Shown piece by piece: positions 1 to 64,000 of a stretch of DNA of 64,000 nt. The stretch comes from an uncultured virus (IMG/VR IMGVR_UViG_3300028561_000554) (taxonomy: Duplodnaviria > Heunggongvirae > Uroviricota > Caudoviricetes): the IMG/VR virus record IMGVR_UViG_3300028561_000554; one strand, written 5' to 3'. Position numbers and translations under genes: made by a program. The notes below the pieces were generated by a model. The model did not search any database and was not told the origin of the DNA. It was given only the letters and a program-made list of their open reading frames with translations. The first letter of the stretch is position 1; the number at the start of each line of letters is the position of its first letter.

Positions 1-59
1 TGTTTAGGTTCATCAGCTTTGTGGGTAGCAATGGTGATAGCAGGTTTCTTCTGTGCCAT
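1..59 (-). CDS. 5' end of a gene running off the left edge (MAQKKPAITIATHKADEPK...)
   Basis: Minus-strand AAGGAG RBS before the ATG at 59-57; consensus promoter upstream. Confidence 0.6.
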   Translation of the reverse strand, partial: MAQKKPAITIATHKADEPK

Positions 60-229
60 AATAAACTCCTTTCAGAAATGTTATATATCAATACAACAAT
101 ATAGCAACATACAACTCAAACAAATGTTTCGGTTAAGAATTGTGCATATCTACAATTTTTTGCGAGCATTTTTCAACAACGGGTTGCCAAAATGCTCGAA
201 ATTGTCCGTAGCTATTGGATCTTCTATCC

Positions 230-258
230 ATTATAACACATAAACAATGTTTTGTCAA
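230..258 (-). promoter_or_regulatory. sigma-A promoter, leftward
   Basis: Minus strand TTGACA-17 bp-TATAAT with extended TG. Confidence 0.8.
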
Positions 259-272
259 TGCTGAAATTGTAC

Positions 273-301
273 TTTACAAGTTTGGAAATGTGTGTTATAA
301 T
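273..301 (+). promoter_or_regulatory. sigma-A promoter, rightward (divergent pair)
   Basis: TTTACA-17 bp-TATAAT with TGTG extended -10. Confidence 0.75.
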
Positions 302-339
302 AAGGGCGTTGGTATTTAGCCTAGGGGGAAATGATACCC

Positions 340-410
340 AAGTCCGCAAACGGCGACAGTGTAGCCGCAAATCCTGTTTAAAGGTGTGTGACAGGACAGG
401 CTGCCGGTCA
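340..410 (+). ncRNA. possible c-di-GMP-I (GEMM)-like riboswitch variant in 5' UTR
   Basis: GCAAAC..GACA..CGCAAA..TTAAAGG..TGACAG..GCTGCCG occurs in the order of the GEMM consensus as recalled; not scored. Confidence 0.3.
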
Positions 411-517
411 GAGTACTGACAACTTCGCCATCAACCCACTTCGCCACGATAGATATACAGAACAAGAGACTGGAGCTATGTTGGAAATACCATAAGTTGC
501 GAAACAGGAGGGCGTAA

Positions 518-2446
518 ATGACTATATATCTTGACAGAGGACCGTTTCTCACCATTCCCGATAAGCTGCATCCGGGACAGTACAGAGTGATCCGTAACCC
601 CGACTGGCACGGAGAACTGCCGGAGATCGTGTCCTTCACCGATTTTCTCAAATGGAACTACACACTGGAGTACGGTCAGTATATCCGAAAACTGCACTGC
701 TATCGTCGGCTTCCGCTGCCGTGGGGCGTTCCACAGGATGCCGAGATCGAAACTGTCATCATCGAGGAAGGCAGATATGACCGCATTGATCACGATTCCT
801 TTGATATGTATGTGATATGCGATGTCGTGTTCGAGATGAACGGCTGCCGGCAATGCCAGAAGTATATCTTGCACGGCTTCTACTGCTCTTACGGCGGTTC
901 AGACTTTCTGTGCGGTGCGGAGCTCTACAATGGTCAGTTTATCCGGCTGAACAATCCCTTAGATGAGTTTCTGGTTCCCATCCTTTCAAAGAAAGAATTT
1001 GAGAGCATTGCACAGGATATCCTCAACAGCTACTATTCATATAAGTCGAATTATCCCTGCCGCATCAATACTGCTTCGATTGCAAAGGCTATGGGGCTTG
1101 ACATCAAGTATGCCCGACTGTCAAAAAACGGAAATGTCAAGTCCAAGCTGATCCTGGACAAGCGGGATACAACCGTCTATGATAAGGAATGCAAAGCTGT
1201 CAAAATGCGGATCGACAGTCCTACGATCCTTGTGGATGAGTCTCTGGAGGAGGAAGAAGCACAGAACGCTATTATTCATGAGTGCGTTCATGCTTACCTT
1301 CACAACCTCTTCTATGAGCTGCAGAGCTACTATCGGAAAATGGTCGGCAGGAAGATGCCGGAGTTCAATGACTACTTCTATTCCAAGACGCAGCGTAGCT
1401 GCCTGAAATGGATGGAAACACAGGCAAATGCCATCCCACGCTTTATTCAGATGCCGGAGGAACAGACATCCGAGGTCATCCTGAACTTCTTCGAGCGACT
1501 GCCCGGTGAGCCTGACTGGGACGATTACAGAGAACTGATTGACCTTGTGAAATGGAAGTTCGGAGTATCCCGCAACGCTGCGAAGAAGCGTATCATCGAG
1601 CTTGGCTGGCCGGAAGTGCGCGGTGTGTATGTCTACAACACCACAGGATATGTCGAGGACTACGATGTCAAACTGAAATTCCCGGATGACTATACCTATA
1701 CACTGTCGTTCCGCCATATTTCGGATGTGTTCGCATCCTGCGAGACCTTTGCAGAGCTTGTCCGCTCCAAGAAGTTCATCTATCTGGACGGTCATGTTGT
1801 CATCAACAGCGACAGGTATATCCGCAAGGAACATGGCATCGCTATGGGATTGACGGAGTATGCAAGACACCACATGGCAGAGTGCTGTCTGGATTTCAAG
1901 CGTATCTATGCGGAATTTGACTACAGCTATACCTATGGTGAGCTGCACAAGGACGACCTGACCGAGATCACGGCCGAAAACCGGTCGTTCAGTGATGAGC
2001 AGCGAAAGAAGATCCGCATGGCAATGTACGAGATCTCTGAAGAAAACGATAAGCTCGCTAAACCTTCAGAAGTTAACGAATTCGGCAAGGCGGTGCGATT
2101 CCATATGGAAAGATGCGGCGTTACCTCGGATCAGGTCGCTGACCGCAGCGGTATGGGTGTGAACACAGTCAACAAGATGCGCAGCGGTAAAAAAGTGAAA
2201 CTTGAAACGGTGCTGGCGTTCTGTGTGGCTTTGGAACTTGAGGAGTCGTTTCGTATCGACCTTATGCAGAAGGCAAAGGTCGAATATGATATGAGCAATC
2301 CCGCCCACCAACTCTATGTCACGATTTTTGAGCTGATAGAGAAACCAAATGTGTTCCAGATCAATGATCTGCTTAAGTCAGAGGGCTTTACGCCGTGGAC
2401 GAGAGATTGTGAGGAAAAAAAGCGGTACGCTAAGAAAAGTATGTAA
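518..2446 (+). CDS. ImmA/IrrE-type metallopeptidase fused to C-terminal XRE HTH
   Basis: AIIHECVH (HExxH), WMETQAN, FGVSRNAAKKRI; C-terminal 'VTSDQVADRSGMGVNTVNKMRSG' HTH; GGAGG RBS. Confidence 0.8.
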   Translation: MTIYLDRGPFLTIPDKLHPGQYRVIRNPDWHGELPEIVSFTDFLKWNYTLEYGQYIRKLHCYRRLPLPWGVPQDAEIETVIIEEGRYDRIDHDSFDMYVICDVVFEMNGCRQCQKYILHGFYCSYGGSDFLCGAELYNGQFIRLNNPLDEFLVPILSKKEFESIAQDILNSYYSYKSNYPCRINTASIAKAMGLDIKYARLSKNGNVKSKLILDKRDTTVYDKECKAVKMRIDSPTILVDESLEEEEAQNAIIHECVHAYLHNLFYELQSYYRKMVGRKMPEFNDYFYSKTQRSCLKWMETQANAIPRFIQMPEEQTSEVILNFFERLPGEPDWDDYRELIDLVKWKFGVSRNAAKKRIIELGWPEVRGVYVYNTTGYVEDYDVKLKFPDDYTYTLSFRHISDVFASCETFAELVRSKKFIYLDGHVVINSDRYIRKEHGIAMGLTEYARHHMAECCLDFKRIYAEFDYSYTYGELHKDDLTEITAENRSFSDEQRKKIRMAMYEISEENDKLAKPSEVNEFGKAVRFHMERCGVTSDQVADRSGMGVNTVNKMRSGKKVKLETVLAFCVALELEESFRIDLMQKAKVEYDMSNPAHQLYVTIFELIEKPNVFQINDLLKSEGFTPWTRDCEEKKRYAKKSM

Positions 2447-2462
2447 AAACAGCGAAATATGG

Positions 2463-2495
2463 TTTTTTTAGGAGGCTTTCGGGCCTCCTTTTTTT
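2463..2495. terminator. intrinsic terminator
   Basis: AGGAGGC-tttcgg-GCCTCCT hairpin followed by a T run. Confidence 0.85.
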
Positions 2496-2961
2496 ATGCT
2501 CTGAACTATTTTTCGTGTAGCCCCCAGAAAAAATGGGGGCGATTTGCGTTTTTGAAACAGTTTAGAAATAGAATATTCATAGAATATCCATTTAATTTAG
2601 ATGTTATGAATAAATACAGATTGACATAAGAAGCCATTACAGGCATAGTGCATAAAAAACAGCCCCCGTTTTTTATGTATGTAAAAGATGAATGGGATAT
2701 GTTATGATATAAACACAGTCAAGGACAGGCACCACCTTCCAAAGACTGAAAACAACACTTCACGCCGGATGCATACGGCAGTGGATGTTCATACAAGCTA
2801 CTACATCTTGTAGTCATAGGCTCGAACTATACCTACAAGCACAGGATATATGGTTAGTAGCTGTATGTTCTCCCTTCGTATGCATCCGGCTATTTTTGTA
2901 GCTACTGGTCGGCGGCATACGTCGCTACAATAAACCGATATCCAGAAAGGAAGTACCTATC

Positions 2962-3426
2962 ATGAAAAACTCTACTGCTGCTCAGACTGCAAAAGTGTCC
3001 ACAATTGTGGACAAAAAGACCGTTTACATCTGCAGCCCCCTCCGCCCGGTTTCCACCGATCCTATCCTCCGCGCCAACGAGCTGATCGACAATCTGAAGC
3101 TCGCCAAGGATGCCTGCACGTTCGCCGCACTCCGTGGCTGTGATCCGGTTGCACCACATCTCTTCTATCCGCAGTTCCTGAACGATGATGACGAGTTCGA
3201 GCGTGCGCTCGGCATGGAGCTGGGGCTGAAGGCTCTCAGATGCTGCGATGAACTGTGGATCATCAGTCCGAGAATCAGTTCAGGTATGAGCGCAGAGATC
3301 AAGGAAGCTCTGAAGTGTGGTATTCCGGTGCTTGTGTTCACTGCCGCTGGGTTCCGTGAGTATAAAGGTTCAGGCGATATGACCGACAACTGCTATGCCG
3401 ATGTTGCTGACGGCGTGATCGACTGA
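2962..3426 (+). CDS. DUF4406/nucleoside 2-deoxyribosyltransferase-like phage protein
   Basis: VYICSPL, APHLFYPQFL, CDELW, ISSGMSAEI motifs. Confidence 0.7.
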   Translation: MKNSTAAQTAKVSTIVDKKTVYICSPLRPVSTDPILRANELIDNLKLAKDACTFAALRGCDPVAPHLFYPQFLNDDDEFERALGMELGLKALRCCDELWIISPRISSGMSAEIKEALKCGIPVLVFTAAGFREYKGSGDMTDNCYADVADGVID

Positions 3427-3441
3427 AGGGAGGAAACGAAT

Positions 3442-4191
3442 ATGGCTAAGAAGAGAATGGGCATATACAACCGCGAGGTAAATGGTATAAAGCAGAACGC
3501 TGCCCCTGCAAAGGCGAAAAGTAAAATCGTCGCATTCAATGACAAGTTGACTCTCAGAGAGCTGCTGACAATGATCACCCCCACCAGAGGGGCGTCGCTC
3601 CCGACGCGAAAGGCGCTGAAGTCCTCCTTTGAGCCTATCGCCGTCTACTGTACCAGAAACTTCTGCCTGTCGATCTATGAGAATGGTTTTGCGCTTGCAG
3701 AGGCTTGGAAGCGTTATGCTGTGTTCCGTGTGGACAGATGCAAGGAGTATCACTACGACACCGAGCATGATAAATTGGTAAATCAGAGGAATAGCGCAAC
3801 AAAACCGGATATCACATTCGAGGAATTCCTCGATGAGCCGTGGACGGTGAGACTCCTGCTGACCGCCGAAGACAAGCTGGAGGAAAATAACGATATGGCG
3901 GCACGCAGGGCAATTTCTGAGCATCCGTCAATTGCTTCTGACGTTCAGCAGTATAACAGATACGTTCACGGTGAATCTGTTGAGAATCTGGTGCTGGGGA
4001 AGATGTGTGCTATGGAAACACTGAATACGCTGACAGATCGTCAGAAGGAGGCGATGATCCTATATCATGTAGAAGGTTATACGCAACAGGAGATCGGCAG
4101 GATGCTTGGCATTTCCACAACTGCAGCAAGAGACAGAATCAATGCCGGTATCAATAGACTCCGTAAGTATCTCTATGAGGTGGAGGGTTGA
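3442..4191 (+). CDS. sigma-70 region 4 domain protein
   Basis: LTDRQKEAMILYHVEGYTQQEIGRMLGIS. Confidence 0.8.
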   Translation: MAKKRMGIYNREVNGIKQNAAPAKAKSKIVAFNDKLTLRELLTMITPTRGASLPTRKALKSSFEPIAVYCTRNFCLSIYENGFALAEAWKRYAVFRVDRCKEYHYDTEHDKLVNQRNSATKPDITFEEFLDEPWTVRLLLTAEDKLEENNDMAARRAISEHPSIASDVQQYNRYVHGESVENLVLGKMCAMETLNTLTDRQKEAMILYHVEGYTQQEIGRMLGISTTAARDRINAGINRLRKYLYEVEG

Positions 4192-4435
4192 GAACTAAAC
4201 TGCCTCAAAAAAGCTAAAACAACATACTGAAAGTCAGGGCGCGCACTGGCGGACAGATGCTCACAATGGAATACAGTATTTACTCCCAGACATATCTGAA
4301 ACGGAATGTCAGGATGAAAGGATAACTGTACCCTCACGACCATCTGCTGTCTGCGTGCCCTATCTATAATAGGATCTGCAGTCTGCGCTGTGGGCATCTG
4401 CCGCTTAGTGTGTTCCTTGCAGAAAGGAACTGATT

Positions 4436-5272
4436 ATGAACGAGATGAACAATGAGAGCATCAACCTGATGCAGACTGCGGAGAAGCTCACATCGGCGTT
4501 TATTGATGAGGAAGCAACTGCGGCTGATATGACGTATCATCCGACCGCGGCAAAGCATCTTCCGCCCATCACGGACAAAACCACTCTCGGTGAGCTGCTG
4601 AAGATGCTAGACCTCACGCCAGGGCAGAAAAAGCCCGCAAAGACACCTACTCCGAAGAAGCTGCGTACAACAGTGGGGCTAATCGCTCAGACCAAAACGA
4701 TCATGCTGTATCGTAACGGATTTGCATACTACAACAACGGCAGCAATCACAGCGTCCTTTGGCTTCCCTATTGTGTGAGCTTCACCTACCACTTCAATCC
4801 TCTGAAGGATTCAGAGAAGAATACGCTGAAGGAAACGGATACCTTGAAAGCGGGCTTGCTGGAAGATAATCCGTGGGTCACAGCCACTACCCTGATCGCT
4901 GAGCATCGCATCGAGCATCACATGGACACAAACGCCGGCATTGGTCACTCGGATATCCCGGATTATGCAGACGGTGAGGACGAGATCAGCATGGATGCAT
5001 ATGTGGGTAAGGATAACCGCTGTATGGAGTTCATGCGGCACGAGGAGCCGATCAACGTCAATCCTCTGGATGCTGTGTGTCGCAAGGAGACTAAGGAGGA
5101 GATCCTCGCAGACCTGACAGATAAGCAGATTGAGGTGTTGGTGCTTCACTATCGTGATGGGTATACACAAAGGGAAATTGCAGAGCGCCTGAATATTGAT
5201 CAGACAACAGTCCGGGACAGAATGCGCTGTGCTATGAAAAAAATAAAAAATATTTTGTCCGATACCCCTTAA
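4436..5272 (+). CDS. sigma-70 region 4 domain protein (paralogue)
   Basis: LTDKQIEVLVLHYRDGYTQREIAERLNID; N-terminal motifs shared with 3442-4191 (DK..L.ELL.M, Y.NGFA, PW). Confidence 0.8.
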   Translation: MNEMNNESINLMQTAEKLTSAFIDEEATAADMTYHPTAAKHLPPITDKTTLGELLKMLDLTPGQKKPAKTPTPKKLRTTVGLIAQTKTIMLYRNGFAYYNNGSNHSVLWLPYCVSFTYHFNPLKDSEKNTLKETDTLKAGLLEDNPWVTATTLIAEHRIEHHMDTNAGIGHSDIPDYADGEDEISMDAYVGKDNRCMEFMRHEEPINVNPLDAVCRKETKEEILADLTDKQIEVLVLHYRDGYTQREIAERLNIDQTTVRDRMRCAMKKIKNILSDTP

Positions 5273-5301
5273 CGACCTTCTCCCGGACTATATTACAGAG
5301 G
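5261..5301 (+). promoter_or_regulatory. 41-bp repeated motif, copy 1; putative phage-sigma promoter
   Basis: 33/41 identical to 17797-17837; precedes the replication operon. Confidence 0.55.
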
Positions 5302-5393
5302 CTCTTGACAAGACCTCTCCAAAAGCGGCTGTGGACACACCGCAGCCGCACAACATTACATTGGTCGAAAGACCCAACAGAAAGGAAAAGCCT

Positions 5394-5780
5394 ATGGAAA
5401 TCAGAACCCCGAAGAACCGCTACAACGGCAGCGGCATCAACACCGATGACCGCAAAACGCCGCAGAATGCTGGCACGGCAGACCACAAGGGTCAGGATGC
5501 ACTGAAGCAGATCGGAGCGGTGCTGGACAAGCAGGCGGCAGGTGTCGCGCAGACCGTTACGGATATGTTCAAGTTCATGTCGCTCACGGCTGCCGTTCTC
5601 CCAAACATGGAGCTGGATACCGGTATCTTCCACCTGAAGGTCGATGATGACGGCATCCTCTTTGAGATCAACCATCCGTTCCGTAAGGACAAGCAGTGCG
5701 ATACCTACGAAGATGACTCCGAGGAGCCGGATAACGACTACGATGACGATGAGGAGGGACTGCTCTATGACGGAGACTGA
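5394..5780 (+). CDS. hypothetical protein with acidic C-terminus
   Basis: AAAGGA RBS; overlaps the next gene. Confidence 0.65.
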   Translation: MEIRTPKNRYNGSGINTDDRKTPQNAGTADHKGQDALKQIGAVLDKQAAGVAQTVTDMFKFMSLTAAVLPNMELDTGIFHLKVDDDGILFEINHPFRKDKQCDTYEDDSEEPDNDYDDDEEGLLYDGD

Positions 5781-6255
5781 GAAGAACAAGCTGCCGGAGC
5801 CTATCCCGGTGGACGCAAAGAAGCTGATCGACGGACTCGGCACGATCTTCGGAGGTGTTATCCAACTTCTGAATTCAATGGAACCGGGCATGGCACAGCA
5901 GCTTGCAGACATGGCGATCAACGGCGTACCGAAGCCTGCAGCTGACACTGCTCCGGAGAACCTGAACATCGACGATTTTGAGGAGATCATCTCAGCAGAC
6001 AATCTTCCGTGGGACACCGAGCCGGAGGAAAAGCCGAAGGAGCAGCCGAAAAAGAAAGCCGCTGCAAAGAAACAGGAGCCCGCATCGGAACTGACTGCCG
6101 ATGACCTTATTAAGGTTGTGACCGGCAAGATCAAGCAGAACCGCGCCAACAAGGACAAGGTCCTCACGCTGCTGAAGTCCTACGGTGCGGCGAAGGTCAG
6201 CGACATCCCTGCGGACAAGTACGAAGCATTCATCACTGACCTGTCACAGCTTTGA
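5767..6255 (+). CDS. hypothetical phage replication-module protein
   Basis: GAGG RBS; C-terminal LLKSYGAAKVSDIPADKYEAF typical of genes preceding DUF2800. Confidence 0.7.
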   Translation: MTETEKNKLPEPIPVDAKKLIDGLGTIFGGVIQLLNSMEPGMAQQLADMAINGVPKPAADTAPENLNIDDFEEIISADNLPWDTEPEEKPKEQPKKKAAAKKQEPASELTADDLIKVVTGKIKQNRANKDKVLTLLKSYGAAKVSDIPADKYEAFITDLSQL

Positions 6256-6271
6256 TCGGAGGTGAAGCATC

Positions 6272-7579
6272 ATGCCAAGAAAAAAGAAGGAGCCGGTCTC
6301 CGGTGTTCCGCCCGATGCGCCGGGCATCGACCATGCAAGCCGCGCACATGCAGTCCTGTCGGCATCGGCGGCAAAACGCTGGCTGAACTGCCTGCCGTCT
6401 GCACGGCTGAATGAGCAGTTCCCGAATACATCCAGCGAGTTTGCCGAGGAAGGGACTGCTGCACACGAACTGTGCGAGTACAAGGTGCGCAAGTATCTGC
6501 ATGACCGCATGGAGCGTCCGCAGTCGGAATACTACACCGAGGAGATCGAGCAGGCGACGGATATCTACGCCGAGTTTGTGATCGGCATTATCGAGGAAAT
6601 GAAGGCAAACGGCACAGAGCCGATGGCACTTGTGGAGGAGAAGCTGGACTACAGCCACGTTGCACCGAGCGGATTCGGAACGGGCGACATGATCGTCATA
6701 GGAAAAGATGCTGAAGGTCGCGGACTTCTCCACATAGTGGATTACAAAAATGGAAAAGGCGTTTTCGTGGATGCCGACCACAACCCGCAGATGATGCTGT
6801 ATGCGATAGGCGCACTCAGGGCGTATGACTTTATCTACGATGTGGAGATCGTCAGAATGTCGATCGTGCAGCCGAGGCTCGATAATATCAGCACCTGCGA
6901 GATGTCAGTCACAGAGCTGAATGAATGGGCGGAAAGCATCAAGCCCATTGCCAAACTTGCCTACGAGGGCAAGGGCGAACAGCATCCCGGCGACTGGTGC
7001 AGGTTTTGTAAAGCCAAACCTGTCTGTCAGGCGTGTAAAGATGAAGCACTGGCGCTCTGCCGTGAGGATTTCCTTGACCTTGATGCCGGGGCTTTTGATG
7101 ATACCGCAGAGGAAAGCGATATGACCGCGCCCTATGAAGCAGATACAAATACAGCCGTATTCAAGCAGCCGGGCCTGATCCCGATATCTGAACTGGCGAA
7201 GATACTACCGACGCTGAACAGGATATCCTCGTGGATAGAGGCGGTATTCGCATTCGTCTCCTCCGAGGCGATCAATCACGGCGTACCCATTCCCGGCTAT
7301 AAGGTGGTCGAGGGACGCAGCAAGCGGATTTTCACAGACACCAAGGCGGTGGTCGATACCGCCGTGCAGAATGGCTACACCGATCTATACAAGCAGACGC
7401 TCATCACACTGACAGAATTTGAGAAAATGATGGGCAAGAAAAAGTTCAATGAGCTGCTCGGTGAATATGTCGCCAAGCCGCCCGGAAAGCTGGCGCTCGT
7501 GCCGGAGAGCGATCCGAGAGAGCCTGTCGATCTCACAACGGCTGGCGAGGAGTTTTCCGCTCTGCCGGACGAAGAATAA
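6272..7579 (+). CDS. DUF2800 family PD-(D/E)XK (Cas4-like) nuclease
   Basis: HAVLSASAAKRWLNC, EGTAAH, GFGTGD, IVDYKNGKG, NPQMMLYA, WCRFC. Confidence 0.9.
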   Translation: MPRKKKEPVSGVPPDAPGIDHASRAHAVLSASAAKRWLNCLPSARLNEQFPNTSSEFAEEGTAAHELCEYKVRKYLHDRMERPQSEYYTEEIEQATDIYAEFVIGIIEEMKANGTEPMALVEEKLDYSHVAPSGFGTGDMIVIGKDAEGRGLLHIVDYKNGKGVFVDADHNPQMMLYAIGALRAYDFIYDVEIVRMSIVQPRLDNISTCEMSVTELNEWAESIKPIAKLAYEGKGEQHPGDWCRFCKAKPVCQACKDEALALCREDFLDLDAGAFDDTAEESDMTAPYEADTNTAVFKQPGLIPISELAKILPTLNRISSWIEAVFAFVSSEAINHGVPIPGYKVVEGRSKRIFTDTKAVVDTAVQNGYTDLYKQTLITLTEFEKMMGKKKFNELLGEYVAKPPGKLALVPESDPREPVDLTTAGEEFSALPDEE

Positions 7580-7598
7580 ACATTTATGGAGGTATATC

Positions 7599-8180
7599 AT
7601 GGCAACCAATAACAACGCACCCGCAACGAAGGTCATCGTGCCGTGCCGCATCAGCTTCGCTAACATCTGGGAAGCACGCAGCATCAACGGCGGTGACGAG
7701 AAGTATTCCGTTTCTCTGCTGATCCCCAAGGACGATAAGGCGACCCTCGCCAAGATCAAGAAGGCGATCGAGGCGGCGAAGGAGGCCGCCAAGGAGAAGA
7801 AGTGGGGCGGCAAGATCCCGCCGAATCTTAAGCTGCCGATGCACGACGGCGACATCGACCGCCCGGACGATGAGAACTATGCCGGTCACTTCTTCTTCAA
7901 CGCAACGAGCAAGGACGCACCGCAGATTGTTGACCGCCATGTACAGCCGATCCTGGATCCTATGGAGTGCGGCAGCGGCGACTACTGCAATGTGAGCGTG
8001 AACTTCTATGGTTTCGCGGCATCCGGCAACAAGGGCATCGCGGCGGGGCTGCAGAACATTCAGCTTGTCCGTCACGGTGAGCGTCTTGCCGGCAGACCGA
8101 CTGCTGCATCCGACTTCGCAGAGATCGAGGGCGAGGATGACGACTTCGGCGGCGATGACGATATGGGTTTTCTGAGCTGA
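7599..8180 (+). CDS. DUF2815 family phage ssDNA-binding protein
   Basis: KYSVSLLIPK, DGDIDR, GNKGIAAGLQNIQ, acidic tail. Confidence 0.9.
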   Translation: MATNNNAPATKVIVPCRISFANIWEARSINGGDEKYSVSLLIPKDDKATLAKIKKAIEAAKEAAKEKKWGGKIPPNLKLPMHDGDIDRPDDENYAGHFFFNATSKDAPQIVDRHVQPILDPMECGSGDYCNVSVNFYGFAASGNKGIAAGLQNIQLVRHGERLAGRPTAASDFAEIEGEDDDFGGDDDMGFLS

Positions 8181-8229
8181 GACAAGGGAGGTGCGTCCTC
8201 CCTTTACATAAATAAGGTGGTGATGATGA

Positions 8230-10185
8230 TTGAGCAGACGTGTACTTTCTATTGATTTGGAGACTTATTCGGATGTTGACCTTCCGAACTGCGGCGTGTA
8301 CCGCTATGTAGAGGGAGATTTCCATATCCTGCTGTTCGCATATGCCTTTGACGATGAAGAAACAAAATGCGTGGATATGGCCTGCGGCGAGCAGCTCCCT
8401 ACGGATGTTATGGATGCACTGCAGGATGACAGTATTATAAAATCGGCATGGAACGCGCAATTCGAGCGCACCTGTTTGTCAAAATATCTCGGCACACAGC
8501 TTTCTCCGGATGCATGGCAATGCACGATGGTGTGGGCGGCATCGCTCTCCCTCCCGCTGAAGCTGGCAACGGCGGCGCAGGCTCTGAAAACCACACAGCA
8601 GAAAGACAGTGTTGGTGAACGGCTGATCCGCTATTTCTCCATTCCCTGCAAGCCGACCAAGTCTAACGGCGGCAGAACAAGGAATCTGCCGGAGCACGCC
8701 CCAGAGGACTGGAAGCTGTTCAAAAGCTACTGCATACAGGACGTGGAGACCGAACGGGATATCCGCCGGAGACTCGAAAAGTTCCCCCTGCTCCCACAGG
8801 AATGGGACTACTACCATATGGATCAGCGCATCAATGACCGCGGCATCCTGATCGACAAGGAACTGGTACAGCAGGCTATTATCTGCAATATGGCAATGTC
8901 CGAAGAAATGACAAAACGTGCCTACGCCCTGACAGGACTTGAAAATCCCAACTCCGTATCTCAGCTGAAGGGCTGGCTTGAGGAGCGCGGGATAGAGGTG
9001 GATTCGCTCGGCAAAAAGAATGTCGCTTCTCTTATCACAGACCTTGACAAGCACAGCGCAGACGGCGAAGCCCTCGACATGATGAAGCTGCGGTTGCAGA
9101 TGGCAAAGTCCTCTGTGAAAAAGTATCAGGCGGCGGAGAGATACATCTGTCAGGACGGCAGAGCGCACGGACTGTTTCAGTTCTCCGGTGCGAACCGCAC
9201 ACAGCGCTGGGCAGGACGCGGGATTCAATTGCAGAATCTGCCGCAGAACCACATCTCTACACTTGATGAGGCAAGAGAACTTGTAAAGCTCGGCTGCTTT
9301 GACATGATAGAGGTGCTGTATGGAAACACACCAGATATCCTGTCACAGCTTATAAGAACTATGCTGATTCCGAAAGATGGCTGTGAGTTTATCGTGGCTG
9401 ACTTCTCCGCTATTGAAGCAAGAGTACTTGCATGGCTTGCCGGAGAACAGTGGCGGCTGGATGCATTCACAGAGGGAAAAGACATCTACTGCGCATCTGC
9501 ATCGCAGATGTTTGGTGTGCCGGTCGTAAAGCACGGCATCAACGGCGAACTGCGGCAGAAGGGCAAGGTGGCGGAATTGGCCTGCGGTTACGGCGGCGGT
9601 GCCGGTGCGCTGATCTCAATGCACGCACTGGATATGGGACTGAAAGAGGATGAACTTCCCGACATCATCTCCTCTTGGCGCGATGCAAACCCGGAGATCG
9701 TGAAATTCTGGTATGCTGTCGAGAAGGCTGCCATTGAGACCGTCAAGGATCACAATGACAGATCGGTCGGCAGGATCGGTTTTCAGTTTTCTGCAAATAC
9801 ACTGTGGATCGTTCTGCCGTCCGGACGCAGGCTTGCCTACATCAAACCCAAGCTGCAGCCGAACCGATTCGGGCGCATGGCACTGACCTTTGAAGGTCTC
9901 GGCGCAAACAACAAATGGACACGCGGTGAAACGTACAGTGGAAAGCTGACGGAGAATATCACGCAGGCGACCGCCCGTGACCTGCTTGCGGAGGCAATGC
10001 GCCGGATGGAGCTTGCAGGGCTCGGCATTGTGGGGCATGTGCATGATGAGGTCATACTTGAAGTACCGAAAGGACAATACACTGTCGATGATGTGTGCAA
10101 TATTATGAACCGGAATCCGGCATGGGCGGACGGTCTTCCGCTGTCCAGTGCAGGCTATACGGGGGCGTGGTACTACAAGGATTAA
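8230..10185 (+). CDS. phage DNA polymerase, family A
   Basis: IDLETYS exonuclease motif, ADFSAIEARV, RQKGKVAELACGYGG, HVHDE; TTG start. Confidence 0.95.
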   Translation: MSRRVLSIDLETYSDVDLPNCGVYRYVEGDFHILLFAYAFDDEETKCVDMACGEQLPTDVMDALQDDSIIKSAWNAQFERTCLSKYLGTQLSPDAWQCTMVWAASLSLPLKLATAAQALKTTQQKDSVGERLIRYFSIPCKPTKSNGGRTRNLPEHAPEDWKLFKSYCIQDVETERDIRRRLEKFPLLPQEWDYYHMDQRINDRGILIDKELVQQAIICNMAMSEEMTKRAYALTGLENPNSVSQLKGWLEERGIEVDSLGKKNVASLITDLDKHSADGEALDMMKLRLQMAKSSVKKYQAAERYICQDGRAHGLFQFSGANRTQRWAGRGIQLQNLPQNHISTLDEARELVKLGCFDMIEVLYGNTPDILSQLIRTMLIPKDGCEFIVADFSAIEARVLAWLAGEQWRLDAFTEGKDIYCASASQMFGVPVVKHGINGELRQKGKVAELACGYGGGAGALISMHALDMGLKEDELPDIISSWRDANPEIVKFWYAVEKAAIETVKDHNDRSVGRIGFQFSANTLWIVLPSGRRLAYIKPKLQPNRFGRMALTFEGLGANNKWTRGETYSGKLTENITQATARDLLAEAMRRMELAGLGIVGHVHDEVILEVPKGQYTVDDVCNIMNRNPAWADGLPLSSAGYTGAWYYKD

Positions 10186-10218
10186 ATGTATAAACAACAA
10201 TCAGAGGAGGAAGATCAC

Positions 10219-11286
10219 ATGAAACAAGGCAGATCATTACCGGAAGTGCTGACAGAACTTCAGCGACAGAACGCTGCAAAACAGGATTATATCAGTCCAG
10301 CACAGGCGTTTCACCTTTCCGATGACGGCAGCACCTTCGAGATGACGCATTTGAACACTGGCGCACAGGAGGTTTTCGGTACGACAGACCTCTTTCACAG
10401 ACAGATCGGCAGTGCGTTGAATATTCCGGCAAAGTATTACGATCTCATGCGTAAGGAAAAGCCGGAGCTTCTGGCGCAGAATGTCAACGCATGGTTTGGC
10501 AGCCGTGAGCAGTCCTACATGGTACGTTCTATGGATTTCGGCAGCGGCAGAGTTGCTCGTGCGCTGCTTTCCGACCGCTACCGCCGTATTGACAATTTGG
10601 AAGTCGCATCAGCCGTCCTGCCGCTTTTCGCCGGCAAGGAGGAGATGGAGGTTGTTAGCTGTGCCGTAACTGATACAATGTTGGCAATTAAGATCGTAAA
10701 TCATCGACTGGAAGCACAGGTTGTTCCCGGCGATTATGTGCAGGCTGGTGTTGTCATCCGCAACTCGGAGGTAGGGCTCGGCGCTGTCTCGGTACAACCG
10801 TTGGTATACAGATTAGTTTGCAGTAACGGTGCTATCGTAAATGACTTCGGAGAGCGAAAGTCTCATGTCGGCAGACAGGTGAAGGCTCTGGAAGATAGCT
10901 TCGATGTGTATACCGATGCTACTTTGAAGGCGGAGGACGATGTCTTCCTCATGAAGATGAAGGACGCAACGCTCGCCGCTATTGAGGAGGCACGTTTCGC
11001 TCAGATTGTTGGTCGCCTTCAGGATGCAACACACGCTCGTATCACGGGACGTGTTCAGGATGTCATCGAGCTGACTGGCAAGGCATATGACCTCAATCAG
11101 CCGGAACAGGACAGCATTCTCAACTATCTCATTCAGGGCGGCGATCTCTCCCTCTACGGTCTGAGCAATGCCATCACGCGGGCTTCGCAGGATGTAGAGT
11201 CCTACGACAGAGCCACTGCGCTGGAAGGCATCGGCTGGCAAGTGGCGACCATGCCGAAAACACAGTGGAAGGAGATCAACGCATGA
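10219..11286 (+). CDS. DUF932 family protein
   Basis: RALLSDRYRRIDN, NSEVG, RLVCSNG. Confidence 0.75.
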   Translation: MKQGRSLPEVLTELQRQNAAKQDYISPAQAFHLSDDGSTFEMTHLNTGAQEVFGTTDLFHRQIGSALNIPAKYYDLMRKEKPELLAQNVNAWFGSREQSYMVRSMDFGSGRVARALLSDRYRRIDNLEVASAVLPLFAGKEEMEVVSCAVTDTMLAIKIVNHRLEAQVVPGDYVQAGVVIRNSEVGLGAVSVQPLVYRLVCSNGAIVNDFGERKSHVGRQVKALEDSFDVYTDATLKAEDDVFLMKMKDATLAAIEEARFAQIVGRLQDATHARITGRVQDVIELTGKAYDLNQPEQDSILNYLIQGGDLSLYGLSNAITRASQDVESYDRATALEGIGWQVATMPKTQWKEINA

Positions 11287-11507
11287 GCAGAACTTGGAAA
11301 GACCGCAGGGGCTACAGGTCCCGCAAGAAAGTAAAGCATTCGACCTATCAGTTTTATAACCGCGGTGGTTATGACGATTATGACCACAGCGATGAGGAGT
11401 TGTATGTAGACGACCAGCGCTGTGAGAACTGCCGCTTCTACGGGAACTGCTATCATACGCCGTTCCCGTCCGGATGGTGCGAATACTGGAAGGACGGCAG
11501 GCATTGA
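11283..11507 (+). CDS. small Cys-rich hypothetical protein
   Basis: ATGA coupling; CENCRF..C..WCEYW. Confidence 0.6.
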   Translation: MSRTWKDRRGYRSRKKVKHSTYQFYNRGGYDDYDHSDEELYVDDQRCENCRFYGNCYHTPFPSGWCEYWKDGRH

Positions 11508-11944
11508 GAGAATATGTGGTTGAGAACGAGTTTGTCAAGGCAGTCAAAGCCGCCGGCGGTGTGGCATACAAGCTGACATCGCAGACAGCCAACGGGCTGC
11601 CGGACAGACTCGTTCTGTTCTTTCCTGCAAAGACAGTGTTTGTCGAGCTGAAAGCGCCGGGGAAAATGATGCGCCCGCTGCAGAGAAAAAGACGGTATCA
11701 GCTGATGAAGCTAGGCTTTCCCGTTCTCTGCATCGACAGGCTGTATCAGATCAAGCCGTGCATTGATGCGATTCTTGCATGGACGCCCGGCGACCCGTTT
11801 CCGGAGGGTATTGGAGCAAAGATACCTGATCTGGAAGTCACAATGCTGCCGTCTGAGATAGACGATTTCGGCGAAACACTGGAACCGATAGACCCCGATG
11901 ATCTGGCAGGATTCTATGAATTGGAGGAGGATGATACCGGATGA
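11504..11944 (+). CDS. VRR-NUC domain nuclease
   Basis: GLPDRLV, FVELKAPG, RPLQ. Confidence 0.9.
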   Translation: MREYVVENEFVKAVKAAGGVAYKLTSQTANGLPDRLVLFFPAKTVFVELKAPGKMMRPLQRKRRYQLMKLGFPVLCIDRLYQIKPCIDAILAWTPGDPFPEGIGAKIPDLEVTMLPSEIDDFGETLEPIDPDDLAGFYELEEDDTG

Positions 11945-13311
11945 AATACACACCGCACGATTACCAGAAATACTGTATCGAATATATCCGGGAGCATCCT
12001 GTTTCAGCACTATTCCTGGACATGGGACTCGGCAAGACGATCATCACGCTGACAGCACTCAACGCCCTGATGTTCGATGAGCTGAAAGTGAACAAGGTGC
12101 TTGTGATCGCACCACTCAGAGTTGCCCGTGACACATGGCCTGCCGAGGTGAAAAAGTGGGATCACTTGCAAAACATCGAGATATCCGTCATTGTAGGTTC
12201 TGTGAAAGAGCGCACGGCAGCGGTGAATCACAATGCATTCATATACATCGTCAACCGCGAGAACGTCAAATGGCTCGTGGAATACTACGAGAAAAACGGA
12301 CTCCGCTGGGATTTTGATATGATCGTCATTGACGAGCTGAGTTCCTTCAAGAACTATCAGTCACAGCGTTTCAAATGGCTGCGGAAGGTGCGACCGTTCG
12401 TCAAACGATGGGTAGGGCTGACGGGTACACCGACATCCAACGGTCTGATGGATTTATGGGCGGAGATTGGTATCCTTGACGGCGGCGAACGGCTCGGACG
12501 GTTTATCGGTCGTTTCCGTGAAAGCTACTTCAAGCCCGGAAGCATGAATCCGAGTACGGGTGTGGTGTTCTCATATACACCCCGTCCCGGCGCAGAAGAG
12601 CAGATATATCAGAAAATCTCTGACATCACCATTTCGATGAAAGCACTGGACTATCTGGATATGCCGGAATGTGTGTATGTCAACCATGAGGTCGAGATGA
12701 ATGCGGCGGAGCGTAAGCTCTACGATCAGCTCAAGCACGACCTTATCATCCCGCTTGAGGACGGCGATATTGATGCTGCAAACGCTGCAAGTCTCAGTAA
12801 TAAGCTCCTGCAAATGGCAAACGGTGCTGTCTATGACGAAAACAAGGAAGCACGCAACATTCACAGCCGAAAGCTGGAAATGCTGGAAGACCTGATCGAA
12901 GCGGCAAACGGACAGCCTGTGTTGATCGGATACTGGTTCAAGCATGACCGCACACGAATTATAGAGTATCTGACCGCCTGCGGCTATGCTCCGAGGGATA
13001 TCAAGGACAGTTCGGATATTTCTGATTGGAATAACGGTTCTATCCCTGTTGCTCTGATACACCCTGCATCGGCAGGGCACGGTCTCAATATCCAGTCTGG
13101 AGGTCACATTCTCATCTGGTTCGGTCTGACGTGGAGTTTGGAACTGTATCAGCAGACCAACGCCCGACTCTGGCGACAGGGGCAGCAGAACACTGTCACG
13201 ATCCACCACATCGTAACAAAAGACACTGTAGATGAAGATGTCCTGAAAGCACTCGCTTCAAAAGACGTCACGCAGGAGAAGCTGATCGCCGCTGTCAAGG
13301 CTCGTCTCTGA
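11941..13311 (+). CDS. SNF2-family helicase
   Basis: DMGLGKT, VIDELS, LTGTP, GHGLNIQ, QTNARLWRQGQ. Confidence 0.95.
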   Translation: MKYTPHDYQKYCIEYIREHPVSALFLDMGLGKTIITLTALNALMFDELKVNKVLVIAPLRVARDTWPAEVKKWDHLQNIEISVIVGSVKERTAAVNHNAFIYIVNRENVKWLVEYYEKNGLRWDFDMIVIDELSSFKNYQSQRFKWLRKVRPFVKRWVGLTGTPTSNGLMDLWAEIGILDGGERLGRFIGRFRESYFKPGSMNPSTGVVFSYTPRPGAEEQIYQKISDITISMKALDYLDMPECVYVNHEVEMNAAERKLYDQLKHDLIIPLEDGDIDAANAASLSNKLLQMANGAVYDENKEARNIHSRKLEMLEDLIEAANGQPVLIGYWFKHDRTRIIEYLTACGYAPRDIKDSSDISDWNNGSIPVALIHPASAGHGLNIQSGGHILIWFGLTWSLELYQQTNARLWRQGQQNTVTIHHIVTKDTVDEDVLKALASKDVTQEKLIAAVKARL

Positions 13312-13422
13312 AATGACGACAATTTGACGACAAAAAGGTAACGTCGCAAATATTACAAGAAATGCTGCAAAACGGTAACGCCGTTTCTGCTTCGTTTTTA
13401 TCACACCGGAGGTGAAAATTAT

Positions 13423-13929
13423 ATGGCTCGAAAGAATAACCGTATGAAAACCGAATACCACAGAGGGCTCGGCTTTGATCCGAGAAAATATATCTCTGCG
13501 CCTGTGCAGCGTGCAGGATATACTCCCCCAGACCGCACTCCGCAGCGCGGGGACGTCTGGTTTGCCAACCTCGGCGCACATCCCAATTCCAGTGTGCAGT
13601 CCGGCACACGCCCCGTTGTTATTATCTCCAACAACATCGGCAACTCTCATGCTGACACCGTCAATGTGCTTCCGATGACAAGACACCTGAAAAAGCCGGA
13701 GCTGCCCTGTCATACACAGCTTGATCCATACAGCGTTACCGGCGGCGGTCAGCTTCTCGCACCGTCTATGGTTCTGGCGGAACAGCTCACCACCATCAGC
13801 AAGTATGCGCTGAGAACCTATGCAGGGCATATTTCCGATGATGAAGCGATGAACCGCATCGAGAATGCGGTGCTGTCACAGTTTGCGCTGGAAAGAATTA
13901 TGGAAAGGAGCAAACCTGAATGCCTGTAA
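13423..13929 (+). CDS. PemK/MazF-family protein (no adjacent antitoxin)
   Basis: RGDVWFANL, QSGTRPVVIISNN, VLPMT, LAEQLTTISK. Confidence 0.85.
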   Translation: MARKNNRMKTEYHRGLGFDPRKYISAPVQRAGYTPPDRTPQRGDVWFANLGAHPNSSVQSGTRPVVIISNNIGNSHADTVNVLPMTRHLKKPELPCHTQLDPYSVTGGGQLLAPSMVLAEQLTTISKYALRTYAGHISDDEAMNRIENAVLSQFALERIMERSKPECL

Positions 13930-16355
13930 ATTTCGTTAATATCCCCGATGTGCTGAAACAGTCTGCATCGTTCTGTGTCTGGAAGATGGAGAAGCGTAGC
14001 GGTCGCCCCACGAAGGTGCCGTATAACCCGAAGACCGGAGCAATGGCAAAAACCAACGATCCGTCCACCTTCACTGACTTCAACACAGCCATGAAATCCT
14101 ATGCAATCGGAGGATGGGACGGTATCGGTTACAGAGTTTCCGAGGGCATCGGTGCCATTGATATTGACCACTGTATCCGTGAGGACGGGGCACTCAACGA
14201 TGTCGCTGCATCTATCCTCGGTATCTTCAGCTCTGCTTACTTTGAGCGTTCTCCCTCCGGTACCGGACTGCGCGGCTTCTTCAAACTCAGCCCGGATTTT
14301 GCCTACGATAAGACCGTGTATTACATCAACAACCGCAAACACGGTCTGGAAGTCTATCTGCCGGGAACGACCAACCGCTTTGTGACGGTCACGGGAGATA
14401 TGTACCGCAACGGTGCTGTTACCCGAAATGACGATGCTCTGCGCACACTGCTTGATACCTTCATGAAGCGCAGCACTCGTGTATCTTCCAAGACTGTCGA
14501 GCCTGCAACGTACCTCGATGATGATGGTGTAATCGCTCATGCATCCGCATCGGAGTCGGGTGATAAGTTCAAGGCTCTCTATGCCGGTAACTGGGAGGAG
14601 GGCTACGACTCTCAGTCCGATGCGGATATGGCGCTGGTATCCATCCTTGCCTTCTGGTGCGGAAATGTGGAGGAGCAGATCGACCGCATCTTCCGCACGT
14701 CCGGACTGATGCGTGATAAGTGGGATCGTAAGACCGGCAATGCGACCTACGGCCAGATTACGATCCGAAACGCTGTTGCTACCAATTCCGCGATCTACAC
14801 GCCGATTCAGGATTCCTCTGCAGAGGATGACTTTGAAGCACTGGACGATGAAGAAGCGGAAGAACACGCGGGTTTCCGTCCCGACCTCTCCCGGATCACC
14901 CTCACGCTTGACGAAATGCAGCCGCATACGAATCCTCGCTACCAGCGTGACGAGATCGGCATCGGCAACGCTTTCGCCGATTACTTCAAGCCCATCGCCC
15001 GATTCAATGGTGACCGCAATGTCTGGTATGTGTATGACGGCAAGGTATGGCAGCCGGATGAGAACGCACTCGCCGTGGCTGAGCTTGCAAAGCATCTCGC
15101 AGATCTGCTGTATACGTTTGCACTGCAGATCAGGGACGAGGACACTCGCAACAGATATATCAAGCGAGTTCAGAAGTTCCAGATGCGAAAGAACCGCAAG
15201 ACGATGGTGGAGGACGCAAAGTCAGTCTATCCGATTAGGATGTCCGCTTTTGATGCGAATGTCTATCTGCTGAATCTTGAGAACGGCACGCTTGATCTGC
15301 GGACACTGGAATTCCATGAGCATGACCCCAAGGATCTCATTACGAAGATCAGCCACATCAACTACGATCCGGCAGCAACCTGTCCGAGATGGATCCAGTT
15401 CGTGGATGAGGTCATGGTCGGCAGGAAGAATGTCGCACTCTATCTTCAGAAAGCCATCGGCTACTCGCTCTCCGGCGATACCTCGCTGGAATGTCTGTTC
15501 ATCATGTTCGGCCCTACGACCAGAAACGGCAAGACCACGACCATCGAAACGATCCTGCGTGTTATGGGAGAATACGGCCGTTCTGCCAAGCCGGATATGC
15601 TTGCCACAAACTATTTTCGCGGGCAGTCCAACGGTTCCTCGGATGATGTCGCCCGTCTTGCCGGTGCAAGATTTGTCGGCATTTCCGAGATGGAGCAGAA
15701 GCTGACGATCAATGCCTCTCTGACAAAGCAGCTCACAGGTAATGGTTCTATTACAGCCCGTTTTCTATACGAGGGCTATTTCGAGTTCCACATGCAGGCG
15801 AAGATCTTCATTGACACCAATCATCTGCCGAACGTCACTGACCGCACGTTGTTTGAATCCGGCAGACTGAAGATCATTCCGTTTACCCGGCATTTCGAGG
15901 ATCACGAGCAGGACAAGACGCTGAAAACGACACTGATGCAGCCGGAGAACCTGTCCGGCATCCTGAACTGGTGTATCGAAGGCTATCGCCTGTATAAAGC
16001 GGAGGGTCTGGACGAGCCGGAGGAAGTCAAGGCAGCGACCGAGGAGTATCGTGTGGAGTCCGACCGCGTCGCGCAGTTCATGCGTCAGTGCCTGAAAAAG
16101 GAAAAGGGCTCGGAGATAAAGGCATCGGCGGTCTACAGTCACTATAAGACGTGGTGCAGCGACAATGGATGCAAGTATGAGAGTTCTCAGAATTTTTATA
16201 AGCGGCTCTCTCTGGAATATCTCATTGTCAAGCGCAGACCGTGGAAGCAGACGACGACCGGAAATATGAATCCGTTGTCACTTGTGAGCGATGTCGCCTG
16301 GGTAAGCGGTGAAGAGCCGGGAATGGATCTCGTACCTTTGGACGATGAGGAGTGA
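13920..16355 (+). CDS. primase-polymerase/SF3 helicase, P4-family phage primase
   Basis: IDIDHC, ERSPSGTG, SQSDADMAL, D5_N region, GPTTRNGKTT Walker A. Confidence 0.92.
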   Translation: MPVNFVNIPDVLKQSASFCVWKMEKRSGRPTKVPYNPKTGAMAKTNDPSTFTDFNTAMKSYAIGGWDGIGYRVSEGIGAIDIDHCIREDGALNDVAASILGIFSSAYFERSPSGTGLRGFFKLSPDFAYDKTVYYINNRKHGLEVYLPGTTNRFVTVTGDMYRNGAVTRNDDALRTLLDTFMKRSTRVSSKTVEPATYLDDDGVIAHASASESGDKFKALYAGNWEEGYDSQSDADMALVSILAFWCGNVEEQIDRIFRTSGLMRDKWDRKTGNATYGQITIRNAVATNSAIYTPIQDSSAEDDFEALDDEEAEEHAGFRPDLSRITLTLDEMQPHTNPRYQRDEIGIGNAFADYFKPIARFNGDRNVWYVYDGKVWQPDENALAVAELAKHLADLLYTFALQIRDEDTRNRYIKRVQKFQMRKNRKTMVEDAKSVYPIRMSAFDANVYLLNLENGTLDLRTLEFHEHDPKDLITKISHINYDPAATCPRWIQFVDEVMVGRKNVALYLQKAIGYSLSGDTSLECLFIMFGPTTRNGKTTTIETILRVMGEYGRSAKPDMLATNYFRGQSNGSSDDVARLAGARFVGISEMEQKLTINASLTKQLTGNGSITARFLYEGYFEFHMQAKIFIDTNHLPNVTDRTLFESGRLKIIPFTRHFEDHEQDKTLKTTLMQPENLSGILNWCIEGYRLYKAEGLDEPEEVKAATEEYRVESDRVAQFMRQCLKKEKGSEIKASAVYSHYKTWCSDNGCKYESSQNFYKRLSLEYLIVKRRPWKQTTTGNMNPLSLVSDVAWVSGEEPGMDLVPLDDEE

Positions 16356-16389
16356 TGACCTATGGACGGCGCATAAGCTGAAAAGTGCC

Positions 16390-16635
16390 TATCTTCTGTA
16401 GTTTTCTATTGTTTCTAGTATATATATATCTTTCTATATTCTATTTTATGTAGCAAATGTAGCAAGTGAATATATAAATATTACTATAAAGAAGAATATA
16501 GGAAAAGTTATGGAACGGAATGCTACAAGTGCTACAGAGATAGGGAAAACAAAGTAATATCGAGAAGAAACTGTGGACATCTGTTGCAAATGCCTACTTT
16601 GTGGGTTCTACAAGCGTGGCAGGTGCAACAGGTGT
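16390..16635. other. putative phage replication origin
   Basis: AT-rich; TGTAGCA x2 (16449, 16458) and inverted TGCTACA x2 (16521, 16530), directly after the primase. Confidence 0.55.
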
Positions 16636-16652
16636 CAGGATATGGAGGTAAA

Positions 16653-17753
16653 ATGCAAATGAGAATTATTACGAGTGAACAGGTATCCGCAGGACATCCC
16701 GACAAGATCTGTGACCAAATCGCAGATGCTATCGTAACCGACTGCCTGCGGCATGACCGCAATTCCCGCGTCGCCATCGAGTGCCTTTTCAAGAACCGCT
16801 GCCTTGTCATTGCAGGTGAGATGACAAGCACCCACGAACCTGACTACAAGGCTCTGGTGCAGCAGGTGTTCAACCGCATTAACAACGGCGGCGCAGAGAA
16901 CAGCGATGCAGGTCTTGACTACAAGATGGACTTCACAGCCGATGATCTGGACATTGCGATTCTGGTCGATCACCAGAGCAGCGACATTGCCCTCGGTGTG
17001 AATGTCGGCGGTGCAGGAGATCAGGGCATGATGTACGGCTACGCTACCAACGAAACGCCGGAGCTGCTGCCGATCCCCTTCGTGCTTGCAACCAGATTTC
17101 TGGAACTGCTGAAAGCGTACCCCTGCCGGATGCTGAAAGCAGATGCCAAGGCGCAGGTCAGCTTCGACTACGACAGCGGCAGAATCACGACCTTCCTCTG
17201 TTCGGTACAGCATATCCGTGATGTGGATGTCGATGATTTCCGTGAGATCATCGAGAGCATCATGATCCGCACCGCTACCGAATACGGTCTGAATACTGAC
17301 TTTGCAAAGCTCGTCAATCCAACTGGTCGTTTCGTCCTCGGCAGCAGTTTTGCTGACTGCGGTGTGACCGGACGCAAGCTCGCCTGCGATACCTACGGCG
17401 GCATCGGTCATATCGGCGGCGGTGCAATGTCCGGCAAGGATCCGTCCAAGGTTGATCGCAGCGGTGCGTATATGGCGAGGAAGATTGCCAGAGATATTGT
17501 CAGTGCGGGCTATGCGGATAAGTCAGAGGTGCAGATTGCATACGCCATCGGTGTGGCAGAGCCTGTTTCCGTGTATGTGGAGACCTTCGGTACAGAGCAT
17601 CAGGACAAAGAGTTCATCAGCCAGTACGTTCGTGAAAACTACGATCTCAAACCGAGAGCTATTATCGAAAGTCTCGGACTGCTGGATGTGGACTATAACG
17701 CCGTTTCCGCATACGGACACTTCGGAAAAAAGGGGCTTCCGTGGGAAAGCTGA
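16653..17753 (+). CDS. metK: S-adenosylmethionine synthetase
   Basis: SEQVSAGHPDKICDQIAD, GAGDQG, GVTGRKL..DTYGG, GKDPSKVDRSGAY. Confidence 0.95.
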   Translation: MQMRIITSEQVSAGHPDKICDQIADAIVTDCLRHDRNSRVAIECLFKNRCLVIAGEMTSTHEPDYKALVQQVFNRINNGGAENSDAGLDYKMDFTADDLDIAILVDHQSSDIALGVNVGGAGDQGMMYGYATNETPELLPIPFVLATRFLELLKAYPCRMLKADAKAQVSFDYDSGRITTFLCSVQHIRDVDVDDFREIIESIMIRTATEYGLNTDFAKLVNPTGRFVLGSSFADCGVTGRKLACDTYGGIGHIGGGAMSGKDPSKVDRSGAYMARKIARDIVSAGYADKSEVQIAYAIGVAEPVSVYVETFGTEHQDKEFISQYVRENYDLKPRAIIESLGLLDVDYNAVSAYGHFGKKGLPWES

Positions 17754-17796
17754 TGCACCCTTAAAGATTCTCAAAAAACTGAAAAAATTTTCTGTT

Positions 17797-17837
17797 GATA
17801 CCCCTTAGAAGCCCTCTCCCGGACTATATAGTAGAGG
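17797..17837 (+). promoter_or_regulatory. 41-bp repeated motif, copy 2; putative phage-sigma promoter
   Basis: Near-copy of 5261-5301; precedes HNH. Confidence 0.55.
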
Positions 17838-17870
17838 CCTTTAATGATGCTATCACGGGAGGTGAAGCCA

Positions 17871-18230
17871 ATGCCTAAGAGACCAAATACCCCATGCCGA
17901 CATCCCGGCTGTGCGGCTCTCGTTCCTTACGGCACGAAGTACTGTAACAAGCACCGTTCGCTCCACCCGGAGGAGACACGCTCTGCAGGAAGCCGAGGAT
18001 ATGGCACTGCATGGAACAAAGCCCGAAAGCGTTACCTTGAGACCCATCCGCTGTGTGTGGAGTGCCTGAAGCAAGGGAGGTACGTCAAGGCGACTGATGT
18101 CGACCACATCAAGCCGCATCGAGGAGACAGTGTTCTCTTCTGGGATCAGAGCAATTGGCAGAGCCTCTGCCACCGTCATCACAGCATCAAGACCCGAAAC
18201 GAGGATCACACCCCTGAGTACAAGTACTGA
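17871..18230 (+). CDS. HNH endonuclease (terminase-associated type)
   Basis: HPLCVEC, VDHIKPHRGD, NWQSLCHRHHSIKT. Confidence 0.92.
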   Translation: MPKRPNTPCRHPGCAALVPYGTKYCNKHRSLHPEETRSAGSRGYGTAWNKARKRYLETHPLCVECLKQGRYVKATDVDHIKPHRGDSVLFWDQSNWQSLCHRHHSIKTRNEDHTPEYKY

Positions 18231-18315
18231 ATGCGGCTCACCGGCCTACTCTGCGATTCAGACTTGGCTCAGGGGTGTACCTATGGGACGGGGCTGGGGG
18301 CTGGGGCACACCTCC

Positions 18316-18415
18316 GGGGGCGGGTCGAAATCTCTACGGTTTTTGCAACAGAAGACCGTCGCCCCCTCTCGTGTGAAAATTCGCAAATTTGAAGGATCCC
18401 GGGGCATGGGATCCT
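18316..18415. other. putative cos/packaging region
   Basis: GC-rich inverted repeats (GGGGGCGGGTC/GACCGTCGCCCCC; AGGATCCC/GGGATCCT) just after HNH, where cos usually lies in HNH/P27-terminase phages. Confidence 0.45.
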
Positions 18416-18670
18416 GCTAATGGTGGGAGTTTCCGATTTGCAACACCAGCAGAAATGTAGAATTTCCGCACCTTTCCCATTATCACCGTGGAAAACTACA
18501 CACTGTTAAACAGCATGCGTTTCGTTAATTTTCAGTACGAAAAAAAGGTGGTTTTTCACGCAAAAAACAATAAAAACGGCACTTTTTTAGCACTTAACCG
18601 CATTTTTCCTTGCAGTCTTGGCGGAGCCCCTTGTGGATACCGCTAACCGCATAACATCGACAGTTTTGAG

Positions 18671-18997
18671 GTGATACAGTTGACCGAATCTCAAAAATTA
18701 CAGGTGCGGGCAATGCGTATGCAGGGCATCGGATACAGAGCTATTGCAAAGGCTCTCGGACTTAAAATCAATCAGGTGCAGCTCTTCTGCAAGGCTCACG
18801 GTCTTTCTGGTTCCGCTGACCTTGTGAAACTGAATTACCCCATCTGGTGTGAACAGAATAACCACTGTATCTTCTGCGGCAGAAAACTTCAGCAGCCGAC
18901 AACTGGCAGACGCAGACGCTTCTGTTCCGGAAGCTGTCGTACAAAATACTGCGTTATGAAGAAATCGGAAGCCCCTGAAAAAGAAATGGAGGACTGA
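18671..18997 (+). CDS. HTH plus Cys-rich zinc-finger protein
   Basis: GIGYRAIAKALGL; CIFCG..RRRFCSGSCR. Confidence 0.75.
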   Translation: MIQLTESQKLQVRAMRMQGIGYRAIAKALGLKINQVQLFCKAHGLSGSADLVKLNYPIWCEQNNHCIFCGRKLQQPTTGRRRRFCSGSCRTKYCVMKKSEAPEKEMED

Positions 18998-18999
18998 CT

Positions 19000-19173
19000 A
19001 TGCACATTGCAGCCTTATGCCTGACATACATGATGCTCGTTATCCTGATTCATGCGATCTGGATAACATCAATCATCAAGTCTGATGGCAAATGCCACTA
19101 TAACGACTGCGGTCACTGTCCGTATGACGGCTGGTGTCCAATACAGGAGGGAGATACACATGGAAACAAGTAA
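19000..19173 (+). CDS. 57-aa membrane protein with Cys motif (not in ORF track)
   Basis: GGAGG RBS; MHIAALCLTYMMLVILIHAIWITSII..CHYNDCGHCPYDGWCP. Confidence 0.6.
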   Translation: MHIAALCLTYMMLVILIHAIWITSIIKSDGKCHYNDCGHCPYDGWCPIQEGDTHGNK

Positions 19174-19429
19174 CAGCAGAACAGCGGGGGCGGTTATTGC
19201 ACCGAAGACAAACGATGAGATCAATCACCCTGCCCACTATACCGCCGGCGGCATCGAGGTCATCGACTTCCTCGAAGCGTGGGACTTACCTTTCCACCTT
19301 GCGAACGCGATAAAATATATCTGCCGCGCAGGTAGGAAAGATAAGAACAAGACCTCAGAGGACCTTCGCAAGGCAATCTGGTATATCAACCGCTACATTG
19401 ACTTTCTCCTAAAATCGGGTCAGAAATAG
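19160..19429 (+). CDS. DUF3310 family protein
   Basis: INHPAHYTAGGIEVID, NAIKYICRAGRK, EDLRKAIWYI. Confidence 0.9.
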   Translation: METSNSRTAGAVIAPKTNDEINHPAHYTAGGIEVIDFLEAWDLPFHLANAIKYICRAGRKDKNKTSEDLRKAIWYINRYIDFLLKSGQK

Positions 19430-19471
19430 GAAAAAACAAATTCATTAGGAGAAAGAATAGGAGAAAGGCAC

Positions 19472-19951
19472 ATGACTCTTACAGAAAACTTCATCCGTGA
19501 AGCAATACACCTCGACAGCGGTGCTGAGATCATGTACGGCACTGATGAGGTATATGATACTTACCCATGCCGCATTCCAACTGTGGAATTTCAGCTCATA
19601 GCAACGGACGCACTTGTCGAGGTCGCTGACTGTATCCGCCTTGAAAAGGGATACAAGCCCATGCACCCGAGAGACGGCAGGACCGATGATGTAGACACTG
19701 ACGGTTTCTATGACTTCTACATTGGCATATCAAAACTGCCGAACGAAAGTGTAGATGTACAGCTTGACAGCAGCATCACCTTCATTGTTGTCAATTCCGA
19801 TTCCGATGATAACGAGGATATGTACGGCATCGAGCTGACAGACTCTGAAGTTGAATATGTGCTGGCTGTACTTGAACAGCAATGCAGGAAGTATGAGAGC
19901 AAGACTTGTGCGCAACTACTTGATGAAGCAGAGAGGGAGATGATAAATTGA
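19472..19951 (+). CDS. hypothetical protein
   Basis: RBS; coupled to nrdD. Confidence 0.65.
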   Translation: MTLTENFIREAIHLDSGAEIMYGTDEVYDTYPCRIPTVEFQLIATDALVEVADCIRLEKGYKPMHPRDGRTDDVDTDGFYDFYIGISKLPNESVDVQLDSSITFIVVNSDSDDNEDMYGIELTDSEVEYVLAVLEQQCRKYESKTCAQLLDEAEREMIN

Positions 19952-22900
19952 GAATTATCAAACGGAACGGATGTGAAGTTCCCTATGACTGCGAAAAGAT
20001 AAGAGCCGCAATTACAGCGGCGAATGCAGAGGTTGATGATAAAATCAGCGATACTGTTATCGGCTTTATTGTCGGGAATGTAGAAAAGCGGTGTGAAGCC
20101 CTTGCAAGACCTGTCCATGTCGAAGAAGTCCAGGACATGGTACTCGATGAACTTGACAATGCCGAAGCGTACAAACTTGCACGCCATTACAGCGAATACA
20201 GACTGCTGCATGAACAGCAGCGCAGGATGAATACCACGGACGGAAAGATCCTGAGCCTGCTCGAACGCAATAATGAGGAAGCCAAACAGGAAAACGCCAA
20301 CAAGAACCCGATCATCAACAGCACACTCCGGGACTATATGGCGGGTGAGGTCAGCAGAGACATCTGCCGTCGATTTCTCTTTCCGGAGGATATTATCTCT
20401 GCCCATGATGATGGTATCATTCATTTACACGATCTGGACTACATCGCAGAACCGATGCACAACTGCTTTAGTGGAGCCACTCGTTTCATAACCGATAGAG
20501 GTATACGACAGTTCAAGGAGTTTCATGATGGTGACTCTGTATATGTTAAAGATTTGAATGGAGATCTCAGACTTGCTACCATTCACACATACGGAAAGAG
20601 AAAAATGCAGAAAGTAACTCTTCAAAACTGCCGTATGGAAAGAACAGTAGTATGCACAGCAGACCACAGATGGCTACTAAAGGACGGCACGGTTACAACA
20701 TCACTAAAAGTTGGCGATGTTCTAATCGGACTTAAAGATTCAACCGGATATACGATAAACAGCTACGAAGAGGCATTTGCTTTCTGTATTGGTTTCATTG
20801 TCGGAGACGGCTGCGATCATTCTCAAGAAGGATGGTGCGGACAGACACAGGTGCGCCTATGCGGAAGAAAAAATGTCTACAAATGGATTTTCGACATGGC
20901 GGGTTTTTCATCATATCAGATTAGAGAAAACGGTGACCATTTAATGCGACTTCGTGGAAAGCTGAAACAGGATTTTTTGAATGGTAAGGGATGGCGGTTT
21001 ATGCCTGTTCACCTAAAGGCATTAGCTTTTAAGGGATATTATGCAGCCGATGGTGCGATTAACTCAAATCGTGCATCAACATGCGATGAACGTATAATGG
21101 AATTCATTGAGGAAACTTCAGGCATAGCGGGATTCTACATTTCGAGTAGAAGCACAACCGTTCGAGATACACTGTACAAAGATAATCACAAGCTAACCAC
21201 ATACCATTTTGTAAAATATAATCCCGTTAATCAAATGTGGAAAGTAAAATCTATCGAATCCTATAATCATCGTTCCAAAATGCTCTGCTACTGTGTTGAG
21301 GAACCAGTAACGCATAGTTTCACATTGGATGGTGGTATTGTGACTGGGAACTGCTGCCTTGTCAATCTGGAAGATATGCTCCAGAACGGTACGGTGGTAT
21401 CCGGCACGATGATCGAAAAGCCGCACAGCTTTTCCACTGCCTGCAATATCGCAACGCAGATCATTGCGCAGGTGGCATCAAACCAGTATGGCGGGCAGAC
21501 AATTTCTCTTGCACACCTTGCTCCTTTTGTGGATATCAGCCGACAAAAAATCAGAGCAGAGATATTCGAGGATGTAAACTGCGATTGCGGATGTAAGCTG
21601 AGTGACGAAGAACTGGATCATATCGTGGAAAAGCGTGTGCACCGGGAAGTCAAGCGTGGGGTGCAGACCATTCAGTATCAGATAAATACACTGCTCACGA
21701 CCAATGGACAAACGCCTTTCGTGACGGTATTCATGTATCTCGATGAAGTTCCGGAAGGACAGACCCGCGATGACCTTGCAATGATTATCGAGGAGACTCT
21801 GCTCCAACGCATTGAAGGTGTCAAGAACGAGAAAGGCGTGTGGATCACACCGGCTTTTCCGAAGCTGATCTATGTTCTCGATGAGGACAATATTTCTTCG
21901 GAATCAAAATATTACTATTTGACAGAACTTGCGGCAAGATGTACAGCAAAAAGAATGGTTCCCGACTATATCTCCGCCAAAGTTATGAAAAAGCTGAAAG
22001 GTGATGTGTACGCCTGCATGGGCTGCCGATCATTCCTCACGCCGTCTGATGAACACAAGTATTACGGCAGATTCAATCATGGCGTTACCACGATAAACCT
22101 TGTTGATGTCGCTTGCTCTTCCGGCGGTGATGAAGACAAGTTCTGGCAGCTACTCGATGAACGCTGTGAACTGTGTTTTAAGGCTCTGATGTGTCGCCAC
22201 AACCGTCTGAAAGATACGCCGTCCGATGTTGCTCCGATTTTATGGCAGAACGGTGCGCTTGCCCGACTCGGAAATGGTGAAGTCATTGATGATCTGCTGT
22301 ATCACAATTACAGTACGATCTCACTCGGCTATGCCGGAATCGCAGAAATGACCTACCGCATGAAAGGCCGCTCCCATACAGAGCCGAAGGGAAAAGAATT
22401 TGCACTTGCTGTAATGCGATTTCTGAACGATAAGTGCAAGAGTTGGCGTGAGAAAACCGGCATCAGTTTCTCGCTGTATGGCACGCCAATGGAAAGCGTC
22501 ACCTACAAATTTGCACAGTGCTTACAGCGGCGATTCGGTATCATTCCTCATGTAACGGACAAAAGCTACATCACCAACAGCTATCATGTTCATGTGACTG
22601 AGCCGATCGATGCGTTCAGCAAGCTGAAATTTGAAGCGGAATTTCAGGAATTATCTCCCGGCGGTGCGATAAGCTATGTGGAGGTTCCGAATCTCCAAAA
22701 CAATATCCCTGCGGTACTGTCGGTCATGGAATTTATCTATGAGAATATAATGTATGCCGAGCTGAACACGAAATCAGATTACTGTCAAGCCTGCGGATTT
22801 GACGGCGAAATCGGCATTGTTGAGGAGGACGGCAAGCTGATATGGAAGTGTCCCAACTGCGGAAATCGTGACCAGCGGACAATGAATGTATGTCGGCGAA

Positions 22901-22977
22901 CCTGCGGCTATCTCGGCACGCAATACTGGAATCAGGGCAGAACCGCTGAAATCAAGGATCGGGTGATGCACCTGTGA
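19948..22977 (+). CDS. nrdD: anaerobic ribonucleoside-triphosphate reductase with intein
   Basis: ATP-cone (IIKRNG), IHLHDLDY, MGCRSFL, YGTPMES, RRTCGYLG glycyl-radical motif. Confidence 0.95.
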   Translation: MRIIKRNGCEVPYDCEKIRAAITAANAEVDDKISDTVIGFIVGNVEKRCEALARPVHVEEVQDMVLDELDNAEAYKLARHYSEYRLLHEQQRRMNTTDGKILSLLERNNEEAKQENANKNPIINSTLRDYMAGEVSRDICRRFLFPEDIISAHDDGIIHLHDLDYIAEPMHNCFSGATRFITDRGIRQFKEFHDGDSVYVKDLNGDLRLATIHTYGKRKMQKVTLQNCRMERTVVCTADHRWLLKDGTVTTSLKVGDVLIGLKDSTGYTINSYEEAFAFCIGFIVGDGCDHSQEGWCGQTQVRLCGRKNVYKWIFDMAGFSSYQIRENGDHLMRLRGKLKQDFLNGKGWRFMPVHLKALAFKGYYAADGAINSNRASTCDERIMEFIEETSGIAGFYISSRSTTVRDTLYKDNHKLTTYHFVKYNPVNQMWKVKSIESYNHRSKMLCYCVEEPVTHSFTLDGGIVTGNCCLVNLEDMLQNGTVVSGTMIEKPHSFSTACNIATQIIAQVASNQYGGQTISLAHLAPFVDISRQKIRAEIFEDVNCDCGCKLSDEELDHIVEKRVHREVKRGVQTIQYQINTLLTTNGQTPFVTVFMYLDEVPEGQTRDDLAMIIEETLLQRIEGVKNEKGVWITPAFPKLIYVLDEDNISSESKYYYLTELAARCTAKRMVPDYISAKVMKKLKGDVYACMGCRSFLTPSDEHKYYGRFNHGVTTINLVDVACSSGGDEDKFWQLLDERCELCFKALMCRHNRLKDTPSDVAPILWQNGALARLGNGEVIDDLLYHNYSTISLGYAGIAEMTYRMKGRSHTEPKGKEFALAVMRFLNDKCKSWREKTGISFSLYGTPMESVTYKFAQCLQRRFGIIPHVTDKSYITNSYHVHVTEPIDAFSKLKFEAEFQELSPGGAISYVEVPNLQNNIPAVLSVMEFIYENIMYAELNTKSDYCQACGFDGEIGIVEEDGKLIWKCPNCGNRDQRTMNVCRRTCGYLGTQYWNQGRTAEIKDRVMHL
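20464..21351 (+). mobile_element. intein (296 aa) with LAGLIDADG-like domain in NrdD
   Basis: MHN|CFSGAT...TADHRW...IGFIVGDG...KGYYAADG...GGIVTGN|CCLV; removal restores HNCCLVNL. Confidence 0.92.
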
Positions 22978-23441
22978 ATTACTGTGGTTTGAAGAAAACG
23001 GATATCGCCAACGGTGAGGGTGTGCGTGTATCGTTATTTGTCTCCGGCTGTCGGAATCACTGTGTCGGCTGCCATAACCCCGAAGCGTGGGATTTTTCCT
23101 ACGGTCAGCCGTTCACGATAGAAACAGAAAATGAGATCATTGAAGCCCTGCGTCCTTCATGGATTCAGGGACTTTCTGTTCTCGGCGGTGAGCCGTGTGA
23201 AGAAGAAAATAAAAAAGTATTGATTCCGTTTCTGAAACGAGTCCGTGAGAAATTGTCGGAGAAAGATATCTGGCTGTACAGCGGATACACTTACGAGCTG
23301 CTGCAAAGCGATGAAATCTTGCAGTATATAGATGTACTGGTAGACGGTCCGTTTCTCTTGGAGCAGAAAGACATCTCACTTGCTTTTCGGGGAAGCAGGA
23401 ATCAGCGGATCATTAAATTGAAAAATGGAGGTATGAGATGA
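22974..23441 (+). CDS. nrdG: anaerobic RNR activating enzyme
   Basis: GVRVSLFVSGCRNHCVGCHN, LGGEP, DVLVDGPF, FRGSRNQ. Confidence 0.95.
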   Translation: MNYCGLKKTDIANGEGVRVSLFVSGCRNHCVGCHNPEAWDFSYGQPFTIETENEIIEALRPSWIQGLSVLGGEPCEEENKKVLIPFLKRVREKLSEKDIWLYSGYTYELLQSDEILQYIDVLVDGPFLLEQKDISLAFRGSRNQRIIKLKNGGMR

Positions 23442-24709
23442 AAACAGCAGAACTGCGAATGATTCCTGTCTCGGAGCTGAAGCCTGCGGAATACAATCCA
23501 AGAAAAAAGCTGAAGCCCGGCGACAAGGAATACGAAAAAATCAAAAACAGCATCGAGGAATTCGGATTTGCCGATCCGCTTGTTGTCAATGCGGACATGA
23601 CCATCATAGGAGGACATCAAAGATTATCAGTGGCGATGGCACTCGGCTACACTGATGTGCCCTGTGCGGTGGTCGATGTAGATAAAGTCCGCGAAAAAGC
23701 GCTGAATATTGCGCTTAACAAGATCACGGGAGCATGGGATGAAAACATGTTGGCTGAACTGCTTGAAGATATCCAGAACAGTAATTTTGACCTCGGCAAG
23801 ACCGGATTTGATCCGCCGGAGATCGAACAGCTTTTCAATCAGGTGCATGACAAGCAGGTCAAAGAGGACGGATTTGACGTTGACGAGGAACTGAAAAAGC
23901 CGACCTTCTCCAAGCCCGGCGACATATGGTATCTGGGACGGCATCGTGTTATCTGCGGCGACAGCACTGTTGCGGAGACATACACAAAACTGATGAACGG
24001 GCAAAAAGCAAATCTCGTCCTGACTGATCCGCCTTACAATGTGGACGTTGAGGAGACTGCCGGTAAGATCATGAACGACAACATGAGCGACGGCGATTTC
24101 TATAATTTCCTGCTTGCCGCCTATAAATGTATGCACGAGAGTCTTGCCGATGACGGTAGCATTTATGTGTGGCACGCCGATACCGAGGGGCTGAACTTCC
24201 GAAAGGCTTTCAAGGACGCAGGATTCCAGCTTTCCGGCTGCTGTATCTGGAAGAAGAATTCACTGGTTCTCGGCAGGAGTCCGTATCAGTGGATCCATGA
24301 ACCGTGCCTGTTCGGCTGGAAGCAGAAAGGCAAGCACCAGTGGTATTCCGATCGAAAGCAGACTACTGTCTGGGAATACGACAAGCCCAAGAGCAGCCCG
24401 GATCACCCGACTACAAAGCCGATCACACTCATGGCATATCCAATCAAAAACAGCACCATGACAAACGGCGTCGTCCTCGACCCGTTCCTCGGAAGCGGCT
24501 CAACGCTGATCGCCTGCTGTGAAACCGACCGCATTTGCCGGGGTATCGAGCTTGATCCTAAATTTGTGGATGTCATTGTTAATCGTTTCCGCAGTTGGTG
24601 CGAGGAAAAACAGACTGTAGCTGATGTATATGTCATTCGTGACGGTCAGAAGTTGACCTACGAGGAAGCCCTTGCAGAAATGCCGCAGGACGGTGATGTC
24701 AATGAATGA
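23438..24709 (+). CDS. ParB-like N-terminal domain plus N6/N4 DNA methyltransferase
   Basis: YNPRK, IIGGHQR; TDPPYN; HPTTKP; LDPFLGSGST. Confidence 0.92.
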   Translation: MKTAELRMIPVSELKPAEYNPRKKLKPGDKEYEKIKNSIEEFGFADPLVVNADMTIIGGHQRLSVAMALGYTDVPCAVVDVDKVREKALNIALNKITGAWDENMLAELLEDIQNSNFDLGKTGFDPPEIEQLFNQVHDKQVKEDGFDVDEELKKPTFSKPGDIWYLGRHRVICGDSTVAETYTKLMNGQKANLVLTDPPYNVDVEETAGKIMNDNMSDGDFYNFLLAAYKCMHESLADDGSIYVWHADTEGLNFRKAFKDAGFQLSGCCIWKKNSLVLGRSPYQWIHEPCLFGWKQKGKHQWYSDRKQTTVWEYDKPKSSPDHPTTKPITLMAYPIKNSTMTNGVVLDPFLGSGSTLIACCETDRICRGIELDPKFVDVIVNRFRSWCEEKQTVADVYVIRDGQKLTYEEALAEMPQDGDVNE

Positions 24710-25505
24710 GCAGAAACCTATACTTCATGTAGTCAGCTTTAGTGGAGGTAAGGACTCAACAGCCATGCTTCTTAAAATGCTGGAACTTGGTATGCAGATT
24801 GATGTGGTATTATTTTGTGATACCGGTCTGGAATTTTCACAGCTTTATGAGCATATGCACAAAGTCGAGGAAAATACAGGCATAAAGATAACAACTGTTA
24901 AGAGCGATTACAGTTATGAATACCTTATGTTCGACAAGTCCATCAAGCGTAAAAAGCCGGAATTGCAAGGCAAGACCGGATTTAGCTGGGCAGGTCCGCT
25001 GATGCGGTGGTGTACCAATCTTCTGAAAACAGTACCTCGTGAGAAATATCTCCGTGAGCTGAAAAAGAAGTACGATGTGATCGAATACATCGGCATTGCC
25101 GCTGACGAAACGGAGCGTATCACTCACAAATGTAACAGCCGTCCCAACGTCCGCCTGCCGCTTGTAGAATGGGGCATGACCGAAGCAGACTGTCTTGCTT
25201 ACTGCAAAGAGCACGGCTACGACTGGGGCGGACTGTATGAAAAATTCGGACGTGTATCCTGTTGGTGCTGTCCCCTGCAGCCGTTATCGGAACTGCGGAT
25301 TCTCTATTATGACTTCCCCGATCTCTGGAAACAGCTCAGAGAATGGGACAATAAAACATGGCGCACTTTCAAGCCCGGATGGTCAGTCCGGCAGCTTGAG
25401 GTGCGCTTTGATTTTGAAAAAGAGTGGCAGAACTGCGGAAAACAGCGCGGCACTAAGGAGTTCCGCAAAGAGCTGAAAAAGAGATTGGAGGGTGTTAATG
25501 AATGA
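24702..25505 (+). CDS. PAPS-reductase family (PP-loop) protein
   Basis: SFSGGKDSTAM, DTGLEF, RWCT..LK, RVSCWCCP. Confidence 0.85.
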   Translation: MNEQKPILHVVSFSGGKDSTAMLLKMLELGMQIDVVLFCDTGLEFSQLYEHMHKVEENTGIKITTVKSDYSYEYLMFDKSIKRKKPELQGKTGFSWAGPLMRWCTNLLKTVPREKYLRELKKKYDVIEYIGIAADETERITHKCNSRPNVRLPLVEWGMTEADCLAYCKEHGYDWGGLYEKFGRVSCWCCPLQPLSELRILYYDFPDLWKQLREWDNKTWRTFKPGWSVRQLEVRFDFEKEWQNCGKQRGTKEFRKELKKRLEGVNE

Positions 25506-26283
25506 TGTAAAATGTGAATTGTATCACGATAATTTTCAAAATCACCGCCGATACAATTTAGCTCCTGCACAACTCATCATTGCGGATATTCCGTACAACA
25601 TTGGAACTGATTTCTACGCAAGCCGTCCTGAGTGGTATGTGGACGGCGACAATCAAAACGGCGAAAGTGAAAAAGCACACAAAGCGGCGTTCAATACGGA
25701 TTACAGCTTTAATATTGCGGAATTCATGCACTTTGCGTCCCGACTGCTCAAAAAAGAGCCGTCCAAAGGCGAAAAGGACGCTCCCTGTATGATAGTTTTC
25801 TGTGCATTTCAGCAGATACCCTTGATATTGAATCAAGCTGAAAAATACGGCTTCAAAAAATATCAGTTTTTGGTGTTCACAAAGAAAAGTTCACCGCAGG
25901 TGCTAAAGGCAAATATGCGAATCGTTGGAGCAACAGAATATGCCCTTGTTCTCTATCGGAATAAACTGCCGAAGTTCCGAAATACCGACGCGGACGGTAA
26001 GCGGCACATGATCCTCGACCACTTCAATTGGGAGCGTGACGGCAAAGAGATCCCGAAAATACATCCAAGCCAGAAACCGATCACTGTGCTGAAACGCCTG
26101 ATCGAAATATTCACCGATCCGGGTGACGTGGTGATCGATCCCTGCGCCGGTTCAGGCTCTGCACTCAGAGCCGCAAGAGAACTGGGGCGGCATAGCTACG
26201 GATTTGAAGTAAGCAAGGAATTTTACACAAAAGCCTGTAAGCAGATGCTTGCAGAGAACAGCGGAGGGAATGAAAATGAATGA
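25498..26283 (+). CDS. N6/N4 DNA methyltransferase
   Basis: ADIPYN, HPSQKP, IDPCAGSGS. Confidence 0.9.
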   Translation: MNDVKCELYHDNFQNHRRYNLAPAQLIIADIPYNIGTDFYASRPEWYVDGDNQNGESEKAHKAAFNTDYSFNIAEFMHFASRLLKKEPSKGEKDAPCMIVFCAFQQIPLILNQAEKYGFKKYQFLVFTKKSSPQVLKANMRIVGATEYALVLYRNKLPKFRNTDADGKRHMILDHFNWERDGKEIPKIHPSQKPITVLKRLIEIFTDPGDVVIDPCAGSGSALRAARELGRHSYGFEVSKEFYTKACKQMLAENSGGNENE

Positions 26284-27040
26284 AATTGCAATCGTTGTCA
26301 GTTATGACAATGAAAAACCGACAGTCAGCGGTCGTGAGCTGCACAAGGCTCTCGAAATAGAAACACCGTACAGAATATGGTTTCCGAGAATGTGCGAATA
26401 TGGGTTTACAGAAAACATCGACTATACCCCGTACAAATTTGTACACCCCCAGAATCATCAGGAAACAACCGACCACCAACTCACTATCGACATGGCAAAA
26501 GAGCTGTGCATGATTCAGCGGACAGAAATCGGCAAGAGATGCCGTGAATATTTTCTGCGCATCGAGCAGCAGTGGAACAGCCCGGAAGCTGTCATGGCGC
26601 GAGCCTTGCAGTTTGCGAATCAGCGATTGGAGCTTATCATGGAGCAGAACAGTCAACTGCTTGAAAAGAGTGTTGTGCAGGAAAAACTGATCGAGGAAAT
26701 GCAGCCGAAAGTAAGCTACTGCGATATTGTGCTGAACTGCAAAGAACTTGTTACTGTAAACTCCATTGCTAAAGACTATGGCAAATCGGCTGTCTGGCTG
26801 AACAAGTGGCTGCACGAGCATGGTATTCAGTACAAGCAGGGCGAGGTTTGGCTGCTGTATCAGAAATATGCGGGTAAGGGCTATGTCAAATCCAAAACGA
26901 CCACATTTATCGGAACTGACGGCGGTCAGCACGCAAAATCGCATACTTACTGGACGCAACGGGGCAGGATTTTCCTTTACGAGCTGCTGAAGGAAAACGG
27001 CATACTGCCGCTGATCGAGCAGAACCATGACGAAGCGTGA
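26276..27040 (+). CDS. phage antirepressor (AntA/AntB plus KilAC)
   Basis: VSGRELHKAL, DMAKELCMIQR, IAKDYG, YWTQRGRIFLY. Confidence 0.9.
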   Translation: MNEIAIVVSYDNEKPTVSGRELHKALEIETPYRIWFPRMCEYGFTENIDYTPYKFVHPQNHQETTDHQLTIDMAKELCMIQRTEIGKRCREYFLRIEQQWNSPEAVMARALQFANQRLELIMEQNSQLLEKSVVQEKLIEEMQPKVSYCDIVLNCKELVTVNSIAKDYGKSAVWLNKWLHEHGIQYKQGEVWLLYQKYAGKGYVKSKTTTFIGTDGGQHAKSHTYWTQRGRIFLYELLKENGILPLIEQNHDEA

Positions 27041-27233
27041 ATGTGCGGTCATAACCGCTTACACAGATATTTCCATGCTGCAAGGCAGTGATCTTAAATA
27101 TCTGTACGACTATCTGTCGGGACTTATCGGCAGACCGATCTATTCCCATGAAATCCCCACGGTTTGTATGCAGTTCAAGGAGCAGATCAGGAAAGATTTT
27201 ATCGATCTGTGCAGGAATGCAGCCGATGAGTGA
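27027..27233 (+). CDS. hypothetical protein
   Basis: Overlaps both neighbours in the operon. Confidence 0.6.
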   Translation: MTKRECAVITAYTDISMLQGSDLKYLYDYLSGLIGRPIYSHEIPTVCMQFKEQIRKDFIDLCRNAADE

Positions 27234-27858
27234 TCTTATAAAAAGTATCGGCTACGACCAAGGCGAGATCCTTCGCAACATTCTAAAACTCCATGTGCCG
27301 GAGGGAAAGATCGACTGTGATCCGACTTTCAGCACTGGGGCTTTCTACAACGGAACAGGCATTGCTATTCCGCTGTACCGATTTGATATTTCTCCGCAGC
27401 GGAGCGATGTAGTACAAGCAGATGCCCGAAATCTTCCGCTTGCAGACAGCAGTATTTCCTGCATGATGCTCGATCCGCCGTTTTTAGCGACAAAGGGGAA
27501 ATCACTGAGAAGCGGTAAAGGCAATATCATCAACAGACGTTTCGGTGTATATCCTGATGAGAAGAGTCTGCATCGGTGTTATGAGGAGATGCTTGCGGAA
27601 GCGTACAGAGTACTGAAACCGGACGGCATTCTGATCTTCAAGTGTCAGGATAAGGTCAGCAGCGGCAAGCAGTATATGAGTCATGTGTATATCATAAACG
27701 AGGCGGTACGGATAGGCTTTTACCCAAAAGACTTGTTTATCTTGCTTGCAAAAAGCCGTCTGGTAGCCGGTTGGCAAAGAAATCAAAAACATAGCCGAAA
27801 GTATCATAGTTACTTTCTGGTATTTCAGAAAAATAACAGGCGTATTGAGTACGTCTGA
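27226..27858 (+). CDS. small adenine-type DNA methyltransferase
   Basis: DPTFSTG, DARNLPL, LDPPF, EAYRVLKPDG. Confidence 0.8.
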   Translation: MSDLIKSIGYDQGEILRNILKLHVPEGKIDCDPTFSTGAFYNGTGIAIPLYRFDISPQRSDVVQADARNLPLADSSISCMMLDPPFLATKGKSLRSGKGNIINRRFGVYPDEKSLHRCYEEMLAEAYRVLKPDGILIFKCQDKVSSGKQYMSHVYIINEAVRIGFYPKDLFILLAKSRLVAGWQRNQKHSRKYHSYFLVFQKNNRRIEYV

Positions 27859-27871
27859 GTTTGGAGGTAAA

Positions 27872-30800
27872 ATGGAACAGAATAAACTGACGCTTGGCAG
27901 CCTGTTTGACGGCTCGGGCGGATTTCCACTTGGCGGCATTCTTGCCGGAATAGAGCCGATTTTCGCATCAGAAATTGAACCTTTTCCAATTCTAGTCACG
28001 CACAAACGACTGCCGGGCGTAAAGCACTACGGCGATGTATCCAAACTCAGCGGCACAGAGTTGCCACCGGTGGATATCATCACGTTCGGCAGTCCATGTT
28101 TTCCAGAGGGTACTCTTGTACTGACTGATGAAGGGTATATGCCAATTGAAGAAGTTACAGTTGGTATGAAGGTTCTCACACATAAGGGGAGATGGAAAAC
28201 CGTAACTGCTGCCGGTGCAAAATACGGAGAGACTGTTCTACTAAAGGGTAACCACTATGGCTTGGAATGCACAAAAAACCATCCGATTTACAGCAGCGGT
28301 GAAAAAAAGTTTTTTCCCCAGCTTGGAAATGGAAAACGAGGAAATTACACACTGTTGACTGATAAAAAAGAGTGGGTAGCGGCAGAGCAGATGAAAGGTA
28401 GACTGTGGGCAGTTCCACATCATATCGATAGTCTGCCTATTGCCTCGCCTGTGTATTCAGGCTCATGGCGACAGAAAACCATGCCAGAACTGTCAGACAG
28501 CTTGTTCTATTTTGTTGGCAGATGGCTCGGTGACGGATGGGTATGCAACGGTCAGCGATCAGGTCGTCCTGCAGGAGAAACTTACGGTAAAATATATCTG
28601 TGTGATTCTCTCGATAAAGAAAACGAACTGATCAGTACAGTTCGTACAGTTACCAAGAGGTATACGGTCTGCCATGAAAAAAGTATAGTCAAGGTATCAT
28701 TTGTCTCACAGGTTTTTGCTGAATGGCTGACAGATAATTTTGGTGAGTATGCATCAGGCAAAAGAATGCCCGGATGGGCGTTTGGTATGCCGTTCTCCTA
28801 TAAACAGAGCTTGCTGAAAGGTATCATTGATTCTGACGGAAGTCCCGTTGCCGGAAAAGATAACTGTCACAGAATCTCAACTATCAGCAAAGCTCTTGCA
28901 GAAAGTGTCCGCCTTCTTGCAGAAGGTCTGGGATACTCAACAACTGTTTTTAAGAGCGTAGTCGATAAAACAAAGAAAATCGAAGGTAGGATCGTAAATC
29001 AGCATGACTACTATACTGTAGCAGTGACGAAAGAAGGCAGGCGGAAACATCTGACAGACAGTTTACACGGCTGGTATCGAGTGCGGAGCGTATATCCGAC
29101 TCATAAAGCAAAAGTTGTATACAATCTGACTGTGCAAGATGACAACAGCTATATCGCAGATGGTATCGTTGTTCATAACTGTCAGGACCTGTCTATCGCC
29201 GGAAAACGTGCAGGAATTCACGGCAATCGGTCAGGATTGTTCTTTCAAGCAATCAGAATCATCAAAGAAATGAGGAATGCTACAAATGGCAAATATCCAA
29301 GATACGCAATCTACGAAAATGTCCTTGGTGCCTTCTCCTCAAACGGAGGAAATGATTTCAAAGCTGTCCTCGAAGCAGTTATCGGAGTTAAAGAAGAAGG
29401 GATCGAGGTGCCTCCGCCTAAGAATCACCGATGGCCGAAAGCGGACGTATATCTGGGAGACGGATGGAGCGTGGCTTACCGAGTTTTCGACGCTCAATAC
29501 TGGGGCGTCCCCCAGCGAAGATCAAGAATCTACCTTGTCGCAGATTTTGCTGGCGGAAGTGCCGGAGAAGTATTATTTAAGTCCGAGGGCGTGTCTGGGT
29601 ATACTCCGCAGAGCTTCCGTTCGTGGGAAGGAGCTGCCGGAGGTGCTGAAGAAAGCTCTGGAACGGCAGGCAGGCGGTCTGACGCTGGAGATAGAACCTA
29701 CTGCCTGAATACACAAGGCAACAGCGGTGTTGGCATCACCGAAGGCAAGTCGCTCGCATTAGTCTCGCAAGACCATGGCAATCATCCGGCGGTACTTCAT
29801 GCCGCAGGCTTCTCCACGGAACACAGCGCAAAGGCGCGGAGTATCGGCTATGAGGAAGAAGTATCTCCGACTTTGAGAGCCGGTGTTGTTCCGGCAGCGC
29901 TTTCCGTGGAAAATCATCCGACAGACGGTCGGGTGAAGATCCGTGAGGATAACACCTGCCAGACACTTTGCAGCAGAGCCGGGACAGGCGGCAACAATGT
30001 ACCGCTTGTGGCTGAACCAATCACGCTGAAAATACGCTGCGGTAAACCGGGTGGTGGGAAAGGAGCGCAGGTCACTTATGATAAGTCATCAACATTGTCA
30101 ACAAACAACGACCAGACGCTATTTCAGCCCGAAATAAAGGCATTCGGTGTATGCAGTAAGCATTCCAATGCGATGATGTCGGACAACCCGCACAGCGGTT
30201 TTTATGAAGCGACCACAAGCAGAACCCTTGACCAGAGCGGCGGAAACAGCGTCACATCGAATCAGGGCGGAATCTGTGTGGTTGCACCTGCGCCAGAAAC
30301 CTACGATGTACGTTTCACATCGGACGGCACGAAAAACGCAAGAGGTCACTGCTATCCTACAGAAATCTCACGCTGTCTCGATACAAGCGAAAGCAATCCC
30401 GACAGCAACCACGGCGGTGTATGCGTGGTCGCTCTCGAACCCGGTGCGGCATCGAGAGTCGGCGGTCATATCTACAGCGACGGTAAATCCGGTACGCTCC
30501 GAGCCAATGCAGGAGATAATCAGCAAGCTGTCATGATGCCGGAGACTTATTCGCTGCAAGGCTCGATGATAGGTCGTGCAGATAAAAACGGCCCGCAGGG
30601 TGACGGTATTAATAAAGATGTGTGCTTTACCTTAAACTGTGCAGATCATCACGCAGTTGCGGCACCGGCTGATTCCTCCTATACAATATCCCGTGACAAT
30701 CACTTCGCTGTTGCCGAAGATGTATCTGTAACGGCAGTGGCAAGAGGTCCTGCAACTGTGGCGCACCCGGAAGCCGACCACTACAGCACAAGCAAAAATT

Positions 30801-31249
30801 CTCATCACACCGTTGCCGCACATGAACAGGCAAATACACTGGTCGCATCGGACTGGAAAGATCCTCCGCTTGTCAACGATACGCCCAATCAAGAACCGGC
30901 ATACATCGTCCGCAGGCTAACTCCGGTGGAATGTGCAAGATTGCAGGGCTTTCCCGACTGGTGGTGTTCTGATCTCGCAATTTCCGATCCTTCTGATGAT
31001 GAAATTGCATTCTGGACGGAAGTCTGGGAAACTTGGCGCAGCCTCACAAATCCCAATGGCAAACCAAAAACGGAAAAGCAGATCAGAAAATGGCTGGCTG
31101 ATCCGTATACGGATAGTGCGGAGTATAAATTGTGGGGAAATGGAATTTCATTGCCGATAGTTTTTTTCGTTCTATCCGGTATTGTTTGGGCAGCGAATGC
31201 AGCAAATTGTGAACGAACTGATACTATGTTATTTTCCGAATTCACATAA
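27872..31249 (+). CDS. C5 cytosine DNA methyltransferase with intein and long variable region
   Basis: LFDGSGG (I), GSP|CQD (IV), YENV (VI), PQRRSR (VIII), RRLTPVECARLQGFPD (IX), KLWGNG (X). Confidence 0.93.
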   Translation: MEQNKLTLGSLFDGSGGFPLGGILAGIEPIFASEIEPFPILVTHKRLPGVKHYGDVSKLSGTELPPVDIITFGSPCFPEGTLVLTDEGYMPIEEVTVGMKVLTHKGRWKTVTAAGAKYGETVLLKGNHYGLECTKNHPIYSSGEKKFFPQLGNGKRGNYTLLTDKKEWVAAEQMKGRLWAVPHHIDSLPIASPVYSGSWRQKTMPELSDSLFYFVGRWLGDGWVCNGQRSGRPAGETYGKIYLCDSLDKENELISTVRTVTKRYTVCHEKSIVKVSFVSQVFAEWLTDNFGEYASGKRMPGWAFGMPFSYKQSLLKGIIDSDGSPVAGKDNCHRISTISKALAESVRLLAEGLGYSTTVFKSVVDKTKKIEGRIVNQHDYYTVAVTKEGRRKHLTDSLHGWYRVRSVYPTHKAKVVYNLTVQDDNSYIADGIVVHNCQDLSIAGKRAGIHGNRSGLFFQAIRIIKEMRNATNGKYPRYAIYENVLGAFSSNGGNDFKAVLEAVIGVKEEGIEVPPPKNHRWPKADVYLGDGWSVAYRVFDAQYWGVPQRRSRIYLVADFAGGSAGEVLFKSEGVSGYTPQSFRSWEGAAGGAEESSGTAGRRSDAGDRTYCLNTQGNSGVGITEGKSLALVSQDHGNHPAVLHAAGFSTEHSAKARSIGYEEEVSPTLRAGVVPAALSVENHPTDGRVKIREDNTCQTLCSRAGTGGNNVPLVAEPITLKIRCGKPGGGKGAQVTYDKSSTLSTNNDQTLFQPEIKAFGVCSKHSNAMMSDNPHSGFYEATTSRTLDQSGGNSVTSNQGGICVVAPAPETYDVRFTSDGTKNARGHCYPTEISRCLDTSESNPDSNHGGVCVVALEPGAASRVGGHIYSDGKSGTLRANAGDNQQAVMMPETYSLQGSMIGRADKNGPQGDGINKDVCFTLNCADHHAVAAPADSSYTISRDNHFAVAEDVSVTAVARGPATVAHPEADHYSTSKNSHHTVAAHEQANTLVASDWKDPPLVNDTPNQEPAYIVRRLTPVECARLQGFPDWWCSDLAISDPSDDEIAFWTEVWETWRSLTNPNGKPKTEKQIRKWLADPYTDSAEYKLWGNGISLPIVFFVLSGIVWAANAANCERTDTMLFSEFT
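28097..29179 (+). mobile_element. intein (361 aa) with LAGLIDADG endonuclease at the catalytic Cys of the MTase
   Basis: GSP|CFPEGT...CTKNHP...VGRWLGDG...LKGIIDSDG...VYNLTV..GIVVHN|CQDLS. Confidence 0.95.
29277..29708 (+). CDS. overlapping alternative-frame ORF inside the C5 MTase (possible beta-like polypeptide)
   Basis: 143 aa in the +1 frame with TLSQIL..VPEKYYLSPRACLGILRRA..RGKELP; GAGG 10 nt before an in-frame ATG at 29286. Confidence 0.5.
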   Translation: MLQMANIQDTQSTKMSLVPSPQTEEMISKLSSKQLSELKKKGSRCLRLRITDGRKRTYIWETDGAWLTEFSTLNTGASPSEDQESTLSQILLAEVPEKYYLSPRACLGILRRASVRGKELPEVLKKALERQAGGLTLEIEPTA

Positions 31250-31305
31250 AGTTATCATGTAGAATAATAACAGATTTCTGCCAGATATTTCGTCATATGT
31301 CACAC

Positions 31306-31334
31306 TTGCAATCTGTGGAAAAACGAGTTAATAT
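31306..31334 (+). promoter_or_regulatory. cassette promoter P1
   Basis: TTGCAA-17-TAATAT. Confidence 0.6.
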
Positions 31335-31382
31335 GTGATTACGGAAACGCCGCAGAGACGGCAAAAAAATGGAGGTAATCAC

Positions 31383-32024
31383 ATGAATATCGAATTCAAT
31401 CTCACAGGTGAAGATCGCAAGAAACTGGTTAGAGCAGTCAGCGAAATAATCGGGATTCCTGCCGAATACCAGTATATGCCAACCTGTGCATACAGCATCG
31501 GCGAGCATTACACCATCACCAAAGACGGTACACTGATTATCAGCGATGATGCGGACGAAAAGGAAATCAGCAATCTGTTATCAAAGCTGGAACAGCAGGG
31601 CTATTCTGCGGCATCTGACAACGCAAAGCTTACCGTTCAGATGCCGCGGGATTCCCTTGATGAAAGAACGCTGAACAGAGTCCGTCGGATTCTTGAAAAC
31701 AAGGGGGAACTTTTCAAGGCGGCATTTCAGACAGACAGCCTTGAAATAGAAATCAGCGAAAAATCGGTAGATTTCCCTTGGTTCACGGCTGAACAGGACG
31801 GCGATGCAGATGCCTACTGCACCTTTATTTCGATGCTCTGCGAATTTGCAAGAAATTTGAATCACATCAACAACAAGCCCGATACAAGCGACAATCTAAA
31901 GTACGCATTCCGATGTTTTCTGCTGCGGATGGGTATGATCGGGACAGAGTTCAAGTCAGCAAGAAAAGTGCTGCTCCGAAATCTACCGGGAAGTTCGGCG
32001 TTCAGACATATATCGGCTTCTTGA
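31383..32024 (+). CDS. phage 'virulence-related' hypothetical protein
   Basis: RKKLVRAVSEI, YMPTCAY, FPWF, NLKYAFRCFLLRMG..ARKVLLRNL.GSSAFR. Confidence 0.75.
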   Translation: MNIEFNLTGEDRKKLVRAVSEIIGIPAEYQYMPTCAYSIGEHYTITKDGTLIISDDADEKEISNLLSKLEQQGYSAASDNAKLTVQMPRDSLDERTLNRVRRILENKGELFKAAFQTDSLEIEISEKSVDFPWFTAEQDGDADAYCTFISMLCEFARNLNHINNKPDTSDNLKYAFRCFLLRMGMIGTEFKSARKVLLRNLPGSSAFRHISAS

Positions 32025-32104
32025 ACACCCTTGGGGCGAATTTTTAATAGAGAACGCTCCTCCACTTTACTACATTTTACCATAGAAATGCAAGTATTGC
32101 AAGT
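32021..32104 (-). repeat. inverted repeat copy A (promoter plus non-coding tail)
   Basis: Reverse complement aligns with 35596-35681; TTGCAA-17-TAAAAT on the minus strand. Confidence 0.75.
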
Positions 32105-32162
32105 GTGTATTTACACCAGACTTTTGGCGAAATACAGCCAAAAAGATTGTGTAGTAATGGTA

Positions 32163-32191
32163 TTGATTTATCCTCTGAAAGACGGTAATAT
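32163..32191 (+). promoter_or_regulatory. cassette promoter P2
   Basis: TTGATT-17-TAATAT. Confidence 0.6.
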
Positions 32192-32249
32192 GTTACTACC
32201 GAAAGGGAAAAAAGCCCTGAAAAACACCGAAATTACGGAGGAAAATACA

Positions 32250-33191
32250 ATGAACGAAAAGACAAGAATCCAGATTGAGAACCTCAAGAATCAGACAATC
32301 GGAGTGGAGATTGAGATGAACCACATCACCAGAAAAAAGGCCGCACAGGTTGCCGCCGACTTCTTCGGAACAGGCAGATTTGAGGATACGGCAAGAAGAA
32401 ACGGCTACTACACTTGGTCGGCTTGGGATTCGCAGGGCAGAGAATGGAAGTTCCAGCGGGATGTTTCAATAGCAGGTCCCGACAGCGAAAAGTGCGAGCT
32501 GGTAACTCCGATACTTCACTACGAGGACATCGAAATCTTGCAGGAGCTTGTGAGAAAACTTCGCAAGGCAGGAGCAGTCAGCCACGCAGGAATAGGGGCT
32601 GGGGTTCATTGCCACATCGGAGCAAAAGGACACACCCCGCAGAGCCTCAGAAACCTTGCCAACATCATGGCAAGCCACGAAAGGCTGATCGCCGACGCTT
32701 TGAAAATAGACCAAGGCAGAATCAACCGCTACTGCCGAACGGTAAACCCCACTTTTATAGAACAGCTCAACAAGAAAAAGCCTTCCACAATGGCACAGCT
32801 TGCGGACATCTGGTACACGACAAACAACGCAGACTACGGCAGAAATCAACACTACAACGACAGTAGATATCATATGCTGAATTACCATGCAGTATTTACA
32901 AAATCCACAATCGAATTTAGGTGCTTTAACTTCGACAAGCCTGCTGATGGCAAGAAAAACGGACTTCATGCAGGACAGCTCAAGAGTTGGATTCAGCTTT
33001 GCCTTGCACTTTCTGAAATGGCAAAAGAGGTCAGAACGGCAAGCCCTAAGCCACAGCAAACCGAAAATCCGAAATTCGCAATGCGGACTTGGCTGATACG
33101 GCTTGGCATGGTTGGCGAGGAATTCGCTACGGCAAGGGATTTTCTTACAAAAAACCTCGACGGCAATGCCGCATGGAGATACGGAACATAA
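32250..33191 (+). CDS. amidoligase family (Amidoligase_2) protein
   Basis: IGVEIE, DVSI, ELVTPIL, GVHCHIG, SRYHMLN, TIEFRCF. Confidence 0.88.
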   Translation: MNEKTRIQIENLKNQTIGVEIEMNHITRKKAAQVAADFFGTGRFEDTARRNGYYTWSAWDSQGREWKFQRDVSIAGPDSEKCELVTPILHYEDIEILQELVRKLRKAGAVSHAGIGAGVHCHIGAKGHTPQSLRNLANIMASHERLIADALKIDQGRINRYCRTVNPTFIEQLNKKKPSTMAQLADIWYTTNNADYGRNQHYNDSRYHMLNYHAVFTKSTIEFRCFNFDKPADGKKNGLHAGQLKSWIQLCLALSEMAKEVRTASPKPQQTENPKFAMRTWLIRLGMVGEEFATARDFLTKNLDGNAAWRYGT

Positions 33192-33283
33192 CGCAAAGGG
33201 ACAGCCTTTTGCAACCTTAAAATGCCGCCTACGGGCGGCTTAGGGTGGTGAAAGGGTATTCCTTTCGGAAAGGAAGTATCACG

Positions 33284-33736
33284 ATGAAAAAATATTATCT
33301 TGCCTACGGTTCAAACCTTAACATTCAGCAGATGAAGTACCGCTGCCCCGATGCAAAGCCTATCGGCACGACATTCATCAAGGGCTACGAACTGCTGTTC
33401 AAAGGCTCGAAAACAGGCTCTTACCTCACCATTGAAAAGGCTGAAAAATCCAAAGTTCCCGTTGCTGTCTGGGAGGTTTCGGAAGCCGATGAACGCCGCC
33501 TTGATGTCTACGAGGGCTGCCCGAATTTCTACTACAAAACGGAAATGGAAGTCACCGTAAACCGCCGAAAAATCAAGGCTTTTGTGTACATCATGCACGA
33601 GGAAAGACCGATAGGAATTCCGAGCAGTTCCTACATCAGAACCTGCGTTCAGGGTTACCGTGATTTCGGTTTCCATTTGAAACATTTGAGGCTTGCATTT
33701 GATATCAGCGAAAGGGGTGCGAGAGATAAAAAGTGA
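33284..33736 (+). CDS. gamma-glutamylcyclotransferase (AIG2-like) family
   Basis: YLAYGSNLN, RCPDA, LDVYEG.P.FY. Confidence 0.88.
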   Translation: MKKYYLAYGSNLNIQQMKYRCPDAKPIGTTFIKGYELLFKGSKTGSYLTIEKAEKSKVPVAVWEVSEADERRLDVYEGCPNFYYKTEMEVTVNRRKIKAFVYIMHEERPIGIPSSSYIRTCVQGYRDFGFHLKHLRLAFDISERGARDKK

Positions 33737-33926
33737 TATCAGAGAACCGAGATTCTGCCCGAAATGTGGATGCAGCTACACGGAGCATCCTGCACTTTCC
33801 AGAGTGGATAACGAAGCCCTAATTTGTACTGATTGCTCAACCCGTGAAGCACTTGATGCCATCGGAGTTTCCACTGAGGAACAGGAGAAAATTATCAGCA
33901 TCATTCATCGAAATTACGCTGAATAA
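33717..33926 (+). CDS. small zinc-ribbon protein (start uncertain)
   Basis: CPKCG..PALSRVDN..ICTDCS.REAL. Confidence 0.6.
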   Translation: MREIKSDIREPRFCPKCGCSYTEHPALSRVDNEALICTDCSTREALDAIGVSTEEQEKIISIIHRNYAE

Positions 33927-34181
33927 TCGCCACTGAGCCGCCACGTTGCCGCACGTTCGCCGTTCTGATTTTCCTCGCAAAGTTACCCCATACGCAGAAC
34001 GGCGGCACACGGCACGTTTGTGTGGCTGTTGTGGCAAGGCATAAACTACACAATTATGATGTCTGTTTTTCCTCGATATTTCATTGATTTTAGCCGCTTG
34101 ATAAGTGTAAAAAACTATGGTAATATACACACAACGGCAGCGGAGAACCGCACCGAAAAAACGAATTTGGAGGAAAATCAC
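33926..34181 (+). repeat. ~250-bp direct repeat copy 1 (hairpin, promoter P3, leader, RBS)
   Basis: Aligns with 34575-34833; TTGATA-17-TAATAT at 34098-34126. Confidence 0.9.
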
Positions 34182-34526
34182 ATGAAAACAATTGAACTTT
34201 TTGAAAAGGCAATGACTGAGGGAAACGAGTTCTTCAAGGAGAACAACATAAACCCTACGCTTTTCGCAGCCTACAGACAGCAGAAGGACAGCGGTAACGA
34301 GCTGATTGACTTCTCCGAGGTTATCTGGACACAGGACATTGAGCCAATCAGCGAATTTTTCAAGGCACAGGGCATTACGGAATTTACGATTTCAAGCACC
34401 TTCAGCAGCCTGATTGAAACCCTCGCAGCCTTTGAAAAGCAGGGATTCTGCATGAACGGACTGACCGAGGTCAGGGCAAACTACACCGACTTCACCACAG
34501 GGGGAAAGAAAATTATTCCCGCATGA
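34182..34526 (+). CDS. conserved small phage protein
   Basis: GGAGG RBS; IDFSEVIW, GITEFTISSTFSSLIETLAAF. Confidence 0.75.
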   Translation: MKTIELFEKAMTEGNEFFKENNINPTLFAAYRQQKDSGNELIDFSEVIWTQDIEPISEFFKAQGITEFTISSTFSSLIETLAAFEKQGFCMNGLTEVRANYTDFTTGGKKIIPA

Positions 34527-34574
34527 AACTGAGCTGAAGCAACGAGCCAAGGGGCGGAACTGCCGCCCCTGATT

Positions 34575-34833
34575 ATCGCCCACCAGAGCCGCCACGTTTG
34601 CTCACGTTTGCTGTTTTAATTTTCTCCGCAAAGTTATCCCTTTTGCAAAACGGCGGCACACGGCGCATTTGTGGGGCTGTTGTGGCAAGGCATAAACTAC
34701 ACAATTATGGAGTCTTTTTTTCACGATATTTCGTTGATTTTAGCCGCTTGATAAGTGTAGAAAACTATGGTAATATACTACACAACGGAAGGCAAGAAGC
34801 CTACCAAAAAACAAATTTCAGGAGGAAACAATT
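34575..34833 (+). repeat. ~250-bp direct repeat copy 2 (hairpin, promoter P4, leader, RBS)
   Basis: Aligns with 33926-34181; TTGATA-17-TAATAT at 34748-34776. Confidence 0.9.
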
Positions 34834-35103
34834 ATGAAATGGGAACAGGTTACAACAATGGAGCACCTTTGGAGCAACGGATGCAGCACGCAGGGTGCGG
34901 TGCTGAAATACGGCGACAAAGTTCTGGTGGCAGGGTTGACCCACAGAGGATTTGAAGCCGCCATTTACGAATTCATCGAAACGGAGGAAGAGACTGGTCT
35001 TTCCTACATCGAATGCCGTCTGAACCTTAGAACGACCGCACCGACACCCTTTGATGACGGCGGCGATGCAATGAAATGGTGCTTCGATCACCTGAACGAC
35101 TAA
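34834..35103 (+). CDS. hypothetical protein
   Basis: AGGAGG RBS, own promoter, downstream hairpin. Confidence 0.75.
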   Translation: MKWEQVTTMEHLWSNGCSTQGAVLKYGDKVLVAGLTHRGFEAAIYEFIETEEETGLSYIECRLNLRTTAPTPFDDGGDAMKWCFDHLND

Positions 35104-35206
35104 GGCAATGGGGCTGAAAAATGCCCCTTTTCCGCTTTCTTTCAATGGTGTATATCACACAATAAAATGAGCTGATTTTCCCCGATTTTTCTGTACTTTT
35201 AGCCGC

Positions 35207-35235
35207 TTGCTATTATCCTCAAAAGACGGTATACT
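35207..35235 (+). promoter_or_regulatory. cassette promoter P5
   Basis: TTGCTA-17-TATACT. Confidence 0.65.
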
Positions 35236-35288
35236 GTGTATAACGCAAGGGGGAAACCCAAGCGAATAAATTTTTGGAGGACACGAAA

Positions 35289-35468
35289 ATGAACAAGAAC
35301 ATCGAGAAGGCACTGGAGAAAATCGCAATGGAAGAAAGCTACAGCATCGAGATAAGAGGAGGACTTGACGCACGTGACAACGATGAGGATGATTTCAAAG
35401 AGATCAGCGTGACAGCGCTCCAGAGAATGCTCGAAAGAGCCTACCAACTGGGCAAAAACAGCAAGTAA
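35289..35468 (+). CDS. DUF6900-like small protein
   Basis: LEKIA..L.AR.ND..DF.EISV..L..ML..AY.LG. Confidence 0.7.
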   Translation: MNKNIEKALEKIAMEESYSIEIRGGLDARDNDEDDFKEISVTALQRMLERAYQLGKNSK

Positions 35469-35595
35469 CCAGACCGCCGAAAATCACGGCAGCCCTTCGG
35501 GGCTGTCTCTCGTACTGCCGTTTTTCGTTTCCTCCGGCAGTACAATTCCTGCCGATTTTTCGGCTTATCTTTGTGTAGATTATGATTCCAAAATG

Positions 35596-35681
35596 ACTTG
35601 CTATCCTTGCTTTTTTATGGTAAAATACATTACAATGGAAGAGCAATCTCAATTAAAAAAATCGCCCTAAGGGGCGTTCAA
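35596..35681 (+). repeat. inverted repeat copy B (promoter P6 plus non-coding tail)
   Basis: TTGCTA-17-TAAAAT; matches the reverse complement of 32021-32104. Confidence 0.75.
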
Positions 35682-35693
35682 AAATAACGTTTC

Positions 35694-35719
35694 AGACCTG
35701 ATTTTTCAGGTCTTTTTTT
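35694..35719 (+). terminator. intrinsic terminator
   Basis: AGACCTGA-ttt-TCAGGTCT then T run. Confidence 0.75.
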
Positions 35720-35752
35720 ATTCTAAAAATCTCATGAAAGGAATGATGCCGT

Positions 35753-36223
35753 GTGGCTGTGAGAGGAAGAAAACCCAAACCTACCGCCATGAAAGAACTG
35801 GAAGGCAATCCGGGCAAGCGACAACTAAATGCATCCGAGCCGAAGCCAGTAAAAAAAGCCCCGCCCTGCCCGAAATGGCTTGAACCCGAAGCAAAAAAGG
35901 AATGGCGCAGGCTGTCAAAGCAGCTTGAACAGATCGGCGTTCTGACCGAGGTCGATCAGGCGGCATTTGCGTCCTATTGTCAGGCATATGCCCGTTGGAA
36001 GGAAGCCGAGGAATTCATGACGCAGCACGGCACTATCGTCAAAACGAAATCCGGCTACTGGCAGCAAGTTCCGCAGGTATCCATCGCACAAACTTATCTG
36101 AAAATCATGAATAAGATCGCAGAGCAGTTCGGACTGACACCGGCGGCAAGAAGCCGTATCACTGCCGGTGCGGAGATGAAGGACGCTTCCGATGATATGG
36201 AAAAACTGCTCGGAGGTGGATAA
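35753..36223 (+). CDS. terminase small subunit, P27 family
   Basis: RGRKPKPT..GNPGKR, AKKEWRRL, FGLTPAARSRI; GTG start. Confidence 0.93.
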   Translation: MAVRGRKPKPTAMKELEGNPGKRQLNASEPKPVKKAPPCPKWLEPEAKKEWRRLSKQLEQIGVLTEVDQAAFASYCQAYARWKEAEEFMTQHGTIVKTKSGYWQQVPQVSIAQTYLKIMNKIAEQFGLTPAARSRITAGAEMKDASDDMEKLLGGG

Positions 36224-38889
36224 TGGCGAGAACCGCAAAAGCAAGAGAAAGACCGAAAAATTATCCGAAGCTGACAGACTACAATCCCTCACGCTTCATG
36301 CTGCCGGATTCGCACTACGATGCAGAAAAGGCAGACAGGGCTGTTCGTTTTATCGAAAACCTCTGCCATACCAAAGGTCGCTGGGCGGGTAAACCGTTCT
36401 GGCTGCTGCCTTGGCAGGAGCAGATCATACGGGATATTTTCGGTATCGTCAAGGAGGATGATACACGGCAGTTTCGGACGGTGTATGTCGAGATCCCTAA
36501 GAAAAATGGAAAACAGCTTGCATTGGATACACCTATCCCGACTCCGCAGGGATTCACCAATATGGGTGACCTGAAAGTCGGTGATACTGTATTTGACGAA
36601 AACGGTAAGCCGTGTCATGTCATTGCGAAAAGCCCTGTAGATGATACGGAACAAGCGTATAAGTTGACTTTCAAGGACGGCAGTTCGATCATTGCAGGAG
36701 AACGGCATTTGTGGAATTGCCAGTATATTTACGGAAAACGCAGAGATGTCCTGTGGACAACGGGTGAAATATATCGCCGAACGACGGAATATAGGGAACG
36801 GTTTTCTGACAGACCGCAGGCATTCAGAGATTCACTTATCAGAATCCCTGTTTGTGGTGTGCTTCAAACAACAAAGGCTGACCTTCCCGTTGATCCATAC
36901 CTTTATGGCTACTGGCTCGGAAACGGCAATGCAATGAAGCCGGAGATCACGATAAGAACGGAGGATGTTGATGATGTAATATCGTTTATCCCGTATAAGC
37001 CACACAATCGTTATCCGCAGAAATGCGGCGGCAGCGAAATTGTAAAATACAATGAGCTGAAACCAATATTGCTGGATTCATTTCGTGAAAAGAGAATCAG
37101 ACCTGAGTATCTGAGAGCATCAGAACCTCAGCGATGGACGCTCCTACAGGGGTTAATGGATTCAGATGGCTGCATAGGTGAGCGTAAGGGTCAAAGTGTA
37201 TATGTTACCACATTGCAGGATCTTGCGCTATCTGTCCGAGAACTGCTGTGGTCACTCGGAATCAAAAACGCAGTCAAATGCGAACCTTCTACGCGGCATG
37301 GTTGGCCTACCGGCGAAATACTGTATATCATTCGTTTCACCACTTTCGATAATCAGCCAACAACAAGACTGATAAGAAAAGGTGTAAGATCACGCATGAG
37401 GACAAGAGATACACGTTCCTGCTATCATTATCTGCTGGATATTCAACCTTTGGATTATCCTGTGAAGATGCAGTGCATTCAGGTGGACAGCCCAAGTCAT
37501 CAATATCTCGCAGGTACTTCAATGATACCTACGCACAACAGTGAGCTTGCCGCAGCGATAGCGCTGTATCTGCTTTACGCCGACAACGAGCCATCCGCCG
37601 AGGTATACGGTGCGGCAGCAGACCGTCAGCAGGCTTCTATCGTGTTTGAGGTTGCAAAGCGAATGGTAGAATTAACGCCTGCGCTCCTGAAACGCTCCAA
37701 AATTATGGCGGCAACAAAGCGGCTTGTGAACTACAGCAATGTGGGATTTTATCAGGTTTTATCGGCGGAAGTCGGAACAAAGCACGGTCTGAATGTATCT
37801 GGGCTTGTTTTGGATGAGCTTCATGTGCAGCCTAATCGAAATTTAGTGGATGTTCTCACAAAAGGTTCCGGCGATGCACGTACTCAACCGCTGTACTTTC
37901 TTATCACAACTGCCGGAACTGACAGGAATTCTATCTGCTTCGAGTACCACACAAAAGCGCAGGATATTCTGAAAGGACGGCGCATTGATCCGTCTTTTTA
38001 TCCGGTTATTTATGGGCTTGATGACGGCGACGACTGGAACGCAGAAGAATCGTGGTACAAAGCAAATCCCTCGCTGGGTCATACTATCACAATTGACCGT
38101 GTGCGGGATGCGCACCGTGAGGCACTCACAAATCCGGCGGAAGAAAATGTATTCCGTCAGCTTCGTCTTGATCAATGGGTTGGCAGTTCAGTTGCATGGA
38201 TTCCGGAGCATATTTACGACAAAGGAAATATTCCGATTGATTTGGAATTGCTCCGTGGGCGAGAGTGCTATGCAGGACTTGATCTTTCCAGCACAAGTGA
38301 CATAACCGCTTTTGTACTGGTGTTTCCACCTCTCCACGAGGGTGATAAATACATCGTTGTTCCTCATTTCTGGCTGCCGAGGGATACGCTCAACCTACGT
38401 GTCCGCAGAGATCACGTTCCCTACGATGTGTGGGAGCGAATGGGACTTTTCCACATCACAGAGGGCAATGTTGTGGACTATAACTTCGTGCGAAAAACGG
38501 TCAACCAACTGCATGAGATCTATAACATCAAAGAAATCGCAGCAGACCGCTGGAATGCCACACAGCTAATTACCGATTTACAAGGCGATGGATTTACCGT
38601 TGTTCCTATGGGAATGGGCTTCAAAGATATGTCGCCGCCGATGAAAGAGCTGTACAAGCTGCTGTTAGAGGGAAAATTTATTCACGGCGGCAATCCTGTT
38701 TTGCGGTGGATGGCTGGAAATGTTGTTGCGGAAATTGATGCGGCGGAAAATATCAAGCCGAGCAAGAAAAAATCCACTGAAAAAATAGACGGCATTGTGG
38801 CATGGATCATGGCGCTTGATCGCTGTATCCGTCATGAGATGCAGGGCAGCGTTTATGATGATCCCGACCATGATCTGGTCATTATTTAA
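36223..38889 (+). CDS. terminase large subunit with intein
   Basis: PWQEQII, PKKNGK|SELAA Walker A, LDELH, GLDLSST.D, KIDG.VA. Confidence 0.95.
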   Translation: MARTAKARERPKNYPKLTDYNPSRFMLPDSHYDAEKADRAVRFIENLCHTKGRWAGKPFWLLPWQEQIIRDIFGIVKEDDTRQFRTVYVEIPKKNGKQLALDTPIPTPQGFTNMGDLKVGDTVFDENGKPCHVIAKSPVDDTEQAYKLTFKDGSSIIAGERHLWNCQYIYGKRRDVLWTTGEIYRRTTEYRERFSDRPQAFRDSLIRIPVCGVLQTTKADLPVDPYLYGYWLGNGNAMKPEITIRTEDVDDVISFIPYKPHNRYPQKCGGSEIVKYNELKPILLDSFREKRIRPEYLRASEPQRWTLLQGLMDSDGCIGERKGQSVYVTTLQDLALSVRELLWSLGIKNAVKCEPSTRHGWPTGEILYIIRFTTFDNQPTTRLIRKGVRSRMRTRDTRSCYHYLLDIQPLDYPVKMQCIQVDSPSHQYLAGTSMIPTHNSELAAAIALYLLYADNEPSAEVYGAAADRQQASIVFEVAKRMVELTPALLKRSKIMAATKRLVNYSNVGFYQVLSAEVGTKHGLNVSGLVLDELHVQPNRNLVDVLTKGSGDARTQPLYFLITTAGTDRNSICFEYHTKAQDILKGRRIDPSFYPVIYGLDDGDDWNAEESWYKANPSLGHTITIDRVRDAHREALTNPAEENVFRQLRLDQWVGSSVAWIPEHIYDKGNIPIDLELLRGRECYAGLDLSSTSDITAFVLVFPPLHEGDKYIVVPHFWLPRDTLNLRVRRDHVPYDVWERMGLFHITEGNVVDYNFVRKTVNQLHEIYNIKEIAADRWNATQLITDLQGDGFTVVPMGMGFKDMSPPMKELYKLLLEGKFIHGGNPVLRWMAGNVVAEIDAAENIKPSKKKSTEKIDGIVAWIMALDRCIRHEMQGSVYDDPDHDLVII
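36514..37539 (+). mobile_element. class-3-type intein (342 aa) starting with Gln, with LAGLIDADG domain
   Basis: NGK|QLALDTP...ERHLW...LQGLMDSDG...MQCIQVD...IPTHN|SELA. Confidence 0.92.
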
Positions 38890-38902
38890 GGAGGGCGATA
38901 AT

Positions 38903-40201
38903 ATGGGATTTATGAGTTGGCTTGGATTCGGAAAGCCGAGAGACGCGCCGAAAATCCCCGATATTTCGGACAATGTCCGTGATTCGGGTAATCTGTTTGT
39001 TTTCGGCATGACGCACAGCGGTGAGCGTGTGGACGAGCGAACTGCAATGCAGATCGTAACCGTTTATGCCTGCGTCAGACTGCTCTCAAATACGATCGCA
39101 GGACTTCCCCTGCACCTCTACAGATACACCGGCAAGGGCGAGGATAAGGAGTTAGCGTTCGATCATCCGCTATATAAAATTTTGTATCGTCAGCCCAATC
39201 CCGAAATGAGTTCCTTTTCATTCTGGGAGGCTCTGATGTGCCATTTATTGCTGTGGGGTAACGCCTATGCGCAGATCGTCCGGGACGGCAAAAACGGCAT
39301 TTTAGGGCTGTATCCGCTGCTGCCGGAGAATGTGGAGATCGACCGTGACAAAAATGGAAACCTATTCTACACTTACCACGCTTACACAGACGAAAAGCCC
39401 GGCGAGCATGACAAGGACATCATTTTTCAGCGTGATGAAATTCTTCACATTCCGGGTTTGGGATTCAACGGACTGGTGGGATTTTCGCCCATTGCCATGA
39501 TGAAAAATGCGCTGGGTTCGGCAATGGCAGTGGAGCGATACGGCAATGCTTTCTTCAAAAACGGCGCGCAGCCTGCCGGAGTTCTGGAGCATCCGGGGGT
39601 TCTCAAAAATCCTGAGAAGATCAGGGAGAATTGGTCACGAGTTTACGGCGGTGCAAGAAATGCTCATCGCATTGCAGTTTTAGAGGAGGGCATGTCCTAC
39701 AAACCGATCTCACTTCCGCCCGAAGATTCGCAGTTTTTGTCGACTCGTGAATTTGACGTGGAGGAGATCTGCCGTATGTTTCAGGTGCCGCCCCATCTGG
39801 TGCAGGACTTGAAACGCAGCACTTTCAACAACATCGAAAATCAAGGCATCGCATTTGTGCAGTATTCCTTGATGCCGTGGATCATCCGCATTGAAAAGGG
39901 CATTATCAAAGATCTGCTTTTAGAGGAAGAACAGGATATTTACTTTCCAAAATTCAACGTGGACGGACTGATGCGCGGCGACTATCAATCCCGCATGAAC
40001 GCTTATGCGATCGGTGTGGGAAATGGCTTCTTTTCGCCAAATGATGTGCGCCGTCTTGAAAATATGGATTTGATTCCCGACGAACAGGGCGGCAATGATT
40101 TCTACCTCAACGGGAGCTACAATAAATTGCAGGATGCGGGTGCGGCATATGCCGTAAATCAGCCGAAAACAAACGATAATACGTCAGAAAATGAAGAATA
40201 A
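38903..40201 (+). CDS. portal protein, HK97 family
   Basis: VYACVRLLS, LLWGNAYA, GFSPI, VLEEGM, EICRMFQVPP. Confidence 0.95.
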   Translation: MGFMSWLGFGKPRDAPKIPDISDNVRDSGNLFVFGMTHSGERVDERTAMQIVTVYACVRLLSNTIAGLPLHLYRYTGKGEDKELAFDHPLYKILYRQPNPEMSSFSFWEALMCHLLLWGNAYAQIVRDGKNGILGLYPLLPENVEIDRDKNGNLFYTYHAYTDEKPGEHDKDIIFQRDEILHIPGLGFNGLVGFSPIAMMKNALGSAMAVERYGNAFFKNGAQPAGVLEHPGVLKNPEKIRENWSRVYGGARNAHRIAVLEEGMSYKPISLPPEDSQFLSTREFDVEEICRMFQVPPHLVQDLKRSTFNNIENQGIAFVQYSLMPWIIRIEKGIIKDLLLEEEQDIYFPKFNVDGLMRGDYQSRMNAYAIGVGNGFFSPNDVRRLENMDLIPDEQGGNDFYLNGSYNKLQDAGAAYAVNQPKTNDNTSENEE

Positions 40202-40214
40202 TGGAGGAGATAAT

Positions 40215-41117
40215 ATGCAGAAATTCTGGAACTGGATCCACGATGACAGCGGCGGCAGGGTTCTCCGCCTTGAAGGACCTATCGACTCGGAGTCGTTCTG
40301 GGGCAATGAGATCACGCCGCAGGATTTCCGTGACGAGCTGTACGCAGAGGAGGGAGACATCACTCTTTGGGTCAACTCGCCCGGCGGCAACGTTTTTGCG
40401 GCAGCCGAAATTTACACGATGATTCGGGATTATCCGCACAAGATCACTGTGAAAATTGCAAGCATCGCAGCATCGGCAGCAAGCGTGATCGCAATGGCTG
40501 GAGATACCGTGCAGATGTCACCGATAGCTTTGTTAATGGTGCATGATCCGTCCACAATCGCTATGGGAAACGCCAAGGACATGGAAAAAGCAATCAGCAC
40601 TTTGAATGAAGTCAAGGAGAGCATTATCAACGCATACGCCGCAAAGACGGGACTTTCCCGAAGTAAAATTTCAAAGCTGATGAGCGATGAGACATGGATC
40701 AATGCGAAAAAAGCTGTGGAGTTAGGCTTTGCGGATGAAATTCTCTTTGACGAAAAATCGAAAGAAAAGCCCGATGATGAGCCGGAAGAACCCGACAAGC
40801 CGGATGAGGAAGGCGGTGACGATGAAGGAGATGAAGAGAAAAAAGAACCTGACAAGGAGAAGAAGCCGTTTAAGTTGGACACCGATGCCCTTTGGCAGTA
40901 CAGTACCCGTATCATGGGACAGACCATTCTGGGAAAAATCGGCGCATACTGCAAAAATCCGGACGAAAACAACAGTGCCGATAACACGCCGAAATCTTCC
41001 GAGAAAGGGCTGACTGTCACAATGCCGGATATGCCTGTGATCGGCATGGACGGCAAAACTGCTGACGGCTCTATGCCGTATGAAATTCTTAGGAAACAGC
41101 TTGCTTTCATGAAATAA
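40215..41117 (+). CDS. ClpP-like prohead protease
   Basis: NSPGGNV, AASAAS, MVHDP, ETWINAKKAVELGFAD. Confidence 0.93.
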   Translation: MQKFWNWIHDDSGGRVLRLEGPIDSESFWGNEITPQDFRDELYAEEGDITLWVNSPGGNVFAAAEIYTMIRDYPHKITVKIASIAASAASVIAMAGDTVQMSPIALLMVHDPSTIAMGNAKDMEKAISTLNEVKESIINAYAAKTGLSRSKISKLMSDETWINAKKAVELGFADEILFDEKSKEKPDDEPEEPDKPDEEGGDDEGDEEKKEPDKEKKPFKLDTDALWQYSTRIMGQTILGKIGAYCKNPDENNSADNTPKSSEKGLTVTMPDMPVIGMDGKTADGSMPYEILRKQLAFMK

Positions 41118-41172
41118 GCGGGCTGTTATTTTTATGCGATACCGGAAAATTCCGGAGAAATGGAGAAAAGAT

Positions 41173-42396
41173 ATGAGCAAAATTATGGAACTTCGCAGCA
41201 AACGAAATACCCTGTGGGAGCAGACAAAGGACTTCCTTGAAAAACACCGTGGCGAGAACGGTCTTGTGGAAGCTTCCGCTGTCGAGCAGTACAACAAGAT
41301 GGCAAGTGAGGTGCAGGCTCTCGGCGCAGAGATCGAGCGTCTGGAACAGCAGGCTGCCGTGGATGCTGCGCTTTCTGCACCAACTTCAAAACCTGTCAAC
41401 AATGCGCCCAATCAGTCTGCATCCAAAGCGGAGGGAACTGCAAGTGACGAGTACAAAAACGCCTTCTGGGATATGATCCGCAACAAGGGAGATCAGTTCG
41501 CCGTCCGCAATGCCCTTTCTGTCGGCGAGGACACCGAGGGCGGCTACACTGTTCCCCCGGAGTTTGAACGCCGTCTGATTCAGGCTCTTGAGGAAAACAA
41601 CATCTTCCGCCAGATGGCGACTGTCATCAAGACAAATTCCGGCACTCGCAAAATTCCTATCGCCAACGATACGATGGAGGCCCAGTGGATCGACGAGGGC
41701 GAGGAGATTCCCGAAACTGATACAAAGTTCGGACAGACAACCCTTTCCGCTTACAAACTGGGTACGATGATCAAGATCAGTAACGAGCTGCTGCACGATT
41801 CCGCTTTCGACCTTGCAAGCTATATCGCCACTCGTTTCGGCGTAGCAATGGGAAATGCGGAGGAGCGCGCATTTTTCACAGGTGACGGCGACAAAAAGCC
41901 TCTCGGAATCCTTGCGGAAACAGGCGGCGCAGAGCTTGGTGTAACTTCTGCATCTCAGACGGCGATCACTTTTGATGAGATTTTCGACCTCTACTACAGC
42001 CTGAAATCGCCCTACCGCCGCAATGCGCAGTTCATCTGTAACGAGACGCTTCTTCTCCAGCTTATGAAGCTGAAGGACAAAAACGACAACTATATTTGGA
42101 AGCCCAGCCTTGATATCGCCAAGCCCGATACCATTCTCGGCAGACCTGTCCACACCAGTTCCTTCATGCCCACAGTCGGCAAGGGCGAGCGTGTTCTTCT
42201 CTTCGGCGACCTGAAAAATTACTGGGTTGCCGACCGTCAGAACCGCACCTTCCGCCGCCTGAACGAGCTGTATGCACGCACAGATCAGGTAGGCTTTATG
42301 ACGACTCAGCGTGTGGACGGCAGGCTGATCCTGCCTGAATCCGTTAAGGTTCTGAAAATGGCAGGAAGTAAGGCGACTACAGGCGGTACAACCTGA
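41173..42396 (+). CDS. major capsid protein, HK97 fold
   Basis: EGGYTVP, ISNELL.DS, GDGDKKPLGI, KLKD..DNYIW, RVDG. Confidence 0.95.
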   Translation: MSKIMELRSKRNTLWEQTKDFLEKHRGENGLVEASAVEQYNKMASEVQALGAEIERLEQQAAVDAALSAPTSKPVNNAPNQSASKAEGTASDEYKNAFWDMIRNKGDQFAVRNALSVGEDTEGGYTVPPEFERRLIQALEENNIFRQMATVIKTNSGTRKIPIANDTMEAQWIDEGEEIPETDTKFGQTTLSAYKLGTMIKISNELLHDSAFDLASYIATRFGVAMGNAEERAFFTGDGDKKPLGILAETGGAELGVTSASQTAITFDEIFDLYYSLKSPYRRNAQFICNETLLLQLMKLKDKNDNYIWKPSLDIAKPDTILGRPVHTSSFMPTVGKGERVLLFGDLKNYWVADRQNRTFRRLNELYARTDQVGFMTTQRVDGRLILPESVKVLKMAGSKATTGGTT

Positions 42397-42414
42397 TAAG
42401 AACGGAGGGCAGCT

Positions 42415-42693
42415 ATGAGTTTGCTTTCACTGCCGGAAACGAAAAATTATCTCCGTGTTGACAACTGTGAGGATGACAAGCTCATCCTCACGCTGATCGA
42501 CACTGCGCATCGGCTTGTAATGGATGTGGGGCGCATGGACGAAAAGCAGCTTGCAGAGAATGAGGAAACCTCACGTCAGGCTATGCTTTACACAGTTTCC
42601 TACCTCTACGAAAACCGAAATACTGCGGATTTTCACAAGCTGACTCTCACCTTGCGTTCCATTTTATTTGCACAGCGTGAAGGAGTGATTTAG
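42415..42693 (+). CDS. head-tail connector (gp6-like)
   Basis: KNYLRVD..EDD.LI, YLYENR. Confidence 0.88.
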   Translation: MSLLSLPETKNYLRVDNCEDDKLILTLIDTAHRLVMDVGRMDEKQLAENEETSRQAMLYTVSYLYENRNTADFHKLTLTLRSILFAQREGVI

Positions 42694-43046
42694 TGGAAAT
42701 CGGGAAATTAAATCAGCGTATCACGATTTTAGCGCAATCGACACATGTCGATAACATTGGAAATCACAAGGCTCAGTGGGAGGAATTATTCTCCTGCTGG
42801 GCTGCTGTTTCGGTGAAAAACTCGGCTGAAAATTCCGATAACGGCACTACAAAAGAGGTGCAGACATTGCAGTTTATGATCCGGCAAAATAATATGACAA
42901 TGGGAATTACTACAACTGCAAACCGCATTTCTTTTCGTGGTATTCTGTATGATATTATCGGAATATCGCCAAATTATGAGTATCGTGATTATCTGAAAGT
43001 CACTGCAAAAGCAAGGAAAGCAGGTGCTTCTGATGACCAGTATTGA
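42693..43046 (+). CDS. head closure protein
   Basis: IGKLNQRITI, CWAAV, synteny. Confidence 0.85.
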   Translation: MEIGKLNQRITILAQSTHVDNIGNHKAQWEELFSCWAAVSVKNSAENSDNGTTKEVQTLQFMIRQNNMTMGITTTANRISFRGILYDIIGISPNYEYRDYLKVTAKARKAGASDDQY

Positions 43047-43401
43047 CGATATGGCTGATGAAATTATGAAAGGCTTACAGGAATATGCAGACCTTGCGGA
43101 TACTGCCATGAAAAAGGCAGTCCGCAAGACTGCCACATCTGTTAAAAATGAAATTTCTGCAAATGCTCCGAAACGAACAGGAAAATATGCGAAAAGCTGG
43201 ACGACGAAAAAAGTCAAGGAGAATAGCCATTCTCTTGAAATTACCGTCCATTCCAAAGACCGCTATCAGATTGCACACTTACTCGAAAAGGGACACGCTA
43301 AGCGGAATGGTGGACGAGTTGCAGGCAAGCCGCATATTGCTCCTGCAGAGGAAAACGGAGTAGATTTATTGGAATCGCTCATTGAAAAGGAGTTGTCATG
43401 A
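43033..43401 (+). CDS. HK97 gp10-like protein
   Basis: APKRTGKYAKSW, HLLEKGH, PHIAPA. Confidence 0.85.
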   Translation: MTSIDDMADEIMKGLQEYADLADTAMKKAVRKTATSVKNEISANAPKRTGKYAKSWTTKKVKENSHSLEITVHSKDRYQIAHLLEKGHAKRNGGRVAGKPHIAPAEENGVDLLESLIEKELS

Positions 43402-43715
43402 GTTACGAAGAAATCAACGAAATGATGCTTGAAATGGGGCTGCCCTTCGCATACCACCATTTTGCCGAGGGCGAAAGTCCGAAGCCGCCTTTTCTGATTT
43501 TTCTGTCACCGGGCGAGCATACTTTTTCGGCGGATAATCGGATGTATCACAGCTTCAAAAAGCTGGATATTGAACTGTATACCGATGAAAAATCTCCCGA
43601 AACAGAGGCGGAGATCGAAGCTGTTCTGCGGCATCATCACATTTTTTACAACAAAACCGAAACATGGATCGCATCTGAAGAGATGTATGAAGTGTTATAC
43701 GAAATGGAGGTTTGA
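43398..43715 (+). CDS. tail completion protein
   Basis: Synteny; FSADN, IELYTDEK. Confidence 0.7.
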   Translation: MSYEEINEMMLEMGLPFAYHHFAEGESPKPPFLIFLSPGEHTFSADNRMYHSFKKLDIELYTDEKSPETEAEIEAVLRHHHIFYNKTETWIASEEMYEVLYEMEV

Positions 43716-43718
43716 GCT

Positions 43719-44315
43719 ATGGAAAAAAATAAGATCAAATTTGGTCTGAACAGAGTGCATTGGGCGAAAATTTTGTCTTATGATGAAGATGGAATGCCTG
43801 TATATGCTGCGCCGGTCAGGCTGCCCGGCGCTGTATCGCTAAGCATTGACGCAAGCGGCGAAAATGAGCCGTTTTTTGCCGATAATTGCGTGTATTATAT
43901 GTGCAACAATAATTCCGGATATGAGGGGGATTTGGAGATTGCCCTCGTAACTACTGATTTTGCAACGGAAATCCTGGGGCAGAAACTGGACAGCAAGGGC
44001 GTTCTTGTGGAAAGCAATGATGCGGAAGTTGCCGAGTTTGCGTTGTTTTTCGAGTTTGAGGGCGACAAGCATAAGATTCGCCATGTGATGTATCGTTGTT
44101 CTGTGGCGCGTCCTGCAACGGAATCTGCAACTACTGAGGATTCCAAGGAAGTAAAGACGGAGTCCCTGTCGCTGACCGCTTCGGCTCTCGAAAATGGGCT
44201 TGTAAAGTCAAAAAGCTGCGAGGCAACGGACAAGACGGTTTATGATAACTGGTACAAATCTGTCTATATTCCGACTTTTTCAACCGCTAAGACGCCTGCC
44301 AAAACAACATCTTAA
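43719..44315 (+). CDS. major tail protein, phi13 family
   Basis: KIKFGL, PGAVSLS, FFADN, GYEGDLEIA, FALFFEFEGD. Confidence 0.9.
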   Translation: MEKNKIKFGLNRVHWAKILSYDEDGMPVYAAPVRLPGAVSLSIDASGENEPFFADNCVYYMCNNNSGYEGDLEIALVTTDFATEILGQKLDSKGVLVESNDAEVAEFALFFEFEGDKHKIRHVMYRCSVARPATESATTEDSKEVKTESLSLTASALENGLVKSKSCEATDKTVYDNWYKSVYIPTFSTAKTPAKTTS

Positions 44316-44327
44316 TGGAGGTACAGT

Positions 44328-44708
44328 ATGGCTATCAAGAAAAATATTATCGTAGACGGAATCGAAGTACCGTTCAAAGCGAGCGCCGCTGTGCCTCGTC
44401 TTTATCGTCTGAAATTTGGTCGTGATATCTATAAAGATTTTGCTTCTTTGCAGAAAAATGTCAAAGAGGGTGATGAGGAAAACTCCACGCTTGACATTGA
44501 AAGTCTGGAGGTTTTTGAAAATATAGCCTTCGTAATGGCGAAACACGCAGACCCGGAGAACGTTCCCGATAATCCCGATGACTTTTTGGAGCAGTTCAAC
44601 ACGTTCAGTATTTATGAAATTCTTCCGCAGCTTATTGAATTGTGGGGACTGAATACCGCCACGCAAGTGGAATCTAAAAAAAACATCGCAAAACTGACCG
44701 CCCGATGA
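44328..44708 (+). CDS. tail assembly chaperone (G-like)
   Basis: Follows the major tail gene; ends near an A8 slippery run. Confidence 0.8.
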   Translation: MAIKKNIIVDGIEVPFKASAAVPRLYRLKFGRDIYKDFASLQKNVKEGDEENSTLDIESLEVFENIAFVMAKHADPENVPDNPDDFLEQFNTFSIYEILPQLIELWGLNTATQVESKKNIAKLTAR

Positions 44709-44869
44709 CGACTCCGCTTTTCCTCCTGAGATGCAAACAGCTCGGTCTTTCGATGACCGAGCTTGATTTGCTGACAATTGGTTTGATTAATGATATGTTC
44801 AGTGAACGTGAGCGAGATGATGAAAAATGGAGCATTCTTGCAGATCAGGATGCGATGGACAAATTTTAG
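44705..44869 (+). CDS. tail chaperone frameshift extension (T-like; not in ORF track)
   Basis: -1 frame open from the slippery site: HRKTDRPMTTPLFLLRCKQLGLS...DAMDKF. Confidence 0.75.
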   Translation: MTTPLFLLRCKQLGLSMTELDLLTIGLINDMFSERERDDEKWSILADQDAMDKF

Positions 44870-44898
44870 AAATATATCAACCAATAATCTTATATTTT

Positions 44899-45168
44899 TC
44901 ATTTATCTCCATAATGACCACGGCAACTGACAATATAAATTCTGTCACCTTCAACATGATATACAAGGCGATCCTTTTCATTAATTCGCCGACTAAATTC
45001 TCCATGTAGATTATTTTTCAAAGCTTCAGGCTGACCAATACCATCAAGACATCCATTTCTCTCTATATCCTTGATAAGCTGATTAATACGTTTCAGTGTC
45101 TTTTTGTCTTGTGCCTGCCAGTAAAGATAATCTTCCCATGCGTCATCTGACCAGATTTTTTCACTCAT
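44899..45168 (-). CDS. Txe/YoeB family toxin
   Basis: AWEDYLYWQ.QDKKTLKRINQLIKDI, G.GQPE.LK, SRRINEKDRLVY, GHY. Confidence 0.93.
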   Translation of the reverse strand: MSEKIWSDDAWEDYLYWQAQDKKTLKRINQLIKDIERNGCLDGIGQPEALKNNLHGEFSRRINEKDRLVYHVEGDRIYIVSCRGHYGDK

Positions 45169-45430
45169 CTTCCACCTCAATCAATTCATGAGCGGTACCC
45201 TTTCCGTCACGAAGTTCCTGAACTGCTTTCATGATATGTGCTTGATTTGCTTCGCTGTAAAAGGGATCAGCGGACTGAGAAATCTCAAACGGAATGCGGT
45301 GTTCACGCAGAACGGCTTTTACAAAAAGGTTGATAGCAGCGGATGTGTTTAATCCTACATCAGAGCAAAAATTATCAAATGCCATTTTATCATTCTCGTC
45401 AATGCGAGCAGAGATTGTTGCTTGTGCCAT
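45161..45430 (-). CDS. RelB/DinJ family antitoxin
   Basis: ISARID..K..F..GLNTSAAINLF....IPFEI. Confidence 0.9.
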   Translation of the reverse strand: MAQATISARIDENDKMAFDNFCSDVGLNTSAAINLFVKAVLREHRIPFEISQSADPFYSEANQAHIMKAVQELRDGKGTAHELIEVEDE

Positions 45431-45464
45431 ATTAGCAACTCCTTTCAGTATTATTCTTGCTTCT

Positions 45465-45493
45465 ATTATACCACTATTGTATGCAAATTGCAA
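45465..45493 (-). promoter_or_regulatory. toxin-antitoxin operon promoter
   Basis: TTGCAA-17-TATAAT on the minus strand. Confidence 0.7.
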
Positions 45494-45541
45494 GCGTTTG
45501 TATAACAATTTTAAAATTTTTTTGAAAAGAGGTGACCCACC

Positions 45542-48500
45542 ACGGCAAACAGAATAAAAGGGATAACCGTTGAAATAGGCGGCGACACAACTAAGCTCTC
45601 TAAAGCTCTCGAAGGTGTCAACAAAAACATTAAAAACACCCAGACTCAGCTAAAAGACGTAGAAAAGCTGCTGAAACTTGATCCGACCAATACGGAACTT
45701 TTATCGCAAAAACAGAAACTTCTTGCAGATACAATCGGCTCAACTAAAACCAAACTGGAAACTCTGAAAACCGCCGCAGAACAGGCAAATACGGCACTCG
45801 CAAACGGCGACATATCGCAGGAACAGTATGACGCTTTACAGCGAGAAATTATTGAAACGGAAAACGAATTGCAGCGTTTGCAGAATGAAGCTGAGAAGTC
45901 AAAAACGGCGCTCGTTAAAATCGGTGAAGCCGGAGAAGTTCTGCAAGATGTGGGCGATAAGATCAGCGGCGCAGGCGAAAAATTGCTCCCAGTAACCGCA
46001 GGTGTGACTGCCCTCGGAACTGCTGCTGTGAAGACCGCCTCTGATTTCGATTCTGCCATGAGCAAGGTCGCCGCTGTTTCCGGTGCTACCGGAGAGGACT
46101 TGCAGGCACTCCGTGACAAGGCTCGTGAGATGGGCGCAAAGACCAAATTTTCGGCATCCGAAGCCGCCGAAGCGATGAACTATATGGCGATGGCGGGCTG
46201 GAAATCAGGCGATATGTTGTCGGGAATCGAGGGCATTATGAACCTTGCCGCCGCAAGTGGTGAAGACCTCGCAACAACCTCTGACATTGTTACAGATGCA
46301 TTGACCGCTTTCGGCTTAACCGCCGATGACAGCGGTCATTTTGCTGATGTGTTGGCGGCGGCAAGTTCTAATGCAAATACAAATGTGTCAATGCTCGGCG
46401 AATCCTTCAAATACTGCGCTCCGATTGCCGGTGCATTGGGATTTTCCTGCGAAGATACTGCCGAGGTCCTCGGACTTATGGCGAATGCCGGTATAAAGTC
46501 TACGCAGTCCGGTACGTCTATGCGCTCCATTATGACGGCGCTTTCGGGCGATGTCAAATTCTGCTCCGACGCATTCGGTGAAATGGAAATTGCCACTTCA
46601 AATTCTGACGGTTCAATGCGTGAATTGTCCGATATATTGGCGGATTGCCGTGTTGCTTTCGATCAGATGTCAGAATCAGAAAAAGCATCAGCAGCACAGT
46701 CTTTGGTGGGCAAAAATGCCATGTCAGGATTTCTCGCTCTCATGAATTCCGCACCTGCTGACATCGAAAAACTATCTGGAGCGATTGACAACTGTGACGG
46801 CACATCGCTCCGCATGGCAGAAACGATGCAGGATAATCTTGGCGGTCAGCTTACTATTTTGAAGTCGCAGCTTGAGGAGCTTGCTATTTCTTTCGGCGAA
46901 ATCCTGATGCCTGCCATTCGTGAAATTGTGGCGAAAATCCAAGGATTTATCGACAAACTGAATCAGCTTGACCCGGCAACAAAGGAAACGATTATCAAAA
47001 TTGCTCTGGTTGCGGCGGCTCTCGGACCTCTGCTGATCGTGGTAGGCAAAACCATTTCAACGGTCGGAAGCCTGATGACCTTTATCAGCAACGTTCCCAC
47101 GATGATCGCAGGTGCAAAAGCTGCTTTTGCAACTTTAAGCGGTGCGATTGGTGGGATTTCCGCACCCGTGGTTGCCGTTGTTGCAGCGATTGCTGCACTT
47201 GTGGCGGCTTTCGTGCATCTGTGGAATACTAACGAAGATTTCAGAAACAGCATCATTGCGATTTGGGAGAAAATCAAGGCTACGTTTTCAAATCTGACGC
47301 AGGGAATTGTTGACCGTCTGAACGCTCTCGGATTTAATTTTGAGGATTTCGGCGATTTGGTACGGTCTATATGGCAGGGATTGTGCGATATTCTTGCACC
47401 GTGGTTTGAGGGCGTTTTCACCTATATTGCGGAAACTTTTGATGTTATCGTTGATGTGATTCTCGGCGTTCTGGATATTTTTATCGGGTTGTTTACTGGC
47501 GACTGGGAGCAGATGTGGAGCGGTATCAAGGGCATTTTTGTCGGAATATGGGACTACATCAAAAATTGCTTTTCCAATATTCTGAATACCCTCGAAGGTA
47601 TCGCAGATGTATTTTTTGGTTGGTTCGGAACATCATGGAGCGAGGTCTGGACGGCAATCAAGGACTTCTTCGTTGGAATCTGGAACAGTATCAGCAATTT
47701 TATTACGAATATTTTTACAGGAATTCAGACGTTTTTCACGACAATATGGACTGCGATTAAAGATTTCTTTGTCGGTATCTGGAATACGATATACAGCTAT
47801 ATTTCGGAGAGAATCACGGCAATTCAGACTGTTATCACGACCGTGTGGAACGCCATTTCTACGGCAATATCCACGGTATTAAATACTATCTGGACGGCTA
47901 TCAGCACGGTCTGGAATACTATTTATGAATTTATTTCTCCTCTTTTGGAGGCTTTTCGTTATCTGTTTGAAACCATTTTTCAAGCGATCCATATCATTAT
48001 CAGCAATGTTATGGACTGGATCTCCGAAAAGATTCAGACTGCTTGGAATGCTATAGTTGGCTTTGTTACGCCGATTTTAGAGGGTATCAGAACTTTCTTT
48101 GAAACGATATGGAATGCGATCTCAACGGCGATTTCTACGGCTATGGACACTATTTATAGTGTAGTTTCTACTGTATGGAACGCCATTTCCGGCTTTATTT
48201 CGGGAATTCTGAACTCTATCTGGTCGGTGATTTCTTCCGTCTGGAATACAATTAGTGGTACAATTTCAGGCATTTTAAATGCTATTTCAAGCACTGTTTC
48301 AAATATCTGGAATGCTATCAAAAACACTATCACAAACGTAATGAACAGCATCAAAACAACTGTATCTAACATTTGGAACAGTGTAAAATCGGCAATTTCT
48401 AACACAATCACTGGTATCAAAGATACAATCGTGAATGGTTTCAATAATGCTGTGAACTTCGTGAAAAATCTTGCTTCCGAGGCGTGGAACTGGGGTGCGG

Positions 48501-49714
48501 ATATTATAAACGGCATTGTTGAGGGAATAAAATCTAAAATTCAGGCTGTTGCCGATGCTGTAACGGGTGTTGCGGATAAAATCAAAAGTTTCCTGCATTT
48601 CTCTGTGCCTGATGAAGGACCTTTGACCGATTTTGAATCTTGGATGCCGGACTTTATGCAGGGACTTGCTGACGGTATTTCGGCAAATGCAGGAATGGTA
48701 AGCGATGCTCTCGGCACGTTCGGAACGAATATTACAACGGCTCTGACTGAAACTTTCCAGACAGCAATGTCCAATATCGTAACGACTGTGCAGACGTTTA
48801 TGGAAAACACGCTGACGGAAGTTACAACTGTCTGGAATAACATCAAAACGAATATGGACACTGTTCTCGCAGGTATCGGAAATGCCGTAAAATCGGGATG
48901 GGATTCAATCAAGAATGTGATTTCTACAGCGATAAACGGCATTAAAAATGTTATTTCAACTGTGTGGAATGGAATCAAAACTTTCATTTCTGACGGTCAG
49001 TCAAATATGAAAAACACGATTACTTCCACTTGGAGCAGCATTTCTGACGGCGTGAAAAATACTGTAAATTCGGTAAAATCTGCCGTTTTCTCCGCTTGGA
49101 ACGCCATGCCCGATGCGGTTCATGGAGCTATGAACAACGTCCGTGATACCGTTTTCAATATCTGGGATAATGTGAGAAGCGGCGTGTGGGATAGGCTCGG
49201 CGGCATTCGTGACGCTGTTTCTGATGGGCTTAATTCCGCTGCGGAATGTATCAGGAACATCGTAAATTCCTCGTGGCAGTGGGGTTATGACCTTATGCAG
49301 AATCTTATCAACGGTATCCGATATATGATTGGAGATCTTATCAATACGGTTGCTGATGTGGCAAATTCAATCTGGGAATATCTGCATTTTTCCGTTCCCG
49401 AAAAAGGTCCTCTGACGGATTTTGAAAGCTGGATGCCGGACTTCATCGGCGGTCTTGCTGATGGTATCAACAAAAGCAAAAAGCTGATTTCTAAGGCTGT
49501 AGAGGGCGTTGCTGATGCAATGCAGATGACTTTGGATTCCAACATCGGACTGAACCTTGACGGAATTTCTTCACCCATGAAATACGAAAATCCTGCCGGA
49601 ACGGTTATCAATAATTATGACAACAGCCGGACAGTAAATCAGACGAATAATTCGCCGAAATCGCTGTCACGGCTGGAGATCTATCGGCAGACACGGAATG
49701 CGTTGATAACGTAG
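45542..49714 (+). CDS. tail tape measure protein (TP901 family); expected start codon reads ACG
   Basis: AGAGGTG RBS then ACG-ANRIKGITVEIGGDTTKL, in frame with the track ORF at 45869; FSASEAAEAM core; Trp-periodic repeats. Confidence 0.9.
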   Translation, partial: TANRIKGITVEIGGDTTKLSKALEGVNKNIKNTQTQLKDVEKLLKLDPTNTELLSQKQKLLADTIGSTKTKLETLKTAAEQANTALANGDISQEQYDALQREIIETENELQRLQNEAEKSKTALVKIGEAGEVLQDVGDKISGAGEKLLPVTAGVTALGTAAVKTASDFDSAMSKVAAVSGATGEDLQALRDKAREMGAKTKFSASEAAEAMNYMAMAGWKSGDMLSGIEGIMNLAAASGEDLATTSDIVTDALTAFGLTADDSGHFADVLAAASSNANTNVSMLGESFKYCAPIAGALGFSCEDTAEVLGLMANAGIKSTQSGTSMRSIMTALSGDVKFCSDAFGEMEIATSNSDGSMRELSDILADCRVAFDQMSESEKASAAQSLVGKNAMSGFLALMNSAPADIEKLSGAIDNCDGTSLRMAETMQDNLGGQLTILKSQLEELAISFGEILMPAIREIVAKIQGFIDKLNQLDPATKETIIKIALVAAALGPLLIVVGKTISTVGSLMTFISNVPTMIAGAKAAFATLSGAIGGISAPVVAVVAAIAALVAAFVHLWNTNEDFRNSIIAIWEKIKATFSNLTQGIVDRLNALGFNFEDFGDLVRSIWQGLCDILAPWFEGVFTYIAETFDVIVDVILGVLDIFIGLFTGDWEQMWSGIKGIFVGIWDYIKNCFSNILNTLEGIADVFFGWFGTSWSEVWTAIKDFFVGIWNSISNFITNIFTGIQTFFTTIWTAIKDFFVGIWNTIYSYISERITAIQTVITTVWNAISTAISTVLNTIWTAISTVWNTIYEFISPLLEAFRYLFETIFQAIHIIISNVMDWISEKIQTAWNAIVGFVTPILEGIRTFFETIWNAISTAISTAMDTIYSVVSTVWNAISGFISGILNSIWSVISSVWNTISGTISGILNAISSTVSNIWNAIKNTITNVMNSIKTTVSNIWNSVKSAISNTITGIKDTIVNGFNNAVNFVKNLASEAWNWGADIINGIVEGIKSKIQAVADAVTGVADKIKSFLHFSVPDEGPLTDFESWMPDFMQGLADGISANAGMVSDALGTFGTNITTALTETFQTAMSNIVTTVQTFMENTLTEVTTVWNNIKTNMDTVLAGIGNAVKSGWDSIKNVISTAINGIKNVISTVWNGIKTFISDGQSNMKNTITSTWSSISDGVKNTVNSVKSAVFSAWNAMPDAVHGAMNNVRDTVFNIWDNVRSGVWDRLGGIRDAVSDGLNSAAECIRNIVNSSWQWGYDLMQNLINGIRYMIGDLINTVADVANSIWEYLHFSVPEKGPLTDFESWMPDFIGGLADGINKSKKLISKAVEGVADAMQMTLDSNIGLNLDGISSPMKYENPAGTVINNYDNSRTVNQTNNSPKSLSRLEIYRQTRNALIT

Positions 49715-49766
49715 AAAGAAGCGATTTTTGTCGCTCCTTCGGCTCTGTAAATTAGAAGTCGTGAAA

Positions 49767-50204
49767 CTATTCAAGCCATTGAATAAACGCTGTTTTATCT
49801 GTACTGTTATATCCCGCGCGGCTATAAAATTTAAATGTCGTTTCTTCCTTTGAACCAGTAAGTAACATCATTTTATAACAATTTGCTTTTTTTGCTATTT
49901 CTTTAGCATAATTAAGGCACTCTGTTGCATATCCATTTCCACGATATTTTTCATGTGTAACAACATTTTCAACAAATGCATATGGTCTGACATTTCTTGT
50001 TAAGTTTGGAATAATCACACATACGCAAGAAGAAACAATTATACCATCTATCATATTAACGATAATATGATGATTTTCATCTTGGATAATAGTACTCCAT
50101 GTTCTTTTTAAATGCTCTGTCATTTCTGGAATAGACTTTTCATGTAAATATAAGTATAATTGTAATAATCCATTTAATTCATTTTCAGCAATTTCTCTAA
50201 CCAT
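49767..50204 (-). CDS. GNAT family acetyltransferase (moron)
   Basis: VENVVTHEKYRGNGYA, CYKMMLLT, FYSRAGY; AT-rich; own promoter. Confidence 0.9.
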   Translation of the reverse strand: MVREIAENELNGLLQLYLYLHEKSIPEMTEHLKRTWSTIIQDENHHIIVNMIDGIIVSSCVCVIIPNLTRNVRPYAFVENVVTHEKYRGNGYATECLNYAKEIAKKANCYKMMLLTGSKEETTFKFYSRAGYNSTDKTAFIQWLE

Positions 50205-50239
50205 ACGGCATCTCCCTATATTTCGATTTATACAGTTAC

Positions 50240-50268
50240 AGTATACCACATTTCCCCGAAAAAGTCAA
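50240..50268 (-). promoter_or_regulatory. GNAT promoter
   Basis: TTGACT-17-TATACT with TG. Confidence 0.65.
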
Positions 50269-50292
50269 TCTGCTGAAAGGAGATTTTATCCC

Positions 50293-51144
50293 ATGCACTT
50301 CACCCTAATTCTTGCAAACGAAACTGGCGACCAACTCAATCTGACCACCACTTCCAACAGGTATATGACCTCCGAAATTGACGGTTTGTATCCGCCTGCC
50401 GGAACGATAAGCACATCGACTTATGCAGGCATGAACGGCTCATATCTCAACAACGCTTTCATTGAAAAACGTAGCCTTGTGATTACTTTTCAGATGCGTG
50501 GGGTTGGCATTGAAAAGCGGCGGCACGAGCTGTACAAAGTGATCAAGCCGTCACGATATATCAAGATTTACTATCAAACAGCGAATATTGATGTGTACAC
50601 CGAGGGCTATGTAGAAACCTGCGAAGTGCAGAATTTCGAGCAGTTCACAAGCGGACAGATCAGTATTATCTGTCCTGATATTTACTGGTACTCGACAGAA
50701 ACACAAATTGCCGAATACTCGCAGATTTTCGGAGCTTTTCATTTCATTTTTCCCGATGATGACAAACCCTTTCCGCTTGGAAAATACAACACGCAGAATA
50801 TGATGACGATTCAGAATGACGGTGATGAAACGGGCTTCACACTTGAGATTAGCGGAGGACCTGCAAAAAATCCGACTCTGTACAACGCCGAAACAGATGA
50901 ATATGTGCAAATTCTCGGCGATATTGAGGAGGGTGATATCATAAGAATCACCACAAAAACAGGCAATAAAACGGTCACTCTGGAGCGTGAGGGCGTGCAG
51001 GAGAATATCATCAATCGTCTTGTGTCAGGTTCAACATGGCTTACCTTACGTGAGGGTGAAAATAAATTTTATCTCCGTGCGGCAAATGGACTGCGAAATT
51101 TAAAAGTCCGATTGATTCACCGCAACGCATATTTAGGAGTGTGA
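50293..51144 (+). CDS. distal tail (Dit-like) protein
   Basis: Synteny; ICPDIYW, NDGDETG, STWLTLREGEN. Confidence 0.8.
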   Translation: MHFTLILANETGDQLNLTTTSNRYMTSEIDGLYPPAGTISTSTYAGMNGSYLNNAFIEKRSLVITFQMRGVGIEKRRHELYKVIKPSRYIKIYYQTANIDVYTEGYVETCEVQNFEQFTSGQISIICPDIYWYSTETQIAEYSQIFGAFHFIFPDDDKPFPLGKYNTQNMMTIQNDGDETGFTLEISGGPAKNPTLYNAETDEYVQILGDIEEGDIIRITTKTGNKTVTLEREGVQENIINRLVSGSTWLTLREGENKFYLRAANGLRNLKVRLIHRNAYLGV

Positions 51145-51147
51145 AAA

Positions 51148-52260
51148 ATGCAGATTGAAATTTACAAAATGACAGCGAATGAAAATACTCTGGCGATAAC
51201 GCTTGAAGCAATCTGCGACAGTTTTTCAAGTCTTTTGTGGGATGTGGAATATTACTCCTGCGGCGTATTTGAAGTATATATCGCCGCAAATCCACGAAAC
51301 ATTGAGATTTTCCAGACTGGAAGAATTGTCGGCAGAGATGATGACAAGGAGCATTTCGGACTGATAGAATCCGTTAAAATCGAAACAGACGCAGAAAACG
51401 GCGACTACTTGATTGTGGGTGGTCGCTTTTTGATGTGCCTTTTGGAACGCAGAATAATTTATCCGACTTTGAGTTTTACAACCGAAAAGACATATGCGGA
51501 AATTGTGCATACCGCCGTTATAAATAACGCCATAAACGCTGAAAACAGGACGATTCCGGGACTTGCTCTTGGTAATGTTTCCGGCAGTTGTTGGGAACAG
51601 AAAACCAAATTACAGGTCAGCTACGATAATCTGATGCGGTGGATTTACACCATTTGTGAGAAAATCAACGGTACGGCAAATATTCGTCTTTCCAAAATAA
51701 ACGGCGAACAATATGAAATGCTCCTTGACCTTTCCGAAGGTGCTGACAGAAGCATTTTGCAGGAAGAAAATCCGCACATTATCTTTTCAGATGGATACAC
51801 AAATCTGCTGTCGTTCACATATTCCTCTGACATTTCAGTACAGCGGAATTTTGCCTATGTTCTGGGGAAGGGCGAAGGTGAAGAACGAAGGAGAACAACA
51901 TACTTTGACGGTGACGAGCCTTCATTTTTAGAGCGTTACGAGGTATATGTAGATGCTAAAGATATGGCGGACGAGCAACAGGAAAATGGCGAATCTAAGC
52001 CGATTTCAGAAAATGAATACATTGAACTGCTGAAAGAACGTGGAAAGGAAAATATTGTTCAACCGCTGACAGCATCGGAATCGCAGATCGCAGTGCAGTC
52101 CACGCAGTTTCGGTATAACACAGATTATTTTGTCGGCGATTATGTGACCGTGGAGCATCAGCGATTTGGCTTGATACAGCCGAAAATACAGCTGATTGGC
52201 ATGATCGAGAGCTTCGACCAAAATGGTCGCTCACTTACACCAACATTCAGGGAGGTATGA
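51148..52260 (+). CDS. siphovirus ReqiPepy6 Gp37-like tail protein
   Basis: SLLW..EYY.CG.FE, LERRII, GKGEGEER, RYEVYVDAKD, DYFVGDYVTV. Confidence 0.8.
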   Translation: MQIEIYKMTANENTLAITLEAICDSFSSLLWDVEYYSCGVFEVYIAANPRNIEIFQTGRIVGRDDDKEHFGLIESVKIETDAENGDYLIVGGRFLMCLLERRIIYPTLSFTTEKTYAEIVHTAVINNAINAENRTIPGLALGNVSGSCWEQKTKLQVSYDNLMRWIYTICEKINGTANIRLSKINGEQYEMLLDLSEGADRSILQEENPHIIFSDGYTNLLSFTYSSDISVQRNFAYVLGKGEGEERRRTTYFDGDEPSFLERYEVYVDAKDMADEQQENGESKPISENEYIELLKERGKENIVQPLTASESQIAVQSTQFRYNTDYFVGDYVTVEHQRFGLIQPKIQLIGMIESFDQNGRSLTPTFREV

Positions 52261-52264
52261 TTTT

Positions 52265-53620
52265 ATGGCATTTTCATTTGGATTTTTCAATTCTAAAGGA
52301 TTGGACAGAACCTACACAGCGGAGAATTTCTGTGATTATCTTGGCAGCATTATTTGCAATGGCATTCAGGATAATTACGGCGACTGCTTCAAATTGACGG
52401 CTGCGGCAACTGGTCTGAAAGTTACTGTTGGACGTGGAAAAGCGTGGATAAATGGGCATTACTTCATCAATGACGCTCGCTACAGCATTGATTTGTCAGG
52501 ATATCAGGATGAATCGCTGCCAAGGTATGTGGGGATTGCAATTTACCTTGACACAACGGAATCCGTCCGAAATGTATCGCTGAAACTGTTTCCGGGAACG
52601 CCTGCGGAGAATCCTGCTTTGCCTACAATTCCGCAGGACGATGACCATGTGCGACTTCTGATGTATGCGGTGCGGCTTAATGTCGGGGCAACTTCTCTGA
52701 CAGAGCGTGACTGGTACGATTACCGTGAGGATTCCAACGTTTGCGGCTATTGCAGGTGTATTTTAGGCAAGTGCAAAGTGTCCGAAATTATGGACGCTTA
52801 CGATAAAAACAACCGACTTCTGGAATCGTTGCAGGAGCAAATCGGTGAACTTTCGGAGCGTATAAGCAGTATCACGGGTGAAATTTCAGACATTGGTCAG
52901 ATAGGAGAAAACGCCTATTATACGCAGTATTCTGATGGTACGCTTAGTATCAGCGGAAATGGCGCAACAAATGATTACACAGGATTTGCGATTCAGCTTG
53001 GATATTCTGACGAGCCTGATTCGCCGTTTTATGAGAATGACAGCATTCAAAAGGTTAAACTTTCAAGCGGAATAACGGCTCTTGGAAACTGGCTGTTTGC
53101 GGCTTGCTTTAACCTTGAAAATATCGTATTGCCGAGGAATCTGGAACGCATCGGCGATCTGACCTTCAACCGTACAGCGATAAAAACCATTGAATTTCCT
53201 GCATCACTCACAACAATTGGTGTGGGAGCGTTTACAGCTTCCAAGCTTGAAAATGTGTATATACCTGCAACGGTAAAAAATTTCGGCAGATATGCATTTT
53301 TTCATTGCGAGTCACTGACCAGCGTCAATATTCAGTGCGAAAAAACAGGATCTATTGCGTTTTCCGGCTGCATTTCGCTGACGAATGTCACGATTGGAAT
53401 TGGCTGTAAATATATTGCGGATTCGTGCTTTGTTTACTGCGATAGTCTGCGGAAAATTACGTATGAGGGTACGCTTGCACAGTGGGCGGAGGTCAGAAAA
53501 GGAAATCTCTGGGACGGTCACGGCGGCGTTCAGGAATCGGTGCTTGAAAGGATCCGGTGTACCGACGGTTTTATGGAATATGATGCAGAAAACAAAGTAT
53601 GGAACGAGGTGAAGAACTGA
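52265..53620 (+). CDS. tail/baseplate protein with BspA-type leucine-rich repeats
   Basis: N-terminal FGFFNS..DRTYTAE, GKAWING; repeats such as IG..AF..C..L..I.LP. Confidence 0.8.
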   Translation: MAFSFGFFNSKGLDRTYTAENFCDYLGSIICNGIQDNYGDCFKLTAAATGLKVTVGRGKAWINGHYFINDARYSIDLSGYQDESLPRYVGIAIYLDTTESVRNVSLKLFPGTPAENPALPTIPQDDDHVRLLMYAVRLNVGATSLTERDWYDYREDSNVCGYCRCILGKCKVSEIMDAYDKNNRLLESLQEQIGELSERISSITGEISDIGQIGENAYYTQYSDGTLSISGNGATNDYTGFAIQLGYSDEPDSPFYENDSIQKVKLSSGITALGNWLFAACFNLENIVLPRNLERIGDLTFNRTAIKTIEFPASLTTIGVGAFTASKLENVYIPATVKNFGRYAFFHCESLTSVNIQCEKTGSIAFSGCISLTNVTIGIGCKYIADSCFVYCDSLRKITYEGTLAQWAEVRKGNLWDGHGGVQESVLERIRCTDGFMEYDAENKVWNEVKN

Positions 53621-55233
53621 TGTGGAAATTCCTTGTAAAACAGCAGAAAATTGAGGTTCTGGAACGTGAAGTGATAGCCGACCACCAGATCGCATTTGTC
53701 AACCTGAAATTTACCTTTGACGGCGACTGGAAGAAGTTTCACAAGGTGGTGCAGTTTTCGCAGTGTGATGAAGTTTACAGCATTGTTCTGGGATTTGACG
53801 GAACTTCTTGTAAACTGCCGTCTGAGCTTCATGCAGGCGCGGTGAAGATGTCTATTTTCGGATATGATGCGGAATCGGATACCACAGTGAGAGCAACGAC
53901 TGTTCCGATTACCTTGAATATTCGTGAATCAGGATTTGTGGGCGATGATGATACGCCGATTCCGCCAACGCCCGATTTGTACAAACAGCTTTTACAGAAA
54001 ATTGCGGAGATTCAGTCAGGTGCCAATGGAAAAGATGGGCTTTCGGCTTATGAAATTGCAAAAGAAAATGGATTTGTGGGAACGGTTTCAGATTGGCTTG
54101 AAAGTCTGAAAGGTGCGGACGGTTTGCCGGGTAAGGATGGTGCTGATGGACGTGACGGTAGGGACGGTAAAGACGGGGCAGACGGGCAAAATGGTGCTGA
54201 CGGTGAAAATGGTCTATCCGCATATGAGTTGGCTGTACAGAATGGCTATACGGGAACGGTAGAGGAATGGCTACAATCCATTACTCCCGATTTATCACCG
54301 TATATCACAAGGGTTGAGGTTCTCAAAATCGTTGATGACAAGGTTCATTCTTCCGCACCCGACCTCTCGCCATACGTCACCAGAGTGGAGACTCAAAAGC
54401 TTGTCGAATCGAAATTTCAGACGGTGGAATCAGATTTGATCGCTTTAGAAAATACTGTAAGTACTGAAATTCAGGCGGTCAAGGATTCGGTCGAGCCTGT
54501 TGTGTCTCAGGCACACTGGCATCATAATCTCACATTACTGAACAGCTTAACGTCTGCAAAAATTGCAAAATGGGATAAAATTTCGGATATTGAAACTGAA
54601 TTGCAACAATTGCGTGATTCTACGCAGTACGATCAACAAAATCAGAATGATTCTATTTTGATTCTTGAAAATAGGATTGCTGTCTTGGAATCGCAGATTG
54701 CAAGCGCAAACAATGGATATACCGTGCTTTTCGAGAATGGTACGGATGCCATTCGTGTGTACGGCTATTATATCGGACTTGTTCTCAACGGCGGCTTTTT
54801 CACAATGGAGCATTTTGCGGAACAGTATACACATTTCAGTTGTCCTGACAACCATTATGCGATGTACTACGGACAGGAGGACTTCAACTGGGATGCACAG
54901 ATACTGACTTGCGTTGAAAAGCGACTTAAATTGGATGAAAACAGCAAGATCCAGTTCCGCTATACTTCCGGTGCAACAGAGGACGGCGAACTATATCTTA
55001 TTACACCGCCCGGCGGAAAAATCGATGTTCCTATCACTCTGTATGCAAGGAGTGAGATCGATAATGGGCGTGCAATTCAGCTTGACTTCCAGTGGCTGCA
55101 AACGGAAAAGTTTATCACAACGGAGACAGACTGCACAGGTATCACAGCCGGCGAATATTACCTTGCATGGGTTGGCAGGAGCAACAACACACATCCAACG
55201 ATTCAGAGCGTGAAAGTAAAGGAGAGTGTCTGA
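53620..55233 (+). CDS. tail fibre-like protein with collagen-like repeats
   Basis: BppU-like N-terminus ending PTPDLY; G-X-D repeats; SAYE.A..NG..GT..W motif twice. Confidence 0.75.
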   Translation: MWKFLVKQQKIEVLEREVIADHQIAFVNLKFTFDGDWKKFHKVVQFSQCDEVYSIVLGFDGTSCKLPSELHAGAVKMSIFGYDAESDTTVRATTVPITLNIRESGFVGDDDTPIPPTPDLYKQLLQKIAEIQSGANGKDGLSAYEIAKENGFVGTVSDWLESLKGADGLPGKDGADGRDGRDGKDGADGQNGADGENGLSAYELAVQNGYTGTVEEWLQSITPDLSPYITRVEVLKIVDDKVHSSAPDLSPYVTRVETQKLVESKFQTVESDLIALENTVSTEIQAVKDSVEPVVSQAHWHHNLTLLNSLTSAKIAKWDKISDIETELQQLRDSTQYDQQNQNDSILILENRIAVLESQIASANNGYTVLFENGTDAIRVYGYYIGLVLNGGFFTMEHFAEQYTHFSCPDNHYAMYYGQEDFNWDAQILTCVEKRLKLDENSKIQFRYTSGATEDGELYLITPPGGKIDVPITLYARSEIDNGRAIQLDFQWLQTEKFITTETDCTGITAGEYYLAWVGRSNNTHPTIQSVKVKESV

Positions 55234-55697
55234 TGAAAGAAAATATTTGTACTATTTTAGGCTTGGCAGGCGGCTTTATTGCCGCACTGCTTGGAGGGTG
55301 GGATTCCGCATTGGCAACACTTATCATTTTTATGGCGATTGATTTTGTAACAGGTCTTATCGCCGCGGCAATGGGAAAATCCAAGCACAGCAAGTCCGGC
55401 AAACTTAGTTCAAAAGCCGGTTGGGTGGGACTTGCAAAGAAGTTCTGCATTCTGCTCATGGTTGTGGTTGCTGTCAGAATGGACATTCTGATCGGCACGA
55501 CATATATCCGTGATGCGACCTGTATCGGCTTTTGCGTCAATGAGCTGCTGTCAATTATCGAAAATACAAGTTTAATGGGCTTACCCTATCCGGATTCAAT
55601 TAAAAAAGCAATTGAAGTTTTGCAGAAAAAAGCAGGCAGACTTGATGACGAAATTCAGGAAATGATCGATGAATTGGAGGAGGACAAAAATGATTAA
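55233..55697 (+). CDS. phage holin (Phage_holin_4_1-like)
   Basis: LGGWD, DFVTG, GLAKK, NELLSIIEN. Confidence 0.9.
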   Translation: MKENICTILGLAGGFIAALLGGWDSALATLIIFMAIDFVTGLIAAAMGKSKHSKSGKLSSKAGWVGLAKKFCILLMVVVAVRMDILIGTTYIRDATCIGFCVNELLSIIENTSLMGLPYPDSIKKAIEVLQKKAGRLDDEIQEMIDELEEDKND

Positions 55698-56895
55698 AAC
55701 CTACAAATACAGCGACAATACACAGCTTTCACCGCATTTCAATGCAAGAGAATTCAAATGCAAATGCGGTAAGGAGCATAATTTTCAGGTAAGTACCGAG
55801 CTCGTGGACAAGCTGGAAAAACTCTATGAAAAACTGGACTGCTCAAAAATTATTGTAACATCAGGATTCCGCTGTGCAGAGCATGATAAGAATGTCGGTG
55901 GAACTGGAACAGGACAGCATACCAAAGGTACTGCTGCTGATATTTGCTGTTATGGTCAGGACGGGCAGCCGATTTCCAGTAAGACTGTTTGCTGTACGGC
56001 ACAGGATATCGATTTCATGGGCATTGCAAACATCGACAGCAAGTATATTTACACCCATGTGGACGTGCGTACTGCTTCAAAATGGTACGGCGATGAAACA
56101 AAGGGAAATAACTCTGTGACAAGCGATTTTCACAGCTATTTCGGTATTCAGAAAGGCAATGAAAACTCTATGAAAGGCATTGATGTCAGCGTTCACAACG
56201 GCAGCATTGATTGGCAGAAAGTGAAATCTTCTGGCATTGATTTTGCAATTCTTCGTGCAGGCTACGGCAGGGAAATTTCCCAGAAAGACACACGTTTCGA
56301 GGAGAATTACAAGAATGCAAAATCGGCAGGAATCCCGATCGGAGCATACTGGTACAGCTATGCAATGTCAGAAGATGAAGCAAGACTGGAAGCGGATGTT
56401 TTCCTGTCTGTTATCAAGGGTAAGCAGTTTGAATTTCCGGTTTATTTCGATGTGGAGGAGAAAAAACAGTTTGATCTCGGCAAGGAAAAGGTTTCTGCTA
56501 TTATGCGTGCTTTTCTTGAACGTATTGAATCCGCAGGCTATTTTGTCGGGCTTTACGGCTCTGCATCTTCCCTCACAACGCATACCGCTGATGATATCAA
56601 AAACCGCTACACGATCTGGCTTGCACACTGGATTGAGAAAACAAACTACAGCGATTCGTATGCTCTGTGGCAGTATTCGGATAAAGGCACTGTTTCAGGA
56701 ATCAACGGCAATGTTGACCTTGATATTTGTACCACTGATTTTCCGTCGATTATCAAGGCAAATAGGCTGAACGGTTTCGGAAAATTCCACACTCCTGAAC
56801 CCGAAAAAATTCCCACGCCTGAACCTGATAACAAGGTGAATGTCACTGTTCAGATCGGCGGCGATAACTACAAAGGGACGCTTGAAAAGGTGTGA
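55690..56895 (+). CDS. endolysin: peptidase M15 plus GH25 muramidase
   Basis: HFNAREFKC, TSGFRC, QHTKGTAAD, HVDVR; GIDVSVHNG, YFDVE, WQYS, NVDLD. Confidence 0.9.
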   Translation: MIKTYKYSDNTQLSPHFNAREFKCKCGKEHNFQVSTELVDKLEKLYEKLDCSKIIVTSGFRCAEHDKNVGGTGTGQHTKGTAADICCYGQDGQPISSKTVCCTAQDIDFMGIANIDSKYIYTHVDVRTASKWYGDETKGNNSVTSDFHSYFGIQKGNENSMKGIDVSVHNGSIDWQKVKSSGIDFAILRAGYGREISQKDTRFEENYKNAKSAGIPIGAYWYSYAMSEDEARLEADVFLSVIKGKQFEFPVYFDVEEKKQFDLGKEKVSAIMRAFLERIESAGYFVGLYGSASSLTTHTADDIKNRYTIWLAHWIEKTNYSDSYALWQYSDKGTVSGINGNVDLDICTTDFPSIIKANRLNGFGKFHTPEPEKIPTPEPDNKVNVTVQIGGDNYKGTLEKV

Positions 56896-56902
56896 TTTTA
56901 TG

Positions 56903-56935
56903 GGCAGGAGTGTAAAATCTCCTGCCTTCCCTTTT
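56903..56935 (+). terminator. hairpin after the lysis module
   Basis: GGCAGGAG...CTCCTGCC followed by a pyrimidine tract. Confidence 0.5.
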
Positions 56936-56964
56936 GTATGTATAGCAATAGAGGGAGGTATGCT

Positions 56965-57357
56965 ATGACGATTAATCAAAAGCTGAAAATCGACCAGATG
57001 AAAGAAAACGGTCAATCCCTGCAATCCATCAGCGAGGAACTTAATATATCCATTGGCACAATAAAATCATATTTATCCAGAAAAAGTTCTGCTGTGCGAT
57101 GCGAATATTGCAGACAGACCATTCACCAGACAAATCACGGTAAAAAGAAACGATTTTGCAGTGACCGCTGCCGCATAAATTGGTGGCGTGAGCATTGTGA
57201 AAGCTCCAATAATTCACTTGAAAAAATTTGTCCGATATGCAAGAAAAAATTCTTCTCATATCCAAGCAAGAGACAAATTTACTGCTCCAAAAAGTGTTCA
57301 GGAAAGGCAAGGTGGGCTGATGTATCGCAGAATTATGATGTATCAGATAATGGCTGA
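56965..57357 (+). CDS. HTH plus zinc-finger protein
   Basis: ISEELNISIGTIKSY; CEYC..KRFCSDRCR; CPIC..YCSKKC. Confidence 0.75.
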   Translation: MTINQKLKIDQMKENGQSLQSISEELNISIGTIKSYLSRKSSAVRCEYCRQTIHQTNHGKKKRFCSDRCRINWWREHCESSNNSLEKICPICKKKFFSYPSKRQIYCSKKCSGKARWADVSQNYDVSDNG

Positions 57358-57484
57358 TATTCTCAAAAGCTGGCTGAAATCCGGTGCGATTTCAAAAAAG
57401 GAATACAACCAAATGAACACAAAAATAGCCGAAAAATACGGCATATCTTTGTCAGGTATATTCGTTGATAATTCTGCGGTTTAG
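57320..57484 (+). CDS. small SHOCT-like protein preceding the recombinase
   Basis: L..G.IS.KEY.Q....I.EKY. Confidence 0.6.
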   Translation: MYRRIMMYQIMADILKSWLKSGAISKKEYNQMNTKIAEKYGISLSGIFVDNSAV

Positions 57485-57493
57485 AGTTATTAT
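57465..57493 (+). promoter_or_regulatory. recombinase promoter
   Basis: TTGATA-17-TATTAT; AAAGGAG RBS follows. Confidence 0.5.
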
Positions 57494-57516
57494 GGTAGCT
57501 GAAAGGAGAGGTTATC

Positions 57517-58836
57517 ATGCAGCGATCGATACAAAAAATTGAACCCTCTACAGCTTCCCTACCACAGCTGCTCAAAGTTGCGGCTTATGCACGAGTTTCC
57601 AGTGGAAAGGACGCAATGCTTCACTCTTTGTCAGCACAGGTCGGATACTACACTGAATTAATTCAAAGCAATCCAGAGTGGCGATTCTGCGGTGTTTACG
57701 CTGATGAAGCACTGACAGGAACAAAGGATAATCGTGAGCAATTTCAAATAATGCTTGCGGAATGCAGAAAGGGAAACATCAATCTCATTATCACAAAATC
57801 TATCAGCAGATTTGCCCGAAATACCGTCACGCTTCTGGAAACTGTCAGAGAGCTGAAAGAGTTGGGAGTTGGCGTTCTGTTCGAGGAACAGAATATTCAC
57901 AGTCTTTCTTCTGATGGAGAATTGATGCTTTCTATCCTTGCAAGCTACGCTCAGGAGGAAAGCTACTCCGCAAGCGAGAATCAGAAATGGCGGATTCGCA
58001 GGAATTTTGAGGAAGGAAAAATCAGCAGTATCCGAATGCTCGGCTACAAAAGGACTCCCGATGGCAGTCTTGAAATCATTCCCGAAGAAGCAGAAACGGT
58101 ACGGCTGATTTTCAACAGCTATCTGTCGGGAATGGGGAAACAGACTATTGCCAATATGCTGAACGAAATGCAGATTCCAACGATAAACGGCTGTGAATGG
58201 ACGGCTGAGGACATCCGCAGGATTCTGAAAAATGAAAAGTATGCCGGGAATATGCTGCTGCAAAAGAAATTCCGTGAGAATCACCTGACCAAGAGAACGC
58301 TTAAAAACGACGGAAAATTGCCGCAGTATTTTGTAGAAGAATCTCATGAGCCGATTATTGAACAAGGTATTTTTGAAGCTGTTCAGAAGCATTTGCAGGA
58401 TCAGAGAGAACACTATTCTGCATCAAAGCCTGCCGGGATTTATCCATTTACAGGCAAAATTCAATGCCAGTGCTGCGGTAAAAATTATCGTAGGAAAACA
58501 ACTGCGACAGGTGTTGTCTGGATTTGCGCTACATACAACACAAAAGGCAAGAAGTACTGCCCAACAGCAAAGCAGATTCCCGAAAATACGTTGATTTCTG
58601 TTTGTTGCGAGGTGCTTGGAGTGGATAATTTCGATGCAGATATTTTTGAAAATCAGATTGAAAAGATTATTGTACCTGCACCAAATGAACTGATATTTAT
58701 TTTTCATGACGGACATCAGATTTTTGCGAACTGGAAAGACCGTTCACGTTCTGAAAGCTGGACAGATGAAATGAGAGAAAATGCCGCAAAAACCACAAAA
58801 GAAAGGCGATGGAAAAATGGCAAAGCAAATAACTAA
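57517..58836 (+). CDS. large serine recombinase
   Basis: AAYARVSS, TKSISRFARN, LGY, ILKNEKYAG, HEPII, CQCCG zinc ribbon. Confidence 0.93.
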   Translation: MQRSIQKIEPSTASLPQLLKVAAYARVSSGKDAMLHSLSAQVGYYTELIQSNPEWRFCGVYADEALTGTKDNREQFQIMLAECRKGNINLIITKSISRFARNTVTLLETVRELKELGVGVLFEEQNIHSLSSDGELMLSILASYAQEESYSASENQKWRIRRNFEEGKISSIRMLGYKRTPDGSLEIIPEEAETVRLIFNSYLSGMGKQTIANMLNEMQIPTINGCEWTAEDIRRILKNEKYAGNMLLQKKFRENHLTKRTLKNDGKLPQYFVEESHEPIIEQGIFEAVQKHLQDQREHYSASKPAGIYPFTGKIQCQCCGKNYRRKTTATGVVWICATYNTKGKKYCPTAKQIPENTLISVCCEVLGVDNFDADIFENQIEKIIVPAPNELIFIFHDGHQIFANWKDRSRSESWTDEMRENAAKTTKERRWKNGKANN

Positions 58837-59032
58837 AATTCCTCCAAGGCTGAATCCTGCCACTTTTGTACCAATTGAAAGTATCACAAAACGCAGAGTT
58901 GCAGGCTACGCACGAGTTTCAACCGATTCTGAGGAACAGAAAACCTCCTACGCTGCACAGGTGGATTATTACACCAAGTACATCAAAAGCAGAGCCGACT
59001 GGGAGTTTGTTGGTGTTTACACTGATGCTTAG
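58817..59032 (+). pseudogene. N-terminal fragment of a second serine recombinase, interrupted
   Basis: AGYARVSTDSEEQKTSY.AQVDYY...GVYTD then A-stop, where EG.SG is expected. Confidence 0.85.
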
Positions 59033-59176
59033 ACTCCCTATTGAATACAATAAAACGAAAGGTCAACCGCCGAAAAACACGCAGAATTGCGACATTTTCG
59101 GTAGTTGACCTTATTTTGTTATTGGGAGCGTCCGGTTCGGATGCTGATAGGTGATCTCTCACTCTCGAATGAAAGG

Positions 59177-59387
59177 TTTTCCACAAACAACACTATGCAA
59201 ATGAAAGGTCAGGCTTTCATTTGAAAGTGCAGGAGCTTTTATTTGAGGGTGCAACCACCAATCATTTTCTTAGTGTTGTTTGTGTAGAAATTGCCGCAGG
59301 TATGAGAAAAATGAACTGTTAGTTTCGTTACAGAATTTTCCACAAACATCACTATGCAAATGAAAGGTAGGCTTTTGTTTGAAAGTG
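59177..59387. repeat. ~52-bp direct repeat (59177-59229, 59336-59387) with a partial inverted copy at 59271-59290
   Basis: TTTTCCACAAACAwCACTATGCAAATGAAAGGT..GCTTT..TTTGAAAGTG twice. Confidence 0.85.
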
Positions 59388-59627
59388 TAAAGTGAACGGG
59401 TGATGCGTTTGGTATGATGTTTCTATCAGAGAGTCATTTACAGGTGAGAGAAGAAAGGAATGGACTTGTTCTATTGGCACTACAATTTAATCGAATCTGC
59501 TTCGATTCCGAACTTTTGTGCGCGTGCTCAACAATGGACATAGATGAACTATAGTCTCCTAGATATTTAGCTGTTTGTGTTATATGAATAATATGATGAT
59601 ATGGATAAGCGCGGCCTCAGATCAACG

Positions 59628-60002
59628 CTATTTTATGTCAACTATTCCTAACCAGATCCTTAAGGCTTCAAGGTAATATTCTGCATAATCAGACTTTAAA
59701 ATAGTACAAATTGAATATAGGTTAACATTATTACACTCGTCAGGGGGGTAACAATTCGTGATCATAAACATAAGCCTGATTGTTTTAAGACTGGACTCTG
59801 TTTGCCACGACCGAGAAATTACATCTGTATTAATCCGCTTAAGCTTGAAGTCATAAATCTCATACATATGTTGTTTGCATACTTCATCAAGAAGCAGAAG
59901 ATATAACAATGCTTTTTCTTTACTTTCCTTGATAGCAAGTTCTTCAACATAATCAGTGTATTCATTTTCGTGGGTAAAGCTGTAAAAAACAATCAATTCC
60001 AT
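59628..60002 (-). CDS. DUF6075-like protein
   Basis: HE..Y, ALLYLL, H..EIYDF, WQT.SS.K..RL.F, Y.EALRI. Confidence 0.65.
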   Translation of the reverse strand: MELIVFYSFTHENEYTDYVEELAIKESKEKALLYLLLLDEVCKQHMYEIYDFKLKRINTDVISRSWQTESSLKTIRLMFMITNCYPPDECNNVNLYSICTILKSDYAEYYLEALRIWLGIVDIK

Positions 60003-60017
60003 GATTTTCTTGTCTCC

Positions 60018-60950
60018 TTAAATATACGATTGATAAATATTACTTGAATTTGAACTATACTTACATCTAATGGAACACATTACATTCTTCCACCAAGGGA
60101 TTTGTGATATTATTGAATCCTTGGATATACCCCCTGTTGATAAATAAGAGTCTATAGCACTTCTATACATCTTTGTTATATAATATAGATCTTCGTTGTC
60201 TGTTTCACGCCCAACAAGTTTTACACTATCAACCCCTATATCTATCAGCAAAGGAATGGCACAGATTGCACAATTACAACATGCATCTAAAATATTGCAT
60301 TCATGTTCATCATGAACGAAATATGAATCTCGGCAAGTTACACCAACGTTTAGTTGTTCTCCATTATTATGGCAAAAATTACATGAACTCGAAATGTTTG
60401 AACAGCCATAACCTATAAACACTTCTATTTCCAATTCAGTACTCTTCTTCATTTCTTTGATTTCTTCAAGTTTCATTTGATCTGGAAGACAAACTCTTAC
60501 CACACCTAGTTCTGAAAGAAAACATAAGGTTTCTGTATTAAAGGCGCTAAGATAGCTTCCTGCAATAATAGGAGTAGTAATGCCTTCTTGCTTAAGGTAA
60601 ATAATGTTCCCAATATCCGAAACAATTAAGGCGTCAACCCCCATTTCGATGCCCATTAAAACATGCTGTAAATAACGTTTTCTCATAAAATCGTTGTCGC
60701 TATGTGACATATATTGGCAATTCACAGTATAATTAACGGCGACATTTTTAGAATGAGCATATTTCAATGTACGATAAAATTCAAGTGGAGATAATGTACT
60801 GTGCACACCATGACTTGTAATTTGAGCTCTTGCCGAAAAAGACATGGTAGAAAACAAGTCATCATTCATCCCCATATATATTTCATCAGCTCCAGCACTT
60901 ATTTGCCTTACGGCGGAATCAAATGAATTAACAGGAACCTTCATTTTCAT
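60018..60950 (-). CDS. peptidase U32 family protein
   Basis: AGADEIYMG, SARA, GVDALIVSDIG, EIEVF..GC...SSC, C..CAI, GVDSVKLVGR. Confidence 0.85.
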   Translation of the reverse strand: MKMKVPVNSFDSAVRQISAGADEIYMGMNDDLFSTMSFSARAQITSHGVHSTLSPLEFYRTLKYAHSKNVAVNYTVNCQYMSHSDNDFMRKRYLQHVLMGIEMGVDALIVSDIGNIIYLKQEGITTPIIAGSYLSAFNTETLCFLSELGVVRVCLPDQMKLEEIKEMKKSTELEIEVFIGYGCSNISSSCNFCHNNGEQLNVGVTCRDSYFVHDEHECNILDACCNCAICAIPLLIDIGVDSVKLVGRETDNEDLYYITKMYRSAIDSYLSTGGISKDSIISQIPWWKNVMCSIRCKYSSNSSNIYQSYI

Positions 60951-61787
60951 TTATATTCCCCCTTCAGATATTATACAATTAAAAGGATGCTCCTCTTTAA
61001 ATCTTGATTGTCCGCATATTTGGTTTCCTCTAAGAATAAGTGGCGTTGGAAAATATTTGGCCGCATCATTCAAAAAGATATCACATTCTTCCCATTGGCT
61101 TGCGAGCGATATTTCTCTACTTTGGTCACATTTTACGTTATCGCATCTACATGCAGACGATAATCTTCGAATATAGCAGCTTCTTTGAATACCATATAGA
61201 TAGAATGCCTTATGAACAAAAATATCAATACCAGCATTCTTAACTTTAATTAAGCTATCCAAGGTGTTTGGTGTAATGTTGGTTTCCAGAGATATCACAT
61301 TAAATCGTTTATAAAATATAATCTTAATATCATCATAAATGTTGACCTGCTTTATCACATCTTGAACCGCTCTGCTCTCATTTGCATATATCAATTCTCC
61401 CCAAGGGGTAAAATCAAACGAAAAAACAAGTGTTCTTCCTAAGCATATTTTTCTTTTCGGATCAAGTTGATGAATGTAATATAGCATTCCAAGGTCGTTA
61501 ACAATGATTACGCTTTCATCAAATACTTCTTCTCGTAGCAACTGGTTTAATATGGCTTTCATTTCTAAGAGGTGCTGCTGGGGCACAAAAGGTGTCAGAA
61601 TCCTTATTTGCTTATTATTTTTCTTTTGTTCCTTTAAGAAATATAAAAATTGAGGATTCCGGATAATTCGAAAGAATTTTATAATACAGCTTTCATGCCC
61701 AATACTAAATGAATTATACTTTTTATAATCGGCTGTGATGTCAAAATTAAAACGATCTATTCTCATTTCTGTAATTTTCATAATCAT
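60951..61787 (-). CDS. divergent U32-like partner protein
   Basis: IGHESC, TPFV, IIVNDLG, LGR, RSCY..C.C...C, GN; adjacent to the U32 gene. Confidence 0.55.
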   Translation of the reverse strand: MIMKITEMRIDRFNFDITADYKKYNSFSIGHESCIIKFFRIIRNPQFLYFLKEQKKNNKQIRILTPFVPQQHLLEMKAILNQLLREEVFDESVIIVNDLGMLYYIHQLDPKRKICLGRTLVFSFDFTPWGELIYANESRAVQDVIKQVNIYDDIKIIFYKRFNVISLETNITPNTLDSLIKVKNAGIDIFVHKAFYLYGIQRSCYIRRLSSACRCDNVKCDQSREISLASQWEECDIFLNDAAKYFPTPLILRGNQICGQSRFKEEHPFNCIISEGGI

Positions 61788-61793
61788 TTTCCT

Positions 61794-64000
61794 TTAGGGA
61801 GAGGAGACGAGAAACCTATTGAGATATTGCCCCGTTTTAGAATCGTTACAGGAAAGAATGCCTTTGGGAACTCCTTGATAAACGATTCGACCTCCATTCT
61901 TGCCACCGGAAGGTCCCATATCTATAATCCAATCAGACTGTAGCACAACTTCCATATTGTGTTCTACGACAATAAGTGTGTTTCCGTAGTTAACAATGCG
62001 GTTCATCATAGCAATCAGTCTTTCCGTGTCCTTAAAATGAAGACCATGAGTAGGCTCATCGAAAATATAGATATTCCCCTTGTTGGTAATCTTTCCGGCA
62101 AGTTTCAGTCGTTGCAGCTCACCGCCTGAAAGTGTGCTAAGAGGTTGTCCAAGTGTAATATACTCAAGCCCAACTTCTTGAAGCATATTAAGCTTTTTCT
62201 TTATAGAAGGCTGATCAGAAAAGAATTCAATTGCTTCTGAAACAGTCATATCAAGGACATCCGCAATATTTGCGCCTTTAACTCTTTGCTTTAAAACAAT
62301 ATCAGTATAGCGTCTTCCACCACATTTATCACACGGAGTACGAATATCTCCCATAAAATGCATATCTGTGACAGTATATCCCAGTCCGTTACAATTTGGA
62401 CAACTTCCGGAACTATTAAACGAAAAGGATGACGCATCAAATCCTGTTTTCTCGCTGTACAATTCTCTAATGTCATCAAACACTTTTGTATACGTTGCAG
62501 CATTTCCTCTCACAGTTGTTCCAACAGCACTTTGATCCACCACAATTGCTTTGGGGACACGTTCAATAAGAACATCTAAGAGCGTACTTTTACCTGCACC
62601 AGATACACCAGTTATACTAACCATGATGTTTTTAGGAATAGAGACATCCAGATGCTGAACATTATTTCTGTTGATATCTTGTAATGTTATATAGCTTTTG
62701 GATTGACGGACATCTGTTTTGAATCCTTTCAATGTTTGTTGAATACACTGTGCGGTTATGGATTCAGTATTATTTTTGAACTCGTCAACAGTACCGTCAA
62801 ATACTATCGTACCACCGTTTCTTCCAGCATCGGGGCCGATATCTATCACTGTGTCAGATGCTAGAATCATATCTCTATTATGCTCAATGACTAAAACTGT
62901 GTTTCCTGCATCCACCATACCACGAATGATTTTTTCCATTTTAATAATATCAATCGGGTGAAGCCCCGCGGTTGGTTCATCTAAAATATAAATCATATCA
63001 TTCAGAGAGCATCCCAAAGCTTTGGCTAATTTAACTTTCTGTGCTTCACCACCAGAAAGTGTATGCGCAGATCGATTCAATGTGACATAAGAGAGTCCAA
63101 CAGAGATTAAATTCTTTAACGACTTTAATATTGGAGGAATCAAGACATCTTCAACATCACCATGTAATTCAGAAAGAGTATCATATAAATCTGAAATCTC
63201 CATATTAACAAGTTCGCCGATTGTATACTTCCCCCCAATTTTCACATTTCTAACTTCTGATTTCAGTCTAGTACCATGACACTCAGGACAAAGTCCGGAA
63301 GTAAAGAATTGTGTATCATAATCGGCAGCCGATAAACCACGACTATCATTTTTACGCTTTATCATTCTGCTAATAATACCCTCATAGGAAAAACTTTGAA
63401 CATGTCCTGGCTCATCATTCTGATAAACGAACGGCTTGCAGTAAAGAAGTTTATCCATTTCTTCTTCTGAAAAGTCTCTTAGTTTTTTGTCCATATCAAA
63501 ATAATTGATAGCACGAATTATATTCCAGTAACGTGACCCAACCTTCCATGTTTTATGCTTAACAGCACCTTCATTCAAAGAAAGATTATAGTCCAAGAGA
63601 ATATTCAAATCCGGAGATAAGGCCTCGCCTAGTCCATTGCAAACCGGACATACTCCAAAAGCATTGTTAAACGAAAAATCAGCAGCTGAGAACATTCCGT
63701 CACCGGCACGGGAAAAGAGAAGTCTCAGATAAGAATATATGTCTGTATATGTTCCTACCGTAGAACGCGGTGTATTGGGAAAACTAGACTGGTCAATTAC
63801 GATACACGGTGAAAGTCCCGTGATTTGCTGTACATCAACGTCACCAATCTTTGGGAAACTTCTTCTTGCATAGGAACTGAGTGATTCCAGAAATTCTTTT
63901 TGCGCCTGCGCATAGATAACATCAAAAACAAGAGAAGATTTTCCAGAACCCGATACACCAGTCACCGTAATCCACTGGTGCTTTTTAATATTAAGGCTGA
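61794..64000 (-). CDS. UvrA-like (class II/DrrC-type) ABC ATPase, 5' end beyond the window
   Basis: TGVSGSGKSS, IDQS, TVGTYT, FSFN..G.CP.C.G.G, LSGGE twice, DEPT.GLH; frame stays open to the window edge. Confidence 0.9.
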   Translation of the reverse strand, partial: SLNIKKHQWITVTGVSGSGKSSLVFDVIYAQAQKEFLESLSSYARRSFPKIGDVDVQQITGLSPCIVIDQSSFPNTPRSTVGTYTDIYSYLRLLFSRAGDGMFSAADFSFNNAFGVCPVCNGLGEALSPDLNILLDYNLSLNEGAVKHKTWKVGSRYWNIIRAINYFDMDKKLRDFSEEEMDKLLYCKPFVYQNDEPGHVQSFSYEGIISRMIKRKNDSRGLSAADYDTQFFTSGLCPECHGTRLKSEVRNVKIGGKYTIGELVNMEISDLYDTLSELHGDVEDVLIPPILKSLKNLISVGLSYVTLNRSAHTLSGGEAQKVKLAKALGCSLNDMIYILDEPTAGLHPIDIIKMEKIIRGMVDAGNTVLVIEHNRDMILASDTVIDIGPDAGRNGGTIVFDGTVDEFKNNTESITAQCIQQTLKGFKTDVRQSKSYITLQDINRNNVQHLDVSIPKNIMVSITGVSGAGKSTLLDVLIERVPKAIVVDQSAVGTTVRGNAATYTKVFDDIRELYSEKTGFDASSFSFNSSGSCPNCNGLGYTVTDMHFMGDIRTPCDKCGGRRYTDIVLKQRVKGANIADVLDMTVSEAIEFFSDQPSIKKKLNMLQEVGLEYITLGQPLSTLSGGELQRLKLAGKITNKGNIYIFDEPTHGLHFKDTERLIAMMNRIVNYGNTLIVVEHNMEVVLQSDWIIDMGPSGGKNGGRIVYQGVPKGILSCNDSKTGQYLNRFLVSSP

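Follow-up and report, generated by a model that had tools for sequence, protein, structure and literature searches.

The window analysed here is a 64,000-nucleotide stretch of DNA from an uncultured virus, and it carries a C5 cytosine DNA methyltransferase gene in which a second reading frame is open: 143 codons on the + strand (29277..29708), in the +1 frame relative to the methyltransferase ORF (27845..31249). The locus raises the question of whether this frame encodes a protein and, if so, what that protein does for the enzyme whose gene contains it. A preliminary description had proposed an overprinted protein spanning motifs VI-VIII, and had envisaged a heteromeric or frameshift-dependent enzyme that would also need intein splicing.

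The identity of the main ORF is supported by a Pfam profile match to PF00145 (E 1.2e-32; 114 bits against a curated cut-off of 22). Motifs I (FxGxGG), IV (PC), VI (ENV), VIII (QxRxR), IX and X were recognized in it, and motifs IX and X lie in the main frame as had been described (Table 1). Judging from the N-termini of relatives, the true start is likely the ATG at 27872 (MEQNKLTLGSLFDG...). By eye, a lengthy series of short TL-type recognition modules is seen in the main chain, between the linker and motif IX.

The presence of an intein in the methyltransferase, also part of the preliminary description, was borne out. The element sits between the proline and the catalytic cysteine of motif IV (FGSP / C...VVHN / CQDLSIAGKR), where intein-free relatives have FGSPCQDMS. 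It begins with Cys85 and ends with His-Asn445, and the next residue, Cys446, is the catalytic cysteine of motif IV. The region from aa 84 to 445 matches the Pfam families Hint_2 (E 6.4e-7), Hom_end (2e-5) and LAGLIDADG_3 (7.2e-5); the match to the Intein_splicing profile, at 24.2 bits, is under its curated cut-off of 35.8. A Hint fold, an N-terminal Cys, a C-terminal His-Asn followed by Cys and a LAGLIDADG insert, as found in inteins with a homing endonuclease, are all present.

Table 1. Features of the methyltransferase locus (positions in the window)
Feature	Position	Strand	Remarks
Main ORF, C5 cytosine DNA methyltransferase	27845..31249	+	1134 codons including the intein; PF00145
Intein with LAGLIDADG homing-endonuclease domain	28097..29179	+	main-chain aa 85-445, 361 aa
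Shine-Dalgarno-like GAGGA	29272..29276	+	main-frame codons ATG AGG; 10 nt before the nested start
Nested +1-frame gene	29286..29708	+	140 codons plus TGA stop, from the conserved ATG
Motif VI (ENV)	29312..29335	+	main frame
Nested strand CLRLRI, aa 42-47	29409..29426	+	main-frame four-fold sites almost invariant
Motifs VII-VIII	29465..29548	+	main frame; invariant columns in relatives
Conserved core of the nested protein, aa 82-128 (STLSQILLAEVPEKYYLSPRACLGILRRASVRGKELPEVLKKALERQ)	29529..29669	+	nearly invariant columns; post-motif-VIII homology
Main-frame linker, aa 569-619 (AGGSAGEVLFKSEGVSGYTPQSF...RRSDAGDRTY)	29549..29701	+	open, poorly conserved
Motif IX (RRLTPVECARLQGFP)	30911..30955	+	main frame
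Motif X (GNGISLP)	31136..31156	+	main frame

The nested ORF was found across motifs VI-VIII with the length previously given, and only its start needs correction. Its N-terminal two thirds overlap main-frame motifs VI through VII-VIII (29312..29548). The ATG at 29277 was ruled out as the start codon: it is unconserved among 60 unique relatives, with A in 33 and G in 27. In the same set, the ATG at 29286-29288 has A in 59/60 and both T and G in 60/60. Because the second ATG is conserved and the first is not, the nested product is probably 140 amino acids long (29286..29705 plus the stop) and has the N-terminus MANIQD... Among 148 distinct relatives the nested start codon is ATG in 143 and GTG in one, and the ATG is maintained through the main-frame codons used for Asn (AAT, 128/128) and Asp (GAT, 15/15). 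The upstream GAGG is maintained through the Arg codon AGG in 144 of the 148, and its G29275 is kept in 59/60 unique relatives. Codon usage in the main ORF of the window is 31 AAT versus 20 AAC, and AGG makes up 6 of 53 Arg codons. In phages P1 and CP-T1, GGAG is found 8-9 nt upstream of an ATG in the nested frame. Hence, the conserved start codon and ribosome-binding site of an overlapping gene are both present.

Openness of the frame was examined in homologues picked regardless of the nested ORF. All 80 IMG/VR loci selected on main-frame similarity have an open +1 frame, which measures 135-150 codons from stop to stop in 77 of them and is cut by the sequence end in three. Frequent stops in homologues, which the preliminary description had named as evidence against a nested gene, are the opposite of what these loci show. 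Stop depletion was also evaluated by shuffling synonymous codons of the main frame, each sequence on its own. For the window, a mean of 2.56 stops was expected in the stretch and none was observed, a marginal result (P=0.047). Relatives gave P=0.0017 (Javan105), 0.011 (P1), 0.0006 (CP-T1), 0.002 (Pm86) and 0.0008 (a relative designated L206); the shuffle was not significant in two others, Porcelain (P=0.09) and L001 (P=0.16).

An open frame of this kind might nonetheless be untranslated: a nucleic-acid signal or the conserved main frame could cast a shadow that accounts for its openness and similarity. Strong conservation of the main frame over motifs VI-VIII must force some similarity upon the +1 frame; the TGA that bounds the ORF upstream and part of a 'GKM' motif are indeed shadows of this type, and stop depletion, evaluated one sequence at a time, is weak in some members. 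The pattern of variation, however, argues against this explanation. In a column-variation profile made from an alignment of 60 unique sequences, main-frame position 3 is the most variable codon position up to ~29540. Between 29570 and 29690 the most variable position becomes main-frame position 1, which is position 3 of the +1 frame, and position 3 of the main frame takes over again after 29690. At 29600-29629, for example, entropies at main-frame positions 1, 2 and 3 are H 0.62/0.00/0.13. The two-frame comparison of codon conservation suggested in the preliminary description therefore shows a switch to the variation pattern of a +1-frame protein, with the first positions of the main frame left free.

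Synonymous variation of the main frame is suppressed within the bounds of the nested ORF. Entropy at conserved four-fold sites is 1.55 bits before the ORF, 0.93 in its N-terminal part, 0.56 in the core and 1.41 after the ORF; at the nested strand CLRLRI it falls to 0.00 (29408), 0.00 (29411) and 0.12 (29417). Suppression of this sort, together with the periodicity of the nested frame, is the pattern looked for in an overlapping gene.

Comparison with distant relatives gave a concordant picture. When the 150 nt following motif VIII were translated in both frames and scored, the comparison with P1 yielded 108 (z 18.4) for the +1 frame and 28 (z 2.4) for frame 0. The corresponding scores were 117 vs 44 for CP-T1, 102 vs 40 for Pm86, 112 vs 59 for Porcelain and 183 vs 80 for Javan105. 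In phages of Proteobacteria, Firmicutes and Actinobacteria alike, conservation of the +1 translation exceeds that of frame 0. The low scores of frame 0 and the free first positions at 29570-29690 agree with the earlier impression that the main frame carries little information over its 3' half; the linker encoded there is rich in Gly, Ser and Ala and uses the same bases as the conserved part of the nested gene. These observations, the preservation of the start codon through synonymous choices and the homology to a real protein segment described below make an untranslated shadow extremely improbable. As judged from sequence comparison, purifying selection acts on the +1 frame at the protein level, and the nested gene is conserved and not a product of chance.

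Homology gives an indication of what the nested protein is. Its C-terminal ~60 residues read LSQIL..VPEKYYLS.KAC.GILRRA..RGK.LP..L..AL, and the preliminary description had likened a motif in this part to what follows motif VIII in single-chain enzymes. A profile of 62 nested proteins does align with residues 175-225 of the methylase of Bacteroides phage BT12 (hhalign probability 95.1%, E 3.2e-8), which directly follow the motif VIII of that enzyme; the homology to a canonical segment is based on this one single-chain example. The BT12 enzyme (L089; 307 aa) carries the segment (FLRDVLQSEVPEKYYLSDKMITCLTRHADKRG) in frame, directly behind motif VIII (QIRKRIYWTN), and, unlike the window, does so without an overlapping gene. 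The N-terminal 80 residues of the nested protein have no counterpart in single-chain enzymes.

Searches of general resources returned little. The best Pfam match of the nested protein was LPD15 (E 0.18), and PF00145 touched only 2 of 62 members of the nested family, weakly. No match was found in NCBIfam, PHROGs gave a single weak match for a relative (phrog_16143, E 0.005), and PDB searches by sequence and by profile produced only chance-level rows. An AlphaFold2 (AF2) model of the nested protein alone has a mean pLDDT of 68.6, with most of the N-terminal 90 residues below 70 and two helices above 90 in the core; the C-terminal part is predicted to be a basic two-helix hairpin. Foldseek found no match to this model in the PDB at E <= 0.001. 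A model of a natural fused form (P0042, 241 aa; mean pLDDT 60.7, recognition region below 50) was too poor for comparison with solved methylases.

The nested layout is widespread. The same +1 ORF is present in methylases of phage P1 (dmt) and of Streptococcus, Vibrio, Pasteurella and Mycobacterium phages. Among nine annotated phage records examined, eight have the match in the +1 frame relative to the annotated methylase CDS (P1 dmt, Javan105, Javan25, CP-T1, Pm86, Porcelain, Saumur and NatCom_17901), and the ninth, BT12, has it in frame with the methylase. A second IMG/VR set contained 75/80 loci with a +1 match and an open frame, the remaining five being cut, and in a third set the match was +1 to the main frame in 76/79; these 80- and 79-locus sets are biased towards having the nested domain because their queries contain it, and locus counts do not represent independent events because the loci are phylogenetically related. 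In a phage collection, 488 records have a relative of the main frame and 230 show the +1 signature; 3313 clusters of a protein library match the nested protein. The second set came from an IMG/VR search for the P0023 locus, which found only relatives at 46-55%; every one of them has the nested layout. With Megablast, the whole gene matched no phage record, and the nearest virus record, about 38% complete, had no match either. No account of the nested ORF was found in the literature searched, which included PMC8788219 and PMC12707154 and covered few subscription journals. The P1 record carries an annotation note according to which dmt methylates cytosine only 'perhaps'.

Other layouts occur. 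In fused natural forms the nested domain is in frame with recognition modules and motifs IX-X, in canonical order (for instance P0206, with 164 member sequences, and P0254, from 15 contigs). A short alpha ORF followed by an overlapping ORF with the nested domain, recognition modules, IX and X was found in 8/79 loci and also in P0206 and P0254. Database proteins P0174 and P0010, of ~247 aa, have motifs I-VI and then the nested domain, and P0081 has motifs I-VI, the nested domain and then IX-X; proteins of the P0081 type are devoid of motif VIII. In one lineage, a run of G7/G8/G9 directly behind the nested domain alters which frame continues. We considered whether fusion in frame is the normal arrangement and rejected it: most fused database proteins are single sequences on single contigs, and the well-populated ones come from lineages with a different frame after the nested domain, in one case through the length of the G run.

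These layouts bear on the possibility that the +1 segment is reached from the main frame by ribosomal frameshifting or transcript slippage. A single shift would yield a truncated protein with motifs I-VIII plus the segment, and a second shift back would yield a canonical single chain. Shifting first by +1 and later by -1 would restore the canonical order of motif VIII, segment and recognition domain; proteins such as P0174, P0010 and P0081 would fit this explanation, as would the G7/G8/G9 run. However, inspection of 29180..29760 detected no -1 slippery heptamer (X XXY YYZ) in either frame, frame 0 has neither a stop nor a pause codon there, and homopolymers do not exceed C5; furthermore, gaps and variation mark the 3' junction (29660-29690). 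Frameshifting would also leave the conserved Shine-Dalgarno sequence and ATG, 80 codons upstream of the conserved domain, and the open frame over those codons without a purpose. As to the fused database proteins, most are single sequences on single contigs that may be indel errors or pseudogenes, and those of the P0081 type have no motif VIII. We regard frameshifting as very unlikely. Regarding the two options offered in the preliminary description, the frameshift-dependent enzyme finds no canonical signal in the stretch inspected; the heteromeric enzyme is favored by selection on the +1 frame, a start site of its own, homology to BT12 and the predicted complex described below.

Complex prediction, another of the checks that had been proposed, was run on L206, whose main chain (392 aa) was folded with its nested protein (131 aa, 47% identical to that of the window). 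The pair gave binding scores of 0.76, 0.76 and 0.78, and the best of three controls gave 0.10; a score at that level was reached by 116/157 solved complexes and 2/215 mismatched pairs, although these counts are rough, as self-made alignments were used. The runs share at least 70% of their contacts, and the pLDDT of the partner is 69. The predicted interface comprises 276-298 contacts. In the model, the motif IX strand of the main chain pairs with the nested KYYLS strand, and nested residues 41-45, the counterpart of CLRLRI, pair with main-chain residues 167-171, in a hairpin between motifs VI and VII. The predicted fold supports binding of the main chain and the nested protein. The good score of the pair may, however, stem from single-chain methylase folds that the model had memorised. 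Binding by itself would not make the small protein necessary for catalysis.

A further explanation has to be weighed: the nested protein could be translated and bind the methylase as a modulator of its timing, of target choice among the many recognition modules or of activity, or have a separate job such as DNA binding. The evidence for translation and selection fits such roles equally well. Every numbered motif from I to X is kept in the main chain, the N-terminal 80 residues are private to the nested protein and the basic two-helix hairpin would suit a separate job. Against a modulator, the conserved half of the nested protein is homologous to an integral part of a single-chain enzyme, precisely where the main chain has an unconserved linker; fused natural forms place the domain canonically, ahead of the recognition modules; and the interface predicted for L206 is large and includes strand pairing with motif IX. 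Altogether, a modulator or a separate job seems rather unlikely to us.

The explanation that we consider probable, on sequence grounds, is that the nested gene is independently translated and that its small product is a subunit supplying a segment absent from the main chain. Two genes would share the same bases: a main-frame C5 methyltransferase with motifs I-X and an intein in motif IV, and a 140-codon gene in the +1 frame. Ribosomes would initiate at the internal GAGG-N10-ATG, which the main frame preserves through its choice of synonymous codons. The last ~60 residues of the nested protein would correspond to the segment after motif VIII, which opens the target-recognition (small) domain of single-chain enzymes; the main chain would be without that segment, and its linker would merely hold the frame open from motif VIII to the recognition modules. 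A detail that counts against this proposal is a conserved 'ILFExEG' in the main frame, which could have a role of its own; the 'ILFxxEG' motif of the linker may, on the other hand, be a by-product of the KYYLS encoded in the +1 frame. In docking on the main chain, the small protein would place its KYYLS strand alongside the motif IX strand; its two helices would pack on motif VIII and the recognition region, and its N-terminal hairpin would lie on the VI-VII loop. The active enzyme would be a heterodimer of both chains, and the main chain of the window would also have to splice out its intein, restoring the Pro-Cys catalytic motif.

The closest known system, already invoked in the preliminary description, is M.EcoHK31I. 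As described in PMC2836561 and PMC3404938, this C5 methyltransferase consists of an alpha and a beta chain, and the gene of the former contains the coding sequence of the latter in another frame; beta carries motif IX, while alpha has motifs I-VIII, motif X and the recognition domain (PMC2836561). PMC2836561 also states that structural information is lacking, and no EcoHK31I sequence is in the PDB. The parallel holds for a second polypeptide encoded wholly within the large methylase gene in another frame and also for internal translation starts and a small chain that holds a piece of the C5 methylase fold, a piece that is predicted in our case. It breaks down in what the small chain supplies: in the window, motifs IX and X belong to the main chain, and the nested product holds the stretch immediately following motif VIII. 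Moreover, the overlap in the window covers motifs VI-VIII plus the linker and is not solely inside the variable region, and the nested form, unlike M.EcoHK31I, occurs in hundreds of phage and prophage methylases including P1 dmt. The need for both chains has been demonstrated for M.EcoHK31I; here we infer it. The resemblance appears to be an analogy of architecture only, with a different segment carried.

Another comparison is offered by M.AquI, a split C5 methyltransferase in which, according to PMC3404938, alpha contains motifs I-VIII and beta contains the distal variable region and motifs IX-X. The break point after motif VIII is the same, and some relatives of the window have exactly the M.AquI layout. 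In the window, in contrast, motifs I-X are all on one main ORF and the post-VIII segment alone is set apart, which would make a large chain with a small, insert-like subunit, as opposed to two halves.

In its long run of short TL-type modules, recognized by eye, the main chain resembles M.SPRI and M.Phi3TI, multispecific C5 methyltransferases of temperate Bacillus phages. We know of no nested gene described for either enzyme.

A broader and more tentative proposal, to which we give somewhat less than an even chance, is that the whole widespread clade, including P1 Dmt, is an obligate two-chain enzyme, and that in some lineages the G7/G8/G9 tract makes its subunit architecture phase-varying. 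If so, the small subunit would be a never-annotated +1-frame gene, the enzyme would become inactive once recoded or codon-optimised and the tract would switch among 'large chain plus nested subunit', 'two halves' and 'off'.

The nested gene in this prophage methylase is not listed by routine annotation. Should the enzyme depend on the small protein, one subunit would be missing from the annotation of hundreds of phage 'DNA cytosine methyltransferases', and it would be lost unnoticed from genes that are synthetic, codon-optimised or truncated. This would bear on the expression of phage methylases, on target prediction and on the engineering of phages and plasmids to evade restriction. In that case the locus would also be a textbook-quality overlapping gene of a bacterial virus whose origin is clear: a segment that was ancestrally in frame, then moved out of frame and was kept by an internal start, and a linker overprinted by the host frame on the displaced segment.

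The C5 methyltransferase gene was described preliminarily as containing a second protein in an overlapping frame, making a heteromeric or frameshift-dependent enzyme. The 143-codon ORF in frame +1 relative to the main ORF is present at 29277..29708; it overlaps motifs VI to VIII as had been claimed, and motifs IX and X stay in the main frame, far downstream of it.

Features of the methylase gene and of a variable site in related phages
Feature	Position	Strand	Remarks
C5 cytosine methyltransferase ORF (main ORF)	27845..31249	+	1134 codons; PF00145, E 1.2e-32
Intein	28097..29179	+	main-chain residues 85-445 (361 residues), with LAGLIDADG homing endonuclease
Nested ORF from the conserved ATG	29286..29708	+	140 codons, frame +1
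Motif VI	29312..29335		main frame; overlapped by nested ORF
Motifs VII-VIII	29465..29548		main frame; overlapped by nested ORF
G7/G8/G9 homopolymer	L174 (related locus) 3369..3380		directly after nested domain; same site in related loci L170, L173, L175, L176, L190, L191

The nested ORF evolves as a +1-frame protein. Among 60 unique sequences, variation between 29180 and about 29540 is greatest at main-frame codon position 3. From 29570 to 29690 the peak passes to main-frame position 1, the third position of the +1 frame (entropies at 29600-29629: 0.62, 0.00 and 0.13 bits), and beyond 29690 the usual pattern is back. On two-frame codon conservation, a check that had been proposed, variation in 29570-29690 thus fits a protein read in the +1 frame. 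Third-position entropy at conserved four-fold main-frame codons falls from 1.55 bits 5' of the nested ORF (12 codons) to 0.93 over the ORF's N-terminal part (18 codons) and 0.56 in its core (25), and stands at 1.41 past its stop (13). When the window's translations of the 150 nt after motif VIII were aligned to distant relatives, the +1 frame scored 108 (z 18.4) versus 28 (z 2.4) for frame 0 in phage P1, 117 versus 44 in CP-T1, 102 versus 40 in Pm86, 112 versus 59 in Porcelain and 183 versus 80 in Javan105. The conserved main-frame 'ILFxxEG', which lies on the same bases as the nested KYYLS, may be a shadow of the latter. Shuffling of synonymous codons gave P=0.047 for the window's open +1 frame and P 0.0006-0.011 in five relatives, but 0.09 and 0.16 in two others; because of these values, the openness of any single copy is weak evidence alone.

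A tblastn search with the +1 ORF against 50,697 phage records returned 230 records at E <= 1. Gut Heliusvirales phages (67% identity, E 2e-38) and Streptococcus Javan phages (50%, E 1e-26) gave the best matches; further ones came from phage P1, the Omega-like phages of Mycobacterium, Vibrio phage CP-T1 and Pasteurella phage Pm86. In 8 of 9 phage records inspected the match falls in the +1 frame of the annotated methylase CDS, within a stop-free stretch of 135-168 codons (85 in phage Saumur), and the nested ORF is annotated in none of the eight. The ninth, Bacteroides phage BT12, has a weak match in frame, within a small single-chain methylase; this apart, conserved copies always share the same relative frame. 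IMG/VR loci were fetched with the main-frame peptide of 29180..29602, so as not to select by the nested ORF itself; the +1 match is present in all 80 that were kept, whose main-frame identity is 72-91%. Frequent stops in homologues, named beforehand as evidence against a second protein, were not seen: 77 loci are open for 135-150 codons, and in the other 3 the frame is cut where the DNA ends. In 70 of these loci the main ORF also contains the motif IX/X region, the other 10 having no C-terminal match in the available DNA. Two more sets, biased in that they were fetched with proteins containing the nested domain, show the +1 layout in 75/80 (5 cut loci) and 76/79.

Although the ORF exists, its start had been placed at a first ATG (29277) that varies among relatives. 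Conservation falls instead on the ATG at 29286, whose bases are found in 59/60, 60/60 and 60/60 sequences, and the upstream GAGG is likewise conserved. Among 148 distinct relatives, main-frame Asn before Gly is AAT in 128/128 cases and Asp at that place is GAT in 15/15, so that 143 have a nested ATG and one has GTG instead; AGG encodes the E-M-R motif's Arg in 144. The window's main ORF itself uses AAT 31 times and AAC 20 times, and AGG for 6 of 53 Arg codons. P1 and CP-T1 carry GGAG 8-9 nt 5' of a same-frame ATG. Gene callers have predicted exactly this 140-residue protein many times on short contigs; few copies are named, as 'hypothetical protein', and no copy carries a Pfam domain. As for frameshifting, neither frame contains a -1 slippery heptamer from 29180 to 29760, where frame 0 has no stop and no homopolymer exceeds C5. 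Judging from the sequence, the nested ORF appears to have its own start.

In a library of 1.84 billion representatives, 3313 clusters match the nested protein at E <= 0.001. The family consensus begins M..(9)GKM..E.S......TS..S.K....L.L....G......WE.DG...GE..T.N.GESP and continues ....ES.LSQILE..VPEKYYLS.KAC.GILRRA..RGK.LP..L..ALE.QA., with near-invariant residues clustered in the last 60 positions. No relative was found in Pfam, PHROG, NCBIfam or PDB. The family profile matches the BT12 single-chain methylase with 95.1% probability (E 3.2e-8), nested residues 67-117 aligning with BT12 residues 175-225, directly following motif VIII. Because of this alignment, the nested gene encodes the segment that normally comes after motif VIII, as had been suspected; on the same bases the main chain has an unconserved linker. 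In solved C5 methylases that segment probably opens the small, target-recognition domain.

The window's intein makes its main chain too long for folding, and the pair of a relative, L206 (392 aa + 131 aa), was modeled instead, with an alignment for each chain. The pair scored 0.76, 0.76 and 0.78 versus at best 0.10 in three controls; that mark was reached by 116/157 solved complexes and 2/215 mismatched pairs, counts that apply only approximately here, where own alignments were used. Contacts agree between runs by at least 70%, and partner pLDDT is 69. The most confident predicted contacts place Y-Y-L of the nested KYYLS beside the motif IX strand IVRRLT (main residues 290-294), and the nested CL.L strand (41-45) beside main residues 167-171, which belong to the loop joining motifs VI and VII; additional contacts involve motif VIII and the recognition module. 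The model supports, but does not show, binding of the nested protein to the main chain. It may also recall the single-chain fold, which is itself what the hypothesis claims.

Residues 84-445 of the main ORF also match Hint, LAGLIDADG and homing-endonuclease domains. The intein splits motif IV between Pro and the catalytic Cys (FGSP / C...VVHN / CQDLSIAGKR), so that the nucleophile of the methylase is also the +1 extein residue; in intein-free relatives the motif is an uninterrupted FGSPCQDMS. Most relatives lack the intein, and loci L033 and L035 (1038-codon main ORFs) and L006 may have one. The main chain from 29700..30900 contains many short 'TL/CL...G' modules in succession (CLNTQGNSG, TLCSRAGTGGNN, TLDQSGGNS, CLDTSESNP, TLRANAGDN, FTLNCADHH, NTLVASDWK), similar to the target-recognition modules that multispecific phage methylases carry in tandem. 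Neighboring genes (ParB-methylase, PAPS reductase, two more N6/N4 methylases, antirepressor, amidoligase, large terminase, portal) place the methylase gene in a prophage. The large terminase (36223..38889, 888 aa) has a LAGLIDADG_3 match at aa 307-370, before the ATPase domain, an indication that the prophage has a second intein.

Relatives show several layouts. In some database proteins, for example P0206 (164 member sequences) and P0254 (15 contigs), the nested domain continues in frame into recognition modules and motifs IX-X; many of the remaining fused forms are represented by one sequence each and may be erroneous. In the L170-L191 lineage, near-identical phages differ in the G run immediately behind the nested domain. 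With G7 the main frame is continuous and the layout is that of the window; with G8 the nested ORF runs on into the recognition and IX-X part, as in an AquI-like two-half enzyme; and with G9 both readings are broken. Either phase variation or an error in assembling the homopolymer could account for the differences. P0061 and P0124 have the nested domain, recognition modules and IX-X followed by a second motif I (GSLFDGIGGF...); they represent either read-through of tandem methylase genes or a permuted form. In L220, L225, L226 and L227 (111-141 kb) the main and C-terminal ORFs share a frame with a stop between them (~3534..3537), which may be recoded or mark a decaying gene; in sister contigs L224 and L228-L234 the two ORFs are in different frames.

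Phage P1 (NC_005856.1) has a 162-codon +1 ORF inside dmt (2273..2761 of the locus, record 66713..67201), ending ...LSQVLEQTSIPQRYFLSSKACAGILRRGEKRRKSLPPLLQMALQ and absent from the 23 features annotated over that stretch; the record's note on dmt gives cytosine methylation only as 'perhaps'. The annotation gives the methylase of Mycobacterium phage Porcelain (2089..3289 of the locus) as two CDS, 2089..2928 and 2897..3289, whose frames differ, and the unannotated nested ORF (2264..2737) is a third reading that shares the frame of the second CDS. In Clostridium phage Saumur the CDS annotated 'DNA-cytosine methyltransferase' (1796..2731 of the locus) lacks motifs I-VI; its start resembles the N-terminal part of the nested protein, in frame with motif VIII, and rearrangement or decay of the copy is the probable cause.

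Among known systems M.EcoHK31I comes closest; its beta polypeptide is encoded inside the alpha gene in another frame from internal starts, is needed for activity and carries motif IX (PMC2836561, PMC3404938). The window differs in that the nested chain carries another segment and the main chain keeps all numbered motifs; the nested arrangement is spread over phages that infect Firmicutes, Proteobacteria and Actinobacteria, P1 with its dmt among them. No description of this nested ORF was found in the literature searched, which lay mostly outside subscription journals. The nested gene is immediately testable in E. coli, and if the small protein is needed it would affect the annotation and expression of a large enzyme family.
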